64,000 nucleotides of DNA from Armatimonadota bacterium (GTDB taxonomy: Bacteria > Armatimonadota > Fimbriimonadia > Fimbriimonadales > GBS-DC). This document shows positions 1 to 64,000 of this stretch, piece after piece (within the stretch, counting starts at the first letter, position 1; each line of letters begins with the position of its first letter). Both the position numbers and the translations under genes were made by a program. The stretch is taken from NCBI GenBank assembly GCA_037444405.1, contig JBBIML010000007.1:128001-192000 (forward strand). The letters are read 5' to 3'. Below the pieces are notes generated by a model that was not told the origin of the DNA, ran no database searches, and worked only from the letters and a program-made list of their open reading frames with translations.

Positions 1-46
1 AGTACACGCCTCGCATCCATACTTTTCAGGATACCTTAAGCCGAGC

Positions 47-2260
47 CTACTCCTGAATGATTTTATGATAGCGGGCAAGCCAGTAGGGGAGCAGGAAGGC
101 GGTGCCATCGTCTTCGCTGCGTCCGAGAGGGTCGCCCCCATCGAGCCGATAGGGGTTGCCGTTCCAGCGCATCACTACCCGCTCGCTATAGGGCAGCACC
201 TCCACCGATTGCCATTCGCCGAACCGACCCCGATTCACATCGAGTGTGATGTCCCGCCGATGGCTGTTGCGACACTCATAGTTGCGCAGGTCTAACGGCC
301 ACTCCTGCAGGGTCTGCACGGCAGCCTCCACATCGCACGGCTTGCCCGTTACCGCGCCGTAAATGAAGTTAAACAGCGGGCTGCGTTCGGGGCGCTCAAT
401 CTGCCAGCTGCGCTCCAGACTCATCAGCCACAGCCGCCGATAGGTCGGATCCCGCTCATACAGCAACAGCGGATAGTAGCACAGGAACGCCAGCTGGTCA
501 TCGGAGTGATTGATTTCGTAGGGCGGCAGCATCTTCTGCGTGACGGCGTTCAACAGGTAGTGATGCTCGCGAATCAGCTGCTCATAGGCTTGCTGATATT
601 TCGCGTTGCCCGTGATGTGATGGGCGACCTTCAGATGGGAGAGAATAGAAAGCGCGTTCAGCCCGCGCTCCTCCTCCCACAGCGGGTCGTCATTCAGCGA
701 TTCGGGATTGAAGATTGCCCAGCGGGTGGGCTTGCCATCCTTATCGATCAGGCGCCAGTTGTTCTGCATCAGGTGGTCGGTGACGCGGCGCACCACGCCC
801 CGAATCGCCTCCTTCTCCTTCTCGTCCGCCACCAGGTCATAATAGATGGCCCAGATGAAGTAGTGCCCGTCCAGCTCGTCGGAGCTGGTGTCGCCCTTCC
901 AGATGTAGCTGGGGTCGACGGGCGATTCGTGCCACTCGCCCGACGATTGATGATAGCGCGTCTCGCTTTTATGGATGATGCTGCGAGCGGGGAAGCCGGG
1001 GATGCCCGTGAGCCGTTCCAGCTCCAGCAGGGCGTGCAGGGAGCGTCGGGCGCGCTCGCGTGCCTGCTGGTCGCCTGTGGCAGCGTACTGGAAGCACTGC
1101 GCGGCGCAATAGAGCGCGGTCCACAGCCCGTCGTTGTCGCTTGCTTCAATCTTCCAGCTATCGGGGTCGTTCGGGTCGTCCCAGTCGCAGCTGGTGACGA
1201 AGCCGTTGCGGTTGTGGCGTAGGGCGATCAGGTGTTCGTAATGCTCCGCCTTCTCGCGTAGGGTCATGCGCACCGATTCGATGCAGGCAAGCCCATTCGC
1301 GGTGGCAACCCAAGCGCGATTGCGCGAATCGACGGCAATCGCCTGAACGCGATTATCAGGCAGCCAGCGTTTGCCCCAGAAATAGCTCCATCTGCCGTCG
1401 CGCAGTCGGCATGCGCCTTCGGGCGTGCCGAGCCACAGGTCACCATCGGGCGCGAAAGTCAGACAGCGCGCTTCGCCATAGGGTGGACCGCCCTCCCTGC
1501 CCTCGCGGGGCAGCCACCAGCCGTCGCCATCGCCCAGCAATAGCCCCGTGCGCGTGCCAATCCACAGATGTCCCGATGCGTCGCTGATGGCGCACAGCCA
1601 GCGGTCGTCATAGTACCGCCCGCGATTGTCACGGATGCCGACAACCTGCCAGCGTCCTGTTGCTCTGTCGAGCCGATAGAGGGCGCGCTCCAGCTCGCCC
1701 TCCGCAAAGGCGAACAGGCGTCCCTGCGCATCCTCCACCAGCCAGTGGAAGCGTCGAGCAGGCGGCGATGCATAACGCGCGCGGATACCATCCAGAAAGT
1801 GCAGCAGCTCATCGGCATAGAGGAGCCAGACACCGCCCTCCCGCGCTGCATACACCCCTATCAGCGGTGACGAGGATTCATAAATGCGTTCAGGTCGGTC
1901 AGGTGATGGGAGCCGCCAGAGCGTCTGTTCGTTCGCAGCGTAGAGTATCTTGCTTACAGGGTCGACCGCGAGCCAGCGGATGGGCGCATTCAGCACCGTT
2001 TGCCAGCGGGGCGAATCGAGCGGGGCGCGCGCCAGCCCCTTCGCCGTGCCCACCCAGAGCGTGTCACCCGTAATACACAGCGCGTGAATATTCGCGTCTG
2101 GAATGCCATGCTCAACACCAAAAAAGCGGCTCCTGTCCTGCCAGTAGGGTTGCAGGGTGTAAGTGTTGCTCATCATCATGCTCACCGCCAGCATCGCCAC
2201 GCTCACCAGCATGGTTGCCCCTTTTCTGGCTACAGGCATCGTTTCCTGCTTTACCCTCAC
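47..2260 (-). CDS. Beta-propeller (two-component regulator propeller-like repeats) fused to a C-terminal helical, possibly glycosidase-like, domain
   Basis: 737-aa ORF; repeated LWVGT/LWIGT/LWLGT/AWVAT blades, then a domain with SDNDGLWT and GDTSSDE motifs; start codon uncertain. Confidence 0.6.
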   Translation of the reverse strand: MRVKQETMPVARKGATMLVSVAMLAVSMMMSNTYTLQPYWQDRSRFFGVEHGIPDANIHALCITGDTLWVGTAKGLARAPLDSPRWQTVLNAPIRWLAVDPVSKILYAANEQTLWRLPSPDRPERIYESSSPLIGVYAAREGGVWLLYADELLHFLDGIRARYASPPARRFHWLVEDAQGRLFAFAEGELERALYRLDRATGRWQVVGIRDNRGRYYDDRWLCAISDASGHLWIGTRTGLLLGDGDGWWLPREGREGGPPYGEARCLTFAPDGDLWLGTPEGACRLRDGRWSYFWGKRWLPDNRVQAIAVDSRNRAWVATANGLACIESVRMTLREKAEHYEHLIALRHNRNGFVTSCDWDDPNDPDSWKIEASDNDGLWTALYCAAQCFQYAATGDQQARERARRSLHALLELERLTGIPGFPARSIIHKSETRYHQSSGEWHESPVDPSYIWKGDTSSDELDGHYFIWAIYYDLVADEKEKEAIRGVVRRVTDHLMQNNWRLIDKDGKPTRWAIFNPESLNDDPLWEEERGLNALSILSHLKVAHHITGNAKYQQAYEQLIREHHYLLNAVTQKMLPPYEINHSDDQLAFLCYYPLLLYERDPTYRRLWLMSLERSWQIERPERSPLFNFIYGAVTGKPCDVEAAVQTLQEWPLDLRNYECRNSHRRDITLDVNRGRFGEWQSVEVLPYSERVVMRWNGNPYRLDGGDPLGRSEDDGTAFLLPYWLARYHKIIQE

Positions 2261-2303
2261 CTCCAGGAAGTGGAAACGGCTCGCGGGGTATACTTGAGTT
2301 ACT

Positions 2304-3560
2304 ATGTGTGCAGGGAGAGCGTTCCGTAAAGGGTTTGTCGGGCTATTCAGCCTGTTGCTGGGGTGGGCAGGTGCGCAGACGCCCGCATTTTACGGTGCAG
2401 GCGACTTGCCCGGTGGCAACTACAGCAGCAACCTGTTCGCCATCTCCGCGAATGGACAGGTCGCCGTCGGTTCCAGCCTTTCTGCGAACGGCACAGAAGC
2501 GTGCTACTGGACGGTTACGACAGGGCTGGTGCCGCTGGGCGATTTGCCGGGTGGTACTTTTGTCAGCATCGCGTGGGGTGCATCGTATGACGGCGCGGTG
2601 ATTGTCGGTCAGGCGCGCTCGGCAAGTGGCACGGAGGCGTTCCTGTGGCGACGCGACACGGGCAGCATGATCGGGCTGGGCGATTTGCCTGGAGGTACAT
2701 TCCAGAGCTTCGCCCTTGGCGTGTCCGCCGACGGCAGTGTGGTGGTCGGCTGGAGCGCGTCAGCAAATGGCTCGGAGGCGTTCCGCTGGACACTGGACGC
2801 AGGCATGGTGCCGCTGGGCGACCTTCCCGGTGGCTCTTTCGCCAGCTATGCCCAGAATGTGTCTGCCGATGGGAATGTGATTGTCGGGCGCAGTGAATCG
2901 GCGAACGGCACGGAGGCGTTCCGCTGGACGCAAAGCACTGGCATGGAGCCGCTGGGCAGTCTGGGCGGCGCGTCATTTTTCAGCTACGCCTACGCCGCTT
3001 CCGCCGATGGCAGTGTGGTGGTCGGCTGGAGCCGCTCACTGAACGGGCTGGAGGCGTTCCGCTGGACCGCCGATGACGGCATGCAGGGGCTGGGCGATCT
3101 GGAATCGGGCGCCTTTGAGAGCCGCGCGTATGCGGTGTCAGCAGATGGACGCCTGATAGGCGGGTTCGGCACCTCCGATATTGGTAAAGAGGCGGTGCTG
3201 TGGGACCCTGTCAACGGCATGCGGCGAGTCAGGGATATCCTGCTGGCGCTGGGTCTTTCGGAGGTAGAGAACTGGCGACTGGAGGAGGTGCGTGCCATTT
3301 CTGCCGACGGCACGGTGATTGCAGGCACAGGCGAGAATCCCAGCGGCAACAGGGAAGCATGGATTGCTGTCATCCCGCGCACAGATCGCCATGCAGGGGA
3401 TATTAATCTTGACGGCTGTGTGGACGACGCCGACCTGCTGCAGGTGCTGTTCGCCTTCGGCAATACAGGCTACTTCCCGCCCGAAGATGGGAACTACGAC
3501 GCGGTGGTGGATGATGCCGACCTGCTGCAGGTGCTGTTCAATTTTGGCAGCGGGTGTTAG
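2304..3560 (+). CDS. Secreted HAF-type extracellular repeat protein with C-terminal dockerin-like twin EF-hand tag
   Basis: Signal peptide; repeats EAFRWT...GMxxLGDLPGG...AxxVSADGSVVVG; two DDADLLQVLFxFG motifs at the C-terminus. Confidence 0.85.
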   Translation: MCAGRAFRKGFVGLFSLLLGWAGAQTPAFYGAGDLPGGNYSSNLFAISANGQVAVGSSLSANGTEACYWTVTTGLVPLGDLPGGTFVSIAWGASYDGAVIVGQARSASGTEAFLWRRDTGSMIGLGDLPGGTFQSFALGVSADGSVVVGWSASANGSEAFRWTLDAGMVPLGDLPGGSFASYAQNVSADGNVIVGRSESANGTEAFRWTQSTGMEPLGSLGGASFFSYAYAASADGSVVVGWSRSLNGLEAFRWTADDGMQGLGDLESGAFESRAYAVSADGRLIGGFGTSDIGKEAVLWDPVNGMRRVRDILLALGLSEVENWRLEEVRAISADGTVIAGTGENPSGNREAWIAVIPRTDRHAGDINLDGCVDDADLLQVLFAFGNTGYFPPEDGNYDAVVDDADLLQVLFNFGSGC

Positions 3561-3789
3561 GCTGCCCCCTGCGTAGGAGAGGGGCATGAAGCTGGGGAAA
3601 GATGTAGCGAGCCAGTGCGTCGCTTGCAATCCCCAGGTGTTGCCCAGATTTTTCCTTCCTGACTCGCGACCGCAAACCCTGCCAGAGGGTGTGCATGACC
3701 TGGGGATTCGCCGCGCTGAGATTCGCCCCTGAATGGCAGGGATACAGGATATGGTGGCGTACAGGAGCAGGGGACACAACAGAAAGGGT

Positions 3790-3874
3790 TGGTGCCCGGG
3801 GCGGGACTCGAACCCGCACGGGTTATCCCCAGAGGATTTTAAGTCCCCCGCGTCTGCCGTTCCGCCACCCGGGC
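3790..3874 (-). tRNA. tRNA-Leu (anticodon TAA)
   Basis: Reverse complement GCCCGGGTGGCGGAACGGCAGACGC-GGGGA-CTTAAAA-TCCTC...GGTTCGAGTCCCGCCCCGGGCACCA: acceptor stem, T-loop GTTCGAG, long variable arm, encoded CCA. Confidence 0.97.
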
Positions 3875-3938
3875 AACGGTTTCCTCCCTGAATGGATGAT
3901 GGGCGCTCATAATCGCGGATGCAGGTTCCGCGCAGCTA

Positions 3939-4045
3939 AAAGGATACCCTATCGCTTTGTCGAATAGCCCACGCAGGCGGCTCATCTGTATCAATCGCCG
4001 CAGTTGCATGCGGATTAAGCAGGAATCGGCGATCCGCTGTCGAAG
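3939..4045 (+). promoter_or_regulatory. Two tandem sigmaH-like promoters
   Basis: AAAGGATAC-N11-GTCGAAT (3939-3965) and GCAGGAATC-N11-GTCGAAG (4019-4045); resemble Bacillus sigmaH consensus RNAGGAWWW-N11/12-RNNGAAT. Confidence 0.55.
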
Positions 4046-4220
4046 ATCGTTCAACAGGAAGGCAATTAAGCAGGAATCGGCGTGTCGATACAAGTATTCT
4101 ATAGCCGAAGCAGGGCACTGATACAAAGTGAGCAGCTGGAAGGGTGGCGGCTGTTGCCTCGACGCTTTTCCCTGAGCGATGTCTGTGCAGCGCGTATGCG
4201 CGTGTTAGCGGAGGTAGGCG

Positions 4221-4913
4221 ATGGTGGAGCGTCGCTGGAGTGCAGCTCAGATCGAGGCGACCCTGCGCGAGCTGAAAGGCGTGTGCGGAGCGCGTGTGGT
4301 GGCGGATGAAAAGGGTCTCATTCAGGAAATCCACCTGCTGGTGGAGGGGGATCGGAACCCGAAGCAGGTGGTGCGCGATGTCGAATCCGCCCTGATGGCG
4401 CACTTCGGCGTGCATATCGACCATCGCAAGGTGAGCGTGGCACAGAAAGGCGCAGGGCGTGGGTATACTCCCGCGCGATTGCGCTGGCTCGATTTGCAGA
4501 TTGTTCAGGAAGGCACGCGAGCGACCGCGACGGTGTTCGTGGAGCGGGGCGGTCAGGTCTATCGGGGTACGGCGTCCGGCGTGCGCGCCAGCACGCAACT
4601 CCCACGACTGGTCGCCACCGCCACCCTGCGCGCTGTTGAGTCGGCACACGGGCTACATGAGCGGTTCGGACTGGAAGATGTGTCGACCAACACGGTGCTG
4701 GCAGGGTATCCTGTGGCAGTGGTGCTGGTGAGCGCGGTGCGTGAGAACGGCGAGGACCTGCTGGTGGGCAGTGCGCTGGTGCGTCAGGATGTGTATCGAG
4801 CGATTGGGCTGGCAACTTTAGATGCGGTTAATCGGCGGGTGGTTGCTTTCCCCAGCGATTTTGAGCCGACGCCAGAGGCGGCGGTGCTGATGCAGGGACA
4901 AGTAACGGATTAG
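4221..4913 (+). CDS. Conserved hypothetical protein
   Basis: GGAGGT RBS before ATG; 230 aa; PKQVVRDVESAL...IDHRKVSVAQ motif; C-terminal 'ATLDAVNRR' segment reminiscent of the LeuA allosteric domain. Confidence 0.75.
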   Translation: MVERRWSAAQIEATLRELKGVCGARVVADEKGLIQEIHLLVEGDRNPKQVVRDVESALMAHFGVHIDHRKVSVAQKGAGRGYTPARLRWLDLQIVQEGTRATATVFVERGGQVYRGTASGVRASTQLPRLVATATLRAVESAHGLHERFGLEDVSTNTVLAGYPVAVVLVSAVRENGEDLLVGSALVRQDVYRAIGLATLDAVNRRVVAFPSDFEPTPEAAVLMQGQVTD

Positions 4914-4936
4914 GGGCGCGGTCACCGCGCCCGTAC
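4911..4936. repeat. REP-like palindrome (GTAG/GTAC family)
   Basis: TAGGGGCGCGGTCACCGCGCCCGTAC; similar copies at 13598, 36859, 36910, 46795, 46830, 49920 and 57371. Confidence 0.75.
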
Positions 4937-5041
4937 CCACTTGGGGCGCATATCCCGCAGATGCGCCCTATCGGGCAGGGCGAGCGCAGAAGCGGAGCGG
5001 AACCGAGCGACGCATATTCTCGACACAGGAGGGAGCAGCTG

Positions 5042-5179
5042 ATGCGACGGTGGCTCGTTCTGATGGCTGCGCTCGTTGCGCTGATGGCGGTCGCCAGCGC
5101 GAAGAAGGTGTACTACCCGCACCGCTGGGATGACCCGCTGGAGGCGCAACCCAACACGGTGGTGTTGCCCACACCATAA
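5042..5179 (+). CDS. 45-aa secreted microprotein (putative signalling-peptide precursor)
   Basis: AGGAGG RBS upstream; MRRWLVLMAALVALMAVASA|KKVYYPHRWDDPLEAQPNTVVLPTP, a typical Sec signal ending in A-S-A. Confidence 0.75.
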   Translation: MRRWLVLMAALVALMAVASAKKVYYPHRWDDPLEAQPNTVVLPTP

Positions 5180-5283
5180 GGGGCACACTTGAAAGGATAG
5201 CGCGAAGCGCTTGCCCTGCCTGAAAGTGAACCCTCGTTCCCGGCGGCACTGGCTGCCGCCTATAGCCGCATCGGAAACGAACA

Positions 5284-6651
5284 ATGGCAATCGCGCACAG
5301 GAATCAGCTGCGGAGGCGGCACTGGCTCTGGAGTGGACTGCTTTCGGCAACGGCGATACTGATTCTGATGGCGGCGGGCAGCCCCATCCAGCAAGCAGGG
5401 CAACTGCCCCTGCTACTGGGGCTGGCAGCTGTCGCGCTGCTGGGTGAGCTGCTGCTGATCCGCTATCCGCTCCGCCACGGCTACACCGATCGCGGCATCT
5501 GGGTGAGCGTCAGCACGCCCATCGTGGCGGCGGTGATTTTGCTCTACGGTTGGGCGATGGGCGTGTGGCTCGATGCGGGCGTCACCTTCGGCGCAGGACT
5601 GCTCACCGCTCGGCTCAAACAGTCGCGCCTGCGCTGGGTGTGGCTCAACACGGCGCAGAGCGTGCTGTGCGCCGCTGCAGCCGGCATCTGTCCCATCGCT
5701 TTCCAGTACCTGTTAGATGGGTTCAGCGAGGCGCCTGCCGGCGTTTTTGCGAACACCCTCTTTGCTTCACCTGCCGTCGCTGTGCTGGCTCTGTTCACCA
5801 TCCTGGTTGTTTATAGCATGATCAATAACCTGCTGGTGTCGGTCACGGTGGCTCTGGCGGAGGGCGTGCGGTTTGGGTGGGTGTTGCGCGAGTCGCTGCT
5901 CGATTTGCCGCGCGAGACACTGCCGATGTTCCCGCTGAGCCTGCTGCTAATGGCGATGCTCCATCTATATGGGCTTACAGGTTCGCTGACCGTGCTGGCG
6001 CCCTATCTGGCGCTGCGCCAGGCGTTCATTCTCTCCACACGCCAGCATGAGCTGTATCATCAGACGATTCGCAGTCTGGGCTTTTTGATTCAGCGGGCGC
6101 ATCCGTACACTGGGGGGCATCTGCAGCGGGTGGCGCAGTGGGGTCGGCGTGTCGCCGAGCGGCTGGGGCTACCCCCCGAACGCTGTGAACTCATCTACGA
6201 AGCCGCGCTCCTGCACGACCTCGGCAAAACGGTGCTGGATGAACGAATCCTCAACAAACCGGGGCGACTGACCCCGCGCGAATGGGAGCAGGTGCAACGC
6301 CATCCGCAGCTGGGCGCGGAAATCCTCACCGATGTGCCGTTCCTGAACGCGATTGTGCCCTGGATTACCTATCACCATGAGCGCCCCGATGGCAAAGGCT
6401 ACCCGCACGGACTGAGAGGCGACCAGATTCCGCTGGAGGCACGGATTATCGCCGTCGTGGACGCCTTCGACGCGATGATTGGCGGCGAAGCGCCCAGTCA
6501 GCAGCGCCAGTATCGGCGCTCACTCACCATCCCCGAAGCGCTGAACGAGCTGCGGCGCGGCGCGGGCACGCAGTTCGACCCGCAGGTGGTGCAGGTGTTC
6601 GAGCAGGTGGTGCAGGAATGGTTGCCGTATCAGGAGGGGACGCGGAGGTAA
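5284..6651 (+). CDS. Multi-pass membrane HD-GYP phosphodiesterase
   Basis: About 250-aa hydrophobic N-terminus; YTGGH, LLHDLGK, HHERPDGKGYP, IIAVVDAFDAM and RQYR motifs intact. Confidence 0.92.
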   Translation: MAIAHRNQLRRRHWLWSGLLSATAILILMAAGSPIQQAGQLPLLLGLAAVALLGELLLIRYPLRHGYTDRGIWVSVSTPIVAAVILLYGWAMGVWLDAGVTFGAGLLTARLKQSRLRWVWLNTAQSVLCAAAAGICPIAFQYLLDGFSEAPAGVFANTLFASPAVAVLALFTILVVYSMINNLLVSVTVALAEGVRFGWVLRESLLDLPRETLPMFPLSLLLMAMLHLYGLTGSLTVLAPYLALRQAFILSTRQHELYHQTIRSLGFLIQRAHPYTGGHLQRVAQWGRRVAERLGLPPERCELIYEAALLHDLGKTVLDERILNKPGRLTPREWEQVQRHPQLGAEILTDVPFLNAIVPWITYHHERPDGKGYPHGLRGDQIPLEARIIAVVDAFDAMIGGEAPSQQRQYRRSLTIPEALNELRRGAGTQFDPQVVQVFEQVVQEWLPYQEGTRR

Positions 6652-6654
6652 GCG

Positions 6655-7371
6655 ATGGAGAACCTGTGGCTGGGTCTGGCAGTGGTGCTGGCTTCGATCG
6701 GTGCGCTGGGCTATTATGCTTTTATTTTTCTACCCGCCCAGCTCCATCGCTGGCACTGTCAGACCCTGCGGGCGTTCGCGAAGGTGATCGAGCTACGCAC
6801 CCAGGGTCGCTACGGGGACACCGAAACCATGGCGCAGTTAGCGCGGGCGGTCAGCGCGCGATTGGGGCTCGACGCGCAGGAACGCAAACGGCTGGAGCTA
6901 TCGGTCTACCTGCGCGACATCAGCATGGTGAGCCTGCCCTACGCGCTGCTGAATAAGACGACGCCCCTCTCACCGATGGAGCAGCTGACACTGATGCGGC
7001 ATGCGGAGATCAGCGCGGCGATGGTGGAGCAGATTCCGGGACTGAGTGCGGTGGCGCCGCTGGTGCGCCTGCATCATGTGAGTTATGCGCAGCAGCCCGA
7101 TGCCCCGCTGAGCGCGCACCTGCTGTCGGCGCTGTCAGACCTGATGGAGCAGGCTCAGCGGGAGGGCTATGAGGCGGCGTTGCGCGTGTTGCAGGCAGGT
7201 GCGGGCACGCGCTATCACCCCGCGGTTGTGCCGGCAATTGAGGCGGAGCTGCAGGCGCGCCCGCTGGAGAGCTGGGTGCCCCTACGGCGTTCCGCTGCCC
7301 TGTGGTTCGGGCTGATACTGTATCCGCTGAAAGATCTGTCGCGCCTGCTCATAGAATTCGCGCGGCACTAA
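6655..7371 (+). CDS. Degenerate HD-GYP-like protein with a single N-terminal TM helix
   Basis: HD replaced by RD (YLRDISM), GYP loop absent, 'GAGTRYHP' tail retained; 3 nt after the preceding gene. Confidence 0.8.
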   Translation: MENLWLGLAVVLASIGALGYYAFIFLPAQLHRWHCQTLRAFAKVIELRTQGRYGDTETMAQLARAVSARLGLDAQERKRLELSVYLRDISMVSLPYALLNKTTPLSPMEQLTLMRHAEISAAMVEQIPGLSAVAPLVRLHHVSYAQQPDAPLSAHLLSALSDLMEQAQREGYEAALRVLQAGAGTRYHPAVVPAIEAELQARPLESWVPLRRSAALWFGLILYPLKDLSRLLIEFARH

Positions 7372-8355
7372 CTTCGGCGCGCGCACCCCCTCCGCCAGCG
7401 GGATCGCCACAATCTCGGTGCCACGCAATGCCGACATCAGCCCGAACTGGCGTTCATGCACCAGCTCGGCAGCTTTGAGCGCGAGTCGCGTCGCCAGCAC
7501 GCGATCGAACACTGTCGGCGGTCCGCCCCGCTGAATGTGCCCGATGACCGCATAGCGCGTCTCGAAGCCTGTTATCTCTTCGATTTTCTGGGCGATTCGG
7601 GCGCCGACCGCGCGCTCGCGCAGCACGGGATGCCCGAAGTCGTCGGTGGCTATCGGCTGCCCGTCATGTTCAAACGGCAGCTCCACTCCTTCGGAGACGA
7701 CCACCAGTGCGTAGCGCTTGCCACTGGCATAGAGCTGGCGCAGGTAGTCGCACATCTCCTGGAGGTCGATGGGCACTTCGGGGATCAGAATCCAGTCGGC
7801 GCCGCCACCGATGCCCGCGTAGAGCGCGACCCAGCCCGCATGGCGCCCCATCACCTCCAGCACGATGACCCGCGTGTGCGATTTGGCGGTGTCGCGCAGG
7901 CGGTCCATCGCCTCCACCGCGACCGAGACCGCGCTATCAAACCCGAAGGTGAAGTCGGTGCCGCTTAAATCGTTGTCCATCGTTTTGGGCACGCCGACGA
8001 CAGGGAGCTGATGCTCCTGATAGAGGCGGTTGGCGACGCCCAGCGTGTCCTCCCCGCCGATGGCGATCAGGGCATCCAGTTGAAGGGCGCGATAGTTCTC
8101 CAGCAGGCGCTGGAGGTCGCCCTCCTGCTTGAACGGGTTCGTGCGGGAGGTGCCCAGAATGGTGCCGCCCTCCCGAATAATCTCGTCCACGCGCTCGACG
8201 CTGAGTGGGACGGTCCAGCCTTCCACCAGTCCGCGCCAGCCGTGCTGGATGCCGACAGGTGTATGACCGTCGCGTATCAGGCGCAGCGTTGCGCCCCGTA
8301 TCGCGGGATTCAGACCGGGGCAGTCGCCCCCACCTGTCAAAATGCCAACGCGCAT
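7282..8355 (-). CDS. pfkA: 6-phosphofructokinase (PfkA family, probably PPi-dependent)
   Basis: GILTGGGDCPGLN, GGTILGTSR, IGGEDT, PKTMDND, EVMGRHAGW, GHIQRGG; AGGAGG RBS. Confidence 0.93.
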   Translation of the reverse strand: MRVGILTGGGDCPGLNPAIRGATLRLIRDGHTPVGIQHGWRGLVEGWTVPLSVERVDEIIREGGTILGTSRTNPFKQEGDLQRLLENYRALQLDALIAIGGEDTLGVANRLYQEHQLPVVGVPKTMDNDLSGTDFTFGFDSAVSVAVEAMDRLRDTAKSHTRVIVLEVMGRHAGWVALYAGIGGGADWILIPEVPIDLQEMCDYLRQLYASGKRYALVVVSEGVELPFEHDGQPIATDDFGHPVLRERAVGARIAQKIEEITGFETRYAVIGHIQRGGPPTVFDRVLATRLALKAAELVHERQFGLMSALRGTEIVAIPLAEGVRAPKLVPREFYEQARQIFQRIQYQPEPQGSGTP

Positions 8356-8591
8356 AACCATCGCCTCCTTACACTCCCGTGCGATCGGGGCTATCATACT
8401 ATTTTACCGCATACCGCGTGTGTTAGTGCCCTTCGACTCAGCGGTAGTCGGCAGGCGAAAAGTCCTCCGGCGGGGTTTCAGCGCGGATTTTGCCTCCCGT
8501 CTTTTTACGGGGTTCTGCAGCCGCTGTCCGCTTTTGGCGTTTCAACGAGTCTATATCGGATGGAGAGTAACCTTCCTTCCAGAATGCAGTC

Positions 8592-8627
8592 AATCCCCCC
8601 ATCGGGGTGCCAGTGGGGGGATTTTTT
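8592..8627. terminator. Intrinsic terminator-like hairpin
   Basis: AATCCCCCCA...TGGGGGGATT followed by a T-run on the + strand; lies just downstream of the minus-strand beta-barrel gene. Confidence 0.7.
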
Positions 8628-8648
8628 GGCGGATTGGGCTACAGGGGT

Positions 8649-9170
8649 TCAGAAGCGGAACTGGAGCGCGACGGTGAAGCCCTGAAGGTCGTCGCCGCCG
8701 TCCACGAAACCGCCATAGCCCACGAACAGGGCGACCGGTGTGGTGCCCGCGCTGAAGTTGTAGCCGAAGCCGAGCGACCAGTCGAAGCCAGTCTTGTCAT
8801 CGCCATTGCTGGCGAAGCCGATCCCGGCAGTCGCGCGGTAGAAGAACTGCTCGTTGAGGTAGCCCGTGAAGCTCAGTCCGACGGGGATGACGCGGGCATC
8901 ACTGGTGCCGTAGAAACCTACGAACGCCCCCAGATCGTAGTAGTAGCCCGACTCAGTCGGCTTGCTGGTCTGGAAGTTGTAGGTGAGGTTGACGCTGAAC
9001 CACACATCCTCGGTCGCCTTGCGCACCGACTCCTTGGATGGGAGGAAGATACCAGCGTACACCGCATAGCCCTGCTGGTTCGTCTCTTGCGCACGGGCTG
9101 GTGCTGCCAGCATCAGCGTTCCCACCAGCGCTACTGTTATAAGCCACAGCATTCCCTTGTGCATCATCAT
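8649..9170 (-). CDS. Small outer-membrane beta-barrel protein
   Basis: Signal peptide, alternating aromatic/Gly strands, C-terminal LQFRF. Confidence 0.8.
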   Translation of the reverse strand: MMMHKGMLWLITVALVGTLMLAAPARAQETNQQGYAVYAGIFLPSKESVRKATEDVWFSVNLTYNFQTSKPTESGYYYDLGAFVGFYGTSDARVIPVGLSFTGYLNEQFFYRATAGIGFASNGDDKTGFDWSLGFGYNFSAGTTPVALFVGYGGFVDGGDDLQGFTVALQFRF

Positions 9171-9199
9171 AGACCCTCCGTGTGTAGAGTGTGTCTCTG

Positions 9200-9227
9200 A
9201 TTATACCCGCATTTTCACTCTTGTCAA
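9200..9227 (-). promoter_or_regulatory. Consensus sigma70 promoter of the beta-barrel gene
   Basis: Minus strand TTGACA-N16-TATAAT. Confidence 0.8.
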
Positions 9228-9239
9228 GGGGTAGAGCGG

Positions 9240-10226
9240 CTAACATGCCATCAAGCCGGGCGCCTGCGGGGCGACGGGGATAATCTGTTCGGCGACCTTC
9301 TGCAGGGCGGCGAGCGTGCGCTGGGGCTGAAGGGTCAGCACTATCACGGTGCCGCTGGCGCCGCCTGCGCCCGCCAGCTTTGCTCCCAGTGCGCCATTCT
9401 CCAGCGCGACCTGCACCAGCCGATGGAGCGATTCGCTGCTGCCGCCCAGCGCGTGAATGACGGCGTAGTTCTCGTTCATCAGCGCGCCCAGCGTCTGCCA
9501 CTCCTGCTCCAGCAGGGCGCGTTTGGCTTCGCGTGCCAGTCGCCCGATGTGCGCCATGCCGTCTATCACGGCGCGTTCGCCCGATTCCCAGCGTTCGCGC
9601 AAGGAGCGATGCACGGCTCCCGAAAAGCGCTGCCCGCCCGTGGTCGCCAGCCAGAGCGGGAGCGTGACCCCACGCAAATAGCCACCGAGCGATTCCACCG
9701 TTGCCAGCGGCTCGTTCGCATCGCGCCCCAGCCCCTCCTTATCGCGAAACTCCATCAGATTGACACCGCCGAACACCGCCATATAGAAGTCCTGATAGCC
9801 GCAGGTGACCCGCAGGTGCTGGGCTTCGATCTGGCGCACGCACTCCGCCAGCCGATGGGGGATGGGCATCTCGCGCCGATAATGGAGCAGGCATGCCACT
9901 ATCGCGGTCAACAGCGCGGAGGAGCCTGCCAGACCCGACTGCATCGGGATGTCGCTTTCGATGCGCAGGCTGAACCGCGCTGTATCGATGCTGTAGCCCA
10001 GCGCCCGCAGCGCGGCGCGACACAGGTCGAACTCGTCTCCCTGATGCTCCAGCGTGTCGGGTGTCAGCGTGCGGGCAGGCGACTGGAAGCTGAGATGGTC
10101 CGCAGGCTGAAGCGTGCAACGGGCACGCAACGGAATGGCGCAGGAAATCACAGTGCCACCATATAAATCGCTGGGATTGCCAATAATGCCTGCCCGACCC
10201 GGCGCCGAATAGCGAATCGCCTCCAT
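9240..10226 (-). CDS. GHMP-family sugar kinase
   Basis: [39 protein letters not shown]. Confidence 0.88.
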
Positions 10227-10304
10227 ACCCCGTTGCGATTCGCGCTCCCTGCGCTATCTCCTGCAGCAGCCGCGCAGATTCGTGCCCCGGCGGGTATACT
10301 TCTG

Positions 10305-12464
<2,160 letters not shown>

Positions 12465-12465
12465 A

Positions 12466-13599
12466 ATGCAAACTTATCGCTATCTGATTATTGGCGGTGG
12501 GCTGGCAGCTGATGCGGCGGTGATGGGCATTCGCGCCGTCGATGAATCGGGTCGTATCGCGATTTTGAGCGAGGAGCCGCATCCGCCCTATCGTCGCCCC
12601 ATGTTGAGCAAGGCGCTCTGGTTCGGCACGCCGCTCGATGAGGTATGGCTGCCGACCGCCGATGCGGGCGCGGAGGTACACACAGGGGTGCGGGTCGTCC
12701 AGCTCGATCTGGGCGCAAAGCGCGTGCTGGATCAGCGCGGCAACGAGTGGGGCTTCGAGAAGCTTCTGCTGGCGACGGGTTGCACGCCGCGCACCCTGCC
12801 GAACGCGCCCGACGGTGTTCTCTACTTCCGCACCCTGAACGATTACCTTGCCCTGCGCAAGCAGGTTCAGAGCGCGGAGCATGTCGGCATCATCGGCGGG
12901 GGCTACATCGGCTCGGAGCTGGGCGCCGCGCTCGTTGCCAGCGGCAGGCGCGTCACGATGCTCTTTCCCGAATCGGGCATCTGCGCTCGCCTGCTGCCCC
13001 CGATTCTCAGCGACTGGCTGAACGCCTTCTATCGCGAGCGGGGCGTCGAGGTGCTGACTGGCGTGCTGGTTGAGGCGGTGGAGCGGGGCGAGCGGTGGCA
13101 GGTGCGGCTGTCCAGCGGGCAGACGCTCGCGTTCGACGCGCTGGTGGCGGGGCTGGGCGTGCGACCTCGCGATGAGCTGGCACGCTCCGCTGGACTGCCC
13201 ACGCCCGACGGCATCCGTGTCAATCCCTTCTTCCAGACGGAACACCCCGATGTGTACGCGGCGGGCGATGTCGCCTGCTTCCCCTACGCCGCGCTGGGCA
13301 TCGAAACGCGCGTCGAGCATGAAGACCATGCGATTGCCAGCGGCTTCTATGCGGGTCAGGCGATGGCGGGCGCGGCGCAACCCTACGAACACCTGCCGAT
13401 GTTCTACAGCGAGCTGTTCGGCATTCGATATGAGGCGGTCGGGCTGATCGATAGCCAGCTGGAGATGCGCATCGAGGGCGACCTGCCCGACGGCGCGGGT
13501 GTGGTCACCTATTATCAGAATGGGCGGCGAGTGGGCGCGCTCAGCTGGCGCCACGCCCGCCCCATCGACGAGCTGCGCGAGTGGCTCGCCGGCGCGTAG
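12466..13599 (+). CDS. FAD-dependent NAD(P)H oxidoreductase (ferredoxin reductase-like)
   Basis: IIGGGLAA, PYRRPMLSK, LLLATG, IIGGGYIGSE, VYAAGDVA. Confidence 0.9.
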   Translation: MQTYRYLIIGGGLAADAAVMGIRAVDESGRIAILSEEPHPPYRRPMLSKALWFGTPLDEVWLPTADAGAEVHTGVRVVQLDLGAKRVLDQRGNEWGFEKLLLATGCTPRTLPNAPDGVLYFRTLNDYLALRKQVQSAEHVGIIGGGYIGSELGAALVASGRRVTMLFPESGICARLLPPILSDWLNAFYRERGVEVLTGVLVEAVERGERWQVRLSSGQTLAFDALVAGLGVRPRDELARSAGLPTPDGIRVNPFFQTEHPDVYAAGDVACFPYAALGIETRVEHEDHAIASGFYAGQAMAGAAQPYEHLPMFYSELFGIRYEAVGLIDSQLEMRIEGDLPDGAGVVTYYQNGRRVGALSWRHARPIDELREWLAGA

Positions 13600-13700
13600 G
13601 TAGGGGCGCACGGCCGTGCGCCCCTACCTGCTCCTCCTCCGCTGAACGCCCTTACCTGTTCCTCCTCCGCTGAACGCCCCTACCTACTCCTCCGCCGAGT
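13598..13700. repeat. REP palindrome plus about 28-bp tandem repeats between convergent genes
   Basis: AGGTAGGGGCGCACG-GC-CGTGCGCCCCTACCT, then CCC(C/T)TACCTG(C/T)TCCTCCTCCGCTGAACG twice and a partial third copy. Confidence 0.85.
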
Positions 13701-16700
13701 CGAGCGCGCTCAGGTTCACCATTAGCTCGGGTAGCCGGTTCGCCCGCAGCTGCTCGTTGAGCTTCGGCACCTCCACGCGCAGATAATCCCGCATCGCGCT
13801 GATGACCGACTCCCACTCGGTTTTGACCTCGTTGAAGAACTCCACCTGCGCGGCGGTGGGTCCCGTGTTGCTGCTCATCATGCCGTAGACCGAGCCGAGT
13901 CGCGCGCGCAGGCGCGGACCGCGCGAGTAGGCGGGTCCCGTCTGCGGGTTCTCCACTTTCGCCTGAAGCTCGTCGATCTTTTTGACCTGCTCGGTCAGCA
14001 GCTCGTTCAGCTCGCGCGGGAGCCGAATGTCCTGCTGGCGAGCGGTCTGGCGCAGGTTGTTGATTTGCTCCTCGACGCTATTGAGCAGGCGCATCGCCCG
14101 ATCCAGCTGGCGAATCATATCGAGCGTCTCCAGCGCGAACTGGAAGCCTGCCTTCATACTGGCGAGGTAGGGCTCCAGCGCGGGTTCCACCTTCACGGTG
14201 AGCGTTTGCTCCTGCTGATAGTCGCCGAGCATCAGACGCACGCGATAGGTGCCTGGCAGCACCTGGGGTCCCATTATTGGAGCGCCGCCACGCCGTCCTG
14301 CTGGGGGCGGTTGGGGGGTCTCTTCCTCGTCGCGCGGGCTGACCCGCATGCGCAGGTTCCACTCCACGCGATGGATGCCTGGCTCCTGCGGCAGGCGACG
14401 CAGCTCCTGAAGCACCTTGCCCTGCGAGTCGAGAATCTGGATGCGCAGGCTACCCTGCTGGGGCTTCTCCTTCAGGTAGAAGGTGAGCATTGCGCCTGCG
14501 GGCGGGTTCGGTGCGACGAGGGGGCGGTCGCCACGACCATAGCGGGCGAAGCGCGTCGAGTAGCGCCACGCCACGCGCGGCGTGAACAGATAGGCAGGTT
14601 TCTGCAACACCTCCGCGCTGATCTCGCGCAGCGGCGTGATGTCGTCCAGCACCCAGATACTGCGCCCATGCGTGCCCACCACCAGATCATGCTCCGTCGG
14701 ATGAATCTGGATGTCGTCCACGCGCACGGGCGGCAGCCCCGGCAGCCGCTGCCACTGTTCACCCGCATCGAACGAGACGAACAGCCCGCGCTCCGTGCCA
14801 CAAAAGAGCAGGTTCGGGTTTTTTGGATCTTCGCGCACCACGAAGATGTACGCCTCGTCAGGCAAGCCGCTGGTGATCTTGCGCCAGGTTTTGCCGCCAT
14901 CGGTCGTCTTGTAGAGGTAGGGCTTGTAGTCGTCCAGCATGTGGCGGTCGAACGCGACATAGGCGACCTGAACCCCCGTGCGCGACGGCTCGATATGGGA
15001 GACAGGCGAGCTGGGCGGCAGGTCGGGCACATTCGGTGTGAGATTGCGCCATGTGCGCCCGCCATCGAAGGTCACCTGCAGGTTGCCATCGTCCGTGCCT
15101 GCCCAGATGACCCCCGCCTGCACGGGCGACTCGGCAATGCTGATAATCGTGCAGTGATATTCGGCGGTCGTGTTCTCCACCCACACGGGACCGCCCGCAT
15201 CTTTCTGCTTGTTCTTGTCGTTGGTGGTCAGATCAGGGCTGATGGGCGTCCAGGTCAGCCCGAAGTCGGTCGACTTGAAGACCACATTGGCGCCCACATA
15301 GACGGTGTTCGGGTCGTGTGGGCTGGGCACAATCGGCGTGTTCCAGTTGAAGCGGTACTTCAGCTCCCCGACGGGACCGCCGTCGTTGCGACGCGGCTGG
15401 GGGCTGATATCCAGCTGGATGCCCGTCGCCAGATCGGTGCGGTAGAGATTGCCGCCCTGCGACTCACTGAGGATCAGGTTCGGGTTTTCGGCGTGAATGA
15501 CGCAGTGGAATCCATCGCCGAAGCTGACCATCTGCCAGTGTTCGTTCACGATGCCGCCCTCTTTGGTGCGCACGAAGCCGACCCAGCTGCCGTTGTCCTG
15601 CAGTCCGCCCGCCACGCGATAGAAGGGCGACTCGTTGCTCAGGTGAATCTGGTAGAACTGTCCCAGCGGCAGGTTGCTGACCACATCCCATGTGCGCCCG
15701 CGATCCATCGAGAAGGCGATTCCGCCGTCGTTGCCCAGCCACAGAAAGTTGGGATTGGTGGGGTCGATCCAGAGCGCGTGATGGTCGCTATGCACACGGT
15801 TGGCAATCGGCGTGGAGGTGCGCCCACCATCGATGGAGACCCGAAAGCTGGCCGCCAGAAAGTAGAGGCGGTTCTCGTCTTTCGGGTCAACGCGCATGTC
15901 GGTGTAGTAGAAGCCGCGCGAGACGATGGCGGTCTCGGTGGAGACGCGCTCGAAGCTCTCGCCGCGATTATCGGAGCGGAACAGCACGCCATCGTTCGAC
16001 TCGGCAATCACATAGACCACATTCGGGTTGCTGGGCGCGACCTTGACCCCGATGCGCCCCATCAGTTTGGGCAGCCCGTTCTCCAGCTTCTTCCAGGTGC
16101 GCCCGCCATCGGTGGAGCGGAACACGCCGCCTTTTTCGCTGCCGCTGGTGAAGGTCCACGGCTTGCGTTCGAATCGCCACATGGCGGCATAGAGGATGTT
16201 CGGGTTCAGTGGGTCGATGTCCAGGTCGGCGGCGCCGTGATGCTCGTCGATATACAGCACCTTCTGCCAGGTTTTGCCGCCGTCGGTGGTCATGAAGACG
16301 CCGCGCTCCTCGTTGGGTCCGAAGGCGTGCCCCAGCGCGGCGACCCAGGCGGTGTTCGAATCGCGGGGATGCACAATAATGCGGGTGATGTGGCGCGTTT
16401 CGCGCAGACCCAGAAACTGCCAGGTTTTGCCGCCATCGGTCGATTTATAGACGCCCGCGCCGATGCAGACGCTGTTGCGCGGGTTGCCCTCGCCCGTGCC
16501 CACCCAGATAATGTCGGGGTTCTGCGGATCGAGGGCGATATCGCCGATGGAGAGCGTCTCCTGCTCGTCGAACAGTGGTGTCCAGGTGATGCCCATATCG
16601 GTGGTCTTGAACAGCCCACCGGACGCCGTTGCCACATAGACCACGCGGGGATTGCCGGGCACGCCCTCGATATCGGTGACACGCCCGCCCATGTTTGCTG

Positions 16701-16839
16701 GACCGATATTGCGCCAGCGCAGGTTTTTAAACAGCTCGGCGGAAGGGGGCACGGAAACTGTGCCCCTGCTCTCGATAGACGCCCATGCACAAACGCACGC
16801 GAGAAACGCGATTCCGAATAAAAAGGCTCGCTCTCTCAT
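13684..16839 (-). CDS. Secreted VPS10/sortilin-like BNR (Asp-box) repeat protein
   Basis: Signal peptide; WRNIGPANMGGR; many S/T-x-DGG-x-TW Asp-boxes; THGRSIW. Confidence 0.9.
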   Translation of the reverse strand: MRERAFLFGIAFLACVCAWASIESRGTVSVPPSAELFKNLRWRNIGPANMGGRVTDIEGVPGNPRVVYVATASGGLFKTTDMGITWTPLFDEQETLSIGDIALDPQNPDIIWVGTGEGNPRNSVCIGAGVYKSTDGGKTWQFLGLRETRHITRIIVHPRDSNTAWVAALGHAFGPNEERGVFMTTDGGKTWQKVLYIDEHHGAADLDIDPLNPNILYAAMWRFERKPWTFTSGSEKGGVFRSTDGGRTWKKLENGLPKLMGRIGVKVAPSNPNVVYVIAESNDGVLFRSDNRGESFERVSTETAIVSRGFYYTDMRVDPKDENRLYFLAASFRVSIDGGRTSTPIANRVHSDHHALWIDPTNPNFLWLGNDGGIAFSMDRGRTWDVVSNLPLGQFYQIHLSNESPFYRVAGGLQDNGSWVGFVRTKEGGIVNEHWQMVSFGDGFHCVIHAENPNLILSESQGGNLYRTDLATGIQLDISPQPRRNDGGPVGELKYRFNWNTPIVPSPHDPNTVYVGANVVFKSTDFGLTWTPISPDLTTNDKNKQKDAGGPVWVENTTAEYHCTIISIAESPVQAGVIWAGTDDGNLQVTFDGGRTWRNLTPNVPDLPPSSPVSHIEPSRTGVQVAYVAFDRHMLDDYKPYLYKTTDGGKTWRKITSGLPDEAYIFVVREDPKNPNLLFCGTERGLFVSFDAGEQWQRLPGLPPVRVDDIQIHPTEHDLVVGTHGRSIWVLDDITPLREISAEVLQKPAYLFTPRVAWRYSTRFARYGRGDRPLVAPNPPAGAMLTFYLKEKPQQGSLRIQILDSQGKVLQELRRLPQEPGIHRVEWNLRMRVSPRDEEETPQPPPAGRRGGAPIMGPQVLPGTYRVRLMLGDYQQEQTLTVKVEPALEPYLASMKAGFQFALETLDMIRQLDRAMRLLNSVEEQINNLRQTARQQDIRLPRELNELLTEQVKKIDELQAKVENPQTGPAYSRGPRLRARLGSVYGMMSSNTGPTAAQVEFFNEVKTEWESVISAMRDYLRVEVPKLNEQLRANRLPELMVNLSALDSAEE

Positions 16840-16905
16840 ACCAGCGGGTTTCTCCGCCCGCGGGCGCGAGTCCTGCCCATGTGTTTCGTTGACTCGCCTT
16901 CTGGA

Positions 16906-17161
16906 CTAACAGCCGTTCCCGAAGTTAAAGAGCACCGTCAGCAGGTCGGCGTCGTCCACACAGCCGTCGCCGTTGGTATCACCGGAGCGCCAGGTATCCA
17001 GCAGGAAGGCTTCGATTCGCCCCGTGGCTCCATTTTTGCCAGCTCCGACGCTGACGATTACATTGCCGTTGGCAGATACGCCACGGGCTTCGCTTTTCGG
17101 CACCACCCAGCGTGCCCAGATCGCGCATGCCTTCATCGATGGTCCATCGGAAGGCGCGGGC
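16906..17161 (-). pseudogene. 3' fragment of a HAF-repeat/dockerin-tag protein gene, frameshifted
   Basis: AFRWTIDEGMRDLGTLGG in one frame; SEARGVSANGNVIV...GDTNGDGCVDDADLLTVLFNFGNGC in another. Confidence 0.75.
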
Positions 17162-17377
17162 CAGAGCGCGTTCCAGGTAATCAACAAGGTTGACGAACTC
17201 AAATCCCAGTGGTCGGCTGAGTTCCACAACCAGATCGACATCGCTATCGGAGCGGGGTGTGCCGTGTGCGAAGGAACCATAGATAGCGATGCGTGCGACG
17301 CCGAACTGCTCCGAAAGGTACGGTAGTTCACTCCGCAATCGTTCTATCAGCTCCTCGCGCGTTGTGACCTTCGCCAT
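17162..17377 (-). pseudogene. Minimal nucleotidyltransferase (MNT antitoxin-like), C-terminally truncated by fusion
   Basis: FGVARIAIYGSFAHG...SDSDVDLVV motif; continues into HAF repeat sequence after YLERAL. Confidence 0.75.
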
Positions 17378-17405
17378 AGTTGACCCTCGCTGATCATATC
17401 GAACC

Positions 17406-19532
<2,127 letters not shown>

Positions 19533-19539
19533 TTATAAA

Positions 19540-20457
19540 TCAGTGGGCGCGGCGGGTCATGGAGCGGGGAACTGGCACGGCGGGCGACTCGCTGTCCCTG
19601 AAGAAGTCGCGGAAGGCGGTCTGGATGAGATTGGTCAGCATCCGTTTGCGCAACTTGCGTCCCCTGTCGAACTCCTTATCACTGAGCGAGCGCCTCATTA
19701 AAACGCGCCCCGTCGCGCCATCGTACAGCACCAGGTCGCAATCGGTGCGCGTCTCATAGAGCCAGTAGGGATAGGTCTCCACATCGCGCGTGCGCCCATC
19801 GGGGTCGCGTCGCACAATCAGCTCATAACGCCGCTCCCGATTCGTGTGGCTTTTCACCGCCACCACCACGAGCATGTCGAAACCCATCGCCTTCGCCAGC
19901 TCGGCGACTTTGGGCACGGTGTCCCGATGAGCCGCGAGCAGGAGCCAGTCAGGGCTGATTCGTCGCTCGGACAAAATGGCGACGGCTTCCGATTCGGGGA
20001 TCAGCTCATAGCCGCGGTGGGTCAGCTCCTGCTCGATCTGCTGCCGCGCCGTCTCGCTCAGATAGGCGAGCGGCGAGAGGTTGACCGGCGTCAGCACCAG
20101 CACCCGCTTCGAGGTCGCACGGAAGGTAATCACTACCGCCTTACCCGAATCGGCAGGGCTGAACACAATCCGATTGGAGCGCAGGCAGAACTCCCCGCGC
20201 TGGGGGTGTTCATCCACCTGCCGAAACCCATGCTGGCTCACCTCATCGATTACCTGTACGGTGGCGGTGTCCACCACACAGCCTGGCGGAAAGTAGTAGA
20301 GCGGGTTGGCGACACGCGGTATCTGGAAGCGGAGACGCCACTCGCGCGGCTGTCTCGCAGCGGCTAATGGTGCGCGATTCTCCTGCGCCATCGCTAACGC
20401 CCACAGCGTGCCCGTCAGCCCGGCAAAAATCAGCCAGCCGATGATTCGGCACCCCAT
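19540..20457 (-). CDS. Secreted hypothetical protein
   Basis: 305-aa ORF with signal peptide ending AMA; no recognised family. Confidence 0.65.
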   Translation of the reverse strand: MGCRIIGWLIFAGLTGTLWALAMAQENRAPLAAARQPREWRLRFQIPRVANPLYYFPPGCVVDTATVQVIDEVSQHGFRQVDEHPQRGEFCLRSNRIVFSPADSGKAVVITFRATSKRVLVLTPVNLSPLAYLSETARQQIEQELTHRGYELIPESEAVAILSERRISPDWLLLAAHRDTVPKVAELAKAMGFDMLVVVAVKSHTNRERRYELIVRRDPDGRTRDVETYPYWLYETRTDCDLVLYDGATGRVLMRRSLSDKEFDRGRKLRKRMLTNLIQTAFRDFFRDSESPAVPVPRSMTRRAH

Positions 20458-20609
20458 CGCCGTTCACCCGCTGGTTATTCTACCTGACTGTTCTACCTGA
20501 CTGTCGCCTGCGCCTGTTGCATTTCAGAACTCTATCGGTCGGCACCTCAAGCCACCAGCAGGAATCGCATAACCCAAAGGCGTATTCTCTATTATACAGG
20601 AGGACAACG

Positions 20610-20723
20610 ATGTCTCTGCGCAGATTATCGAGCATCGCTGTGGCTGGTAACCTATCTCGATATAGGGCGCGATGCCCCCAGTCAGTGAACCAATCCAGCA
20701 CGCGCGGTGGGGGGGCACCATGA
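20610..20723 (+). CDS. 37-aa small ORF translationally coupled to the LuxR gene
   Basis: AGGAGG 6 nt before ATG; its stop overlaps the next start (ATGA). Confidence 0.45.
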   Translation: MSLRRLSSIAVAGNLSRYRARCPQSVNQSSTRGGGAP

Positions 20724-21214
20724 AAACTGTCAAGGTGTTTGTCTGGGCACGCCATCCCTCCATCGAGACCCGCCTGCGTGAGCGCTTGCGCACGCTATCG
20801 GCGCTGAGCCTGATTGAGAAAGCTGGTCCTTTGAACAACCTGGCGCCTGACAACGATTCTGACAGCCCACAACCCCTCCAGGTCATTCTGCTAACACGCG
20901 ATCCACTTGTAGAAGCCTATTTGCGTCATCAATTGCGCACTCTGCCTGACCTGACCTGCACCTGCGTAAGCTGTCAGGAGGAGCATCCTGATGCAGTGAT
21001 TATAGATAGCCAGTTGCTGACACCGAGTGAGCAGCGCGTTCTGCAAGCCTGTGCGAAGTATGACCGCCTTTCGGAGGTTGCCGCAGAGTTGTGCCTGACC
21101 GAAGCGACGGTCAAAAAGCACCTGTGCCACATTTACACCAAGTTAGGGCGGCACAGTCTGCATCGGGCGCTGCTGTGTGCGATTCGGTGGGGATTGATAG
21201 AGGTGCCTGATTAG
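20720..21214 (+). CDS. LuxR/NarL-type HTH transcriptional regulator
   Basis: LTPSEQRVL...EVAAELCLTEATVKKHLCHIYTKLG...AIRWGLI; no canonical receiver domain recognised. Confidence 0.85.
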   Translation: MKTVKVFVWARHPSIETRLRERLRTLSALSLIEKAGPLNNLAPDNDSDSPQPLQVILLTRDPLVEAYLRHQLRTLPDLTCTCVSCQEEHPDAVIIDSQLLTPSEQRVLQACAKYDRLSEVAAELCLTEATVKKHLCHIYTKLGRHSLHRALLCAIRWGLIEVPD

Positions 21215-21390
21215 CAATTTCTCCAGAAGTAGAAGGAAAAAGTTTCGCCCATAGGGGGTTGAAATGGGGTTCAGGGATGGAGTGAGCTACAGAGACAGAA
21301 GAGGTACGAGCAATGGCGACCTTGAGCCGAACGGAGCTGCGACCCAAAGATGTCTGCACACCATGCCCATAAAATGAGGTAAAGATAATC

Positions 21391-22518
21391 ATGCGCATAA
21401 TAATGATTTTATTTGTATGGTTGATACTGCTGGGAGCATGGGCAGATTCCTTGCCAGCGGAACTTGCTCATGCTCTCCAGCAGCGTGAACATTTTTACCA
21501 TAATCATTATATCACCTTTATAGTGGAAACTCAACACGATATTTTTCAACCACACCGCTATCAGAGCCGATCGCAATACATTCTGGAAATATTTCGTGCC
21601 GCAAGGGCTGTCAAAGTGACTCAGCGTCCCCTGCAAGGAATGGACCATCGTACGAAACAGGGCAATACTATCCAGTTTAATCTGGATAAGAATACTGGCA
21701 ATATCACGACGACATCAAGCTGTTATCTTGGCGAAGATGTCAATGCCCTGATGGAACCAGACATGGAATTTACTCAAAGTAACCAATCGTTGGCGCGCGC
21801 GCAGATGGGTGCTGTGATAGGAATGAGCAAGCTGCAGAACCTTTATAGTAACCCGCAGGTGTCAGGTTTCATCTGTCAAGAGGTGTGTAACCAACGAGGT
21901 GTTTTCACTATAGGTTTAGATGTTTCTAAGCTTTATGGTGTTCAGTGGGAGCGGATAGAAGAGCGTGCCCACCGATGGATAATGGTTGGTAGAATCAAAG
22001 CTCGTCATTATGATCCACAAGCAGCAGAGGGAGACCCCGATGTTACCCTTCGTGTGGAGCTGCGCAAGCCCGATGCGCTGATTTTAGAATTGGAGGTTCT
22101 GAGACCTCTGAGGGCGGCTAATAAGTGGCAGCGCAGCCAGTTTCGCACAGTGCAGATTAAAAAGATCGATGGACTAAGTATTCCTGCTGAGATTGAGTAT
22201 CGCGCTGATAGTTCAAGTGGAGGTTATATGATTCGCTCACATTACAGGCTCGTCAGTATTAAGCTACTTAGTGATGCGGTGGCTTTGGATCTACCATTGG
22301 GGACAAGAGTGGAAGATCGGCGGTTAGGAAGTTCAGTCAACTATCTTTGGCAGGGGCGTTTGCCGACGGAAGAAGAGTTGAAACGCCTGGCATTTCAGCA
22401 GGGCTATCTGCTGGCGCCCGAGTCGCCGCGCCGACGCTATTCGCCATGGCTGTTTGCTCCCGCAATGATCTTTTTCGCCGCTGCAGGGTATCTTTACTGG
22501 CGACAGAGACGAAAATGA
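21391..22518 (+). CDS. Secreted, C-terminally membrane-anchored hypothetical protein
   Basis: Signal peptide ending AWA; C-terminal TM helix followed by WRQRRK; A/T-rich coding sequence. Confidence 0.8.
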   Translation: MRIIMILFVWLILLGAWADSLPAELAHALQQREHFYHNHYITFIVETQHDIFQPHRYQSRSQYILEIFRAARAVKVTQRPLQGMDHRTKQGNTIQFNLDKNTGNITTTSSCYLGEDVNALMEPDMEFTQSNQSLARAQMGAVIGMSKLQNLYSNPQVSGFICQEVCNQRGVFTIGLDVSKLYGVQWERIEERAHRWIMVGRIKARHYDPQAAEGDPDVTLRVELRKPDALILELEVLRPLRAANKWQRSQFRTVQIKKIDGLSIPAEIEYRADSSSGGYMIRSHYRLVSIKLLSDAVALDLPLGTRVEDRRLGSSVNYLWQGRLPTEEELKRLAFQQGYLLAPESPRRRYSPWLFAPAMIFFAAAGYLYWRQRRK

Positions 22519-23318
22519 AACGCGCAGGGTTCTCGCTGGTGGAACTGCTGGTGGTGCTGGGCATCATCTCGCTGCTGGCTGCCTTGCTGTATCCCGTTTT
22601 TGCCGCCGTCCGGGAAAGAGGGCGCGCTACTCGCTGCATTACTCAGCTGCGCCAGCTGGCGCAAAGCACCCAGATGTATCTTGCCGATTCGGACGATACC
22701 TATCCGCTGGCAGCCTACTTTAGCACACATAACGGACAGCCCTGCTTCTTCACGCTCTATCATGCGCTGGTGCCCTATGTGAAAGATAAGGAAATCGTGA
22801 AGTGTCCTTCAGATCCAAATCCCCTGGATGTGGAGGGAGTGATGAGCCGTCTGGCGTCGCTGTGTCCGGCGATGGGCTTTCGGCACAGCAGCTATATGGC
22901 GAACTGGTGCTTGATCGAAACAGGTGCGCTGCTGGGTGATTTTCATCCGCCCGTTTCCAGCGCACAGGTGGAGTTTCCTGCGGAAACGGTGCTGTATTAC
23001 GATGGCAGTATCACGGGCTTGCCGAACCTGCGTCCCTTTATACAGGGGCGACATAATGAGCAGGTTGTAGTGACGCTCGCCGATGGGCATAGCAAGGCGT
23101 GGAAGGCACGACAGGGATACGGACGGCACCGACAGGCAGATGGGGTCGAGGTGGCACAATACTGCTTGATTGAGCGATCAGCGTACTATCGAGGTGGAAT
23201 CTATTGTGAGGACATGTTAATCGGGCTTGTGCGGCGGGATAGGCGTGGCGAGGCGTGCTGGCACTGTCCGAATCGTTCACCAGGAGGTGTTGGGTATCTC
23301 TCGGGCAACTGCGAGTAG
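22515..23318 (+). CDS. Prepilin-type N-terminal cleavage/methylation protein (DUF1559 / H-X9-DG-like)
   Basis: MKRAG|FSLVELLVVLGIISLLAALLYPVF...C..QLRQL; RHNEQVVVTLADGH; ATGA overlap with upstream gene. Confidence 0.88.
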   Translation: MKRAGFSLVELLVVLGIISLLAALLYPVFAAVRERGRATRCITQLRQLAQSTQMYLADSDDTYPLAAYFSTHNGQPCFFTLYHALVPYVKDKEIVKCPSDPNPLDVEGVMSRLASLCPAMGFRHSSYMANWCLIETGALLGDFHPPVSSAQVEFPAETVLYYDGSITGLPNLRPFIQGRHNEQVVVTLADGHSKAWKARQGYGRHRQADGVEVAQYCLIERSAYYRGGIYCEDMLIGLVRRDRRGEACWHCPNRSPGGVGYLSGNCE

Positions 23319-24831
23319 GGGTCTAAGGGGATCTACAGAGCTTCTCTGGATAGCGAGCGCCGTTGCGACAGCGCTGGCGTTCGCGCCCGTGAATGCGTGG
23401 TGGCTGCTGGGGATAGCGCCAGCCATCTGGCTAAAGGTTCTCCAGAGGGTGCATGGTTCCCATCGGGTATGGACGGCATTTGGCTGGGGGCTGATTTTCG
23501 CGGCGGTTCAAAGCGGGTGGGCGCTGCCGACTTTTGCACAGCAGGCACAGGCAGAGTGGGCGGCGGGCATAGCGTGGGTGATGGTGTTGATATGGTACGC
23601 CAGCTGGTGTGCGCTGTTCGGCTGGCTGGTGGGATGCCTGCCTCAGGCAGGGATTGGTTGGGCAATCGGCGCGGCGTCCGCGTGGGTGGGTATCGGCTGG
23701 CTACGGAGTTTGGGTATCTGGGGCTTTCCGTGGGCGATGCTGGCTCTGCCGCTGACACGCTACCCGTTGCTGCTGCAACCTGCGGAGCTGGGCGGCATCT
23801 GGCTGGTGGAATGGCTTTTGATGCTCTGGAACGCGCTGATAGCGCAGGCAATCGGACGAGCGAGTATTCGCGCCTGGATTGCTCCCGTCGGGCTGCTTGT
23901 GCTGTGGGTGGGGGTCAGCAACTGGCTCTTGTGGCTGGTGCGCGCCACCATGCAGGGCGCATCCATCCGTGTGGCAGCCATTCAGCCCGAATATGATGCA
24001 CCGCGTGTGCTGTTTTCTGCCCAGCTACACGATTCGAGCATTGATCGGCTGCTTGATCAGGCGCGTCGAGCAGGAGCGCGCTGGGCAATATTGCCCGAGT
24101 CAACTGAAACTTACTTCTGGTCACGCTTGCTGGATCAAGACCGCATACGGCGATGGCAGGAGTGGTCCCGTGCGTATACACTCTATGTGATTGTTGGGGT
24201 CAGTCGCCAGCAAGGGGAGCAAGGTTTCAATAGTGCGCTGGGAGTAGCGCCTGCTGGTTCGTGCGTTTTCTACGACAAAGTAAAGCTGATGCCGTTTACC
24301 GAATATTCGCCTGCTGCGCCAATCGCGGAGTGGCTGAAAGTGCTGGGCGTTGTGCGACGCTCGTTGCAATGCGGCGAGCGGGTGCGCGCCATCAGACTGG
24401 GAGCGGAGCCTCCTGTGGGCACGCTCTTCTGCTATGAGAATCTGTTCGGCTGGATTGCGGCGCAGTTAGTGCGCGATGGGGCGCAGTGGCTGGTGGCGAT
24501 GACCAACGACCGCTGGTTATTGGGAGCGGGCTTGCGGGAACAGTATGCCGACTACTGTATCGTGCGAGCCATAGAAACACGGCGGTGGGTGGTGCGCGCC
24601 TCAACGGTGGGGATCAGCGGCTTTTTCAACCCCCTGGGCAAACGCTGGGAAGCACCGCGTGGGCATCCGTATGTGCTGACGCATTCTATCCGCTGCTCTA
24701 CGGCGCAAACCCTCTATGTAAGGTGGGGCGACTACTGGGGCTATGGCAGCTGCCTGATATATGGTGTGATAGTACTGTGGGGTCTGGCATCGTTGCGACA
24801 GACATCGCGTGTGGCGGTGCAGAGAAGTTGA
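23227..24831 (+). CDS. lnt: Apolipoprotein N-acyltransferase
   Basis: TM N-terminus with GFPW; nitrilase triad ILPES / YDKVKLMPFTEY / FCYE; TND, RAIETRR; start uncertain. Confidence 0.85.
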   Translation: MCGGIGVARRAGTVRIVHQEVLGISRATASRGLRGSTELLWIASAVATALAFAPVNAWWLLGIAPAIWLKVLQRVHGSHRVWTAFGWGLIFAAVQSGWALPTFAQQAQAEWAAGIAWVMVLIWYASWCALFGWLVGCLPQAGIGWAIGAASAWVGIGWLRSLGIWGFPWAMLALPLTRYPLLLQPAELGGIWLVEWLLMLWNALIAQAIGRASIRAWIAPVGLLVLWVGVSNWLLWLVRATMQGASIRVAAIQPEYDAPRVLFSAQLHDSSIDRLLDQARRAGARWAILPESTETYFWSRLLDQDRIRRWQEWSRAYTLYVIVGVSRQQGEQGFNSALGVAPAGSCVFYDKVKLMPFTEYSPAAPIAEWLKVLGVVRRSLQCGERVRAIRLGAEPPVGTLFCYENLFGWIAAQLVRDGAQWLVAMTNDRWLLGAGLREQYADYCIVRAIETRRWVVRASTVGISGFFNPLGKRWEAPRGHPYVLTHSIRCSTAQTLYVRWGDYWGYGSCLIYGVIVLWGLASLRQTSRVAVQRS

Positions 24832-24887
24832 TGGTTTTGGTGCGAGCGTGTCCTGTGCTAACACTCTGTGTGGACGACACGAGCGCT

Positions 24888-26129
24888 CTAAAAGTAGTCT
24901 ATTGGGCGCAGGCAGGGCGCGCGGGTGGGGAAGAGGGCGTCCAGCGTGGTCAGCAGGTCGGAAGGGGCTTCAAGCAGCTCGCGGGCGGCGAGTTCGCTCG
25001 CGCTGAAGGTGCCCATCGTGAGCAGCGCGAGCGCACGCGGCTCAACACGCACCAGCGGCAACCGCTCCCGCGCACCGCGCTCCACGCGCCAGCCGCTCCC
25101 TGCACACGCCCGCAGCGTGTAGACACCGCTGTTCGCTTCAATCTGCGGGTCGTTCAGCGCAAGGCAGAAGGCGTCGCCGCTATCCGAGGGGCGCGCCGCG
25201 AGCAGGCTCTGCAGCAGGTTTTCGACATGCACCACGCGCCACATGAAGCCTGGCATCACCTCCCAGCGCAGGAACGGCTCGTCGGGATTGCGGTGCGCCG
25301 ATGTCCAGCCGGTGAGCGGGAGGCGCTGCAGTTCGTCGGGCGTGCCGCTGAACTCCACCTGACGCACATGCTCCTCGTTGGCGGCGAGCCAGCCAATCAG
25401 GGCGCGACATGCCCGCTCCGTACCCCACACCAGCTCGCGGATGCGCAGTACCCAGCCTGAGTCTACGAAGTCATAAATCAGGTAGCCCTCCACCCGCGAT
25501 TCGGGCGCGTACACCAGCTTGTGGCGGAAGTTCCACAGCAGGTAGTCCCAGCGCAGATCGTCCCGATGCAGGCGCCCGGTGGTGGGTATCACCTGCTGAT
25601 TGTAAAGCTGGCGCATCGCGGGGTAATCGCTTTCGGTCGCGCAGCGGACACCATCGGGCGCGAAGGGGGGCAGCAGGCGTGGCGGGATGCGCACGCGCGT
25701 CAGCATCCCGACCACCTCCCAGCCCAGCGGACGATAGAACTCGAAATCGAACGCCTGCAGCGCGGCGCCCGCAACCCCCTGCTGGTTCAGCGCGTTCAGC
25801 ACAGCGGTCAGCAATCGCCGTGCATAGCCCCGCCGCCGATAGTGCGGATGCGTCACCACACCTGCAATCCCCATGCAGGGAACCCGATTCTCACCAATCC
25901 ACATCTGCAGCGGGATAGCGGTCAGTATCGACACCAGCACGCGCGTGGAACCCTCACCCACCCACAAGCCCCACCGCTGATTGTGAGGATAGTACGGGTC
26001 GTTGTAAAAATAGGGGCGCGCGGTCGCCAAATCGAAGCCGAAGCCCTGACAGATCAGGCGCAGGAACGCCTCCTCCTCCGACGGCTCGACCAGATCGATC
26101 TGTACGGGTGGTCGCCACAGTTTGAGCAA
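24888..26129 (-). CDS. Eis-like GNAT acetyltransferase with SCP2-like C-terminus
   Basis: GIAGVVTHPHYRRRGYA; FYRPLGWE; C-terminal DYF. Confidence 0.85.
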   Translation of the reverse strand: MLKLWRPPVQIDLVEPSEEEAFLRLICQGFGFDLATARPYFYNDPYYPHNQRWGLWVGEGSTRVLVSILTAIPLQMWIGENRVPCMGIAGVVTHPHYRRRGYARRLLTAVLNALNQQGVAGAALQAFDFEFYRPLGWEVVGMLTRVRIPPRLLPPFAPDGVRCATESDYPAMRQLYNQQVIPTTGRLHRDDLRWDYLLWNFRHKLVYAPESRVEGYLIYDFVDSGWVLRIRELVWGTERACRALIGWLAANEEHVRQVEFSGTPDELQRLPLTGWTSAHRNPDEPFLRWEVMPGFMWRVVHVENLLQSLLAARPSDSGDAFCLALNDPQIEANSGVYTLRACAGSGWRVERGARERLPLVRVEPRALALLTMGTFSASELAARELLEAPSDLLTTLDALFPTRAPCLRPIDYF

Positions 26130-26135
26130 TGGGCA

Positions 26136-26954
26136 TCAGCCTCCCTGCACAACGGCGTGCAACGCGAGCAGGGTTCGCAGCAGCGGCTCCACCTGATCCA
26201 GCGGATATTGCGTGGCAGGGTCGGAGAGCGCGCTTTCGGGGTTGGGGTGGACCTCCATAAAGAGCGCGTCGATGCCGACCGCGACGGCTGCCCGCGCCAG
26301 CGGCGCAATCGCCTCCCGATCCCCGCCTGACTGCTGACCTGCGCCGCCCGGACGCTGAACGCTGTGGGTGGCATCGAACACCACCGGCACATCGAACCAT
26401 CGCAACACGGGCAGACCCGCCATGTCCACAATCAGCGTGTTGTAGCCGAAGCTGGTGCCGCGCTCCGTGAGCAGGATGCCCGCCGCGCCGAACGCCCGCA
26501 ACTTCGCCACGATATTGCCCGCGTCCCACGGCGCCAGAAACTGACCCTTTTTGACATTCACGGGCTTGCCCGTTTGCGCCGCCGCGTGCAGTAAATCGGT
26601 CTGCCGGCACAGAAACGCGGGGATTTGCAGCAGATCCACTGCCTGCGCGACGGGTTCCGCCTGCCAGCTTTCGTGAATATCGGTCGTGACGGGGACGCCG
26701 AACTCCTGCCGAATGCGCGATAACACTTCCAGCCCGCGCTCCAGCCCGCAGCCGCGAAACGACTGGTGCGAGGTGCGGTTCGCCTTATCGAACGAGGCTT
26801 TGAAGATGTAGGGCATGCCGAGCCGTGCGCAGGTTTCAGCGAGCGTGCCCGCCACTTGCTGGCACAGCTCCAGGCTCTCAATCACGCAGGGACCTGCGAT
26901 GAGCGCGAGCCTGCCATCCCCGATTCGCACCGAGCCGACCTGAACCGTCGCCAT
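26136..26954 (-). CDS. kdsA: KDO-8-phosphate synthase
   Basis: [42 protein letters not shown]. Confidence 0.96.
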
Positions 26955-26973
26955 AGTTCGAGTGTACCCCCCC

Positions 26974-27216
26974 CTACTTCGGGCGCAAGCCCCTCTCTTT
27001 CAGCAGGGCATCGAGCCATTCCATATCGTCGGGGGGCAGCTCAACAGGCGGATTGGCAGTGTAATCCAGTAGGAGCGGATAGCGTCCTTCCTGATAGACC
27101 CGATTCAGAATCGCCTGCAGGTCCACCACCACTTCGGGGTCGCCCCCGGCTAAAGGAATGGTGATTCGGGGTAACCGCTCGCGCAGGTTGATACACTGGT
27201 TCTCCATCGCTTTCAC
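26974..27216 (-). pseudogene. C-terminal fragment of a DUF4058-like protein
   Basis: LRERLPRITIPL...DLQAILNRVY..GRY...LDY...PP; only 80 aa. Confidence 0.6.
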
Positions 27217-28214
27217 TGCTCCCGATTATAGGTGACGGGCACAGGTTCGCCCCGTCGAACCGATTCGTAGCCCGCAATGGCAACCGCGGCGGCGCGATAG
27301 CCATCGTCGCCCGTTGCCAGCGTCGGCGCGGACTCGCCCGCAACCGCCCGCAAAAATTCGTCGATCATCAGCGCGTCGATGTTGTCGCCCCAGAACACCT
27401 GCCGGATGCGCCCTGCGCGGTCGTCATAGTGGCGCAGGTACTGGGCGAACATGTCCATCTCGATCACGCCGCGCGTGCCGTACACAGCGAGCGTTACATC
27501 GCCCCAGGTGGGGAAGGTGCGCGGGCGCGACCAGCTCGAATCGAGCGTGGCGAAGATGCCCCGCTCAAAGGTGAGCGTCAGCATCGCCGTGTCATCGAAG
27601 TTGCCGTGATACATCAAGTTGTTCGTCTCGGCGTACACTTCAGTGATTTCCTGCCCTATGAGCAGGCGCATGAGGTCGGCGACATGCACGGTGTGATCCA
27701 TCATTGCGCCGCCGCCCGCCAGCTCAGGGTCGTTGAACCAGCCGCCGGGGTTCACGCCCCGATTAGTGCCGCGCAGAGCCAGCAGGTCGCCAATCTCGCC
27801 CGCCTGCACCATCGCCCGCAACTGCTGGAACGCAGGGCTGAATCGGCAGGGGAAAGCGGTGAAGAGCTGCACGCCTGTCGCGCGCGCCGCCGCCAGCATC
27901 GCCTGACCATCCTCCAGGCGCGTCATTAATGGCTTCTCGCATAAGATATGCTTGCCCGCCGCGGCTGCCATCTGTGCGAGCGGCGCATGCTTCACATTCT
28001 CCGAGCAGATAATCACTGCCTGCACATCGGACGCCAGCAGCGATTCGTAGCTATCGAACGCCTGCACGCCATACTGCCCGGCTTTCTGCCGGGCGCGCTG
28101 CGGGTCGTGATCGGCAATCCCGACAAACTCCGCGCGCGGATTGCTCACCAGGCAGTGCGCATAACTATCGGCGTGCAGATGTGCAAAACTCATTATGCCC
28201 ACTTTCACCTTCAT
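27213..28214 (-). CDS. Gfo/Idh/MocA oxidoreductase
   Basis: HILCEKP, GGGAMMDHTVH. Confidence 0.9.
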   Translation of the reverse strand: MKVKVGIMSFAHLHADSYAHCLVSNPRAEFVGIADHDPQRARQKAGQYGVQAFDSYESLLASDVQAVIICSENVKHAPLAQMAAAAGKHILCEKPLMTRLEDGQAMLAAARATGVQLFTAFPCRFSPAFQQLRAMVQAGEIGDLLALRGTNRGVNPGGWFNDPELAGGGAMMDHTVHVADLMRLLIGQEITEVYAETNNLMYHGNFDDTAMLTLTFERGIFATLDSSWSRPRTFPTWGDVTLAVYGTRGVIEMDMFAQYLRHYDDRAGRIRQVFWGDNIDALMIDEFLRAVAGESAPTLATGDDGYRAAAVAIAGYESVRRGEPVPVTYNREQ

Positions 28215-28235
28215 CGTGTGTCCCTCCCTGAACGC

Positions 28236-29216
28236 TCAGAGTCGCACCACTTTGCCCGTGCGTGCCGATTCGATGGCGGCGAGCGTGAGCCGAACTGCCT
28301 CGAAGCCGTCCTCGACGCTGATCTCGGGCGGATTGCCCGTGCGGTAGCAATCGATGAAGTGGCGCAGCTCCAGATAGTAGGGGTTCTGCACGGCGGGGCT
28401 TTCGGGCACCTCCACGCCGCCCGCCTGACCACCCTCGACGCGGCGTGCCACCCGCAGGGCGACCATCTGCGCCGAGTCGTACTCGACCATGCCCGCATCG
28501 CCGCAGATTTCGAAGCTCACCCGAAAGCCGCTCGGATCGCACCATGTGCCTTCGATATGCGCGATCGCGCCGCTGCGCAGGCGCATCGTCACCAGCGTGT
28601 AGTCCAGATGGGGCAGATTGCGGAAGGTGAGCGATCGGGCATAGACGCGCTCCACCTCGCCCAGCGTCCAGCGCACCCAGTCGAGGTCGTGGATAATCAA
28701 ATCCATAATGATGCCGCCGCTCTTGTCGAAGTCGGCGTACCAGTCGCTTTTGGTGAGCGGGAAGTCGCCTCCGCGTCGCATGCGCACGGCGGCGATTGTG
28801 CCCAGCGCGCCCGCTTTCACCATCTGGTGCGCGGTGCGGTATTCAGGGAAGAATCGCAACACATGGGCGGGCATAAAGAGCGTGTTGTGCTGGCGCACGG
28901 CTTCCACGATGCGCTCGCACTCCTGCAGGGTGCGGGCGAGCGGCTTCTCGCACACCACCGCCTTGCCCGCCTCAATCGCCGCCAGGGCATGCTCAGCGTG
29001 CCGGTAGGTGGGCGTGCAGATGTCCACGATCTCACAGCCCTGCAAAAACTCGTCTATGTTGCGAGCCATCGTTGCGCCGAACTCCTGGGCGAACGCCTCC
29101 GCGCGTTCGAGGTGATGGTCATACACCACGCTGATCTGCACATCGTCCATCTGCTGATAGGCTTCCGCGTGCTGGCGCCCCATCGTGCCCAGCCCGATAA
29201 TGCCGACCCTGACCAT
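28236..29216 (-). CDS. Gfo/Idh/MocA oxidoreductase
   Basis: GIIGLGTMG, VVCEKP, GGIIMDLIIHD. Confidence 0.9.
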   Translation of the reverse strand: MVRVGIIGLGTMGRQHAEAYQQMDDVQISVVYDHHLERAEAFAQEFGATMARNIDEFLQGCEIVDICTPTYRHAEHALAAIEAGKAVVCEKPLARTLQECERIVEAVRQHNTLFMPAHVLRFFPEYRTAHQMVKAGALGTIAAVRMRRGGDFPLTKSDWYADFDKSGGIIMDLIIHDLDWVRWTLGEVERVYARSLTFRNLPHLDYTLVTMRLRSGAIAHIEGTWCDPSGFRVSFEICGDAGMVEYDSAQMVALRVARRVEGGQAGGVEVPESPAVQNPYYLELRHFIDCYRTGNPPEISVEDGFEAVRLTLAAIESARTGKVVRL

Positions 29217-29323
29217 AGCCAGATTGTACCCAGCCAGCGCCGTCTCTGGTCTCCGATTCGGTAATTCGGCTGGTAAAGGCGATGGTCGACTGTGGAATAG
29301 AGAACCGTAGGGAGGGACAAACG

Positions 29324-30058
29324 ATGACAAGCAAGCTGATAGCCTTCTGGCTGGTTAGCGCTGCACTTTTGCAAGGCGCTTTTTCTGCTGGCACAGCGAC
29401 GGGCGTCGTTGGGGATGGACAGGGTGGCTCGACGGAACCTGTTGCTGTGGGCACGCCCATCGACTTCCAGTTCAGCGTCGTTAACGGCGCATCCACTGTT
29501 CAGTTTGAGGTGTACGATTCGCATGGTAACCGCGTCTATTACACCAGTCCGATGCCTGTGTCCGCCGATGGCAGCGTTTCATGGTCGTGGTCACCGCCCT
29601 TTGCTGATACCTTTACCGTGTGGGCGGTCAGCGACGGCTCGGACCGCCAGCAGGTGATGATTGTCACGGCATATCAGCCTGACGCCTCGGGCTTCATCAC
29701 AGGGGGCGGCTGGCTGGAGTTAGGAGGCGAGCGACAAACCTTCGGCTTCGTGGCGCAGGTTCAGCGCAACGGCAGTCTGCGTGGCAGCCTCGAATATCAG
29801 GACCACGGCTGGCAACTCAACCTGAAGTCGTTCGTCATCGACTGGGTCTATGTGCCTAACCCCAGCGAGGGCTACTTCAGTGGGCGGGCGACTCTGAACG
29901 GCAGTGGCGACTATCGCTTCTGGGTCGCCCTCTGGGATGGGGGCACGCCCGGCACCAGCGACATGTTCATGCTCTGGGTCTATGACGACGCGAACAACCT
30001 CGTCTATAGCGCGTGGGGCACACTGGCAGGCGGCAACCTGATGGTGCATACTCGCTGA
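29324..30058 (+). CDS. Secreted beta-rich hypothetical protein
   Basis: GGAGG RBS; signal peptide; C-terminal GFITGGGW...GGNL domain. Confidence 0.7.
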   Translation: MTSKLIAFWLVSAALLQGAFSAGTATGVVGDGQGGSTEPVAVGTPIDFQFSVVNGASTVQFEVYDSHGNRVYYTSPMPVSADGSVSWSWSPPFADTFTVWAVSDGSDRQQVMIVTAYQPDASGFITGGGWLELGGERQTFGFVAQVQRNGSLRGSLEYQDHGWQLNLKSFVIDWVYVPNPSEGYFSGRATLNGSGDYRFWVALWDGGTPGTSDMFMLWVYDDANNLVYSAWGTLAGGNLMVHTR

Positions 30059-30123
30059 TAGAAAGAGACCCTCCCCCTTCTGATGGAAGGGGGAGGGTGG
30101 GGAGTGGGGGTAGGGGAAAAGCC

Positions 30124-31059
30124 TCAGGCGCGGCGACGGCGCAGGGCGAGCAGCCCCATCAGACCCGTGCCCAGCGCGATCAGCGAGGCTGGCTCCGGCA
30201 CCACCACATAGAAGAACTGGTCGCCAGCGATGTTGCCGAAGTTCACATTGCGCGGCTCACCCAGATTACCGCCGCCGCCAATGCCCGCCAGCACCTGATT
30301 GGACACAAAGTCGTGCCCCGCGCCGTTAATAAAGGCGCTAACCTTGATGGTAGTGGCACCCGTGATGCCAATCGCGCCGAAGGGAATTGCCAGCTCCACG
30401 CCGGTGGTCACCAGCGAGCCGTCCCCTGACGCCAGCCCCGAACCGCCTTCAACACCCCCTGTGTTGCTGTTGTTGATGGTGACGCGAATGCCGTAGGGAT
30501 TGGTGCCGCCGCTGAGCGTTCCATCCGAAGCCGCACCTGTTGTGCCCAGATAATAGCCAGGACCGCCGCCACCAGTCAGCAGTTGCGCCCAGTTAGCATA
30601 GAGCGCGTAGGGTGAACCGCCGCCGGTGACGCCAATCCAGTAGTCCGCTTCGAATCCCGAGTCGAAGGTCAGCCCGTTGCCGCTGCCATCATCGCCCATG
30701 CGGTTCAGACCGTTGAAGTCCACACCCGAGTTGTCCCCGCGCAGGCGATTCTGCCCACCCGCAACCGTGTCGAAGAAGATTTCCAGCTTGTTGAAGTTCG
30801 ATTCCAGGTTGCCCGCGAGGAACAGGTACAGCACCTGCCCGGTCATGTCCACATAGGCGTAGGCGGCGTCCAGCTCGGAGCCGTTCGCGTAGTCCACCTG
30901 TCCGAGATTGCTATCGCCAAAGCCCGTCTGCGTGTCCTGCACCACAATCGCGCTGCCGTACAGCGCGTCGCGAGTGCCATCAATGGTCGGTTGCGCAAAG
31001 CCAGCAACGCTCAGCGTTGCCAGCCCGATTACCGCGCTCCATTTCACCAGCCGCATCAT
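30124..31059 (-). CDS. PEP-CTERM sorting-domain surface protein
   Basis: AGGAGG RBS; signal peptide; C-terminal VPEPASLIALGTGLMGLLALRRRRA. Confidence 0.92.
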   Translation of the reverse strand: MMRLVKWSAVIGLATLSVAGFAQPTIDGTRDALYGSAIVVQDTQTGFGDSNLGQVDYANGSELDAAYAYVDMTGQVLYLFLAGNLESNFNKLEIFFDTVAGGQNRLRGDNSGVDFNGLNRMGDDGSGNGLTFDSGFEADYWIGVTGGGSPYALYANWAQLLTGGGGPGYYLGTTGAASDGTLSGGTNPYGIRVTINNSNTGGVEGGSGLASGDGSLVTTGVELAIPFGAIGITGATTIKVSAFINGAGHDFVSNQVLAGIGGGGNLGEPRNVNFGNIAGDQFFYVVVPEPASLIALGTGLMGLLALRRRRA

Positions 31060-31120
31060 CTTTTCATCCTCCTGTTGCCTTGCATAATCGGTGGGGGAGC
31101 GAGACCACTCGTCCCCAGCG

Positions 31121-31142
31121 GGCGAGAATTCGTATTCTCGCC
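31121..31142. promoter_or_regulatory. Palindromic operator (copy 1)
   Basis: GGCGAGAAT-TCGT-ATTCTCGCC; identical 16-bp core at 63813-63828. Confidence 0.7.
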
Positions 31143-31214
31143 AGATCCCCCACAGGCGTGGGGGATAAACAGGGCGAAAGAGAGACATTCAGCAGCGCAG
31201 CGATCCTCACCTCT

Positions 31215-31243
31215 ATTATAGCACATCTCGACGCGAAATGCAA
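31215..31243 (-). promoter_or_regulatory. sigma70 promoter of the PEP-CTERM gene
   Basis: TTGCAT-N17-TATAAT with extended TG. Confidence 0.75.
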
Positions 31244-31306
31244 GGGGTTGGCAAAATCAGGTATTTTTGCGGGGTGCTGTAGCACGGGCATCCTGCCCGA
31301 ATCTGG

Positions 31307-31750
31307 CTAATCCTGCCGTGTGAGCAGGGAATGCAGCGCCTCCAGCGCAAGGATGTAGCTGCGTGCGCCGAAGCCGCTGATCTGTCCCACACACGCGGGT
31401 GCAATCACCGAATGGCGGCGGAACTCCTCGCGAGCATAGATGTTGGTCAGATGCACTTCAACGGTGGGTATCTGCACAGAAGCGATGGCGTCGCGCAGGG
31501 CGTAGCTGGTGTGGGTCAGCGCGCCCGCATTGATGATGACCCCATGCACGCGCTCCCGCGCCTGATGAAGAGCGTCGATCAGCACGCCCTCGTGGTTGGA
31601 CTGCACATGCTCAATCTCCATCTGGAGCGTGGCGGCGTGCTGGCGCAGTTGGTCAACAATCTGCTCCAGCGTCGCGGTGCCATAGAGATGCGGCTCCCGC
31701 TCGCCCAACAGATTGAGATTCGGACCGTTCAGCACCAGCACGCGCCACAT
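31307..31750 (-). CDS. aroQ: Type II 3-dehydroquinate dehydratase
   Basis: [36 protein letters not shown]. Confidence 0.96.
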
Positions 31751-31755
31751 GGTTC

Positions 31756-32391
31756 TCAGCGGATGTATTTATCGGGGTCTTTGAGCGCTTTGGAGCGGCA
31801 GTTGGTACAGCAGAAGTAGACCTTGCGCCCTTTGATTTCCGCCCAGATGTCCTTGTTCACGGGTTCGCCGCTGACGGGGCAGGTGTTGATGCCGTCGCCC
31901 TTACCCAGGAACTCCTTCTGTGGGGCGGGTTGGGGCTGTGGGGCAGGCTGCGCTGGCGCAGGGGTCGGCTGTTGTTGCTGCATCCGCTGCTGCTCGTCGG
32001 CATACTGATGGAGCATGGTCACCATCGTGGCATCGTTGCTGGTCGCCACGAGGATACCGCCCCGTCTGGTCTTCACAATCTCCCAGTCGAGCGAGCGCAG
32101 CACCCCGCGTTGCATCTGGCACTGGCTGCAGACGGTGATGTTCTCGTCGCGCATGGCTTTTGCCAGCTCGTCGAGTTGTTTCTGGAGGGCTTTGCCCTCT
32201 TCCTCGTTGCGTCCCTGCACGACCCACATGATGCCGTTGTGGATTTTCACCCAGTCGGCAGGCTGTTTTGCGTTGGTGAGAATCTTGCTGATCTCGTTGC
32301 GTGCGGCACAGGAGGGACACTGCATCGCCTCCTGTGCGCAGACCGCGCTCAGCGTCAATAGCACTCCGACCCAAAAGGCTGTTCGTCTCAT
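31756..32391 (-). CDS. Secreted protein with CxxC motifs and a C-terminal YHS/TRASH domain
   Basis: Signal peptide; CPSC, CSQC; Q/P linker; CPVSG...YFCCTNC. Confidence 0.75.
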
Positions 32392-32477
32392 AGCGTATAC
32401 CCTCCGCTTTCAAGAACTTTCGAGAGCGCCCTTCGGTTCCCTGCCGATAAGGGTATCTGCGGTATAATATCCGCAGC

Positions 32478-33860
32478 ATGCCGCGCTACAAGATTCTGAC
32501 CTGGGGCTGCCAGATGAATGAGGAGGACTCGGAGCAGATGGCGCTCTACCTGCAGGAGCGGGGCTATCAGCCTGCCGACCGCCTGGAGGACGCCGATGTG
32601 ATTCTGCTCAACACCTGTTCCGTGCGCCGCAAGCCCGAAGATAAGGTGTTCAGCACGCTGGGGCAGCTGCGCAAGCTCAAAGCCCGCAAGCCGAACCTGA
32701 TAATCGGCGTGTGTGGCTGTATGGCGCAACTGCGGGCAGAGGAGATTAAACAGCGCGCGCCCCATGTCGATATGATTGTCGGCACGGCGCATGTGTCCCA
32801 GGTCGGCAACCTGTTGGAGGAGGTTCTGCAGCGGCGGCGGCTGGCGATGCGCCTCGAACTGCCACCCCGCAAAGGCGCCATCGTCACCGACATCCCCCAG
32901 CGCAAGATCGACCGCGCTCCCAAGCTCAAAGCCTATGTGCCGATCCAGTACGGCTGCGATAAGTTCTGCACCTTCTGCATCGTGCCCATCACGCGCGGGC
33001 GCGAGCGCAGCCGACCCACACAGGATATTCTGGACGAGATCAAACGCCTCGCTGATCTTGGCACCAGAGAGGTCATTCTGCTCGGTCAAACAGTCAACTC
33101 CTACGGCAAGAACCTGCTGGAGGGGCGTGTGCCCTTCGCGCGACTGCTCCAGCTCATCAACGATATCCCGGGCATCGAGCGCATCCGATTCACCTCGCCC
33201 TACCCGCGCGATTTTCGGGACGACCTGATCAATGCGATTGCCGAACTGCCCAAGGTGATGGAGCATGTGCATCTGCCGCTGCAGTCGGGCGATAACGATA
33301 TTCTGAAGGCGATGCGACGGCTCTACACCGTCGAACAGTTCGAGGAGATTGTCCACAAGCTGCGCGAGCGCGTGCCCAATATTGCCATCACCACCGACAT
33401 TATCGTGGGCTTTCCGGGCGAGACCGAGGAGCAGTTCGAACACACGCTGAAGGTGGTGGAGCGCATTCGGTTCGATGGCGCGTTCATGTTCGCGTTCAGC
33501 CCGCGACCGGGCACACCTGCTGCGCAGATGGAGAACCAGATTCCGCGCGCGGTCAAGCAGGAACGCCTTCAGCGGTTGATCGAACTGCAGAATCGCATCA
33601 CCTGTGAAATCAACGCCTCGCAGGTGGGGCGCGTGTTCGAGGTGCTGGTGGAGGGACCCAGCCAGAGGGACCCGACGAAGCTGGCGGGCTTCACCCGTGA
33701 GAACAAAATGATGCACTTCACGGGACCGCGCGAGCTGATCGGGCAGCTGGCGCAGGTGCGGGCGGACGAGGCGCACCTGTGGGGCTTCTACGGCACGGTC
33801 ATCGCGGCGCAGGGGATTACCAATCGCACGGAGCCGCTCGCAGCTGCGTCGCTCACTTGA
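32478..33860 (+). CDS. miaB: tRNA-2-methylthio-N6-dimethylallyladenosine synthase
   Basis: TWGCQMN, NTCSVR, GCDKFCTFCIVP, TRAM domain. Confidence 0.95.
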   Translation: MPRYKILTWGCQMNEEDSEQMALYLQERGYQPADRLEDADVILLNTCSVRRKPEDKVFSTLGQLRKLKARKPNLIIGVCGCMAQLRAEEIKQRAPHVDMIVGTAHVSQVGNLLEEVLQRRRLAMRLELPPRKGAIVTDIPQRKIDRAPKLKAYVPIQYGCDKFCTFCIVPITRGRERSRPTQDILDEIKRLADLGTREVILLGQTVNSYGKNLLEGRVPFARLLQLINDIPGIERIRFTSPYPRDFRDDLINAIAELPKVMEHVHLPLQSGDNDILKAMRRLYTVEQFEEIVHKLRERVPNIAITTDIIVGFPGETEEQFEHTLKVVERIRFDGAFMFAFSPRPGTPAAQMENQIPRAVKQERLQRLIELQNRITCEINASQVGRVFEVLVEGPSQRDPTKLAGFTRENKMMHFTGPRELIGQLAQVRADEAHLWGFYGTVIAAQGITNRTEPLAAASLT

Positions 33861-34557
33861 GGTGAGTTGCCTGCCAGCTGCTGCGCACGCCCGCGATGGC
33901 AATCAGCACATCGCGCAGCTGGCGGGCGCGGTGCAGGAAGCCTTTCAGCGTGCGACCGTGTGTGCGATGCTCGAACGGCGTCTCCACCTCCAGGATTCGG
34001 GCGCCCTGTCGGCAAGCGTCCAGCGTCAGCCCCAGCTCCAGCCCGTAGCCAGGCGCGAAGCCGCGCAGGTGCATCAGCAGCTCGCGTGCGATGGCTCGCT
34101 GACCGCTGAGCGGCGCGCGAAAGCGCCTGCCCGTGCGCAGCCTGAGATAGAGCCGCGCCAGCCTCACCACCATGCCGAACCCGCCCGTGCGACCTGCGGG
34201 CGGCAGCACGCCAATCGTCATTTCGGCATAGCGCAGCAGCACGGGCGTGATCAGTCGCGTGGCGTAGCGGGCGGTGGCGCCCAGATCGGCGTCCAGGAAG
34301 AGGTAGTTTTCGGCATCGATGAGTTGCCAGCCGAGCCAGAGCGCGTCGCCCTTGCTGCCCGTGCGTGGCAGATACGCGCTGACCGGAACCACCTGCGCCC
34401 CTGCCTGCGATGCCCGCTGCGCGGTGTCGTCCGTGCTGCCGTCATCCAGCACGAGGATAGGCGCGTCGGGCAGTGCGTCGCGCAGGGCGCGCACCGTTTG
34501 TCCCACACAATCGCCCTCGTTGCGGGCAGGGATCAGGATGGCGACGCGCGATTTCAC
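33853..34557 (-). CDS. Glycosyltransferase family 2
   Basis: LIPARNE, DDGSTD, FLDADLG, PLSGQRA; GTG start overlaps the upstream stop. Confidence 0.88.
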   Translation of the reverse strand: MKSRVAILIPARNEGDCVGQTVRALRDALPDAPILVLDDGSTDDTAQRASQAGAQVVPVSAYLPRTGSKGDALWLGWQLIDAENYLFLDADLGATARYATRLITPVLLRYAEMTIGVLPPAGRTGGFGMVVRLARLYLRLRTGRRFRAPLSGQRAIARELLMHLRGFAPGYGLELGLTLDACRQGARILEVETPFEHRTHGRTLKGFLHRARQLRDVLIAIAGVRSSWQATHLK

Positions 34558-35402
34558 GGTGCTCGCTCCAGCAGGGCATCGGGGACAGCAGCATCGGCGG
34601 TGGGCTTCAAGCCGTAGGTGCCCGATTCGCCACGCAGCAGCGCCATCAGTGCGCCCTTGCCCAGCGCCAGATCGACGCAGTCGACGCTGGGCACATCGGC
34701 TGCCTTGCACAGCGGGATTATCGAGAGGCGCGTGGCAAAGGCTTCACAGGCAACCAGGCGCGGGGCTGGCGACGCTCGATGGAGCGCCGACTGCAGCGCC
34801 GCAATCAGCTCGCTGTCCGCCTGCAGCCATTCGTCGCTCGCATCGCGGCGGGTGTAGCCGCCCACCCACACAATCACATCGGGTGGGCGTGCATAATCGC
34901 CCAACAGGCTGACCCCGTCGCGCCGTCGCAACACGGTCAGCATGCTCGCGGTCGCTCCCCCACCGAACAGCTCGGGCAGATTGTTCAGAATAATCCTGCG
35001 CTCTTCAGGGTCTGCCTGCGCCCATTCGATGCGAATCGTGCCCGTGAGTTCCGCGCTGGCGTCGGTGAGGAGCTGTTCGACGCCCTGCGCCACACTGCGC
35101 TCGTCGGTCGTGATGAGCAGCGCCACGCGCCGACCCTTCAATCGCTGGGGCATCGTGGCAGGCAGCAGCCGCGCCAGCACGCTATCGGTGCGCATCAGCG
35201 CCTGACGCAACAGGTCGCGCTCCGCTTCGGTCTCCCGCAGCTCGGCGGTGCGCTGCGCTAGCTGCTCGTCGAGCCGCCTGAGCTGAGCCGCTATCTGGTC
35301 GGGCACGGCAGGCGACAGATAGAGACCGCCAATCAGCAAGCCAACCGCAATCCCCAGCAGCACTGCTGATAAACTGGCTACATGGTATCGCCAATCGCTC
35401 AT
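34554..35402 (-). CDS. MctB/SteB (DUF3186)-family membrane-anchored protein
   Basis: [22 protein letters not shown], coiled coil, SVDCVD...G..YG.K tail. Confidence 0.8.
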
Positions 35403-35463
35403 GGTCAACTCCCCAATCTGCTGGAGACTCTTTTACCCGACGGCGGGTATACTGTTTGTGAGA

Positions 35464-36243
35464 ATGGACGATCCGCTGGTGATTGCTGGGAAGAGCTTTC
35501 GTTCGCGCCTGATGGTCGGCACGGGCAAATACCCCGACACCGAAACGATGTTGCGGGCGATTGAGGCATCGGGCGCCGAGATTATCACCGTCGCACTGCG
35601 CCGCATCGATCTGGACGCGCCCAAACGCTCCATTCTGGACGACATCGACTGGAGCCGCTACCAGATTCTGCCCAACACGGCGGGCTGCCGCACGGCGGAG
35701 GAGGCGATCCGCGTCGCCCGACTCGCCCGCGCGATGGGCTTGAGCGACTGGATCAAGGTGGAGGTCGTGCCCGACCCCAAATATCTGCTGCCGGACCCGA
35801 TTGGCACCTTCGAAGCGTGCAGAGTGCTGGTGCAGGAGGGCTTCGTGGTGCTGCCTTACATCAACGATGACCCCGTGCTGGCGAAACAGCTGGAGGAGAT
35901 TGGCTGCGCAACGGTGATGCCGCTCGCTGCGCCAATCGGCACCGGGCAGGGTTTCGAGGTGAACTTCGAGCAGATTCGGATTATTGTGGAGCAGGCGCGG
36001 GTGCCCGTGGTGGTCGATGCGGGGCTGGGCGCGCCCTCCGACGCCGCCCTGGCGATGGAAATCGGCTGCGACGCCGTGCTGGTCAACACCGCGATTGCGA
36101 AGGCGAAAGACCCCGTGCTGATGGCGGAAGCGTTCCGACTGGGCGTGGAGGCGGGGCGCAAGGCGTTCCTGGCAGGACGAATCCCCAAGCTGCCCTACGC
36201 CTCGGCGTCCAGCCCGCTCGAAGGCGTGGTGCGCGACTCATGA
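35464..36243 (+). CDS. thiG: Thiazole synthase
   Basis: [38 protein letters not shown]. Confidence 0.97.
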
Positions 36244-36905
36244 GGCTCATCCCCGCGCGCGTGCTGATGTTCATCCTGAACCACGCGCCGACGACCGATG
36301 TGGAGCGCGCCCTGCATATCGCTGAATCGGCACTGCGTGGCGGTGTCAACTGGCTGATGTTGCGCGTGCGGGATCTGCCCGCCACCGCCTGCGTGGACTT
36401 CGCGCTGACACTGCGCCGTCTCACCGAGCAGCATGGCGCGCTGTTCGGCGTCAACCCCTACCCTGCGCTCGCTGTGTGGAGCCGCGCGGACGCCCTTCAC
36501 CTGCCTGAAACAGCCGCTTATCACCCTGCGCCCGCGGGCGCACTGCTGGGTCGCTCCGTACACAGCGTGGCAGCGGCGCAGCGCGCGGCGGATGAAGGCT
36601 GCGACTATCTGCTGGTGGGCACCATCTACCCGACGGCAAGCCATCCCGATAAGCCTGCCGGAGGCATTGAGCTGCTGCAGGCGGTGCGGATGGCATCGAC
36701 GGTGCCGCTGATTGCAATTGGTGGCGTCACGCCAGAGCGGGTGTCGGAGTGCCTGCAGGCGGGCGCGTGCGGTGTGGCGGTCATCTCCGGCATCGCGGAG
36801 GCACCCGACCCTGAAGCCGCCGCCCGACGCTACCACGACGCGCTGACCATCGGCAACAGTACGGGCGCGGGAACCGCGCCCCTACACCAACCGCGATCAC
36901 CGTAG
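36240..36905 (+). CDS. thiE: Thiamine-phosphate synthase family protein
   Basis: [30 protein letters not shown] overlap with thiG; 3' end runs through a REP copy. Confidence 0.8.
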
Positions 36906-36936
36906 AGAGGTACGAGCGCGGTTCCCGCGCCTCCAC
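36859..36936. repeat. Pair of REP-like palindromes
   Basis: GTACGGGCGCGGGAACCGCGCCCCTAC and GTACGAGCGCGGTTCCCGCGCCTCCAC. Confidence 0.75.
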
Positions 36937-36962
36937 AGGCTACACGCAGGTATAATCGGTAC

Positions 36963-37802
36963 ATGCTGGAGCCAGCCGCGATAGAGACAGCCATCGAGCG
37001 GGCGCTACAGGAGGATGTGGGCGCCTGCGACTGGACGACCCACGCGCTGATCCCACCGGAAATGCGCTCGGAGGGCGCGATTCTGGCGCAGGCGGAGGGC
37101 GTGCTGTGCGGCGTGGTGATTGCCCGGCGCGTGTTCGAGCGGCTGGACGCAACGATGGAGTTCCCCGAATCGCTCGCGGATGGCGCGTGGCTGACGGCGG
37201 GGCGCTGTGTGCTACGCCTGCGCGGTGCCACCCGCGCGATTTTGACCGCCGAGCGCACCGCGCTCAACTTCCTGCAGCATCTGTCGGGCATCGCCACGCT
37301 CACGCGCCAGTTCGTGCAGGCGATCGAGGGCACCGGCGCGCGGATTGCCGACACGCGCAAGACCACGCCCGGCTTGCGCCTGCTGGAAAAGTACGCTGTG
37401 CGTGTGGGCGGCGGCGTCAATCACCGAATCGGGTTGTATGACGGGATTTTGATCAAGGACAATCATCTGCGGGCGCTGGGAGGCGATATTCGGGAGGCGG
37501 TGCGGCGCGCCCGCGCGAACGCGCCTCACATGCTCATGGTGGAGGTGGAGTGCGCCACGCTTGCCGAGGTGGAGCAGGCGATTGCGGCAGGCGCCGACGC
37601 CATCCTGCTGGACAACATGTCGCTGGAGCAGTTGCGCGAGGCGGTGCGCATCGCGAAAGGGCGCGTGCGCCTGATCGAAGCCTCTGGCGGCGTGAACCTT
37701 CAAACCGTGCGCGCGATCGCCGAAACGGGCGTGGACTTAATCTCCGTCGGCGCCATCACCCACTCCGCGCCCATCCTGCCGATGCACCTGGAGTTTGAAT
37801 GA
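36963..37802 (+). CDS. nadC: Quinolinate phosphoribosyltransferase
   Basis: ERTALN, DTRKTTPGLR, NHRIGLYD, LIKDNH, LLDNM, EASGG. Confidence 0.96.
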   Translation: MLEPAAIETAIERALQEDVGACDWTTHALIPPEMRSEGAILAQAEGVLCGVVIARRVFERLDATMEFPESLADGAWLTAGRCVLRLRGATRAILTAERTALNFLQHLSGIATLTRQFVQAIEGTGARIADTRKTTPGLRLLEKYAVRVGGGVNHRIGLYDGILIKDNHLRALGGDIREAVRRARANAPHMLMVEVECATLAEVEQAIAAGADAILLDNMSLEQLREAVRIAKGRVRLIEASGGVNLQTVRAIAETGVDLISVGAITHSAPILPMHLEFE

Positions 37803-37823
37803 GATTCCACTGGGGGGAACATT

Positions 37824-38903
37824 GTGCGTATGAACTGGCGAGCGGTCTACCCGGAGTGGCAGGCGGTTCTGGAGAATCTGGCGTCCGTGTCGGGCGTGGT
37901 GATGGTGCTGGGCGGGGTGGACACGGGCAAGTCCACCTTCTGCTCGCTGTTGTTGCGGCTGTGGCAATCGGCGGGCACGGTCGCAGGCTATGTCGACCTC
38001 GATTTGGGTCAGAGCAATGTGGGTCCGCCGTCGACTTTCAGCTGGTCGCTGGTGCGCCAGCCGTTCGAGCGGTTGAGCGACCTTGTGCCGGGCGGGCTGG
38101 CGTTTGTGGGCGATGTGACGCCCGCTCGCCATATCGCGCTGTCGTTGACCGGCGCACGGCGCGTGCTGGACGAACTGCTTGCGCTGCAACCTGAAAAGGT
38201 GGTGATTGACACCTGCGGTTATATCGGAGGCTGGGCGGCTCGCCAGTATAAGCTGATGCTGACCGATTTATTGCGTCCGCGCGTGATTGTGGGCTTACAG
38301 CACGAGCGGGAGCTAAACCCGATTCTGGACGCTTTACGCCGTCGCGCCGACTGGCGCGTGGAGGTCGTGCCCGTGCCCGAAGCGATTGGGCGCAAGCCGC
38401 CCATTTTCCGCTCGCAGTATCGGCGCGTCGCGTTCGCCCGCTACTTCGAGGGCGCACGCTCCCACACGCTGCCACTGAGCCAGATCAGCCTGATCGGGCG
38501 GCGACTGGGCGCAGGCGAGCCGCTCAGCGACGCCGCGCGCCAGCACCTGCAAAACCAGATTCGCGCCGAGCTGCTCCATGCCGAACGCTACGGCGACCAC
38601 CTGCATGTGATTCTGCGTCAGCCGCTTACCGAGCAACAGATTGGGTTATTGCAAGCGCTCACCCGCGCCCAGCATCTCACCCTGCTGCCGCCCTCCGCCT
38701 ATCAGCACCTGCTGGTGGGGCTGACCGACTACACAGGGCGCACCTTCGGTATCGGGCTGATCGAATCGCTCGATTTCGAGGCGGGCACGCTCACCCTGCT
38801 CTCCCCTGTACATTCGGTTCAGCCTGTGCGCTGGGTGCAGCTGGGCTATCTGCGCGTGCTGCCCGACGGCACCGAACTCGGCGAACCCCTGCGTGAAGGT
38901 TAA
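37824..38903 (+). CDS. Clp1/Grc3-like polynucleotide 5'-kinase
   Basis: GGVDTGKST Walker A, DLDLGQSNVGPP, IDTCG, C-terminal LLVGL...GIG domain. Confidence 0.82.
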   Translation: MRMNWRAVYPEWQAVLENLASVSGVVMVLGGVDTGKSTFCSLLLRLWQSAGTVAGYVDLDLGQSNVGPPSTFSWSLVRQPFERLSDLVPGGLAFVGDVTPARHIALSLTGARRVLDELLALQPEKVVIDTCGYIGGWAARQYKLMLTDLLRPRVIVGLQHERELNPILDALRRRADWRVEVVPVPEAIGRKPPIFRSQYRRVAFARYFEGARSHTLPLSQISLIGRRLGAGEPLSDAARQHLQNQIRAELLHAERYGDHLHVILRQPLTEQQIGLLQALTRAQHLTLLPPSAYQHLLVGLTDYTGRTFGIGLIESLDFEAGTLTLLSPVHSVQPVRWVQLGYLRVLPDGTELGEPLREG

Positions 38904-39001
38904 AGCCCCATCCATGCCCTTAACAGACACAGATGGGGCTGACATGAAGCGCGGTTCATGGTCAGGCACTGCCCGACCCTGAACCTGAGTGATTGAACGG
39001 C

Positions 39002-40852
39002 TTAGCCGCCGCAGCCGAAGTTGAACAGCACAATCAGCAGGTCGGCGTCGTCGACCATGTTATCGCCGTTCACATCCTCCGGGCAGCCCGAACAGAAGTT
39101 GCCGAAGGCGAACAGCACGGCTAACAGGTCGGCATCGTCCACCACGCCATCCCTGTTCACATCGCCCTCGCAGCCGGGCGGCGTCTCACAGCCTGCTGAG
39201 CTGACGAAGTAGGCGCCCTCCAGCTGGATAGTGTAGCGCCCACCCGCAATCGTCCCACCTGTCCAGCCCGCAATCGGGTTCGACGCGCCCGGACCATCTG
39301 GACAGCGAACCGCACGGAAGGGGGTGTTGTTCCAGATGAGCTGCCCGCTGGCATCGACGGCGTCGCGGTTGTAGCGGCTGATCGCCAGCAGGTAGATGCC
39401 ATCCGCCGTGATGCAGCCTGTGGAGTTGTCGATGCGCGAGGTCAACCCTGTGCCGGGGTTCACATTATCGTCGTTGAACACCACGCCCGTGCCATCGCAG
39501 CGGAACAGCCACAGCTGGGTATCCCAGTCAACCTGACCCACCGTGCTGGCGACGAAGCTGTTCGGATCGGTGATGCAGATGACATACATATCCACATCAT
39601 CGGTGCCGAGGTCGCCGCGCACGCGCGTCACAGGCGTCTGGCAGGGTGTGGCATCGGGCAGGGTGATAATCTGCGCGGTGGAGGGCAGATCACCCGCATC
39701 GCCGCCTCCGTGAAAGCTCTCATCCCACGGCGCAGGCGGCGGACAGTCGGCAGGATCACCCGCGGTGGCGCCCTCCGCGCCTGTCAGAAAGATTCGGTAG
39801 GTGCCGGTGCTGCTGGTGCTGCCAGCCCACGATGCCAGTCGTGAGGTACTCTCGGGACCATCGGGGCAGCGCACCGAGCGAGTGGGCGTGGTGTTCCAGA
39901 TCAGTCCACCATCGCAGCCAGCCGCTCGCCGACCAAACAGGCTGATTGCCAGATAGTAGAGCCCGGGCTGAGTAATGCAGAAGGAGCGGTTGTCGATACG
40001 GGACTGGAAGCCTGAGGTGGCGTCGGGATTGTCCTCGTTATGCACCACGCCTTTGCCATCAGCATCAAAGAGCCAGAGGGCAGTATCGAGCGAGGTGCCG
40101 CCGATGGTGGTGGCGCTGAAGATGCCGGGATCGGTGATGTAGATGGCGTAGATATCGACATCGTTCGCGGCGCCGATGGTGCCGCGGATAGCGGTCAGGG
40201 GACCAGCGCCGGTGCTCTGAGCGGTTTCGGGCATATCCCCTGCATCGCCGCCACCATTTGCGAACTCATCCCAGCCTTCAAACGGCGGACAGTCGGCAGG
40301 ATCACCCGCGGTGGCGCCCGCCACACCCGTTAGAAAGATGGTGTAGGTTCCGGCTGAGCTGGTGCTGGAGGTCCAGCTGGCAACCCGCGAGGTACTCTCG
40401 GGACCGTTCGGGCAGTTGTTGTCATTGGTGGACCACAATCCACCATCATTACACCCAAGCGGGTCCTTGTTGTAGCGCGTAATCGCCAGGTAGTAAAGAC
40501 CAGGTCCAGGGATACAGCCGCTGGCGTTATTGATTGTGGATTGCAGCCCGCCCGTGTCGTCCTCAGCGACAATACCCACACCGTTCGCATCGAACAGGAA
40601 CAGCTGGGTGTCCCATGAGGCTCCACCAACAGTGGATGCGCTGAAAGTGCTGGGATCGCTGATGTAGATGGCGTACATGTCAACATCGTTGACATCCAGG
40701 TTGCCCTGGATCTGGGTGATAGTACCGCTGCCAGTTGACTGGGCGCTTTCAGGCAGGTTGCCTGCATCGCCCTGCTCGAACCATGTCTGTGCCTGTGCAC
40801 CGAACACGAGCGCAGTCAGCGTCAGAAAAGCCCATATTAGGCGTCGCATCAT
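39002..40852 (-). CDS. Secreted triple-repeat (DVUA0089-like) protein with dockerin-like tag
   Basis: Three units of GDAGDLP...DVDMY.I.I.DP...DTQLFLFD..G.G...YYLAI; C-terminal GDVNRDGVVDDADLL...EDVNGDNMVDDADLL. Confidence 0.82.
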   Translation of the reverse strand: MMRRLIWAFLTLTALVFGAQAQTWFEQGDAGNLPESAQSTGSGTITQIQGNLDVNDVDMYAIYISDPSTFSASTVGGASWDTQLFLFDANGVGIVAEDDTGGLQSTINNASGCIPGPGLYYLAITRYNKDPLGCNDGGLWSTNDNNCPNGPESTSRVASWTSSTSSAGTYTIFLTGVAGATAGDPADCPPFEGWDEFANGGGDAGDMPETAQSTGAGPLTAIRGTIGAANDVDIYAIYITDPGIFSATTIGGTSLDTALWLFDADGKGVVHNEDNPDATSGFQSRIDNRSFCITQPGLYYLAISLFGRRAAGCDGGLIWNTTPTRSVRCPDGPESTSRLASWAGSTSSTGTYRIFLTGAEGATAGDPADCPPPAPWDESFHGGGDAGDLPSTAQIITLPDATPCQTPVTRVRGDLGTDDVDMYVICITDPNSFVASTVGQVDWDTQLWLFRCDGTGVVFNDDNVNPGTGLTSRIDNSTGCITADGIYLLAISRYNRDAVDASGQLIWNNTPFRAVRCPDGPGASNPIAGWTGGTIAGGRYTIQLEGAYFVSSAGCETPPGCEGDVNRDGVVDDADLLAVLFAFGNFCSGCPEDVNGDNMVDDADLLIVLFNFGCGG

Positions 40853-40909
40853 CTCACCTTCCTTTCGTGGCGTTGTGCCACACCTTAATTATACCCCACC
40901 CCCCTTTTG

Positions 40910-41839
40910 TCAGGGGTTGCCCAGATCGGCAGGCGGTTTCATGCGTCCGAAAGAACCCGCGAGCGCAACGACGGTCAGCAGATAGGGCAGCATCAGCAGC
41001 AGGTCGGTCGGCAGTTGCACGCCGAACAGCGGCTGCCCTTGCAGGCGCATCTGGAGCGCCTCAAAGAAGCCGAACCCGAACGCGGCGGCGGCGGCGCCCA
41101 GCGGGTGCCAGCGCCCGAAAATCAGCGCCGCCAGCGCGATAAAGCCGCGACCCGCGCTCATATTCTCCCGAAACTGGTCCGCGGACGCCAGCGTGAGGAA
41201 CGCGCCCGCCATGCTCGCCAGCACGCCCGACAGCAGCACGCCCAGATAGCGAATCTTTTTGATGGGCACGCCCATCGTGCGCGCCTTGATCGCGTCGTTG
41301 CCCACCGCGTAGACGCGCAAGCCCCAGCGCGTGTGGTTCAACAGCCAGAACAGCCCGAACGGCAACACCACCGCGAACAGCACCAGCCAGGTCTGGTCTT
41401 TCAGGAGCGCGCCCAGCAGGGGCAGGCGCTGGAGCCAGTCTGCCTGAAAGGGCGCAAAGCCCTGCACCACCGACGATTCGCCCCGCTCCTCACGCGGCAG
41501 GATCAGCTGGCGGAACAGGTAGGTCGATAGCCCCAGTGCCAGCAGATTAATCGCCACGCCGCTGACCACATGGTCAGTGCGGAACTCCTGCGTGGCGACG
41601 GCGTGAATCAGCGCGAAGAGCAGACCCACCAGAATGGCGCAGGCAAGACCCACCCAGGGCGAGCCTGTCAGCAGAGCGCCGTATGCGCCAGCGAACGCGC
41701 CCATCAGAATCTTGCCTTCCAGCCCGATATTGATGACCCCTGTGCGCTCGCTGAGCAGTCCGCCCAGCGCGGCTAAGATCAGCGGGGTCGCCTGACGCAA
41801 CGCCGTGTTCACCAGCTGCAGATCGAACACCTCGCCCAT
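40910..41839 (-). CDS. ABC transporter permease (nucleoside/BMP type)
   Basis: SERTGVINIGLEG, GRGFIALAALIFGRW. Confidence 0.9.
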   Translation of the reverse strand: MGEVFDLQLVNTALRQATPLILAALGGLLSERTGVINIGLEGKILMGAFAGAYGALLTGSPWVGLACAILVGLLFALIHAVATQEFRTDHVVSGVAINLLALGLSTYLFRQLILPREERGESSVVQGFAPFQADWLQRLPLLGALLKDQTWLVLFAVVLPFGLFWLLNHTRWGLRVYAVGNDAIKARTMGVPIKKIRYLGVLLSGVLASMAGAFLTLASADQFRENMSAGRGFIALAALIFGRWHPLGAAAAAFGFGFFEALQMRLQGQPLFGVQLPTDLLLMLPYLLTVVALAGSFGRMKPPADLGNP

Positions 41840-41842
41840 CGC

Positions 41843-42895
41843 TCAACCCTCCAGTCGCCCGCGTCGCAGGCGCAGCGCCGCCACATAGAGAATCAGCACC
41901 GCCTGCACCACGATAGCAATCTCCTTCGGCGCGCCCGTGATCACATGCAGGTTGTAAGTGCCGTTGCGCAGTGCGCTCAATACAAAGGCGGTCAGGATAG
42001 TCCATGCGGGATGGTTCGCGCCCATCAGGGCGACGGCGATTCCGTCGAAGCCGTACTCACTGGGGAAGCCTTCGAAGAATCGGTACTGCATGCCGCACAC
42101 TTCCACCGCGCCTGCCAGCCCCGCCAGCGCGCCGGAGATGAGCATCGCGCCGACGAGATGGCGGCGGGTGGGGATGCCCGCGGCGTCGGCGGCGTCGCGA
42201 TTGGCGCCCGTCGCGCGCAGCTCATAGCCCCACACCGTGCGATAGAGCGATGCCCACAACCCCAGCGCTATCAGGATCGCCAGCATGAAGCCCCAGCTGG
42301 TGAGGCTGAAGTTGCCCAGCGCGGGCAGTTGCGCACTCGCCAGCACAGGTGCGGTCTGCGGCGCGTCGCCCGACGGGTCTTTCAGATAGTCGACCACCAG
42401 CCAGTGCGTGAGGTAGAGCGCGATGTAGTTGAACATGATGGTGGTGATGACCTCGTGGGCGCCGCGCCCCACCTTGAGCAGGGCAGGGAGCAGCGCCCAG
42501 CACGCGCCCGCCAGCGCGCCCATCACCAGCGTTAGCGGCAGGTGCAGACCTGCTGGGACGCCTTGTTGCGTGCCCAGCCATGCGGCGACCAGCGCGCCCA
42601 TCAGCAGCTGCCCCGCCGCGCCGATATTGAACAGCCCCGCCTGCAACGCCACCGCCACGCTCAGACCCGTCAGCAGCAGGAGCGTCATGTCGTGCAGCGT
42701 GCCGTCCCACGCATCCAGCGGCGATACCTGCCCGCCAGGCGGCAAGCCGATTGCGCCCTGCAACATGATTCGGTAGCTCGCCCCGATAGGCTGGTGGCTC
42801 AGCGCGATCAGCAGGGTCAGCACGCCCAGCACCATCAGCGCGCCGAGCAGCGCCTGCCAGAGCCAGCGAACGGTTGCCGGGGATCTCATCCTCAT
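41843..42895 (-). CDS. ABC transporter permease (nucleoside/BMP type)
   Basis: GLFNIG, HEVITTIMFNY, GYELRATG, YGFDGIAVAL. Confidence 0.9.
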   Translation of the reverse strand: MRMRSPATVRWLWQALLGALMVLGVLTLLIALSHQPIGASYRIMLQGAIGLPPGGQVSPLDAWDGTLHDMTLLLLTGLSVAVALQAGLFNIGAAGQLLMGALVAAWLGTQQGVPAGLHLPLTLVMGALAGACWALLPALLKVGRGAHEVITTIMFNYIALYLTHWLVVDYLKDPSGDAPQTAPVLASAQLPALGNFSLTSWGFMLAILIALGLWASLYRTVWGYELRATGANRDAADAAGIPTRRHLVGAMLISGALAGLAGAVEVCGMQYRFFEGFPSEYGFDGIAVALMGANHPAWTILTAFVLSALRNGTYNLHVITGAPKEIAIVVQAVLILYVAALRLRRGRLEG

Positions 42896-43467
42896 GCTCC
42901 AGACGCCGAGCCTGCCGATAAGCCCAGCTGCGACGCGATTGGCTTGAGCGCGTTAATCACATTCTGCACATGCGCTTCGAAGGGCAACCCCAGCTCTTCC
43001 GCGCCGCGCACCAGGTCCTCGCGGTTGACCCCACGCGCGAAGGCTTTGTCCTTCATTTTCTTCAGCACGGCGCGCACATCCACCTCGTCCAGCGAGCGGT
43101 TCGGGCGCACAAGCGCGACGGCAATGATGAAGCCACTGATTTCGTCGCACGCGAAGATAGCGTGTTCCAGTCGGCTCTGGCGGGGGATGCCGGTGTGGTC
43201 GGCATGTGCGCCGACTGCCCGCACAATCACTTCAGGCACGCCGCGCGCCCGCAGGTACTCCATCGCCCGAAAGGGATGCTCCTCCAGCGACGGATAGCGC
43301 TCATAGTCCAGATCGTGCAGCAGCCCCACCACGCGCCAGAGTTCTTCGTCCTCGCCAAAGAGCCGCGCGTAGTACGCCATGCAGGCTTCGACCGCCAGCG
43401 CATGCCGACGCAGATTCTCCGACTGAGTCCATTCACACAGAATCTGCCATGCTTCCTCTCTGGTCAT
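42892..43467 (-). CDS. HDIG-type metal-dependent hydrolase
   Basis: LRRH...GLLHDLDYE...DEISG...KDKAFARGV. Confidence 0.88.
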   Translation of the reverse strand: MTREEAWQILCEWTQSENLRRHALAVEACMAYYARLFGEDEELWRVVGLLHDLDYERYPSLEEHPFRAMEYLRARGVPEVIVRAVGAHADHTGIPRQSRLEHAIFACDEISGFIIAVALVRPNRSLDEVDVRAVLKKMKDKAFARGVNREDLVRGAEELGLPFEAHVQNVINALKPIASQLGLSAGSASGA

Positions 43468-43548
43468 CGGATCGCTCCTGATATGAACATCGAACAGGAT
43501 ACCCTGTGGCGATTACCCCTATGATGCTGGTGGGAAGCCCCTGCAATT

Positions 43549-44766
43549 TTATGCGTGAGCGGACTCGACAGGCTTGAGTTCGGCGAGGGCGCTGGCGATG
43601 CGCTCGACGCCAGCCCGGATCACCTCTTCCGACATGGCGTAGGAGAGGCGCAGATAGCCAGGCGCACAGAAAGCTTCGCCCGGCACAACCGCCACGCGCG
43701 CCGATTCCAGCAGATACTCTGCCAGGTCGGTTGCACTTGTCAGCACGCGCTCGCCCGCGCGAGCGGGCAGCAGCGCCTGCACATTCGCGAACACATAGAA
43801 CGCTCCGCGTGGGATGAAGCACCTTATGCCCTCGAGCGCACAGAGAGCCTCCACCATCACCTGCCGCCGCGCGGCGAATATCTGGCGCACCTTCTCCAGC
43901 CAGCCGTTGTGCTTGCCCTCGCGCAGTGCATAAAGCGCGGCATGTTGTGCAATCGTGCAGGGGTTGGAGGTCATCTGATCCTGCAGGCATGCAACTGCGC
44001 GGGCGACTTCCGTCGGTGCGCCCAGATAGCCGATCCGCCAGCCCGTCATCGCGTACGACTTGGACACGCCGTTCACCGTGATAGTGCGGGCGAACACCTC
44101 TTTGCCCAGCGCCCCGATGCTCTCATGGGTGTATCCATCGTACACCAGCGTCTCGTAAATCTCGTCGGCGATAATCCAGAGGTTGTGTGTGAGCGCGAGC
44201 GAGGCGATGGCTTTCAGCGTCGCGCGCGGATAGACCGCCCCTGTCGGGTTATGCGGCGTGTTGAGGATAATCGCCCTCGTGCGCGGCGTGATGGCAGACC
44301 GCAACTGTTCATAGGTGGGCAGGAAGTCGGTGCTTTCGTCTGTCGGAATGAACACGGGTATGCCGCCCATCAAGCGCACCTGTTCAGGATAGGAGACCCA
44401 GCAGGGTGTGGGGATCAGCACCTCGTCGCCCGGGTTTATAGTCGCCATCAGTATGCTGAACAGCGCGTGCTTGGCGCCGCAGGTTACCACAATCTGGTCC
44501 GGTGTGTAGGGCAGGCGGTTCTCGCGCTGGAACTTCTCGCTGATGGCTTCGCGCAGGGGCGTGATGCCAGCGGAAGGCGTATATTTGGTGTAGCCTGCGT
44601 GGATGGCGTCCAGCCCGCCCGCTTTGGCGAAGTCGGGCGTGTCCAGATCGGGTTCGCCTGCCGTGAACGCCAGCACATCGATGCCCTGCTGGCGCAGCTG
44701 CTGTGCCCGCGCGGTCAGCGCGAGCGTGGGCGACGGCTGAATCTGGCTGATACGCTCCGATAGCAC
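43549..44766 (-). CDS. aspC: Aspartate aminotransferase (class I/II PLP enzyme)
   Basis: GEPD, PHNPTG, DEIYE, SKSYAMTGWRIGY. Confidence 0.88.
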   Translation of the reverse strand: MLSERISQIQPSPTLALTARAQQLRQQGIDVLAFTAGEPDLDTPDFAKAGGLDAIHAGYTKYTPSAGITPLREAISEKFQRENRLPYTPDQIVVTCGAKHALFSILMATINPGDEVLIPTPCWVSYPEQVRLMGGIPVFIPTDESTDFLPTYEQLRSAITPRTRAIILNTPHNPTGAVYPRATLKAIASLALTHNLWIIADEIYETLVYDGYTHESIGALGKEVFARTITVNGVSKSYAMTGWRIGYLGAPTEVARAVACLQDQMTSNPCTIAQHAALYALREGKHNGWLEKVRQIFAARRQVMVEALCALEGIRCFIPRGAFYVFANVQALLPARAGERVLTSATDLAEYLLESARVAVVPGEAFCAPGYLRLSYAMSEEVIRAGVERIASALAELKPVESAHA

Positions 44767-44802
44767 GCTGACGATGCCTCCATCCAGTGCCGATTATACC
44801 CC

Positions 44803-46020
44803 TCAGGTTCGATATGCCGAGTTGATTTTGATATACTCGGCGGTAAGGTCGCTGGACCAGAAGGTGGCGTTCGAATCGCCCTGACCCAGCCACAGGCGAA
44901 TGAAGATTTCCTCCTCCTGCAGTTTCTGGGCGAGCGATTCTTCGTCGAACGGCACGGGGCGACCGTTTTCAAACACCGTCACGCCCTGCAGGCTCAAGCG
45001 CATCTGGCGCGGCTCGATGGGGACACCACTGCGCCCTGCCGCTGCCATAATCCGCCCCCAGTTCGGGTCGCCCCCGTGAATCGCCGTCTTGACCAGCAGC
45101 GATTCGGCAACTGTGCGGGCGACGGCGCGAGCGTCAGCCTCTGTTGCGGCGCCCTCCACGCGCACCTCAAAGATTCGGGTGGCGCCTTCGCCGTCGCGCA
45201 CGATGCGCTTCGCCAGATACTCACACACGCGATACAGCCCGTGCCGAAAAGCGTCCAGCGAACGTTCGGTCAGTCGCACACCCGATGCACCGTTCGCCAG
45301 CACAATCACCATATCGTTCGTGCTGGTGTCGCCGTCCACCGTGATGCAGTTGAAGGTCTGCTCCACCACCGTTTTGAGGATGGTCTGGAGCGTGGGCGCG
45401 TCGAGGGCGGCGTCGGTGGTGAGGAAGGCGAGCATGGTCGCCATATTCGGCGCGATCATGCCCGCGCCTTTGGCAATCGCGCCGATGCGGAGCGTGCCGT
45501 CGGGCGTCTCCAGCGCCAGGCTCACGCGCTTGGGAAAGGTGTCGGTGGTCAGGATGGCGTCGGCGGTGGCGCGGTCGTCCCCGTCGCTGAGGCGCGCCAG
45601 AGCGAGCGGAACACCCGACTCGATCGCGCCCATCGGCATCGGCACGCCGATGATGCCCGTGGAAGCCACGATAACCTGTTGCGGTTCACAGCCGAGCCGT
45701 TCGGCGACGAGCGTCGCCATCCGTTCGGCGTCGCGCTCGCCCTGCTCGCCTGTGAGGCAGTTGGCGTTGCCGCTGTTGGCGATAATCGCACGGGCGCGCC
45801 CGCCCGCCACCACCTGCTGCGACCAGCGCACGGGCGCCGCCTGCACCCGATTCTGCGTGAAAGTGCCCGCCACGCTCGCCTCCATATCCGACACAATCAG
45901 CGCCAGATCGAGCAAGCCGGGCTTCTTGATGCCGCAATAGACGCCCGCGCTCCGAAACCCTTTCGGGAAGTTCACCCCGCGCTGCGGATTCAGCTCGCTC
46001 ATCGGAGAAAGTGTACCCAT
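44803..46020 (-). CDS. argJ: Ornithine acetyltransferase / N-acetylglutamate synthase
   Basis: NSGNAN, STGIIG, KGAGMIAPNMATML, DGDTSTND, DGEGAT, DPNWGR. Confidence 0.96.
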   Translation of the reverse strand: MGTLSPMSELNPQRGVNFPKGFRSAGVYCGIKKPGLLDLALIVSDMEASVAGTFTQNRVQAAPVRWSQQVVAGGRARAIIANSGNANCLTGEQGERDAERMATLVAERLGCEPQQVIVASTGIIGVPMPMGAIESGVPLALARLSDGDDRATADAILTTDTFPKRVSLALETPDGTLRIGAIAKGAGMIAPNMATMLAFLTTDAALDAPTLQTILKTVVEQTFNCITVDGDTSTNDMVIVLANGASGVRLTERSLDAFRHGLYRVCEYLAKRIVRDGEGATRIFEVRVEGAATEADARAVARTVAESLLVKTAIHGGDPNWGRIMAAAGRSGVPIEPRQMRLSLQGVTVFENGRPVPFDEESLAQKLQEEEIFIRLWLGQGDSNATFWSSDLTAEYIKINSAYRT

Positions 46021-46734
46021 TCAGACCCCGCGTGTCGCTTCGAACAGGACACGATGCACCTGCGGCAGCAGGCGCACGCGGTAGAGTCTGTCTTCATGCA
46101 GCCACTGGAGCAGGGATGCCGTCATCGCCCGATAGTGCTGAACCAGCTCGTCGGGCGTCTGCAGGTCGGTGGGCGTGCCAATCTGCAGCACGGCAGGCAA
46201 CTGCGGGAACGCCTCGAACATCGCTCGCGCGTAGAGATAGTCCTCCCGATTGAACACCACGATTTTGAGATAAGTTTCATCGGGCGCATATTGCAGGCAG
46301 GCGTGAACTGACTCAACAGGTGTGCTTTCACCCGCGCTGGGCGGTTTGGGTGACAGCACCAGCACATTCAGCTGGCGGAACCATTCGCGGGCGATGGAAC
46401 CCTGCGTTTCGCACGCCAGCATATAACCCTCCGCCCGCAGCTGTTCCACCAGTCGCTTTAGCGGATGGATGGCGGGGTTGCCGCCCGTGAGCGTGATGAG
46501 AATGGGAGGCGGTGCCAGCTGTTTCACCGCCGCCAGAATCTCCGATTCGGTGAGCCAGCGCCACTCCTCGCGATAGGTCGGCATCACGGCGTAAAGTGTG
46601 TCGCACCAGTCGCACCGATAGTCGCAGCCCCCGAAGCGAATGAACAGGCTCAAACAACCTGCCAGCAGCCCCTCGCCCTGCACCGTCGGACCGAATATCT
46701 CGGCTACAGGCAACCGCCGTTCGCGTGCGTGCAT
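46021..46734 (-). CDS. queE: 7-carboxy-7-deazaguanine synthase (radical SAM)
   Basis: EIFGPTVQGEG, CDYRCDWCD, TGGNP, SPKPPS, LLPQVH. Confidence 0.93.
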   Translation of the reverse strand: MHARERRLPVAEIFGPTVQGEGLLAGCLSLFIRFGGCDYRCDWCDTLYAVMPTYREEWRWLTESEILAAVKQLAPPPILITLTGGNPAIHPLKRLVEQLRAEGYMLACETQGSIAREWFRQLNVLVLSPKPPSAGESTPVESVHACLQYAPDETYLKIVVFNREDYLYARAMFEAFPQLPAVLQIGTPTDLQTPDELVQHYRAMTASLLQWLHEDRLYRVRLLPQVHRVLFEATRGV

Positions 46735-46794
46735 GATATGGTTGTACCCCGTCGGTGAAGTTGTTCGAAAAATCATCTCTTGCGAGCCGCTTGA

Positions 46795-46953
46795 GCAGGG
46801 CGCGGGGGCCGCGCCCCTACTTGACGCGGGTACGGGCGCGGTTCCGCGCCGAACACCCCACTGACCCCTGAGGGTGTTCGAGAGTTCGGGACATAATATC
46901 GACCTGAGTGAAGCCCCCTCACCTGTACCCTCTCCCCCAAAGGTGGAGAGGGA
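46795..46953. repeat. Intergenic repeat cluster: two REP-like palindromes plus a CCCTCTCCC...GGAGAGGG element
   Basis: The second family also occurs at about 30068, 56271 and 57312. Confidence 0.7.
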
Positions 46954-47000
46954 TTAGACTCCTCCCGTGCCAGCGGGTAAAGTGTAAGGGTGGGGGCGCG

Positions 47001-49424
47001 ATGAGGCTGGCGGATGTGATTGTGTTTGCGGGCGGCAGTGCGGGCTACACTGTTTTCACCTACACCGTGCCCGAATCGCTCACGCACGGCTTGCAGGCGG
47101 GCGCGGGCGTGATGGTGCCGCTCGGTGGGCGCATGGCGCTGGGCGTCATCTGGCGTCTGTACGACGGCGAGCCGAGTCTGCCCGCCGAACAGCTTAAACC
47201 CATCGAGTGCGTGCTGGATCAGCCCCTGCTGGATAGCGGGCTGATGCAGCTCGCGCGTCAACTGCAGGAGAACGCGCTCTGCTCACCTGCCGAAGCGGTT
47301 CAGACGGTGCTGCCTGCGCTCGCCCGCGCCCATCTGCACGCTATCGTTGAATTGGTCGAACCCGTGCCGCCCCTGCGCTCGGTCAATCAGCGCATGGTGG
47401 TCGATGCGCTGCGGGCGGCGGGCGGACGGTTGAGCCTGCATGCGCTCAGGCGGCGGCTCGCCGCGCCCATTCTCAACAGCGGATTGCCTGCCCTGCGTCA
47501 GAAGGGGATTGTGCGCACGCTCTATGAGCTGCAACCTCCGCCGGCTCCCTCCCGCGACGAAGCCTGGATCACGCTTAATGCGACGCCAGAGCAGTTAGAG
47601 CAATTTTTTCGGCAGGAGGCGAACCGCGCAAGGGCGCAAAGTGCCCTGCTGACACGCCTGCTGCTGCACCCCGAAGGGCAGATGCCCGTGCGCGAGCTGC
47701 TGGAGCAGACGGGCGCCAGCGCGAACAGCCTGCGCATGCTCGAATCGCGCGGGCTGGTGCGCCGAATCGCGCGTCGCGCGGAGCCAGACATCCGCCCATG
47801 CACGGAACCCGCCATCCCCGCACCGACGCCCCATCAGCAGGCGGTTCTGCAGACCTTGCGGCATGCCATCGAATCGGGGGTCTATCGGGCGTTTCTGCTC
47901 TACGGTGTAACGGGCAGCGGCAAAACAGAGGTTTACCTGCAGGCGGCGGCGATGACCCTGCGCGCGGGGCGCACGGTGCTGTTTTTAGTGCCTGAAATCG
48001 CGCTCACAGCGCAGTTGACCGCCGCCTTCCGCGAGCGGTTCGGGAACGCGGTCGCCGTGCTGCATAGCCAGCTGAGCCCGTCGGAGCGGTATGCGCAGTG
48101 GTTGCGTGTGCGGAACGGTCAGGCGCCGATTGTGGTGGGTGCACGCTCCGCCCTGTTCGCGCCCCTGCGCCGTGTCGGGCTCATCGTTCTGGACGAGGAG
48201 CATGAACCTGCCTATAAACAGCAGCAGTCGCCGCTCTATCACGCGCGTCTGCTGGCGGAGGCGCGGGCGCAAACGGGGCAGGCGGTGCTGCTTCTGGGCA
48301 GTGCGACGCCCGCCTGCGAGACCTTCTATCGCGCCCAGCAGGGTGCGCTCCAGCTGCTGCATCTGCCCGAACGCATCGGTGGCACGCCGCTGCCCGAAGT
48401 GTCGCTGGTTGATCTGCGCGGGCAGCCCCGCACGACCATCAGCCCGCCCCTGCTTGAAGCGATTCGGGAGACGGTCGCGCGCGGGCAGCAGGTCATCCTG
48501 TTCCTCAATCGGCGCGGGTTCGCCCCGATGCTGCTCTGTCGGGAGTGCGGCTTCGTGCCGAAGTGCGAGCTGTGCGCCGTGTCGCTGACCTATCATGTGG
48601 TGGGCGAGCGCGTGCTGCGCTGTCATCACTGCGACGCGCGGGTGGCTGCACCGCGCCTGTGCCACAACTGCGGCGGCATGCGCCTTGTGCCCTACGGCAT
48701 CGGCACCCAGCGCGTGGAGATGACACTCAAAGAGCTGCTGCCCCATTTGCGTGTGGCGCGGCTGGATCGCGATGTGTTGAGCCGTCGCGACCTCTATTTG
48801 CAACTGCTGCAGGCGTTTCGGGCAGGCGAACTCGACGCGCTGATCGGCACGCAGATGGTGGCGCGTGGGCTGGACTTCCCGCGCGTGATGCTGGTGGGCG
48901 TGCTGAACGCGGATACCGCGCTCCATCTGCCCGACTTCCGCGCCGCCGAGCGCACCTTCCAGCTGCTCACCCAGGTCGCGGGGCGGGCAGGGCGACGCGA
49001 GCAGCAGGGACGCACGCTGATCCAGACCTTTAATCCTGACCATCACGCCGTCCGCTGCGCCCGCACGCACGATTATGAGGCGTTCTATCAGCAGGAGCTG
49101 CCGCTGCGCCGCGAGCCGCTCTACCCCCCATTTTGTCGGCTGGTGAACATTCTGGCGCAGGATGCGAACCCGCAGCGGGCGTTCCAGTTGCTTCAGCGTT
49201 TAGGCGCAAGCCTGCCGCAGGTGATGGGCGAGAGCCTCATCCAGATGCTGGGACCCGCGCCTGCGCCGCTCGAACGCCTGCAGGGGCGCTACCGCTATCA
49301 CCTGCTGCTGAAGCTGACACCTGAGAGCCAGCCAGCAGAGGGCTTGCGGGAGGCGCTGAACCCGCTTGAACCGCGCGAGCGCGCGAGCCTGACCGTCGAT
49401 ATCGACCCTGTGAGCCTGCTGTAG
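47001..49424 (+). CDS. priA: Primosomal protein N'
   Basis: GVTGSGKTEVY, DEEH, four CxxC pairs, GTQMVARGLDF, QVAGRAGR, DIDPVS. Confidence 0.96.
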   Translation: MRLADVIVFAGGSAGYTVFTYTVPESLTHGLQAGAGVMVPLGGRMALGVIWRLYDGEPSLPAEQLKPIECVLDQPLLDSGLMQLARQLQENALCSPAEAVQTVLPALARAHLHAIVELVEPVPPLRSVNQRMVVDALRAAGGRLSLHALRRRLAAPILNSGLPALRQKGIVRTLYELQPPPAPSRDEAWITLNATPEQLEQFFRQEANRARAQSALLTRLLLHPEGQMPVRELLEQTGASANSLRMLESRGLVRRIARRAEPDIRPCTEPAIPAPTPHQQAVLQTLRHAIESGVYRAFLLYGVTGSGKTEVYLQAAAMTLRAGRTVLFLVPEIALTAQLTAAFRERFGNAVAVLHSQLSPSERYAQWLRVRNGQAPIVVGARSALFAPLRRVGLIVLDEEHEPAYKQQQSPLYHARLLAEARAQTGQAVLLLGSATPACETFYRAQQGALQLLHLPERIGGTPLPEVSLVDLRGQPRTTISPPLLEAIRETVARGQQVILFLNRRGFAPMLLCRECGFVPKCELCAVSLTYHVVGERVLRCHHCDARVAAPRLCHNCGGMRLVPYGIGTQRVEMTLKELLPHLRVARLDRDVLSRRDLYLQLLQAFRAGELDALIGTQMVARGLDFPRVMLVGVLNADTALHLPDFRAAERTFQLLTQVAGRAGRREQQGRTLIQTFNPDHHAVRCARTHDYEAFYQQELPLRREPLYPPFCRLVNILAQDANPQRAFQLLQRLGASLPQVMGESLIQMLGPAPAPLERLQGRYRYHLLLKLTPESQPAEGLREALNPLEPRERASLTVDIDPVSLL

Positions 49425-49433
49425 GCGCAGGCA

Positions 49434-49880
49434 CTAAAGCACCCGCATCACCTCAATATCGCGTTCGTCTTCGCTCATCGGCGGCTGCTGGAAAATCTGT
49501 TCCAGCTGCTGCGCCACCTCTTCCTCCTCCCGCACATAGATGATGTCGCCGTTCTCCACCGCCATCTGCCACAGCGCACGGTCGCGCGGGGTGACCAGCA
49601 TCAGATCGAGATAGTAGTTCGGCTCCACAATCACATGGAACGCCTGCGCCAGCTGGCGCATGGTCTCGATCTTATCCTCGTGGGTCAAATCTTCGCGCAA
49701 CCAGATGCCGAAAGTGGCGTCGCTCTGCATCACGCCCTCCGCGCGCACGGTGAACGCCAGCACCATCTCCACTTCAGGCGTCTGCGAGAAGATGGCTTCC
49801 AGCAGGGGGATATGACCGGGCGGGATCGGCTGGCGCCCCTCCGGGCGCGGATCGTCCAGAAAGTTCGATTCGTTCACCAT
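49434..49880 (-). CDS. Hypothetical protein, degenerate nucleotidyltransferase-like fold
   Basis: GGAGG RBS; pattern LAFTVRAEG...SDATFGIWL...LDLMLV...ENGDIIY. Confidence 0.6.
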   Translation of the reverse strand: MVNESNFLDDPRPEGRQPIPPGHIPLLEAIFSQTPEVEMVLAFTVRAEGVMQSDATFGIWLREDLTHEDKIETMRQLAQAFHVIVEPNYYLDLMLVTPRDRALWQMAVENGDIIYVREEEEVAQQLEQIFQQPPMSEDERDIEVMRVL

Positions 49881-49942
49881 TTTAAGCCTCCGATGGGGGA
49901 AGTATACCCGAAGGTTATCAGGGCGCGGAGACCGCGCCCGTA

Positions 49943-51289
49943 TTAAGCCCCTGACGGGGCGCCGAACAGGTCGTACACATCGGCACGCTCGATGCGCACG
50001 CTGATAAACTCGCCGGGCGCGGCGGTGCAGTCGCGCACATAGACCAGTCCATCCACTTCGGGCGCGTCGCGGTGGCTGCGCCCGATGGCATACGCGCCAT
50101 CTTCGGAGTAGCCCTCTATCAGCACAAGCATCTCCCTGCCGACCCATTCGCGATTGCGTGCCAGCGAGATGGGTTGCTGGGCGCGCATCAGGCGGTCGAA
50201 CCGCTCGCGCTTGACCCGAAACGGCACCTGGTCAGGCATCCCGGCGGCGGGTGTGCCCTTCTCCCGCGAATAGATGAACGCGCCCACGCGGTCCAATCGC
50301 GCCTCCTGCAGAAAATCGAGCAGCTCCTGAAACTGCGCTTCGGTCTCGCCCGGAAAGCCGACGATGAAGGTGGTGCGGATGGCGATATCGGGCATCGCCG
50401 CGCGCAGACGCTCCACCAGGCGCAAATAGCTCGCGCCATCGCCCGGACGGCGCATCGCCCGCAGAATCGCACGGTTCACATGCTGAAGCGGCACATCCAG
50501 ATAGGGCACAACCTGCGGCAGGCTCGCCATCGTTTCGATCAGCGCGTCCGACACGCGCGACGGATAGGCGTAGTGAATCCGAATCCAGCGGATGCCCTCC
50601 ACCTGCGCCAGCTCGCGCAACAGGGTGGGCAGCATGAAGCGGCGATAGAGGTCATAGCCGTACTGCGTGGTGTCCTGCGCGATGAGATTGATCTCTCTGG
50701 CGCCGTTCTGAGCGAGCCAGCGCGCCTCTTCCAGCACGCGCTCGATGGGCTTGCTCACATGCCGCCCGCGAAACGATGGGATGGTGCAGAAGGTGCAGCG
50801 GTGGTCGCAGCCTTCGGAGATTTTGAGGTAGGCGGACCACGGGGTTCGGCTGCGTAGGCGGGTGGTGACCTCTGCCCAGCGATGGTGCGGCGGCTGGATG
50901 TCCATCAGCGGGGTCGCCTCTCGCCGGTGCGACACGGTGCTGACAATCTCGGCGAAGCGTGCCATCTGCCCCACGCCCACAAAGGCGTCCACTTCAGGCA
51001 ACATCTGGCGCAGGGCGTCGCCCATCCGCTGAACCAGACAGCCGGCGACAATCACCTTCTGCGTATTGCCCGCCCGCTTTTCGCGCAGGGCTTCCCGAAT
51101 CGTCTGCAGGCTCTCCTGTTTGGCAGGTTCGATGAAGCCGCAGGTGTTAATGATAATCATATCGGGCGTGCTCGTGCGGGCATCGAGCTGATAGCCCGCC
51201 TGCTGCAGTACGCCCGCAATCTCTTCCGAGTCGACCTCGTTCTTGGCACAGCCGAGCGTGATCAGCCGCACCGTGCCCCGCTTCGCCAT
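49943..51289 (-). CDS. rimO: Ribosomal protein S12 methylthiotransferase
   Basis: LGCAKNEVDSE, NTCGFI, KISEGCDHRCTFC, DAPEVDG. Confidence 0.96.
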   Translation of the reverse strand: MAKRGTVRLITLGCAKNEVDSEEIAGVLQQAGYQLDARTSTPDMIIINTCGFIEPAKQESLQTIREALREKRAGNTQKVIVAGCLVQRMGDALRQMLPEVDAFVGVGQMARFAEIVSTVSHRREATPLMDIQPPHHRWAEVTTRLRSRTPWSAYLKISEGCDHRCTFCTIPSFRGRHVSKPIERVLEEARWLAQNGAREINLIAQDTTQYGYDLYRRFMLPTLLRELAQVEGIRWIRIHYAYPSRVSDALIETMASLPQVVPYLDVPLQHVNRAILRAMRRPGDGASYLRLVERLRAAMPDIAIRTTFIVGFPGETEAQFQELLDFLQEARLDRVGAFIYSREKGTPAAGMPDQVPFRVKRERFDRLMRAQQPISLARNREWVGREMLVLIEGYSEDGAYAIGRSHRDAPEVDGLVYVRDCTAAPGEFISVRIERADVYDLFGAPSGA

Positions 51290-51373
51290 AACGGATGGAG
51301 TATACCTTGCGCAGGGAACAGGTCCGGGTGTGGAAGAAAGTAGGGTATACTACTGCTGGAGGAGCAAACGACG

Positions 51374-51547
51374 ATGCCGATACTGGGATACATGGGCACA
51401 CAAGAATGGTTGATTGTGCTGGTGATTGTGCTGGTGCTGTTTGGCGCCTCGCGTCTGCCAGCGCTGGCACGCTCGGTAGGGGAAGCGCTCTCCGAATTCC
51501 GTCGCGCCACCCGTGTGGAGGACGAGAGCGAACAGAACGCTCGATGA
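51374..51547 (+). CDS. tatA: Twin-arginine translocase TatA/E (not in the supplied ORF track)
   Basis: GGAGG RBS; MPILGYMGTQEWLIVLVIVLVLFGASRLPALARSVGEALSEFRRATR... Confidence 0.9.
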   Translation: MPILGYMGTQEWLIVLVIVLVLFGASRLPALARSVGEALSEFRRATRVEDESEQNAR

Positions 51548-52473
51548 GGGGAGTGAGCCATCCAGCGACTCAGCCAGCGCGGATACCCCTGCCCGAGCTT
51601 ATCGCATGGCAGGGCATCCAGCTGTGGGTGCCACGCGGATGGTTCCTTGACGGCTTTCACGGCGACTGGCGTGAAGGCATGCTGGCGATTAGCTCGCCCG
51701 GTCAAACGCATCTGGACATCAAGTGGGTACGCACGAGGGCGCGCTCCGACCTGCGGTTCCACCTTCAGCGGTTCCTGAAGCGACTGGAGCGCGACGCGCG
51801 CCGGCGTGGCGCCCGTTTTACTGCCACGATGGACGCCGACGGCACACACAGCATCCGCTTCCGCTGGAGCGGGCATGAGCAGGCGGTCGGGCGCATCCAC
51901 CGCTGTCCGAAGTGCCAGTGTATCACGCTGATGCAACTGCGCTCCGCCTCACGCCATGAGCCGCTGCACACGCTCGCCAGCGCGATTTTCGACTCGGTTC
52001 GCGACCATCCTGACGAGCGTGGGTGGGTCGCCTGGAGCCTGTACGGACTGACCACCGAGCTGCCCGCCCGATTCCGACTGGAACAGCACACGATTCTGAC
52101 GGGTCAGACCCGCCTGGTTTTCCGCAGTGGGTGCGAGCAGCTGATTGTGGAGCGTGTTGCGCGCGCCCAGCAGCTGATGCGCGGCTGGGAGCTGCCCGAC
52201 TGGGCGCATCACTGGCTCGGCTGGCACCGCTGGCACGGCAGAACCCGCTGGCTGGAGCTGGATGGTCAACCCTATCTGCTTCTTGAAGGGCGCCTGCGCT
52301 GGCTCGCACTCCTGAGCGAAACGCTAACCTGCCTGCTGACCCTGCGCCGACCCGCGTGGCGACTCCACGCCGCCGCATGGCTCGACGAGAAAGCGAACGC
52401 TGTGTTCCATGTGCTGCACCGCAGCAGTTGCAAAAGCGAGCTGTTAAAAGAGATTATGGTGGCGACGGGATGA
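51544..52473 (+). CDS. Hypothetical Trp/Arg-rich protein with CxxC
   Basis: ATGA overlaps with tatA and with the downstream gene; CPKC. Confidence 0.7.
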   Translation: MRGVSHPATQPARIPLPELIAWQGIQLWVPRGWFLDGFHGDWREGMLAISSPGQTHLDIKWVRTRARSDLRFHLQRFLKRLERDARRRGARFTATMDADGTHSIRFRWSGHEQAVGRIHRCPKCQCITLMQLRSASRHEPLHTLASAIFDSVRDHPDERGWVAWSLYGLTTELPARFRLEQHTILTGQTRLVFRSGCEQLIVERVARAQQLMRGWELPDWAHHWLGWHRWHGRTRWLELDGQPYLLLEGRLRWLALLSETLTCLLTLRRPAWRLHAAAWLDEKANAVFHVLHRSSCKSELLKEIMVATG

Positions 52474-52889
52474 CACTGCTGGGGCGTTTATTGGGCGGTT
52501 CGCGTCGGGGCGTGCGCCTGCCTGCGGTTGAGCGGGCAGAGGCGTTGCGCCTGCGCCCGATTCGCAATCCCATCGTGCGCTACGAGACCCTTGACAACGG
52601 CTGCACAGTGCTGATTGTGCCCCTGCGCCGCCGCGGGCTGATGCGACTGCTCTGCAGGATTTTCAGGCTACCCGCTGAACATCGCATCGAGCTGGACGAG
52701 ACGGGCAGCACCGTGTGGAGCCTGTGCGACGGTCAGCACAGCGTGGACGCGATTGCGCAGCGGTTGGTGCGCCACTACAAACTGGAGCGGCGCGAAGCCG
52801 AGTACGCGCTGTTCGCCTTCCTCAACACGCTGGTGCGACGCGGGTTCGTCGCATATACGAATCCATCTAACAGGCGCAGGAGGCGATAG
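52470..52889 (+). CDS. PqqD/RRE-family protein
   Basis: IELDETGSTVWSLCDGQHSVDAIA...FLNTLVRRGFV. Confidence 0.85.
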   Translation: MTLLGRLLGGSRRGVRLPAVERAEALRLRPIRNPIVRYETLDNGCTVLIVPLRRRGLMRLLCRIFRLPAEHRIELDETGSTVWSLCDGQHSVDAIAQRLVRHYKLERREAEYALFAFLNTLVRRGFVAYTNPSNRRRRR

Positions 52890-52892
52890 ACG

Positions 52893-53519
52893 ATGAGCAT
52901 GACCCAGACGGGCAGAGGCGCGATTCGCCGGCAGGTGCAGTTGCCCCTGTCGGTGGCGTTCCGCATCAGCCTGCTGAACATTCGGGTGCGGTTCCTGCGC
53001 TCGCTGATTACGGCGGCAGGCGTGATGCTGGGAATCGCGCTCTTCACTGCTGTTCGCAGTGCCAACCTCTACGCGCCCCCTGCCGACCTCAATGACCCCG
53101 CCGCGCTGGAGACCGCCACGCGCCAGACCTGGCTGGTGGTGATGAGCCTCGTGCTGTCGGCGGTCGGCATCACCAACTCGATGCTGATGGCGGTTGCCGA
53201 GCGCTTTCGCGAGATTGGCACGATGAAGTGCCTCGGTGCGCTCGATTCGTTTATTGTGAAGCTCTTCTTTATTGAGGCGGGGCTGATGGGCGTCGTGGCG
53301 TCGGTGGCAGGCTCAGCGATGGGCTGGGGGCTGATCACGCTCCTGACCCTGTTTCGGCAGGGTGTGGGAGCGATCACGGCGGTCAGCCCGCTAATGTGGC
53401 TGGTGCTGTTTCTGCAGGCGATGGGCATCGGGGTCGTGCTGACGGTGGTGGCGACCATCCTGCCCGCCTATCGCGCCGCCAAGATGCCGCCCGCCGCCGC
53501 CCTGCGCGTGGAAGTGTGA
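52893..53519 (+). CDS. FtsX/MacB-like ABC permease (short)
   Basis: ITNSMLMAVAERFREIGTMKCLGA...PAYRAAKMPPAAALR. Confidence 0.88.
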   Translation: MSMTQTGRGAIRRQVQLPLSVAFRISLLNIRVRFLRSLITAAGVMLGIALFTAVRSANLYAPPADLNDPAALETATRQTWLVVMSLVLSAVGITNSMLMAVAERFREIGTMKCLGALDSFIVKLFFIEAGLMGVVASVAGSAMGWGLITLLTLFRQGVGAITAVSPLMWLVLFLQAMGIGVVLTVVATILPAYRAAKMPPAAALRVEV

Positions 53520-53528
53520 ACATCCCTC

Positions 53529-53646
53529 TTGACAGCGCACCCATCGGGTATACTCTTGGCGCGTATCGGAGGGCGCCTACGCTGTCATTTTGGGCAGGGG
53601 GTGCAGCGCCCGTTGCCCCAAATGACAGTGTATCCCTCCGATACGC
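53529..53646 (+). promoter_or_regulatory. rpsO promoter and long leader hairpin
   Basis: TTGACA at 53529 with TATACT/TACTCT at 53549-53556; GCGTATCGGAGGG pairs with CCCTCCGATACGC; inner CTGTCATTT/AAATGACAG stem. Confidence 0.7.
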
Positions 53647-53681
53647 AACAGGCAAAACGCATGCGACGGAGGTATCAAACT

Positions 53682-53957
53682 ATGCCGTTAACACCAGAGG
53701 AGAAGCAGCAGATTATTGAAGCGTATCGGCGTCACGAAGGCGACACAGGTTCGCCCGAAGTGCAGATCGCGCTGCTTACGGCGCGAATCAACTATCTGAC
53801 CGAGCATCTGAAGAAGCACCGCAAGGACTTCCACTCGCGGCGCGGGCTGGTGATGCTCGTCAATCAGCGGCGCCAGCTGCTCAACTATCTGGCGAAGCAA
53901 GACATCCAGCGCTATCGTGCCCTGGTGGAGAAGCTGGGGCTGCGAGCGCAATATTGA
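53682..53957 (+). CDS. rpsO: 30S ribosomal protein S15
   Basis: [25 protein letters not shown]. Confidence 0.98.
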
Positions 53958-53972
53958 CAGGGAGGTTAAATC

Positions 53973-56261
53973 ATGATGGACTACGGTTTTGTATCCGCCG
54001 AGATTGGCGGACGCACGCTCTCGCTGGAGACAGGGCTGCTGGCACGCCAGGCGACCAGCGCGGTTGTCGTGCGCTACGGCGACACGGTGGTGCTGGTCAC
54101 CGCCACGATGAGCGCGCACGCCCGCACCGATATCGACTTCTTCCCGCTGGTGGTCGACTTCGAGGAGCGCAAATACGCTGTCGGGAAGATTCCGGGCGGC
54201 TTTGTGAAGCGGGGCGGACGCCCCTCCGACGAATCGATTGTGCAGGGGCGACTGGTCGATCGCGCCATTCGCCCGCTCTTCCCGAAAGGGATGCGCAACG
54301 AGGTGCAGGTGGTGGTGCTACCCCTCTCGGTCGATTTTGATCATCCGCCCGCCGTGCTGGGGCTGATCGGCGCGTCGGCGGCGCTCACCATCTCGCCCAT
54401 CCCATGGAACGGACCCTTAGGCGCGGTGCGTGTCGGCTATGTGGACGGCGAGCTCGTCATCAATCCCACCAGCGACCTCACCGAGCGCTCCGCGCTCGAA
54501 CTGGTGGTCGCCAGCCGACCCGACCATGTGATGATGATCGAAGCGGACGCCGATCAAATCCCCGAAGAGCTGATGATGCAGGCGATAGACCTCGCGCACG
54601 CGGAGAACCAGAAGGTGATTGCGCTGATAGAGGAGTTGCGCCAGCAGGTGGGCAAGCCGAAGGCGGAACTGACCTTCTATCTGGTCAGCTCCGAGCTGAA
54701 GCAGGCGGTGCGCGACTTCGCGGGCGAGAGCCTGCGCGAAGCCATTCTGAACCCCGATAAGGTCGCCCGTGAAGCGGGGCTGCAGCAGCTCAAAGAGGAG
54801 ATTGTCACGCAGATGAACACCCCGCCCGACCCCGAATCGCCACCCCCCTACGAGGGGCGCGAGCTGGAGCTTTCGATGGCGGTCGATGAGGTCATCAAGG
54901 AGCAGGTGCGCCAGATGATCCTGGAGGAGGGTCGACGCCCTGATGGGCGCGCTCCGCACGAGATTCGCGAAATCCGCTGCGCCGTCGGCTTGCTACCCCG
55001 CACGCATGGCAGCGGACTGTTCCAGCGCGGGCAAACCCAGGTGCTGACCACCTGCACGCTCGGCGCCCTGCAGGAAGCCCAGATTCTCGACGCGCTCACC
55101 GAAGAGGAGACCAAACGCTACATGCACTTCTACAACTTCCCGCCGTTCAGCGTCGGTGAAGTGCGCCCGATGCGTGGTCCGGGGCGGCGCGAGATCGGGC
55201 ACGGCATGCTCGCCGAGCGCGCGCTGGCACGCATGATCCCCTCCGAAGAGGAGTTCCCATATGCCATCCTGCTCTATTCGGAGGTGCTGGAATCGAACGG
55301 TTCCACCTCGATGGCGAGCGTGTGTGGTAGCACGCTGGCGCTGATGGACGCGGGTGTGCCTATCAAGGCGCCCGTCGCCGGCATCGCCACCGGACTGGTG
55401 TTCGAAAGCGAAGACCGCTATGTGCTGCTGACCGACATCCAGGGCATGGAGGACGCCTGTGGCGACATGGACTTCAAGGTGGCGGGCACGGAACAGGGCA
55501 TCACCGCCATCCAGTTAGACCTCAAGATTCCCGGACTGCCGCGCAATCTGATCGCCGAGACCCTGCAACGGGCGCGAGAGGCACGCCTGTTCATCCTGCA
55601 GAAGATGCTGGAGGTCATCCCGGCGCCGCGACCCGAAATCTCGCCGCGCGCCCCGCGAATCTTCATCATGGAGATCAATCCCGACAAGATTGGCGATGTG
55701 ATTGGTCCGGGCGGGCGCACCATCAAAAAGATTACCGCCGAGACAGGCGCGCAGATACAGATTGAGCAGACGGGCAAAATCTTTATCGCGGCGCCCGATG
55801 GCGAGTCGGGCGAGCGCGCCCGCCAGATGATCGAAGCGCTGACCAAAGAGGTGGCGGTCGGCGAGGTCTATCTGGGGCGTGTGACGCGCCTGATGTCGCG
55901 CGGCGCGTTCGTGGAGGTGCTGCCCGGTAAGGAGGGTCTTGTTGAACTGCGCGATTTGACCGATCGGCGCATCAGTCGCCCCGATGAGGTGGTCAAGGTG
56001 GGCGATCTGCTGCGCGTGCGCGTGAAGGAGATTGACAGCCTCGGGCGGGTCAATCTGACCGCGCGGGGGCTGGAACAGCCCCTTGAAACGCTCAGGAGTG
56101 GTGGTGGGAGCGAACCCCAGCGCGCCGCCACCGGCGGTCCGCCACCCGGGCGCCCACAGCGACCCGCGCCACCACGACCACCGCGCGAGGAACCGCGCAG
56201 GGAGCGCAAACCGGAACCACCCGAAGATCTGCCCAAACCCCAGTTCCGACCGAAACGGTAA
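53973..56261 (+). CDS. pnp: Polyribonucleotide nucleotidyltransferase
   Basis: GKIPGGF, HGSGLFQRGQTQ, SNGSTSMASVC, DMDFKVAG, KH and S1 domains. Confidence 0.98.
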   Translation: MMDYGFVSAEIGGRTLSLETGLLARQATSAVVVRYGDTVVLVTATMSAHARTDIDFFPLVVDFEERKYAVGKIPGGFVKRGGRPSDESIVQGRLVDRAIRPLFPKGMRNEVQVVVLPLSVDFDHPPAVLGLIGASAALTISPIPWNGPLGAVRVGYVDGELVINPTSDLTERSALELVVASRPDHVMMIEADADQIPEELMMQAIDLAHAENQKVIALIEELRQQVGKPKAELTFYLVSSELKQAVRDFAGESLREAILNPDKVAREAGLQQLKEEIVTQMNTPPDPESPPPYEGRELELSMAVDEVIKEQVRQMILEEGRRPDGRAPHEIREIRCAVGLLPRTHGSGLFQRGQTQVLTTCTLGALQEAQILDALTEEETKRYMHFYNFPPFSVGEVRPMRGPGRREIGHGMLAERALARMIPSEEEFPYAILLYSEVLESNGSTSMASVCGSTLALMDAGVPIKAPVAGIATGLVFESEDRYVLLTDIQGMEDACGDMDFKVAGTEQGITAIQLDLKIPGLPRNLIAETLQRAREARLFILQKMLEVIPAPRPEISPRAPRIFIMEINPDKIGDVIGPGGRTIKKITAETGAQIQIEQTGKIFIAAPDGESGERARQMIEALTKEVAVGEVYLGRVTRLMSRGAFVEVLPGKEGLVELRDLTDRRISRPDEVVKVGDLLRVRVKEIDSLGRVNLTARGLEQPLETLRSGGGSEPQRAATGGPPPGRPQRPAPPRPPREEPRRERKPEPPEDLPKPQFRPKR

Positions 56262-56341
56262 ACCGCCAGCACCCTCTCCCCTCTGGGGAGAGGGTACGGG
56301 TGAGGGGCAATAAGCAACGATGCGAGGAGGTGAAGATAAAA

Positions 56342-57304
56342 ATGGATCGTAATCTCGGCATGGACTTTGTGCGGGTGACGGAGGCGGCAGCGCTCAGCGC
56401 AGGGCGCTGGGTGGGCAAGGGCGACCGCCACGCCGTCGATCAGGCTGCCTGCGAAGCAATGCGCCGCGCCCTCAACGATGTCGATATGCGCGGCGTCGTC
56501 GTGATTGGTGAAGGTGAGCGCGATGAAGCGCCCATGCTCTATATCGGCGAGGAACTCGGCACGGGCAACGGCTACCGTGTGCAGATTGCCGTCGACCCCG
56601 TTGAAGGCACCAATCTGGTCGCCAACGGCATGCCCGGCGCCATCAGCGTGATTGCTGCTGCGCTGGAGGGCGAGGGGCGACTCCTGCACGCTCCCGACAT
56701 CTATATGGACAAGCTTGTGGTGGGTCCCGCCGCCAAAGGCGCCGTCGACATCACGCTACCGCCCCGCATGAATCTCAAAGTGATTGCCAAAAGTCTGGGC
56801 AAGGAGATTCAGGATTTGACGGTTGGCATGCTGGATCGCCCGCGCCATGAGCAACTGATTCGGGAGATTCGCTCGGCGGGTGCGCGCATTCGGCTGGTCT
56901 CGGATGGCGACCTCTCGCTGGCGCTGGAGGCGCTCGATCCCAACGGCGAGATCGATGTGCTGATGGGTATCGGTGGCGCGCCGGAGGGCGTGCTGTCAGC
57001 CGCCGCCGCGCTCTGCATGGGCGGCGAGATGCAGGCGCGGCTCGTGTTTCGCAACGAGCAGGAGCGCGAGCGTGCCCGCCAGCTGCTCGGCACCGACGAT
57101 GTGGAGCGCGTGCTGACCCTTGAGGACCTGGCGTGGGGCAATGTGGTGTTCGTGGCGACGGGCATCACGGGCGGCAACCTGCTCGGCGGCGTGCGCTACA
57201 CCGGCTGGGGTGCCATCACCCACTCGGTCGTGATGCGCTCGCGCAGCGGCACCATCCGCTGGCTCACCACCCACCACCACTTCCATCACGACCCACGCTA
57301 TTGA
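56342..57304 (+). CDS. glpX: Class II fructose-1,6-bisphosphatase
   Basis: RVTEAAA, IGEGERDEAPML, VDPVEGT, GIGGAPEGV. Confidence 0.96.
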   Translation: MDRNLGMDFVRVTEAAALSAGRWVGKGDRHAVDQAACEAMRRALNDVDMRGVVVIGEGERDEAPMLYIGEELGTGNGYRVQIAVDPVEGTNLVANGMPGAISVIAAALEGEGRLLHAPDIYMDKLVVGPAAKGAVDITLPPRMNLKVIAKSLGKEIQDLTVGMLDRPRHEQLIREIRSAGARIRLVSDGDLSLALEALDPNGEIDVLMGIGGAPEGVLSAAAALCMGGEMQARLVFRNEQERERARQLLGTDDVERVLTLEDLAWGNVVFVATGITGGNLLGGVRYTGWGAITHSVVMRSRSGTIRWLTTHHHFHHDPRY

Positions 57305-57436
57305 GAGAATAGCCCTCAACCTGTACCCTCTCCCGCGCTGGGGGAGAGGGCGGAAGGCGGTGCTACCCGTGCAGGGGCGCGGTGACCGCGCCCCTACCCA
57401 TCTCTCCCCAGCAGGGGAACGGGTACTCTCGAATGG

Positions 57437-58135
57437 ATGCAGGCGCGCACGGGATTCACCCTGATCGAGCTGCTGGTCGTGATTGCGATTATCGCGATTC
57501 TGGCGGCGTTGCTGTTTCCTGTGCTGGCGCAGGCGCGAGAGAGCGCGCGCCAGAGCGTATGCGGACAGCACCTGCGCCAGATCGGGCAGGCGCTATGGCT
57601 CTACCTGCAGGATTACGACGACCGCCTGCCCGATCGGCGCGATTTGAAGCTGAGCCTGCCCGGCGGCTATCGCCCCTGGAGCGGCTGGCCGCCGTCCGAC
57701 CCGCGCTGTGGCTGGGCGGCGCTGGTGCTGATGCCCTATGCGCACGAGATTGCTCTCTGGTCGTGTCCCAGTGTTCGCGGCAGCGCGCTGGGCGAAGCGG
57801 TGCAGGTGAAACAGCTCATCGATGCGCTTGCGCCTGAGCATGCCACTCGCTACTGGATGTGGCGATTCGACCGCCCCGACGATCCTGTTCCGCCCGACAA
57901 CTTCTGGGGCAAGACGCCCGACCAGGCGGTTGCTGACCTGCAGGCGAACCCCAGCTCGCAGTACGAGTCGCCTGCTGGCGTCAGCGATGTGGAGCTGGTG
58001 CTTGACCCTTATTTCCCGCGCACCATCGGCAGCATCCCTGCGGAGCTGCGGGGCAAAGCGGTGCATCGGGGTGGACGCAACCGCCTCTTTCTGGACGGGC
58101 ATATTCGCTGGCGACGCGACATCCGCACCGATTGA
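57437..58135 (+). CDS. Prepilin-type N-terminal cleavage/methylation protein (H-X9-DG-like)
   Basis: [37 protein letters not shown]. Confidence 0.9.
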
Positions 58136-58142
58136 ACCCCTT

Positions 58143-58850
58143 CTAACGCTGGAACAGCCCCAGCTGCACTGCCAGCCCGATGGCGCCGAACACCACCGCC
58201 AGCGCAATCACCACAAAGCCGCCCAGCACCGAGCCGCGCACAATCGCAATCACGCCACACAGAAAGGCGAGCGGCGCCAGGCACGGCGGGCACAGACCAC
58301 CCAGCACCGATAGCAGAAGCCCCATCACCACCCAGCCCGTGCCGTCGCTGCTGGCGGCAGTCGGCGGCAGCACCACATTTGTAGGTGGCGTGCCCGCAGG
58401 CGGCAGTGAAGTGCCCCCTGACGGATAAGGCGAACGAATGGGGGGCAGTGAGGGGCTGCCAGCGGGGTAAGGCGTGCCCATAGGCGATGGGGGCAGCTGC
58501 CCCAGCGCGCGGCGCAAGCCGTCCGCCGCCACCTGCGCCGCCGTCAGCGTCGGGTCCAGACGCGCCGCCTGCTCATACGCCCGTATCGCCTCCGGGTAGC
58601 GACCCTGCTGATGCAAAAACGCGCCCCAGTTGTAAAACGCATAGGCGTCGCCGGGATTACAGCGCAGCGCATCCAGAAAGTGGCGTTCGGCGCGAGCTGT
58701 ATCGCCCTGCGATGCCAGCGCAATCGCCAGACAGAGATGCAGATGCCCGTCCTGCGGGTTCATCCGCAACGCCTGCTCCAGCAGCGGGATTGCGTCCGCG
58801 TAGCGCCGCTGATAGAACAGCTCGCGCCCTATCTCGCCCGGATCACGCAT
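58143..58850 (-). CDS. TPR protein with Pro-rich linker and C-terminal TM helices
   Basis: Three TPR-like repeats, P-rich spacer, hydrophobic C-terminus. Confidence 0.8.
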   Translation of the reverse strand: MRDPGEIGRELFYQRRYADAIPLLEQALRMNPQDGHLHLCLAIALASQGDTARAERHFLDALRCNPGDAYAFYNWGAFLHQQGRYPEAIRAYEQAARLDPTLTAAQVAADGLRRALGQLPPSPMGTPYPAGSPSLPPIRSPYPSGGTSLPPAGTPPTNVVLPPTAASSDGTGWVVMGLLLSVLGGLCPPCLAPLAFLCGVIAIVRGSVLGGFVVIALAVVFGAIGLAVQLGLFQR

Positions 58851-58855
58851 TCATC

Positions 58856-59992
58856 TCACAGCAGGTCGGCGAACACGGGCACCGAATCGCGTTGCTCCCA
58901 CCGAAAGGCGGGGTTGCCAAAGTGCCCGTTCTTCGCCGTTGGCAAATATTGCGGCTTTTGCAGATCGAGGAACCGAATAATTCCGCGCGGGCTGAGATCG
59001 AAGTTGTCCCGAATGCGACGCTCAATCTTTTCGGGGTCGACGCGGTGCGTGCCGAAGGTCTCGATCATGAGGGAGACGGGCTGCGCCACGCCAATCGCGT
59101 AGGAGATTTGCAGTTCCACCTTCTCGCACAGCCCCGCCGCCACGATGTTTTTGGCGAGATAGCGCGCCATATAGGTGGCGGAGCGGTCCACTTTGGTGGG
59201 GTCTTTGCCTGAAAACGCGCCGCCCCCGTGTCGGCAGTAGCCGCCGTAGGTGTCCACAATAATCTTGCGCCCCGTGACGCCCGTGTCCGCCTGCGGACCG
59301 CCAATCACGAACACCCCCGTCGGGTTCACATAGTAGTTTTTCACATTGATGTCCACCCGGTCGGCGAATCGGTTCAGCACGGGCTGAATCACGAACTCGA
59401 TCACGCGCTCGCGCACCTCGACATGGGTGATGTCGGGGTCGTGCTGAGCGGAGATGACCACCGTCTCGATGGCTTTGGGCACGCCCTTCTCATAGGCGAC
59501 GGTGACCTGCGATTTGCCGTCGGGTCGGAAGCCCAGGTCGGGTCGGGCGCGGCGCACCTCCGCCAGCTGGCGCGTGAGCGCGTGCGCAATCGTGATGGGC
59601 AGCGGCATCAGTTCAGGCGTCTCGGTGCAGGCGAAGCCGAACATCATGCCCTGATCGCCCGCGCCGCCGACATCCACACCCTGCCCGATGTTGGGCGACT
59701 GCTCCTGAATGGCGACCATCACCCCGCAGGTGTCGCCCTCGAAGCCGTACTCGCTTTTGGTGTAGCCGACCTCATTAATCACGCGCCGCACCACATCGGG
59801 GATTTCAACATAGGCGTGCGTGGTGATCTCGCCTGCCACGACCGCCAGCCCGCGTGTGAGCAGCGTCTCCACCGCCACGCGCGACTGCGAATCCTGCGCC
59901 AGGCACTCATCCAGCACCGCATCGCTGATCTGATCTGCCAGCTTATCCGGGTGTCCTTCCGTCACGCTCTCCGAAGTGAACAGCTGTACCAT
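58856..59992 (-). CDS. metK: S-adenosylmethionine synthetase
   Basis: [45 protein letters not shown]. Confidence 0.98.
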
Positions 59993-60129
59993 GCGTCTCC
60001 TCCTTAGGCTCAGATGCTTACCCTGAAAGTATACCCCACCTGTACCGAAGAGCGCGGTTGAAAACCTCCTCTCTTTCAACTAAGTCGACCTGCAGCTGAC
60101 CTGCTGATGGTATTGCTCAGCTTTGGGAG

Positions 60130-60657
60130 CTGACTCAGCTGGCGGACGCTGTGCATGAGCTGACACAGGCTCACCAGGCTGCCATTCAGCGGTTGGATCG
60201 GCTGGAGCAGAGCCATCAGGAGCTGCGCCAGAGCCATCAGGCAACCATTCAGCGACTGGATCGGCATACTGGAAATCCGCTATCAGACGCAGGGGCCTGC
60301 GTTGTTCGGGCAATATGTACGCCGACCGAAAGTGGTGGACCTCGCGCAGTTTATAAAGAGCCTGCGCGATGGGGGCACGATCTCTCGGAGGAGGAGTGGT
60401 GTGAGCTGAGCCTGATCGATTTACTGATTTCAGCGCAGCACCCTGAGACGAGGGCGCCCATCTATCTAACAGTGGAGATTTCCTGGATGCTGTTTGTGGA
60501 CGATGTGGAGCGGGCGCGAGCGCGGGCGGCTATCCCGCGCCGATGGCGGTATCGATGCCTATCCTGCACGGGCGGGCGAAGGCATCATGCCCGAAGCTCG
60601 CGAGATGGTCAGTCGCCATTCGATTCTGACCATGCTCGATGGACACGCGCTAAGTAG
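60130..60657 (+). pseudogene. Frameshifted remnant of a coiled-coil heptad-repeat protein
   Basis: 63-bp repeat (ELxQxHQAxIQRLDR); homologous-looking segments ILEIRYQ...KVVDL and VEISW...DDVERARARAAI lie in different frames. Confidence 0.6.
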
Positions 60658-60757
60658 AAAGTTAGGCGTTTGACAGGGCTTGTTCTTAGCTATCGGCTCA
60701 TAAGCATGGTGGTTGGACTATTCTTTGAACCTGACAGCAGTACTCTTGCCGGGTTAG

Positions 60758-60787
60758 CAAGGGGGCACAGTCGGTTGTGCCCCCTGT
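60758..60787. terminator. Hairpin downstream of the amylase-pilin operon
   Basis: AGGGGGCACA-GTCGGT-TGTGCCCCCT. Confidence 0.6.
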
Positions 60788-60817
60788 GGAGCTGGGCGCA
60801 GCCAGAGCAGGGGGCTG

Positions 60818-61633
60818 TCAATTCCGATCTTCTGGGGGTCCCCACTCGTAGCCCCAGCAGTACCAGGTGTAGACTGCCATCGGGTCAGGATCGTTACAGG
60901 CTGGCTCCGAGTAGTTCGGCTGGTCTCTATCTGTCGGATAAAGCATGCGATATTGATACCACTTCGAATGTCCGTCGAGGTGCAACACAACCGAGCCGTC
61001 ACTATGGCGCCCTTTGAAGGCGTTGCCCAAGCGAGCCTCCCAGAACTGACGACCTGGCCACTGCATGCGGCTGGGGGGCAGATCAATCAGTGCCACTGCA
61101 CGGGCAGGGCGAGTCACACGCCCCGTGTCGATCTGGGAGGGGTTATAGTTGCAATCATAAATGCCATAGCCGCATAGACCGTTATGAACCAGGTAATCCA
61201 TCGGCGGGTAGATATCGTCGAAGTAGTTCTGCCGTCCGCGTGTGGAGACGCCCAAACCGACCTGCGGATGATTGGGCGCGCGCATGTAATCGGCGTAGCC
61301 ATTATCACGCTGAACCAGTTGTGCTGCTCCCTGCGCAAACGGGGACGAGGGACATCGGAAAATGTCCCGATTCTTGGTATATGGCTGGACACGCGCTGCG
61401 AACTGATAATATTCGGCAAAGCACCAGAGGGGTACCTTGTTATCGTAGTCGTTCGCATACATCAGCAACGCGGTGCCCACCTGCCGCAAATTACTGAGGC
61501 ACTGGGTCTGACGCGCTTTGGCACGCGCCTGTGCGAACACGGGGAACAGGATCGCCGCCAGGATGGCGATAATCGCGATCACGACCAGCAGCTCAATCAG
61601 GGTGAATCCCTGATGACGGTTCATTCGCTTCAT
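60818..61633 (-). CDS. Prepilin-type N-terminal cleavage/methylation protein (DUF1559 / H-X9-DG-like)
   Basis: [47 protein letters not shown] overlap with the amylase stop. Confidence 0.92.
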
Positions 61634-63774
61634 TGTTGTGGACCTCCTCTATCGTTGGACTGGGTGGGAACCAGAATGGCTCCTGAAAGGGGGGGCATCT
61701 GCAGGCTCAGTTGCCCCTTCACGGCAGGGATGTTCCCCTGTCCGAAATCGTGGGTGCCCGCCTCGATGCGCCACTGGCTGAACCCATGCGGCGCGGACAG
61801 GCTCACCGTCTGGCTCTGCTCGCTGTTGTTGACGATCACAAGGGCGCACTCGTCAGGCAGTACGCGCGCGAAGGCGTAGAGGTTGCGAGCGTCGTCCATT
61901 AGCAGGGTCTGCCAGTCGCCGCGGCGCAGGGCGGGCGTGCGCCGGCGCACCGCAATCAGAGTTTTCACATAGTTCAGCAGGTCGCGCTCTTCCGCGTTCA
62001 GCTCCCAGCGCATCGGGCGGCGGTTATCGGGCGTGCCGCCGCCATCCATGCCGATTTCGTCGCCGTAATAGATGGCGGGTGCGCCTATCGCTGTCATCTG
62101 GAGCAGGAAGCCCAGCTTCACACGCCGCAGGTCGCCCCCACACTCGCGGCGGAAGCGTGGCGTATCGTGGCTGCTGAGCATGTTATACATCGCAAAAAGG
62201 CTCTGGCGCGGGTAGCGAATCAGCAGATTCTGCATCCGCTGGTCAAACTGCGACGGTTGAATGCGTCGGTGCGCAATCCAGTCCAGCACCGCGCCGCGCC
62301 AGAGGTAGTTCATCACGCTGTCGAACATATCGCCCTGCAGCCAGTGCCCTGCGTCGCCCCAGATTTCGCCGATCATCACCGCCTGCGGATTGATGCGCCG
62401 CACGATGGGGCGGAACTCGCGCCAGAAGAGGTCGGGCACCTCGTTGGGCACATCGAGCCGCCAGCCATCCAGATTGAACTCGCGCGTCCACCGCTCCACC
62501 ACATTTAGCAGATAGCGGCGCACCAGCGGGTTCTCGTGGCGCAGCTTGGGCATATAGGGAATGTTCCACCACGCCCAGTAGGGTGGGTTGCCCTCCACGC
62601 GCACGGGAAACCGCTCCACATAGAACCATTCGCGATAGGGCGACTGCTGCTGGTGCGCCAGCAAATCCTGGAAGGCGAAGAAGTGGATGCCTGCGTGATT
62701 GAAGACGCCATCGGCAATCAGGCGCATGCCGTGCTGGTGTATGGCTCCGGAGAGCTGGCGCAGGTCCGCCTCTGTGCCCAGCTGCGGGTCGACGCGCTCG
62801 TAGTCGTCCACATCGTAGTTGTGGTGGCTCACGGAGGCGAACAGAGGGTTCAGGTAGAGCGCGTCGATGCCCAGCTCGCGCAGATAGTCCAGCTTCGTTA
62901 GAATGCCTTTGAGGTCGCCCCCATAGAAGCGGTCGCCCTCGATGCGTCCTGTGAAATCGATGGGTGTCTCGTTCGGCGGGTCGTTGGACGGGTCAGCGTT
63001 GTAGAATCGGTCGGGCAGAATCTGGTAGAAGACGGCGTCCTGCACCCAGTCGGGCACCTCAAAGCGGTTCTCGCCGAGTTGGTGGCGGAATCGGCATGCA
63101 GGTGGCGGGCTGGCGGCAGGCTGTAAGCCCTTCGGCGTGAGCCACAGGCGCGTGCGTCCATCCTGCAGGCAAAACAGATACTCCAGATTCGCTTCGGGCA
63201 GGATGGCGCGGTAGTAAGTGTAGAGCGCGTCGTGCGCTGCTGGCTCCATGCGCTGGGAGTGTTGTCGCCCGTTGCGCCAGTAAACCAGCAGCACAGACTG
63301 CAGGTCATCCTTGCGGGCGCGCAGACGCAGATAGAGTGCGCCATCGACGGGATTGCGGTCGCGCAGGTCGCCGGGGTTGTGCTGGATCGCGCTGCGGGTG
63401 ATCTGTCCGTCGCCGATATGGGCGGGTCGGTTATAGCCGTCGGGTTCCACCCACACCACCGAGTTCCAGTTGCCGTTGCCGTCGTCGATGGCGGGCGCGT
63501 TTGGGTCGGTACGCCACTCGGTGCCGTTGATTACGAACTTATACTGGTGGGCGCCGGGCGGCAGTGGGAGTGTGAGCGTCCAGGTGAGTCCGCCGTCGGT
63601 GGTCTGCATCGGATGGCGACGGTACTGCCATTCGTTGAAGGTGCCTGCGAGGTACACCTGCTGGGCGGGCTGGGTCAGCACCAGTCGAAAGCGCACAGGG
63701 CGCAACGGTTCGCCTTGCGCCCAGAGCGCCATTAGCAGCCACACCATCAGCCAGCCCATCAGCGGCGTGCGCAT
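61630..63774 (-). CDS. Secreted GH13 alpha-amylase/neopullulanase with N-terminal CBM48-like domain
   Basis: Signal peptide; [10 protein letters not shown]...[44 protein letters not shown]. Confidence 0.93.
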
Positions 63775-63811
63775 CGTCCACCTCGTTGCGGGAGCGTTCG
63801 CGCCCTCGCGC

Positions 63812-63848
63812 TGAGAATTCGTATTCTCACCCTCTATTATAGCACATC
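63812..63848 (-). promoter_or_regulatory. Extended -10 promoter with overlapping palindromic operator (copy 2)
   Basis: Minus strand GATGTGC-TATAAT-AGAGGG followed directly by TGAGAATACGAATTCTCA. Confidence 0.72.
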
Positions 63849-63877
63849 CGCCCCGCTGTAAAGATATTCGCTGGCGA

Positions 63878-63975
63878 TAGGCATCCTGCCCGTGAGGTGT
63901 ATGGGCAAGATGCCCAGACTGCCGTAGCACGGGCATTCTGCCCGTGAAACTGGTGAGCAAGACGCTCTGGCTATG
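63878..63975. repeat. REP-like GTAGCACGGGCAT(C/T)CTGCCCG repeat cluster
   Basis: Several direct and inverted copies; same motif at 31279-31299. Confidence 0.7.
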
Positions 63976-64000
63976 CTGCAATCAGTTATAACCAGCGGAC

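Follow-up and report, generated by a model that had tools for sequence, protein, structure and literature searches.

Small membrane proteins can regulate sensors, as in the MgrB–PhoQ and SafA–PhoQ pairs, and peptides can serve quorum sensing through a polytopic receptor, as in AgrD/AgrC, where the peptide gene is arranged beside the polytopic sensor AgrC. In DSF–RpfC–RpfG, a cell–cell signal leads to an HD-GYP output, and TnaC, SecM and MifM are ribosome arrest or leader peptides. For the MASE9 membrane domain, intramembrane sensing has been proposed and the periplasmic loops are described as poorly conserved, and the inactive HD-GYP protein HnoD of Shewanella is described as inhibiting the phosphodiesterase HnoB (both in bioRxiv 10.1101/2021.11.05.467447).

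The locus described here is a predicted c-di-GMP signalling operon found throughout the phylum Armatimonadota. It lies in the window, the 64,000-nucleotide stretch of contig JBBIML010000007.1 that was analysed, and combines an intact membrane HD-GYP protein with a degenerate one, a short open reading frame (sORF) for a membrane or export-like peptide and a cytoplasmic protein, A230.

A conserved four-gene operon predicted to act in c-di-GMP signalling

The four co-oriented plus-strand genes that an earlier note had listed are present at the positions claimed and span 4221–7371 (Table 1): A230, the 45-aa sORF, an 8-TM HD-GYP protein and a 1-TM degenerate HD-GYP protein. They are flanked by a tRNA on one side and a phosphofructokinase gene on the other; position 3939, where the cassette had been said to start, is merely intergenic space past tRNA-Leu (3790–3874, minus strand). 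Relatives as distant as 28–35% HD-GYP identity share the gene order, a recurrence that far exceeds chance. Among 20 order-level loci, A230 was found in 18, the sORF in 19 and the degenerate HD-GYP gene in all 20, with the order kept wherever the locus reaches far enough. The HD pair was present in 18 of 20 phylum-wide A230 loci, and 18 of 20 further short loci had an HD match, the remaining two ending at contig ends. The cassette is conserved throughout the phylum. Conservation of an sORF upstream of homologous HD-GYP pairs, a check named beforehand, was borne out by the 19 order-level loci and by 16 of 20 phylum loci in which a profile recovered the sORF, none of these 20 having gone into building the profile.

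In almost every locus the sORF lies directly beside A230. The proposal that a peptide gene lies beside its receptor stands in so far as the sORF adjoins the HD pair, but six loci of the sister families f3/f5 carry the HD pair without A230 or sORF, and one locus carries A230 and sORF without the HD pair, a DUF5317 protein being next instead. From these cases, the sORF seems bound to A230 at least as tightly as to the HD pair.

Table 1 Features of the operon and its upstream region, in window coordinates
Feature	Position	Strand	Description
18-nt exact direct repeats (two copies)	4014–4031, 4065–4082	+	5′ of A230; contain the GCAGGAAT box; candidate promoter/operator sites; from repeat search
A230, 230 aa, cytoplasmic	4221–4913	+	N-domain residues 3–77, C-domain residues 85–208
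GC-rich hairpin without T-run	4911–4935	+	Directly past A230 stop; inverted repeat, 12-nt arms, 92% complementary
Long-range RNA helix, 5′ arm	4971–4987	+	17-bp gapless pairing with 5207–5223
Small hairpin	5016–5035	+	Anti-SD stretch pairing sORF SD; RNAalifold helix 2, alignment A5
sORF, 45 aa (P0001)	5042–5179	+	Basic N-terminus, hydrophobic segment 4–17, small residues 18–20, aromatic25-Pro26, variable tail
Long-range RNA helix, 3′ arm	5207–5223	+	Starts 27 nt past sORF stop, ends 60 nt before HD-GYP start
MASE9-like 8-TM domain and intact HD-GYP, 455 aa	5284–6651	+	TM domain residues 1 to ~250, HD-GYP residues 269–435
Single-TM degenerate HD-GYP, 238 aa	6655–7371	+	3 nt past HD-GYP stop; HD_5 2.4e-14

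The intact protein matched HD_5 (PF13487) at 3e-36 over the full profile length (residues 269–435) and HD at 3e-22, and both its HD dyad and its HHExxDGxGYP motif are intact. The dyad was present in all 41 homologues scanned, five of which have Lys for the Glu of HHE. Ahead of the catalytic domain lie about eight hydrophobic segments, in which intramembrane polar residues are invariant and the loops variable. Pfam MASE9 (PF20972) was matched by 11 of 23 aligned homologues (best E 9.6e-11) and not by the window protein at E ≤ 0.01, and the alignment extends over the whole domain. On this basis the membrane domain is classed as MASE9-like, and the product of 5284–6651 is predicted to be a MASE9-type HD-GYP c-di-GMP phosphodiesterase.

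Every intact HD-GYP of this kind comes with a degenerate partner, and the intact gene comes first. In the window, the degenerate protein has Arg-Asp for the dyad (His lost) and HHV for HHE, and lacks GYP; the final 90 nt of its gene are shared with the phosphofructokinase gene, which converges on it. The dyad His is replaced in 29 of 30 aligned homologues, and GYP is retained in distant families and gone in the window's order. The second HD protein has thus lost its catalytic His phylum-wide and is a predicted pseudoenzyme, which could form the regulatory half of a heterodimer with the intact HD-GYP.

A230 has 620 homologues, the named ones being hypothetical proteins of Armatimonadota. Neither Pfam nor NCBIfam yielded a match for the window protein, its profile found no match among PDB sequences at E ≤ 1, and PF08502 is precomputed on one of the 120 homologues listed (of 620). 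An AF2 model (pLDDT 88) gave a ferredoxin-like alpha-beta-beta-alpha-beta N-domain and a double beta-beta-beta-alpha C-domain. The C-domain aligned with the citramalate synthase regulatory domain 3f6g_B (Z 9.3, rmsd 3.3, 109 residues aligned) and with LeuA 3fig_A (Z 7.5), and Foldseek matched A230 to the LeuA_dimer-type fold at E 1.8e-5; as modelled, it has the LeuA/citramalate-synthase regulatory-domain fold. The same domain recurs as the C-terminus of CBS-CBS-GGDEF proteins (10 of 10 examined), which are diguanylate cyclases, and this links A230 to c-di-GMP. A230 may be pictured as a cytoplasmic ligand-binding (or RNA-binding) regulator that the cyclase side of the pathway shares.

Upstream of A230, the alternative-sigma-like promoters of the earlier note are unconfirmed: a scan for the sigma-70 consensus returned no site in 3700–7600, and the region holds the 18-nt direct repeat instead. 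In 12 aligned relatives, the GCAGGAAT core of the repeats lines up with a conserved box that lies about 20 nt 5′ of a TATAAT-like hexamer. The hairpin at the A230 stop is also present at that position in most relatives; no intrinsic terminator was predicted there.

The sORF and its RNA element

The sORF product is seldom annotated, being represented by 15 database proteins, all unnamed or hypothetical. Across 35 sequences that span the phylum, its alignment has no indel between Met1 and Pro26, which is invariant, and substitutions fall mainly at third positions (14, 9 and 25 of 33 variable columns by codon position; 1339 synonymous versus 805 non-synonymous pairwise codon differences), so the sORF is, on the pattern of substitution, a real, conserved coding gene. 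A strong Shine–Dalgarno sequence (SD; 5028–5035) ends 6 nt 5′ of the ATG; an SD is kept before every copy in relatives, and the ATG is conserved as well.

The peptides are 25–47 aa long and carry Lys/Arg at positions 2–3, a single hydrophobic segment (maximum 2.0–3.0) and a small-x-small site; they thereby show the size below 50 aa, the one hydrophobic helix and the flanking charges of small single-pass membrane proteins. The exception is a clade of 11 loci (f32), whose amphipathic N-terminus is neither hydrophobic nor membrane-spanning. The earlier description of an exported peptide would fit most copies, which have a signal-peptide-like N-terminus, but not this clade. Ala20 is present in 33 of 35 sequences, Gly19 in 24 and an aromatic residue at 25 in 34; only the tail beyond Pro26 varies between lineages. 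At the putative cleavage site, −2 and −1 are the most conserved positions and −3 is A, L, F, S, Y, C or G, which departs from the usual −3/−1 signal-peptidase pattern. The stretch past this site is 5–8 residues long in most families; in the window it has 25. A similar small-x-small site occurs on two other exported proteins of the window.

The sORF is enclosed by a predicted RNA element of about 250 nt, closed by a covarying long-range helix of 10–19 bp. In shuffled sequences, the best counterpart of the 17-bp window pairing had a median of 8 and a maximum of 11 bp. Across relatives, 89.7% and 92.0% of cells were paired, versus 27–54% with the partners slid, and two-sided changes occurred at 13 of 14 pairs, matched by 0 of 500 shuffles; these pair counts are biased towards the helix, as alignment ends were trimmed to each sequence's own best stem. 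Stems within a locus had a median of 12 bp, versus 9 bp in cross-locus pairings. The small SD-pairing hairpin (six pairs, 90.8% of cells paired, two-sided changes at three pairs) was found only in the window's order and was not recovered from the distant set. Rfam 15 covariance models run on the window region and nine related loci gave no family at E ≤ 1 for the sORF element; the matches of that scan were tRNA plus one chance-level match elsewhere. We suggest that the element could act through processing, stabilisation or occlusion of the SD to set the amount of the peptide separately from that of its neighbours.

Role of the peptide

We favour, with a probability of roughly 0.4, the reading that the peptide is a microprotein with a single membrane pass that partners the membrane phosphodiesterase complex. 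The sORF product would be retained in the membrane, N-in, and pack against the MASE9 bundle, the pseudoenzyme's TM helix or both, setting phosphodiesterase activity in the manner of MgrB on PhoQ. The absence of indels between Met1 and Pro26, the atypical cleavage-site pattern and copies totalling just 25 aa suggest constraints of a microprotein type, and the intramembrane sensing proposed for MASE9 is in keeping with the variable loops and invariant intramembrane polar residues seen here. Against this reading, some 10–14 hydrophobic residues followed by a small-x-small site resemble an ordinary cleavable signal peptide, the N-terminus of clade f32 is amphipathic, the occurrence of the sORF tracks that of A230 and not that of the HD pair, and copies with Pro-stop or Pro-Pro would equally suit translational pausing. 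On balance, a built-in subunit seems a better description of the peptide than a diffusible pheromone.

The quorum signal that the earlier note had envisaged would require the N-terminal 20 residues to be cleaved off, as a signal peptide or a double-glycine-like leader, and the released C-terminal piece to be sensed by MASE9, so that it gates hydrolysis of c-di-GMP and serves as an autocrine or quorum cue. The N-terminal half would suit this, with a basic n-region, a 10–14-residue h-region and a c-region of the small-x-small type whose −1 position is Ala in 33 of 35; yet the pre-sequence has a constant length, unusual among signal peptides, Gly at −2 is more conserved than −3, and the f32 copies have no hydrophobic export segment. 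The conserved aromatic-Pro(-Pro) would fall in the mature part, and a C-terminal Pro, with which 20 of 35 copies end, could shield a free peptide from exopeptidases; the core of the peptide, however, stays conserved throughout the phylum and shows nothing like the diversification of pherotypes. The peptide gene adjoins a polytopic short-loop membrane sensor, but within family f1 the periplasmic loops of MASE9 vary while the peptide is constant, and in f3/f5 the HD pair occurs without the sORF. If the RNA element controlled the sORF separately, at the post-transcriptional level, this would suit a signal with regulated output. The cassette consists of A230, the sORF and the two HD genes alone, with no protease and no processing or export gene. 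These bacteria are described as Gram-negative, so a released peptide would be periplasmic first, which also counts against this explanation. Nothing here shows a diffusible signal, and we consider an exported one unlikely. Of the marks of an Agr-like or RRNPP-like pheromone, we found neither a dedicated processing/export gene in the locus nor lineage specificity groups.

Alternatively, the sORF and A230 could form a module of their own, linked to the HD genes just by co-transcription, with the peptide as, for example, a ligand or anchor of A230, or with A230 binding the RNA element. Their adjacency, joint loss in f3/f5 and joint retention without the HD pair point this way, although a single deletion of neighbouring genes could explain the joint loss. 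Binding of RNA would accord with the phylum-conserved, repeated GAGCG motifs of the RNA leader, with the name 'predicted nucleic-acid-binding protein' given to two A230 homologues by one source, and with the second beta-beta-beta-alpha unit of A230, which together with its preceding helix has a dsRBD-like element order; dsRBD and ribosomal S5 chains are also among the Foldseek matches (E ~1e-3 to 1e-4). The best fold match, however, is a small-molecule-binding regulatory domain and not a dsRBD, and a membrane-spanning peptide would show the cytoplasm just about three residues. We regard such a module as improbable.

Least probable among the readings weighed here is a cis-acting leader peptide, on which a ribosome would be placed or stalled at aromatic-Pro-Pro(-Pro) or Pro-stop inside the RNA element and so control the downstream HD-GYP genes, as in TnaC, MgtP or polyproline/EF-P sensing. 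WPPP and YPPP are described as among the strongest stalling motifs, and FXXYXIWPPP as an artificial arrest peptide (PMC11669330, PMC4176338). Pro-Pro directly follows the aromatic residue in 18 of 35 copies and Pro-stop ends 20 of 35, but the window's family has aromatic-Pro-His/Asn at the conserved site (aromatic-Pro-His in the window peptide) and no Pro-Pro. The fixed Met1–Pro26 distance, the several internal codons without synonymous change and the position of the sORF within conserved structured RNA, where a hairpin occludes its SD, would fit this mechanism, as would the g3 genomes, whose 3′ helix arm lies just ~20–27 nt before the HD-GYP start. The helix arms, however, lie outside the ORF, 17–60 nt past the stop, so that a ribosome terminating on the sORF would leave the helix closed, and the distance from sORF stop to HD-GYP start ranges from 12 to ~560 nt. 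Stalling would also leave the conserved basic and hydrophobic N-terminus unexplained, and a hydrophobic segment 5–8 residues from the stall site could probably not feel a pull of the SecM/MifM type.

Comparison with known systems

The microprotein proposed here would share with MgrB and SafA, by analogy, a length below 50 aa, a single helix, a separate gene and a role as modulator of a membrane sensor; it differs in that the proposed target is a c-di-GMP phosphodiesterase and not a kinase, that both are encoded in the same operon and that the arrangement is conserved across a phylum. As in AgrD/AgrC, a small peptide gene lies beside a short-loop membrane sensor, and, as with RpfG, the output is an HD-GYP domain. 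In contrast to AgrD/AgrC and DSF–RpfC–RpfG, the locus has no AgrB-like or exporter gene, no peptide diversification and no kinase or phosphorelay, and sensor and HD-GYP are one protein. With arrest peptides (TnaC, SecM, MifM, and WPPP/FXXYXIWPPP as described in PMC11669330 and PMC4176338), the sORF has in common its shortness, an end in aromatic-Pro-Pro(-Pro) or Pro-stop and a structured leader RNA 5′ of the genes that would be regulated, but the window's family lacks Pro-Pro, the N-terminus is membrane- or export-like and the helix arms lie outside the ORF. The C-domain of A230 has in common with the LeuA/citramalate synthase regulatory domains (PDB 3f6g, 3fig, 1sr9) the double beta-beta-beta-alpha fold, but is unattached to a synthase and has no match to them at the sequence level.

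The MASE9–HD-GYP proteins TM1467 of Thermotoga maritima and HdgA of Streptomyces venezuelae likewise have a polytopic short-loop domain, intramembrane polar residues and an intact HD-GYP; the account of them by Galperin and Chou, as far as it concerns these proteins, mentions no partner genes, whereas here a conserved operon adds a pseudo-HD-GYP, a microprotein and A230 (bioRxiv 10.1101/2021.11.05.467447). HnoD, in the same source, is like the product of 6655–7371 a degenerate HD-GYP without active-site residues that presumably works through contacts between proteins; the product described here differs in having one TM anchor and no REC domain, and its gene lies directly 3′ of that for the intact partner. 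Together, the MASE9-like domain, the phylum-wide loss of the second HD protein's catalytic His, the fold of the A230 C-domain with its recurrence in CBS–GGDEF proteins, and the RNA element of the sORF are new here.

Gene organization and the two HD-GYP proteins

The ORF listing and translation confirmed the co-oriented four-gene cassette described in an earlier note, which comprises a gene for a 230-aa cytoplasmic conserved hypothetical protein (A230), a short open reading frame (sORF) for a 45-aa microprotein, and genes for an intact multi-TM and a degenerate single-TM HD-GYP protein (the HD pair). The flanking genes, a tRNA gene and a HAF-repeat protein gene upstream and a convergent phosphofructokinase gene downstream, are unrelated to it. 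The HAF-repeat protein has an Asp-rich, repeated C-terminal segment, and the degenerate HD gene (+) and the phosphofructokinase gene (-) overlap at their 3' ends by 90 nt. Elsewhere in the window, a 173-aa protein that carries a signal peptide and ends in an aromatic residue has no family match and, judging from its sequence, may be a small outer-membrane beta-barrel.

Features of the cassette and its surroundings (window coordinates)
Feature	Position	Strand	Basis or remark
HAF-repeat protein, secreted (TIGR02913, 2e-37)	2304-3560		Upstream flank
tRNA-Leu(taa)	3790-3874	-	Upstream flank
Direct repeat, 18 nt	4014-4031 and 4065-4082		Exact; upstream of A230
A230	4221-4913	+	ORF listing, translation
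RNA element	4968-5226		Encloses the sORF
Long-range helix arms	4971-4987 with 5207-5223		17 bp in window; gapless pairing search
sORF, 45 aa (P0001)	5042-5179	+	ORF listing, translation
First HD protein, 455 aa	5284-6651	+	ORF listing, translation
Second HD protein, 238 aa	6655-7371	+	Begins 3 nt past preceding stop
3'-end overlap of second HD and phosphofructokinase genes	7282-7371	+/-	90 nt
173-aa protein	8649-9170	-	No family match

The alternative-sigma-like promoters that the same note had placed ahead of these genes could not be confirmed; a scan with the sigma-70 promoter consensus returned no site, and every terminator-like site lay inside a gene, none between genes. Upstream of A230, the core of the direct repeat, GCAGGAAT, lines up with a conserved box located 5' of a TATAAT-like hexamer in relatives, and the repeat may represent a promoter -35 region or an operator.

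Both HD proteins match Pfam HD_5 (3e-36 and 2.4e-14, respectively). The first carries the HD dyad and HHE..GYP, preceded by about eight hydrophobic segments. Pfam MASE9 matches 11 of its 23 aligned homologues (best E 9.6e-11); the window's own copy lies above E 0.01, yet aligns throughout with these homologues, and a search of 1.8 billion representatives with the MASE9-like domain alone yielded just 8 matches at E<=0.001. For MASE9, a domain defined from TM1467 and HdgA, ligand binding has been proposed to occur within the membrane, given periplasmic loops that are short and show little conservation (bioRxiv 10.1101/2021.11.05.467447). In our alignment of the first HD protein the loops are variable, Gly89 and Asn122 are invariant and polar stretches in the TM segments are conserved, a pattern like the one described for MASE9. 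A Cys-rich insert is present in two of the aligned proteins (loci L040 and L047), and one further hit from the alignment is to a rubredoxin-like Pfam family, found in a single member.

The second HD protein has one TM segment, reads Arg for His in the HD dyad and is devoid of GYP. The His is absent from 29 of 30 aligned homologues, and HHE..GYP is kept in distant families and lost in the window's order. It is therefore an old pseudoenzyme rather than a product of recent decay. At loci L039-L043 (families f9 and f25), the first HD protein (approximately 515-525 aa) reads HHK for HHE and the second keeps HHE..GYP with the His of HD missing, and thus the partners differ in their defect.

Conservation of the cassette and the link of A230 to cyclases

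Besides the window's own genome, 24 of 24 genomes from its family contained the full-length HD-GYP. Among 20 loci of this family searched by tblastn, the second HD protein was found in all 20, A230 in 18 (the two misses were contig ends) and the sORF, upstream of the homologous HD-GYP pair, in 19, and gene order was identical throughout. Within the same order, families f2 and f4 retain the complete cassette, although their sORF has diverged, and six loci in families f3 and f5 retain the HD pair without A230 and without the sORF, the sORF profile matching none of the six at E<=1.

Searched with the A230 profile, 301 genomes across the phylum yielded about 70 copies of full length, and the named A230 relatives are Armatimonadota and Fimbriimonadales metagenome-assembled genomes. 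The HD pair lies downstream of A230 in 18 of 20 loci sampled across families phylum-wide; at one of the two others, a MASE9 ORF runs into masked bases. HD-GYP was likewise found in 18 of 20 further short loci, the remaining two stopping at a contig edge. The other exception among the 20 phylum-wide loci is L055 (genome G157), where a DUF5317 membrane protein takes the place of the HD pair after A230 and the sORF; DUF5317 showed no relationship to the MASE9-HD-GYP profile. A CvpA (colicin V production) homologue lies approximately 3 kb beyond the DUF5317 gene.

A230 itself has no Pfam or NCBIfam match; a PDB sequence search with its profile gave no match at E<=1, and a known-family search of the ESM Atlas returned unnamed clusters only. 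The AF2 model (pLDDT 88) predicts two domains. In the model, residues 3-77 form a common ferredoxin-like alpha-beta-beta-alpha-beta domain, whose best matches were the C-subdomains of adenylate enzymes and the cytoplasmic domains of CDF transporters; scores of this size (Z 8-9) are not very informative. Residues 85-208 form two beta-beta-beta-alpha units, which match the regulatory domains of citramalate synthase (isoleucine-binding; 3f6g_B, Z 9.3, rmsd 3.3 over 109 residues) and of LeuA (Z 7.5); weaker Foldseek matches included dsRBD proteins and ribosomal S5.

In many genomes, ORFs of 435-630 aa also matched the A230 profile at their C-terminus, and all 10 of those examined, the copy in the window's genome included, were CBS-CBS-GGDEF proteins. 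A single-sequence search for such fusions among longer proteins had found none; the profile search of genomes revealed them. In family f18, a CBS-CBS-GGDEF cyclase is encoded approximately 5 kb from the cassette. Since the A230 C-domain in this phylum either adjoins the phosphodiesterase pair or is fused to a diguanylate cyclase, genomic context ties A230 to c-di-GMP metabolism. On contig 16 of genome G000, one CBS-CBS-GGDEF protein ending in the A230 C-domain (L036:1083-2441, +) lies just downstream of an ORF, cut at the locus edge, in which sigma-70 regions 3 and 4 are fused to a GGDEF domain (L036:2-937).

The microprotein gene and the RNA element around it

The codon-position pattern and the Shine-Dalgarno sequence preceding every copy indicate that the sORF is a real gene. 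In the first 33 codons of 18 distinct sequences from the window's family, variable columns at codon positions 1, 2 and 3 numbered 14, 9 and 25, and pairwise comparison yielded 1339 synonymous versus 805 non-synonymous codon differences. In the window, the Shine-Dalgarno sequence is GGAGGGAG, with 6 nt from its end to the ATG. Several of codons 3-5 and 17-21 are without synonymous variation in the 18 sequences, and RNAalifold pairs codons 2-5 with codons 17-19; there may be RNA-level constraint inside the sORF.

The shape of the peptide was taken from an alignment of 35 sequences spanning the phylum, in which Met1-Pro26 is gap-free and Pro26 invariant. Positions 2-3 are mostly Lys/Arg, positions 4-17 hydrophobic, Gly19 is present in 24 and Ala20 in 33 sequences, and position 25 is aromatic in 34. 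Total length ranges from 25 to 47 residues, and most peptides beyond the window's order end 0-3 residues from Pro26. Peptides of clade f32 keep the small residues and the aromatic-Pro, with an N-terminal helix that is amphipathic, not hydrophobic. The sORF has no Pfam or NCBIfam match. Its profile matched 16 of 20 loci outside its building set at E<=0.01, with two more at E 0.3-0.5 and two without a match. A collection of 5.8 billion proteins held only 15 matches, all unnamed or 'hypothetical', and the family is essentially unannotated.

The sORF is also enclosed by an RNA element of approximately 250 nt that the earlier note had not described. In the intergenic alignment, two stretches, one approximately 70 nt ahead of the sORF start and the other approximately 30 nt past its stop, are reverse complements of each other and form a long-range helix whose sequence varies between families at constant position. 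Gapless searches found 10-19 bp in most loci (shuffled medians 8-10 bp). Own stems had a median of 12 bp versus 9 bp with non-cognate downstream regions, and in 9 of 24 representatives the own stem exceeded all 23 cross pairings. RNAalifold recovered the helix in two separate alignments, one of a distant set and one of the window's order: 89.7% and 92.0% of helix cells, respectively, were paired (27-42% and 35-54% when partners were slid), and 13 of 14 and 9 of 19 pairs had changes on both sides, counts reached by 0 of 500 and 2 of 500 shuffles; these pair counts favour the helix, each sequence having been cut at its own best stem, a bias from which the cross-locus control is free.

In the window's order, a small hairpin pairs the Shine-Dalgarno sequence of the sORF, and GAGCG repeats in the leader are conserved across the phylum. 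No Rfam family matches the element. A search of the window's genome with the GAGCG-repeat pattern gave 2 matches versus 3 for the reversed pattern and missed the window's own copy; a sequence-only leader model found that copy alone (E 5.9e-7; next E 0.27 and 0.64). Nothing therefore points to a riboswitch class with multiple copies. Because the gap from the A230 stop to the 5' arm is as short as approximately 15 nt in some relatives, the sORF is probably co-transcribed with A230, and the helix may then be a processing, stabilizing or insulating device.

Possible functions and relation to known systems

We suggest that the intact MASE9-HD-GYP protein and the membrane-anchored pseudoenzyme would act as a joint c-di-GMP phosphodiesterase unit, and that the sORF product would modulate it. 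Tentatively, we favour an uncleaved single-pass microprotein (probability about 0.4), because the 26-residue unit is length-invariant across the phylum, the best-conserved residues are Gly19-Ala20 and not a -3/-1 signal-peptidase pair, some copies are only 25 residues long, and the proposed MASE9 sensing site is inside the membrane. A serious rival, which we nonetheless hold unlikely, is that the product is cleaved to a short peptide signal: its N-terminus resembles that of a standard secreted precursor with a signal peptide, and the mature part would include the conserved motif. The quorum-sensing role put forward in the earlier note is not established as written, and a pheromone that diffuses and diversifies is at odds with several observations.

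That A230 and the sORF, or its RNA, form a module of their own is consistent with their being gained and lost together, and strikes us as improbable. We consider it quite improbable that the sORF is a cis-acting stalling leader. WPPP and YPPP are described as strong stalling motifs, and FXXYXIWPPP as a known arrest peptide (PMC11669330, PMC4176338), and Pro-Pro follows the aromatic residue in 18 of 35 peptides, with a Pro-stop end in 20 of 35; however, Pro-Pro is missing at the conserved site from the window's own family, and neither arm of the helix is within the ORF. Force-sensing arrest of the SecM/MifM type was rejected, the hydrophobic segment ending only 5-8 residues ahead of the Pro motif.

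The boldest reading, a long shot when all its steps are taken together, is that the operon would be a self-contained peptide-to-second-messenger circuit. The sORF product would be processed to a very short aromatic-Pro peptide, sensed by the MASE9 bundle within the membrane and directly gating c-di-GMP hydrolysis by an enzyme/pseudoenzyme heterodimer; the dsRBD-like/LeuA-like domain of A230, the same domain that is fused to CBS-GGDEF cyclases, would read a metabolite or c-di-GMP, and A230 would bind the covarying helix and so set peptide production. As a class of cell-cell or autocrine signalling, such a circuit would be new, as would its cis-regulatory RNA and its RNA-binding effector.

Many HD-GYP phosphodiesterases carry MASE-type membrane domains, and we know of no input that these enzymes sense. 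The favoured microprotein, missing from nearly all annotations, the pseudoenzyme and the domain common to cyclases of the same phylum are three conserved partners of a MASE9-HD-GYP protein that offer experimental handles, and the covarying helix clearly exemplifies a structured mRNA element organized around a microprotein gene. Control of the phosphodiesterase by the microprotein or by one of its fragments, if confirmed, would be the first case known to us in which c-di-GMP turnover takes a small protein or peptide as input, and would give a first functional foothold in Armatimonadota, a phylum with few cultured members. In the open-access literature we found no such input, and no description of the cassette, the A230 and sORF families or the RNA element. 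MASE9-HD-GYP enzymes, inactive HD-GYP regulators, small-protein regulators of sensors and arrest peptides are already known; the cassette joins a familiar second-messenger enzyme to an unfamiliar, deeply conserved set of partners.
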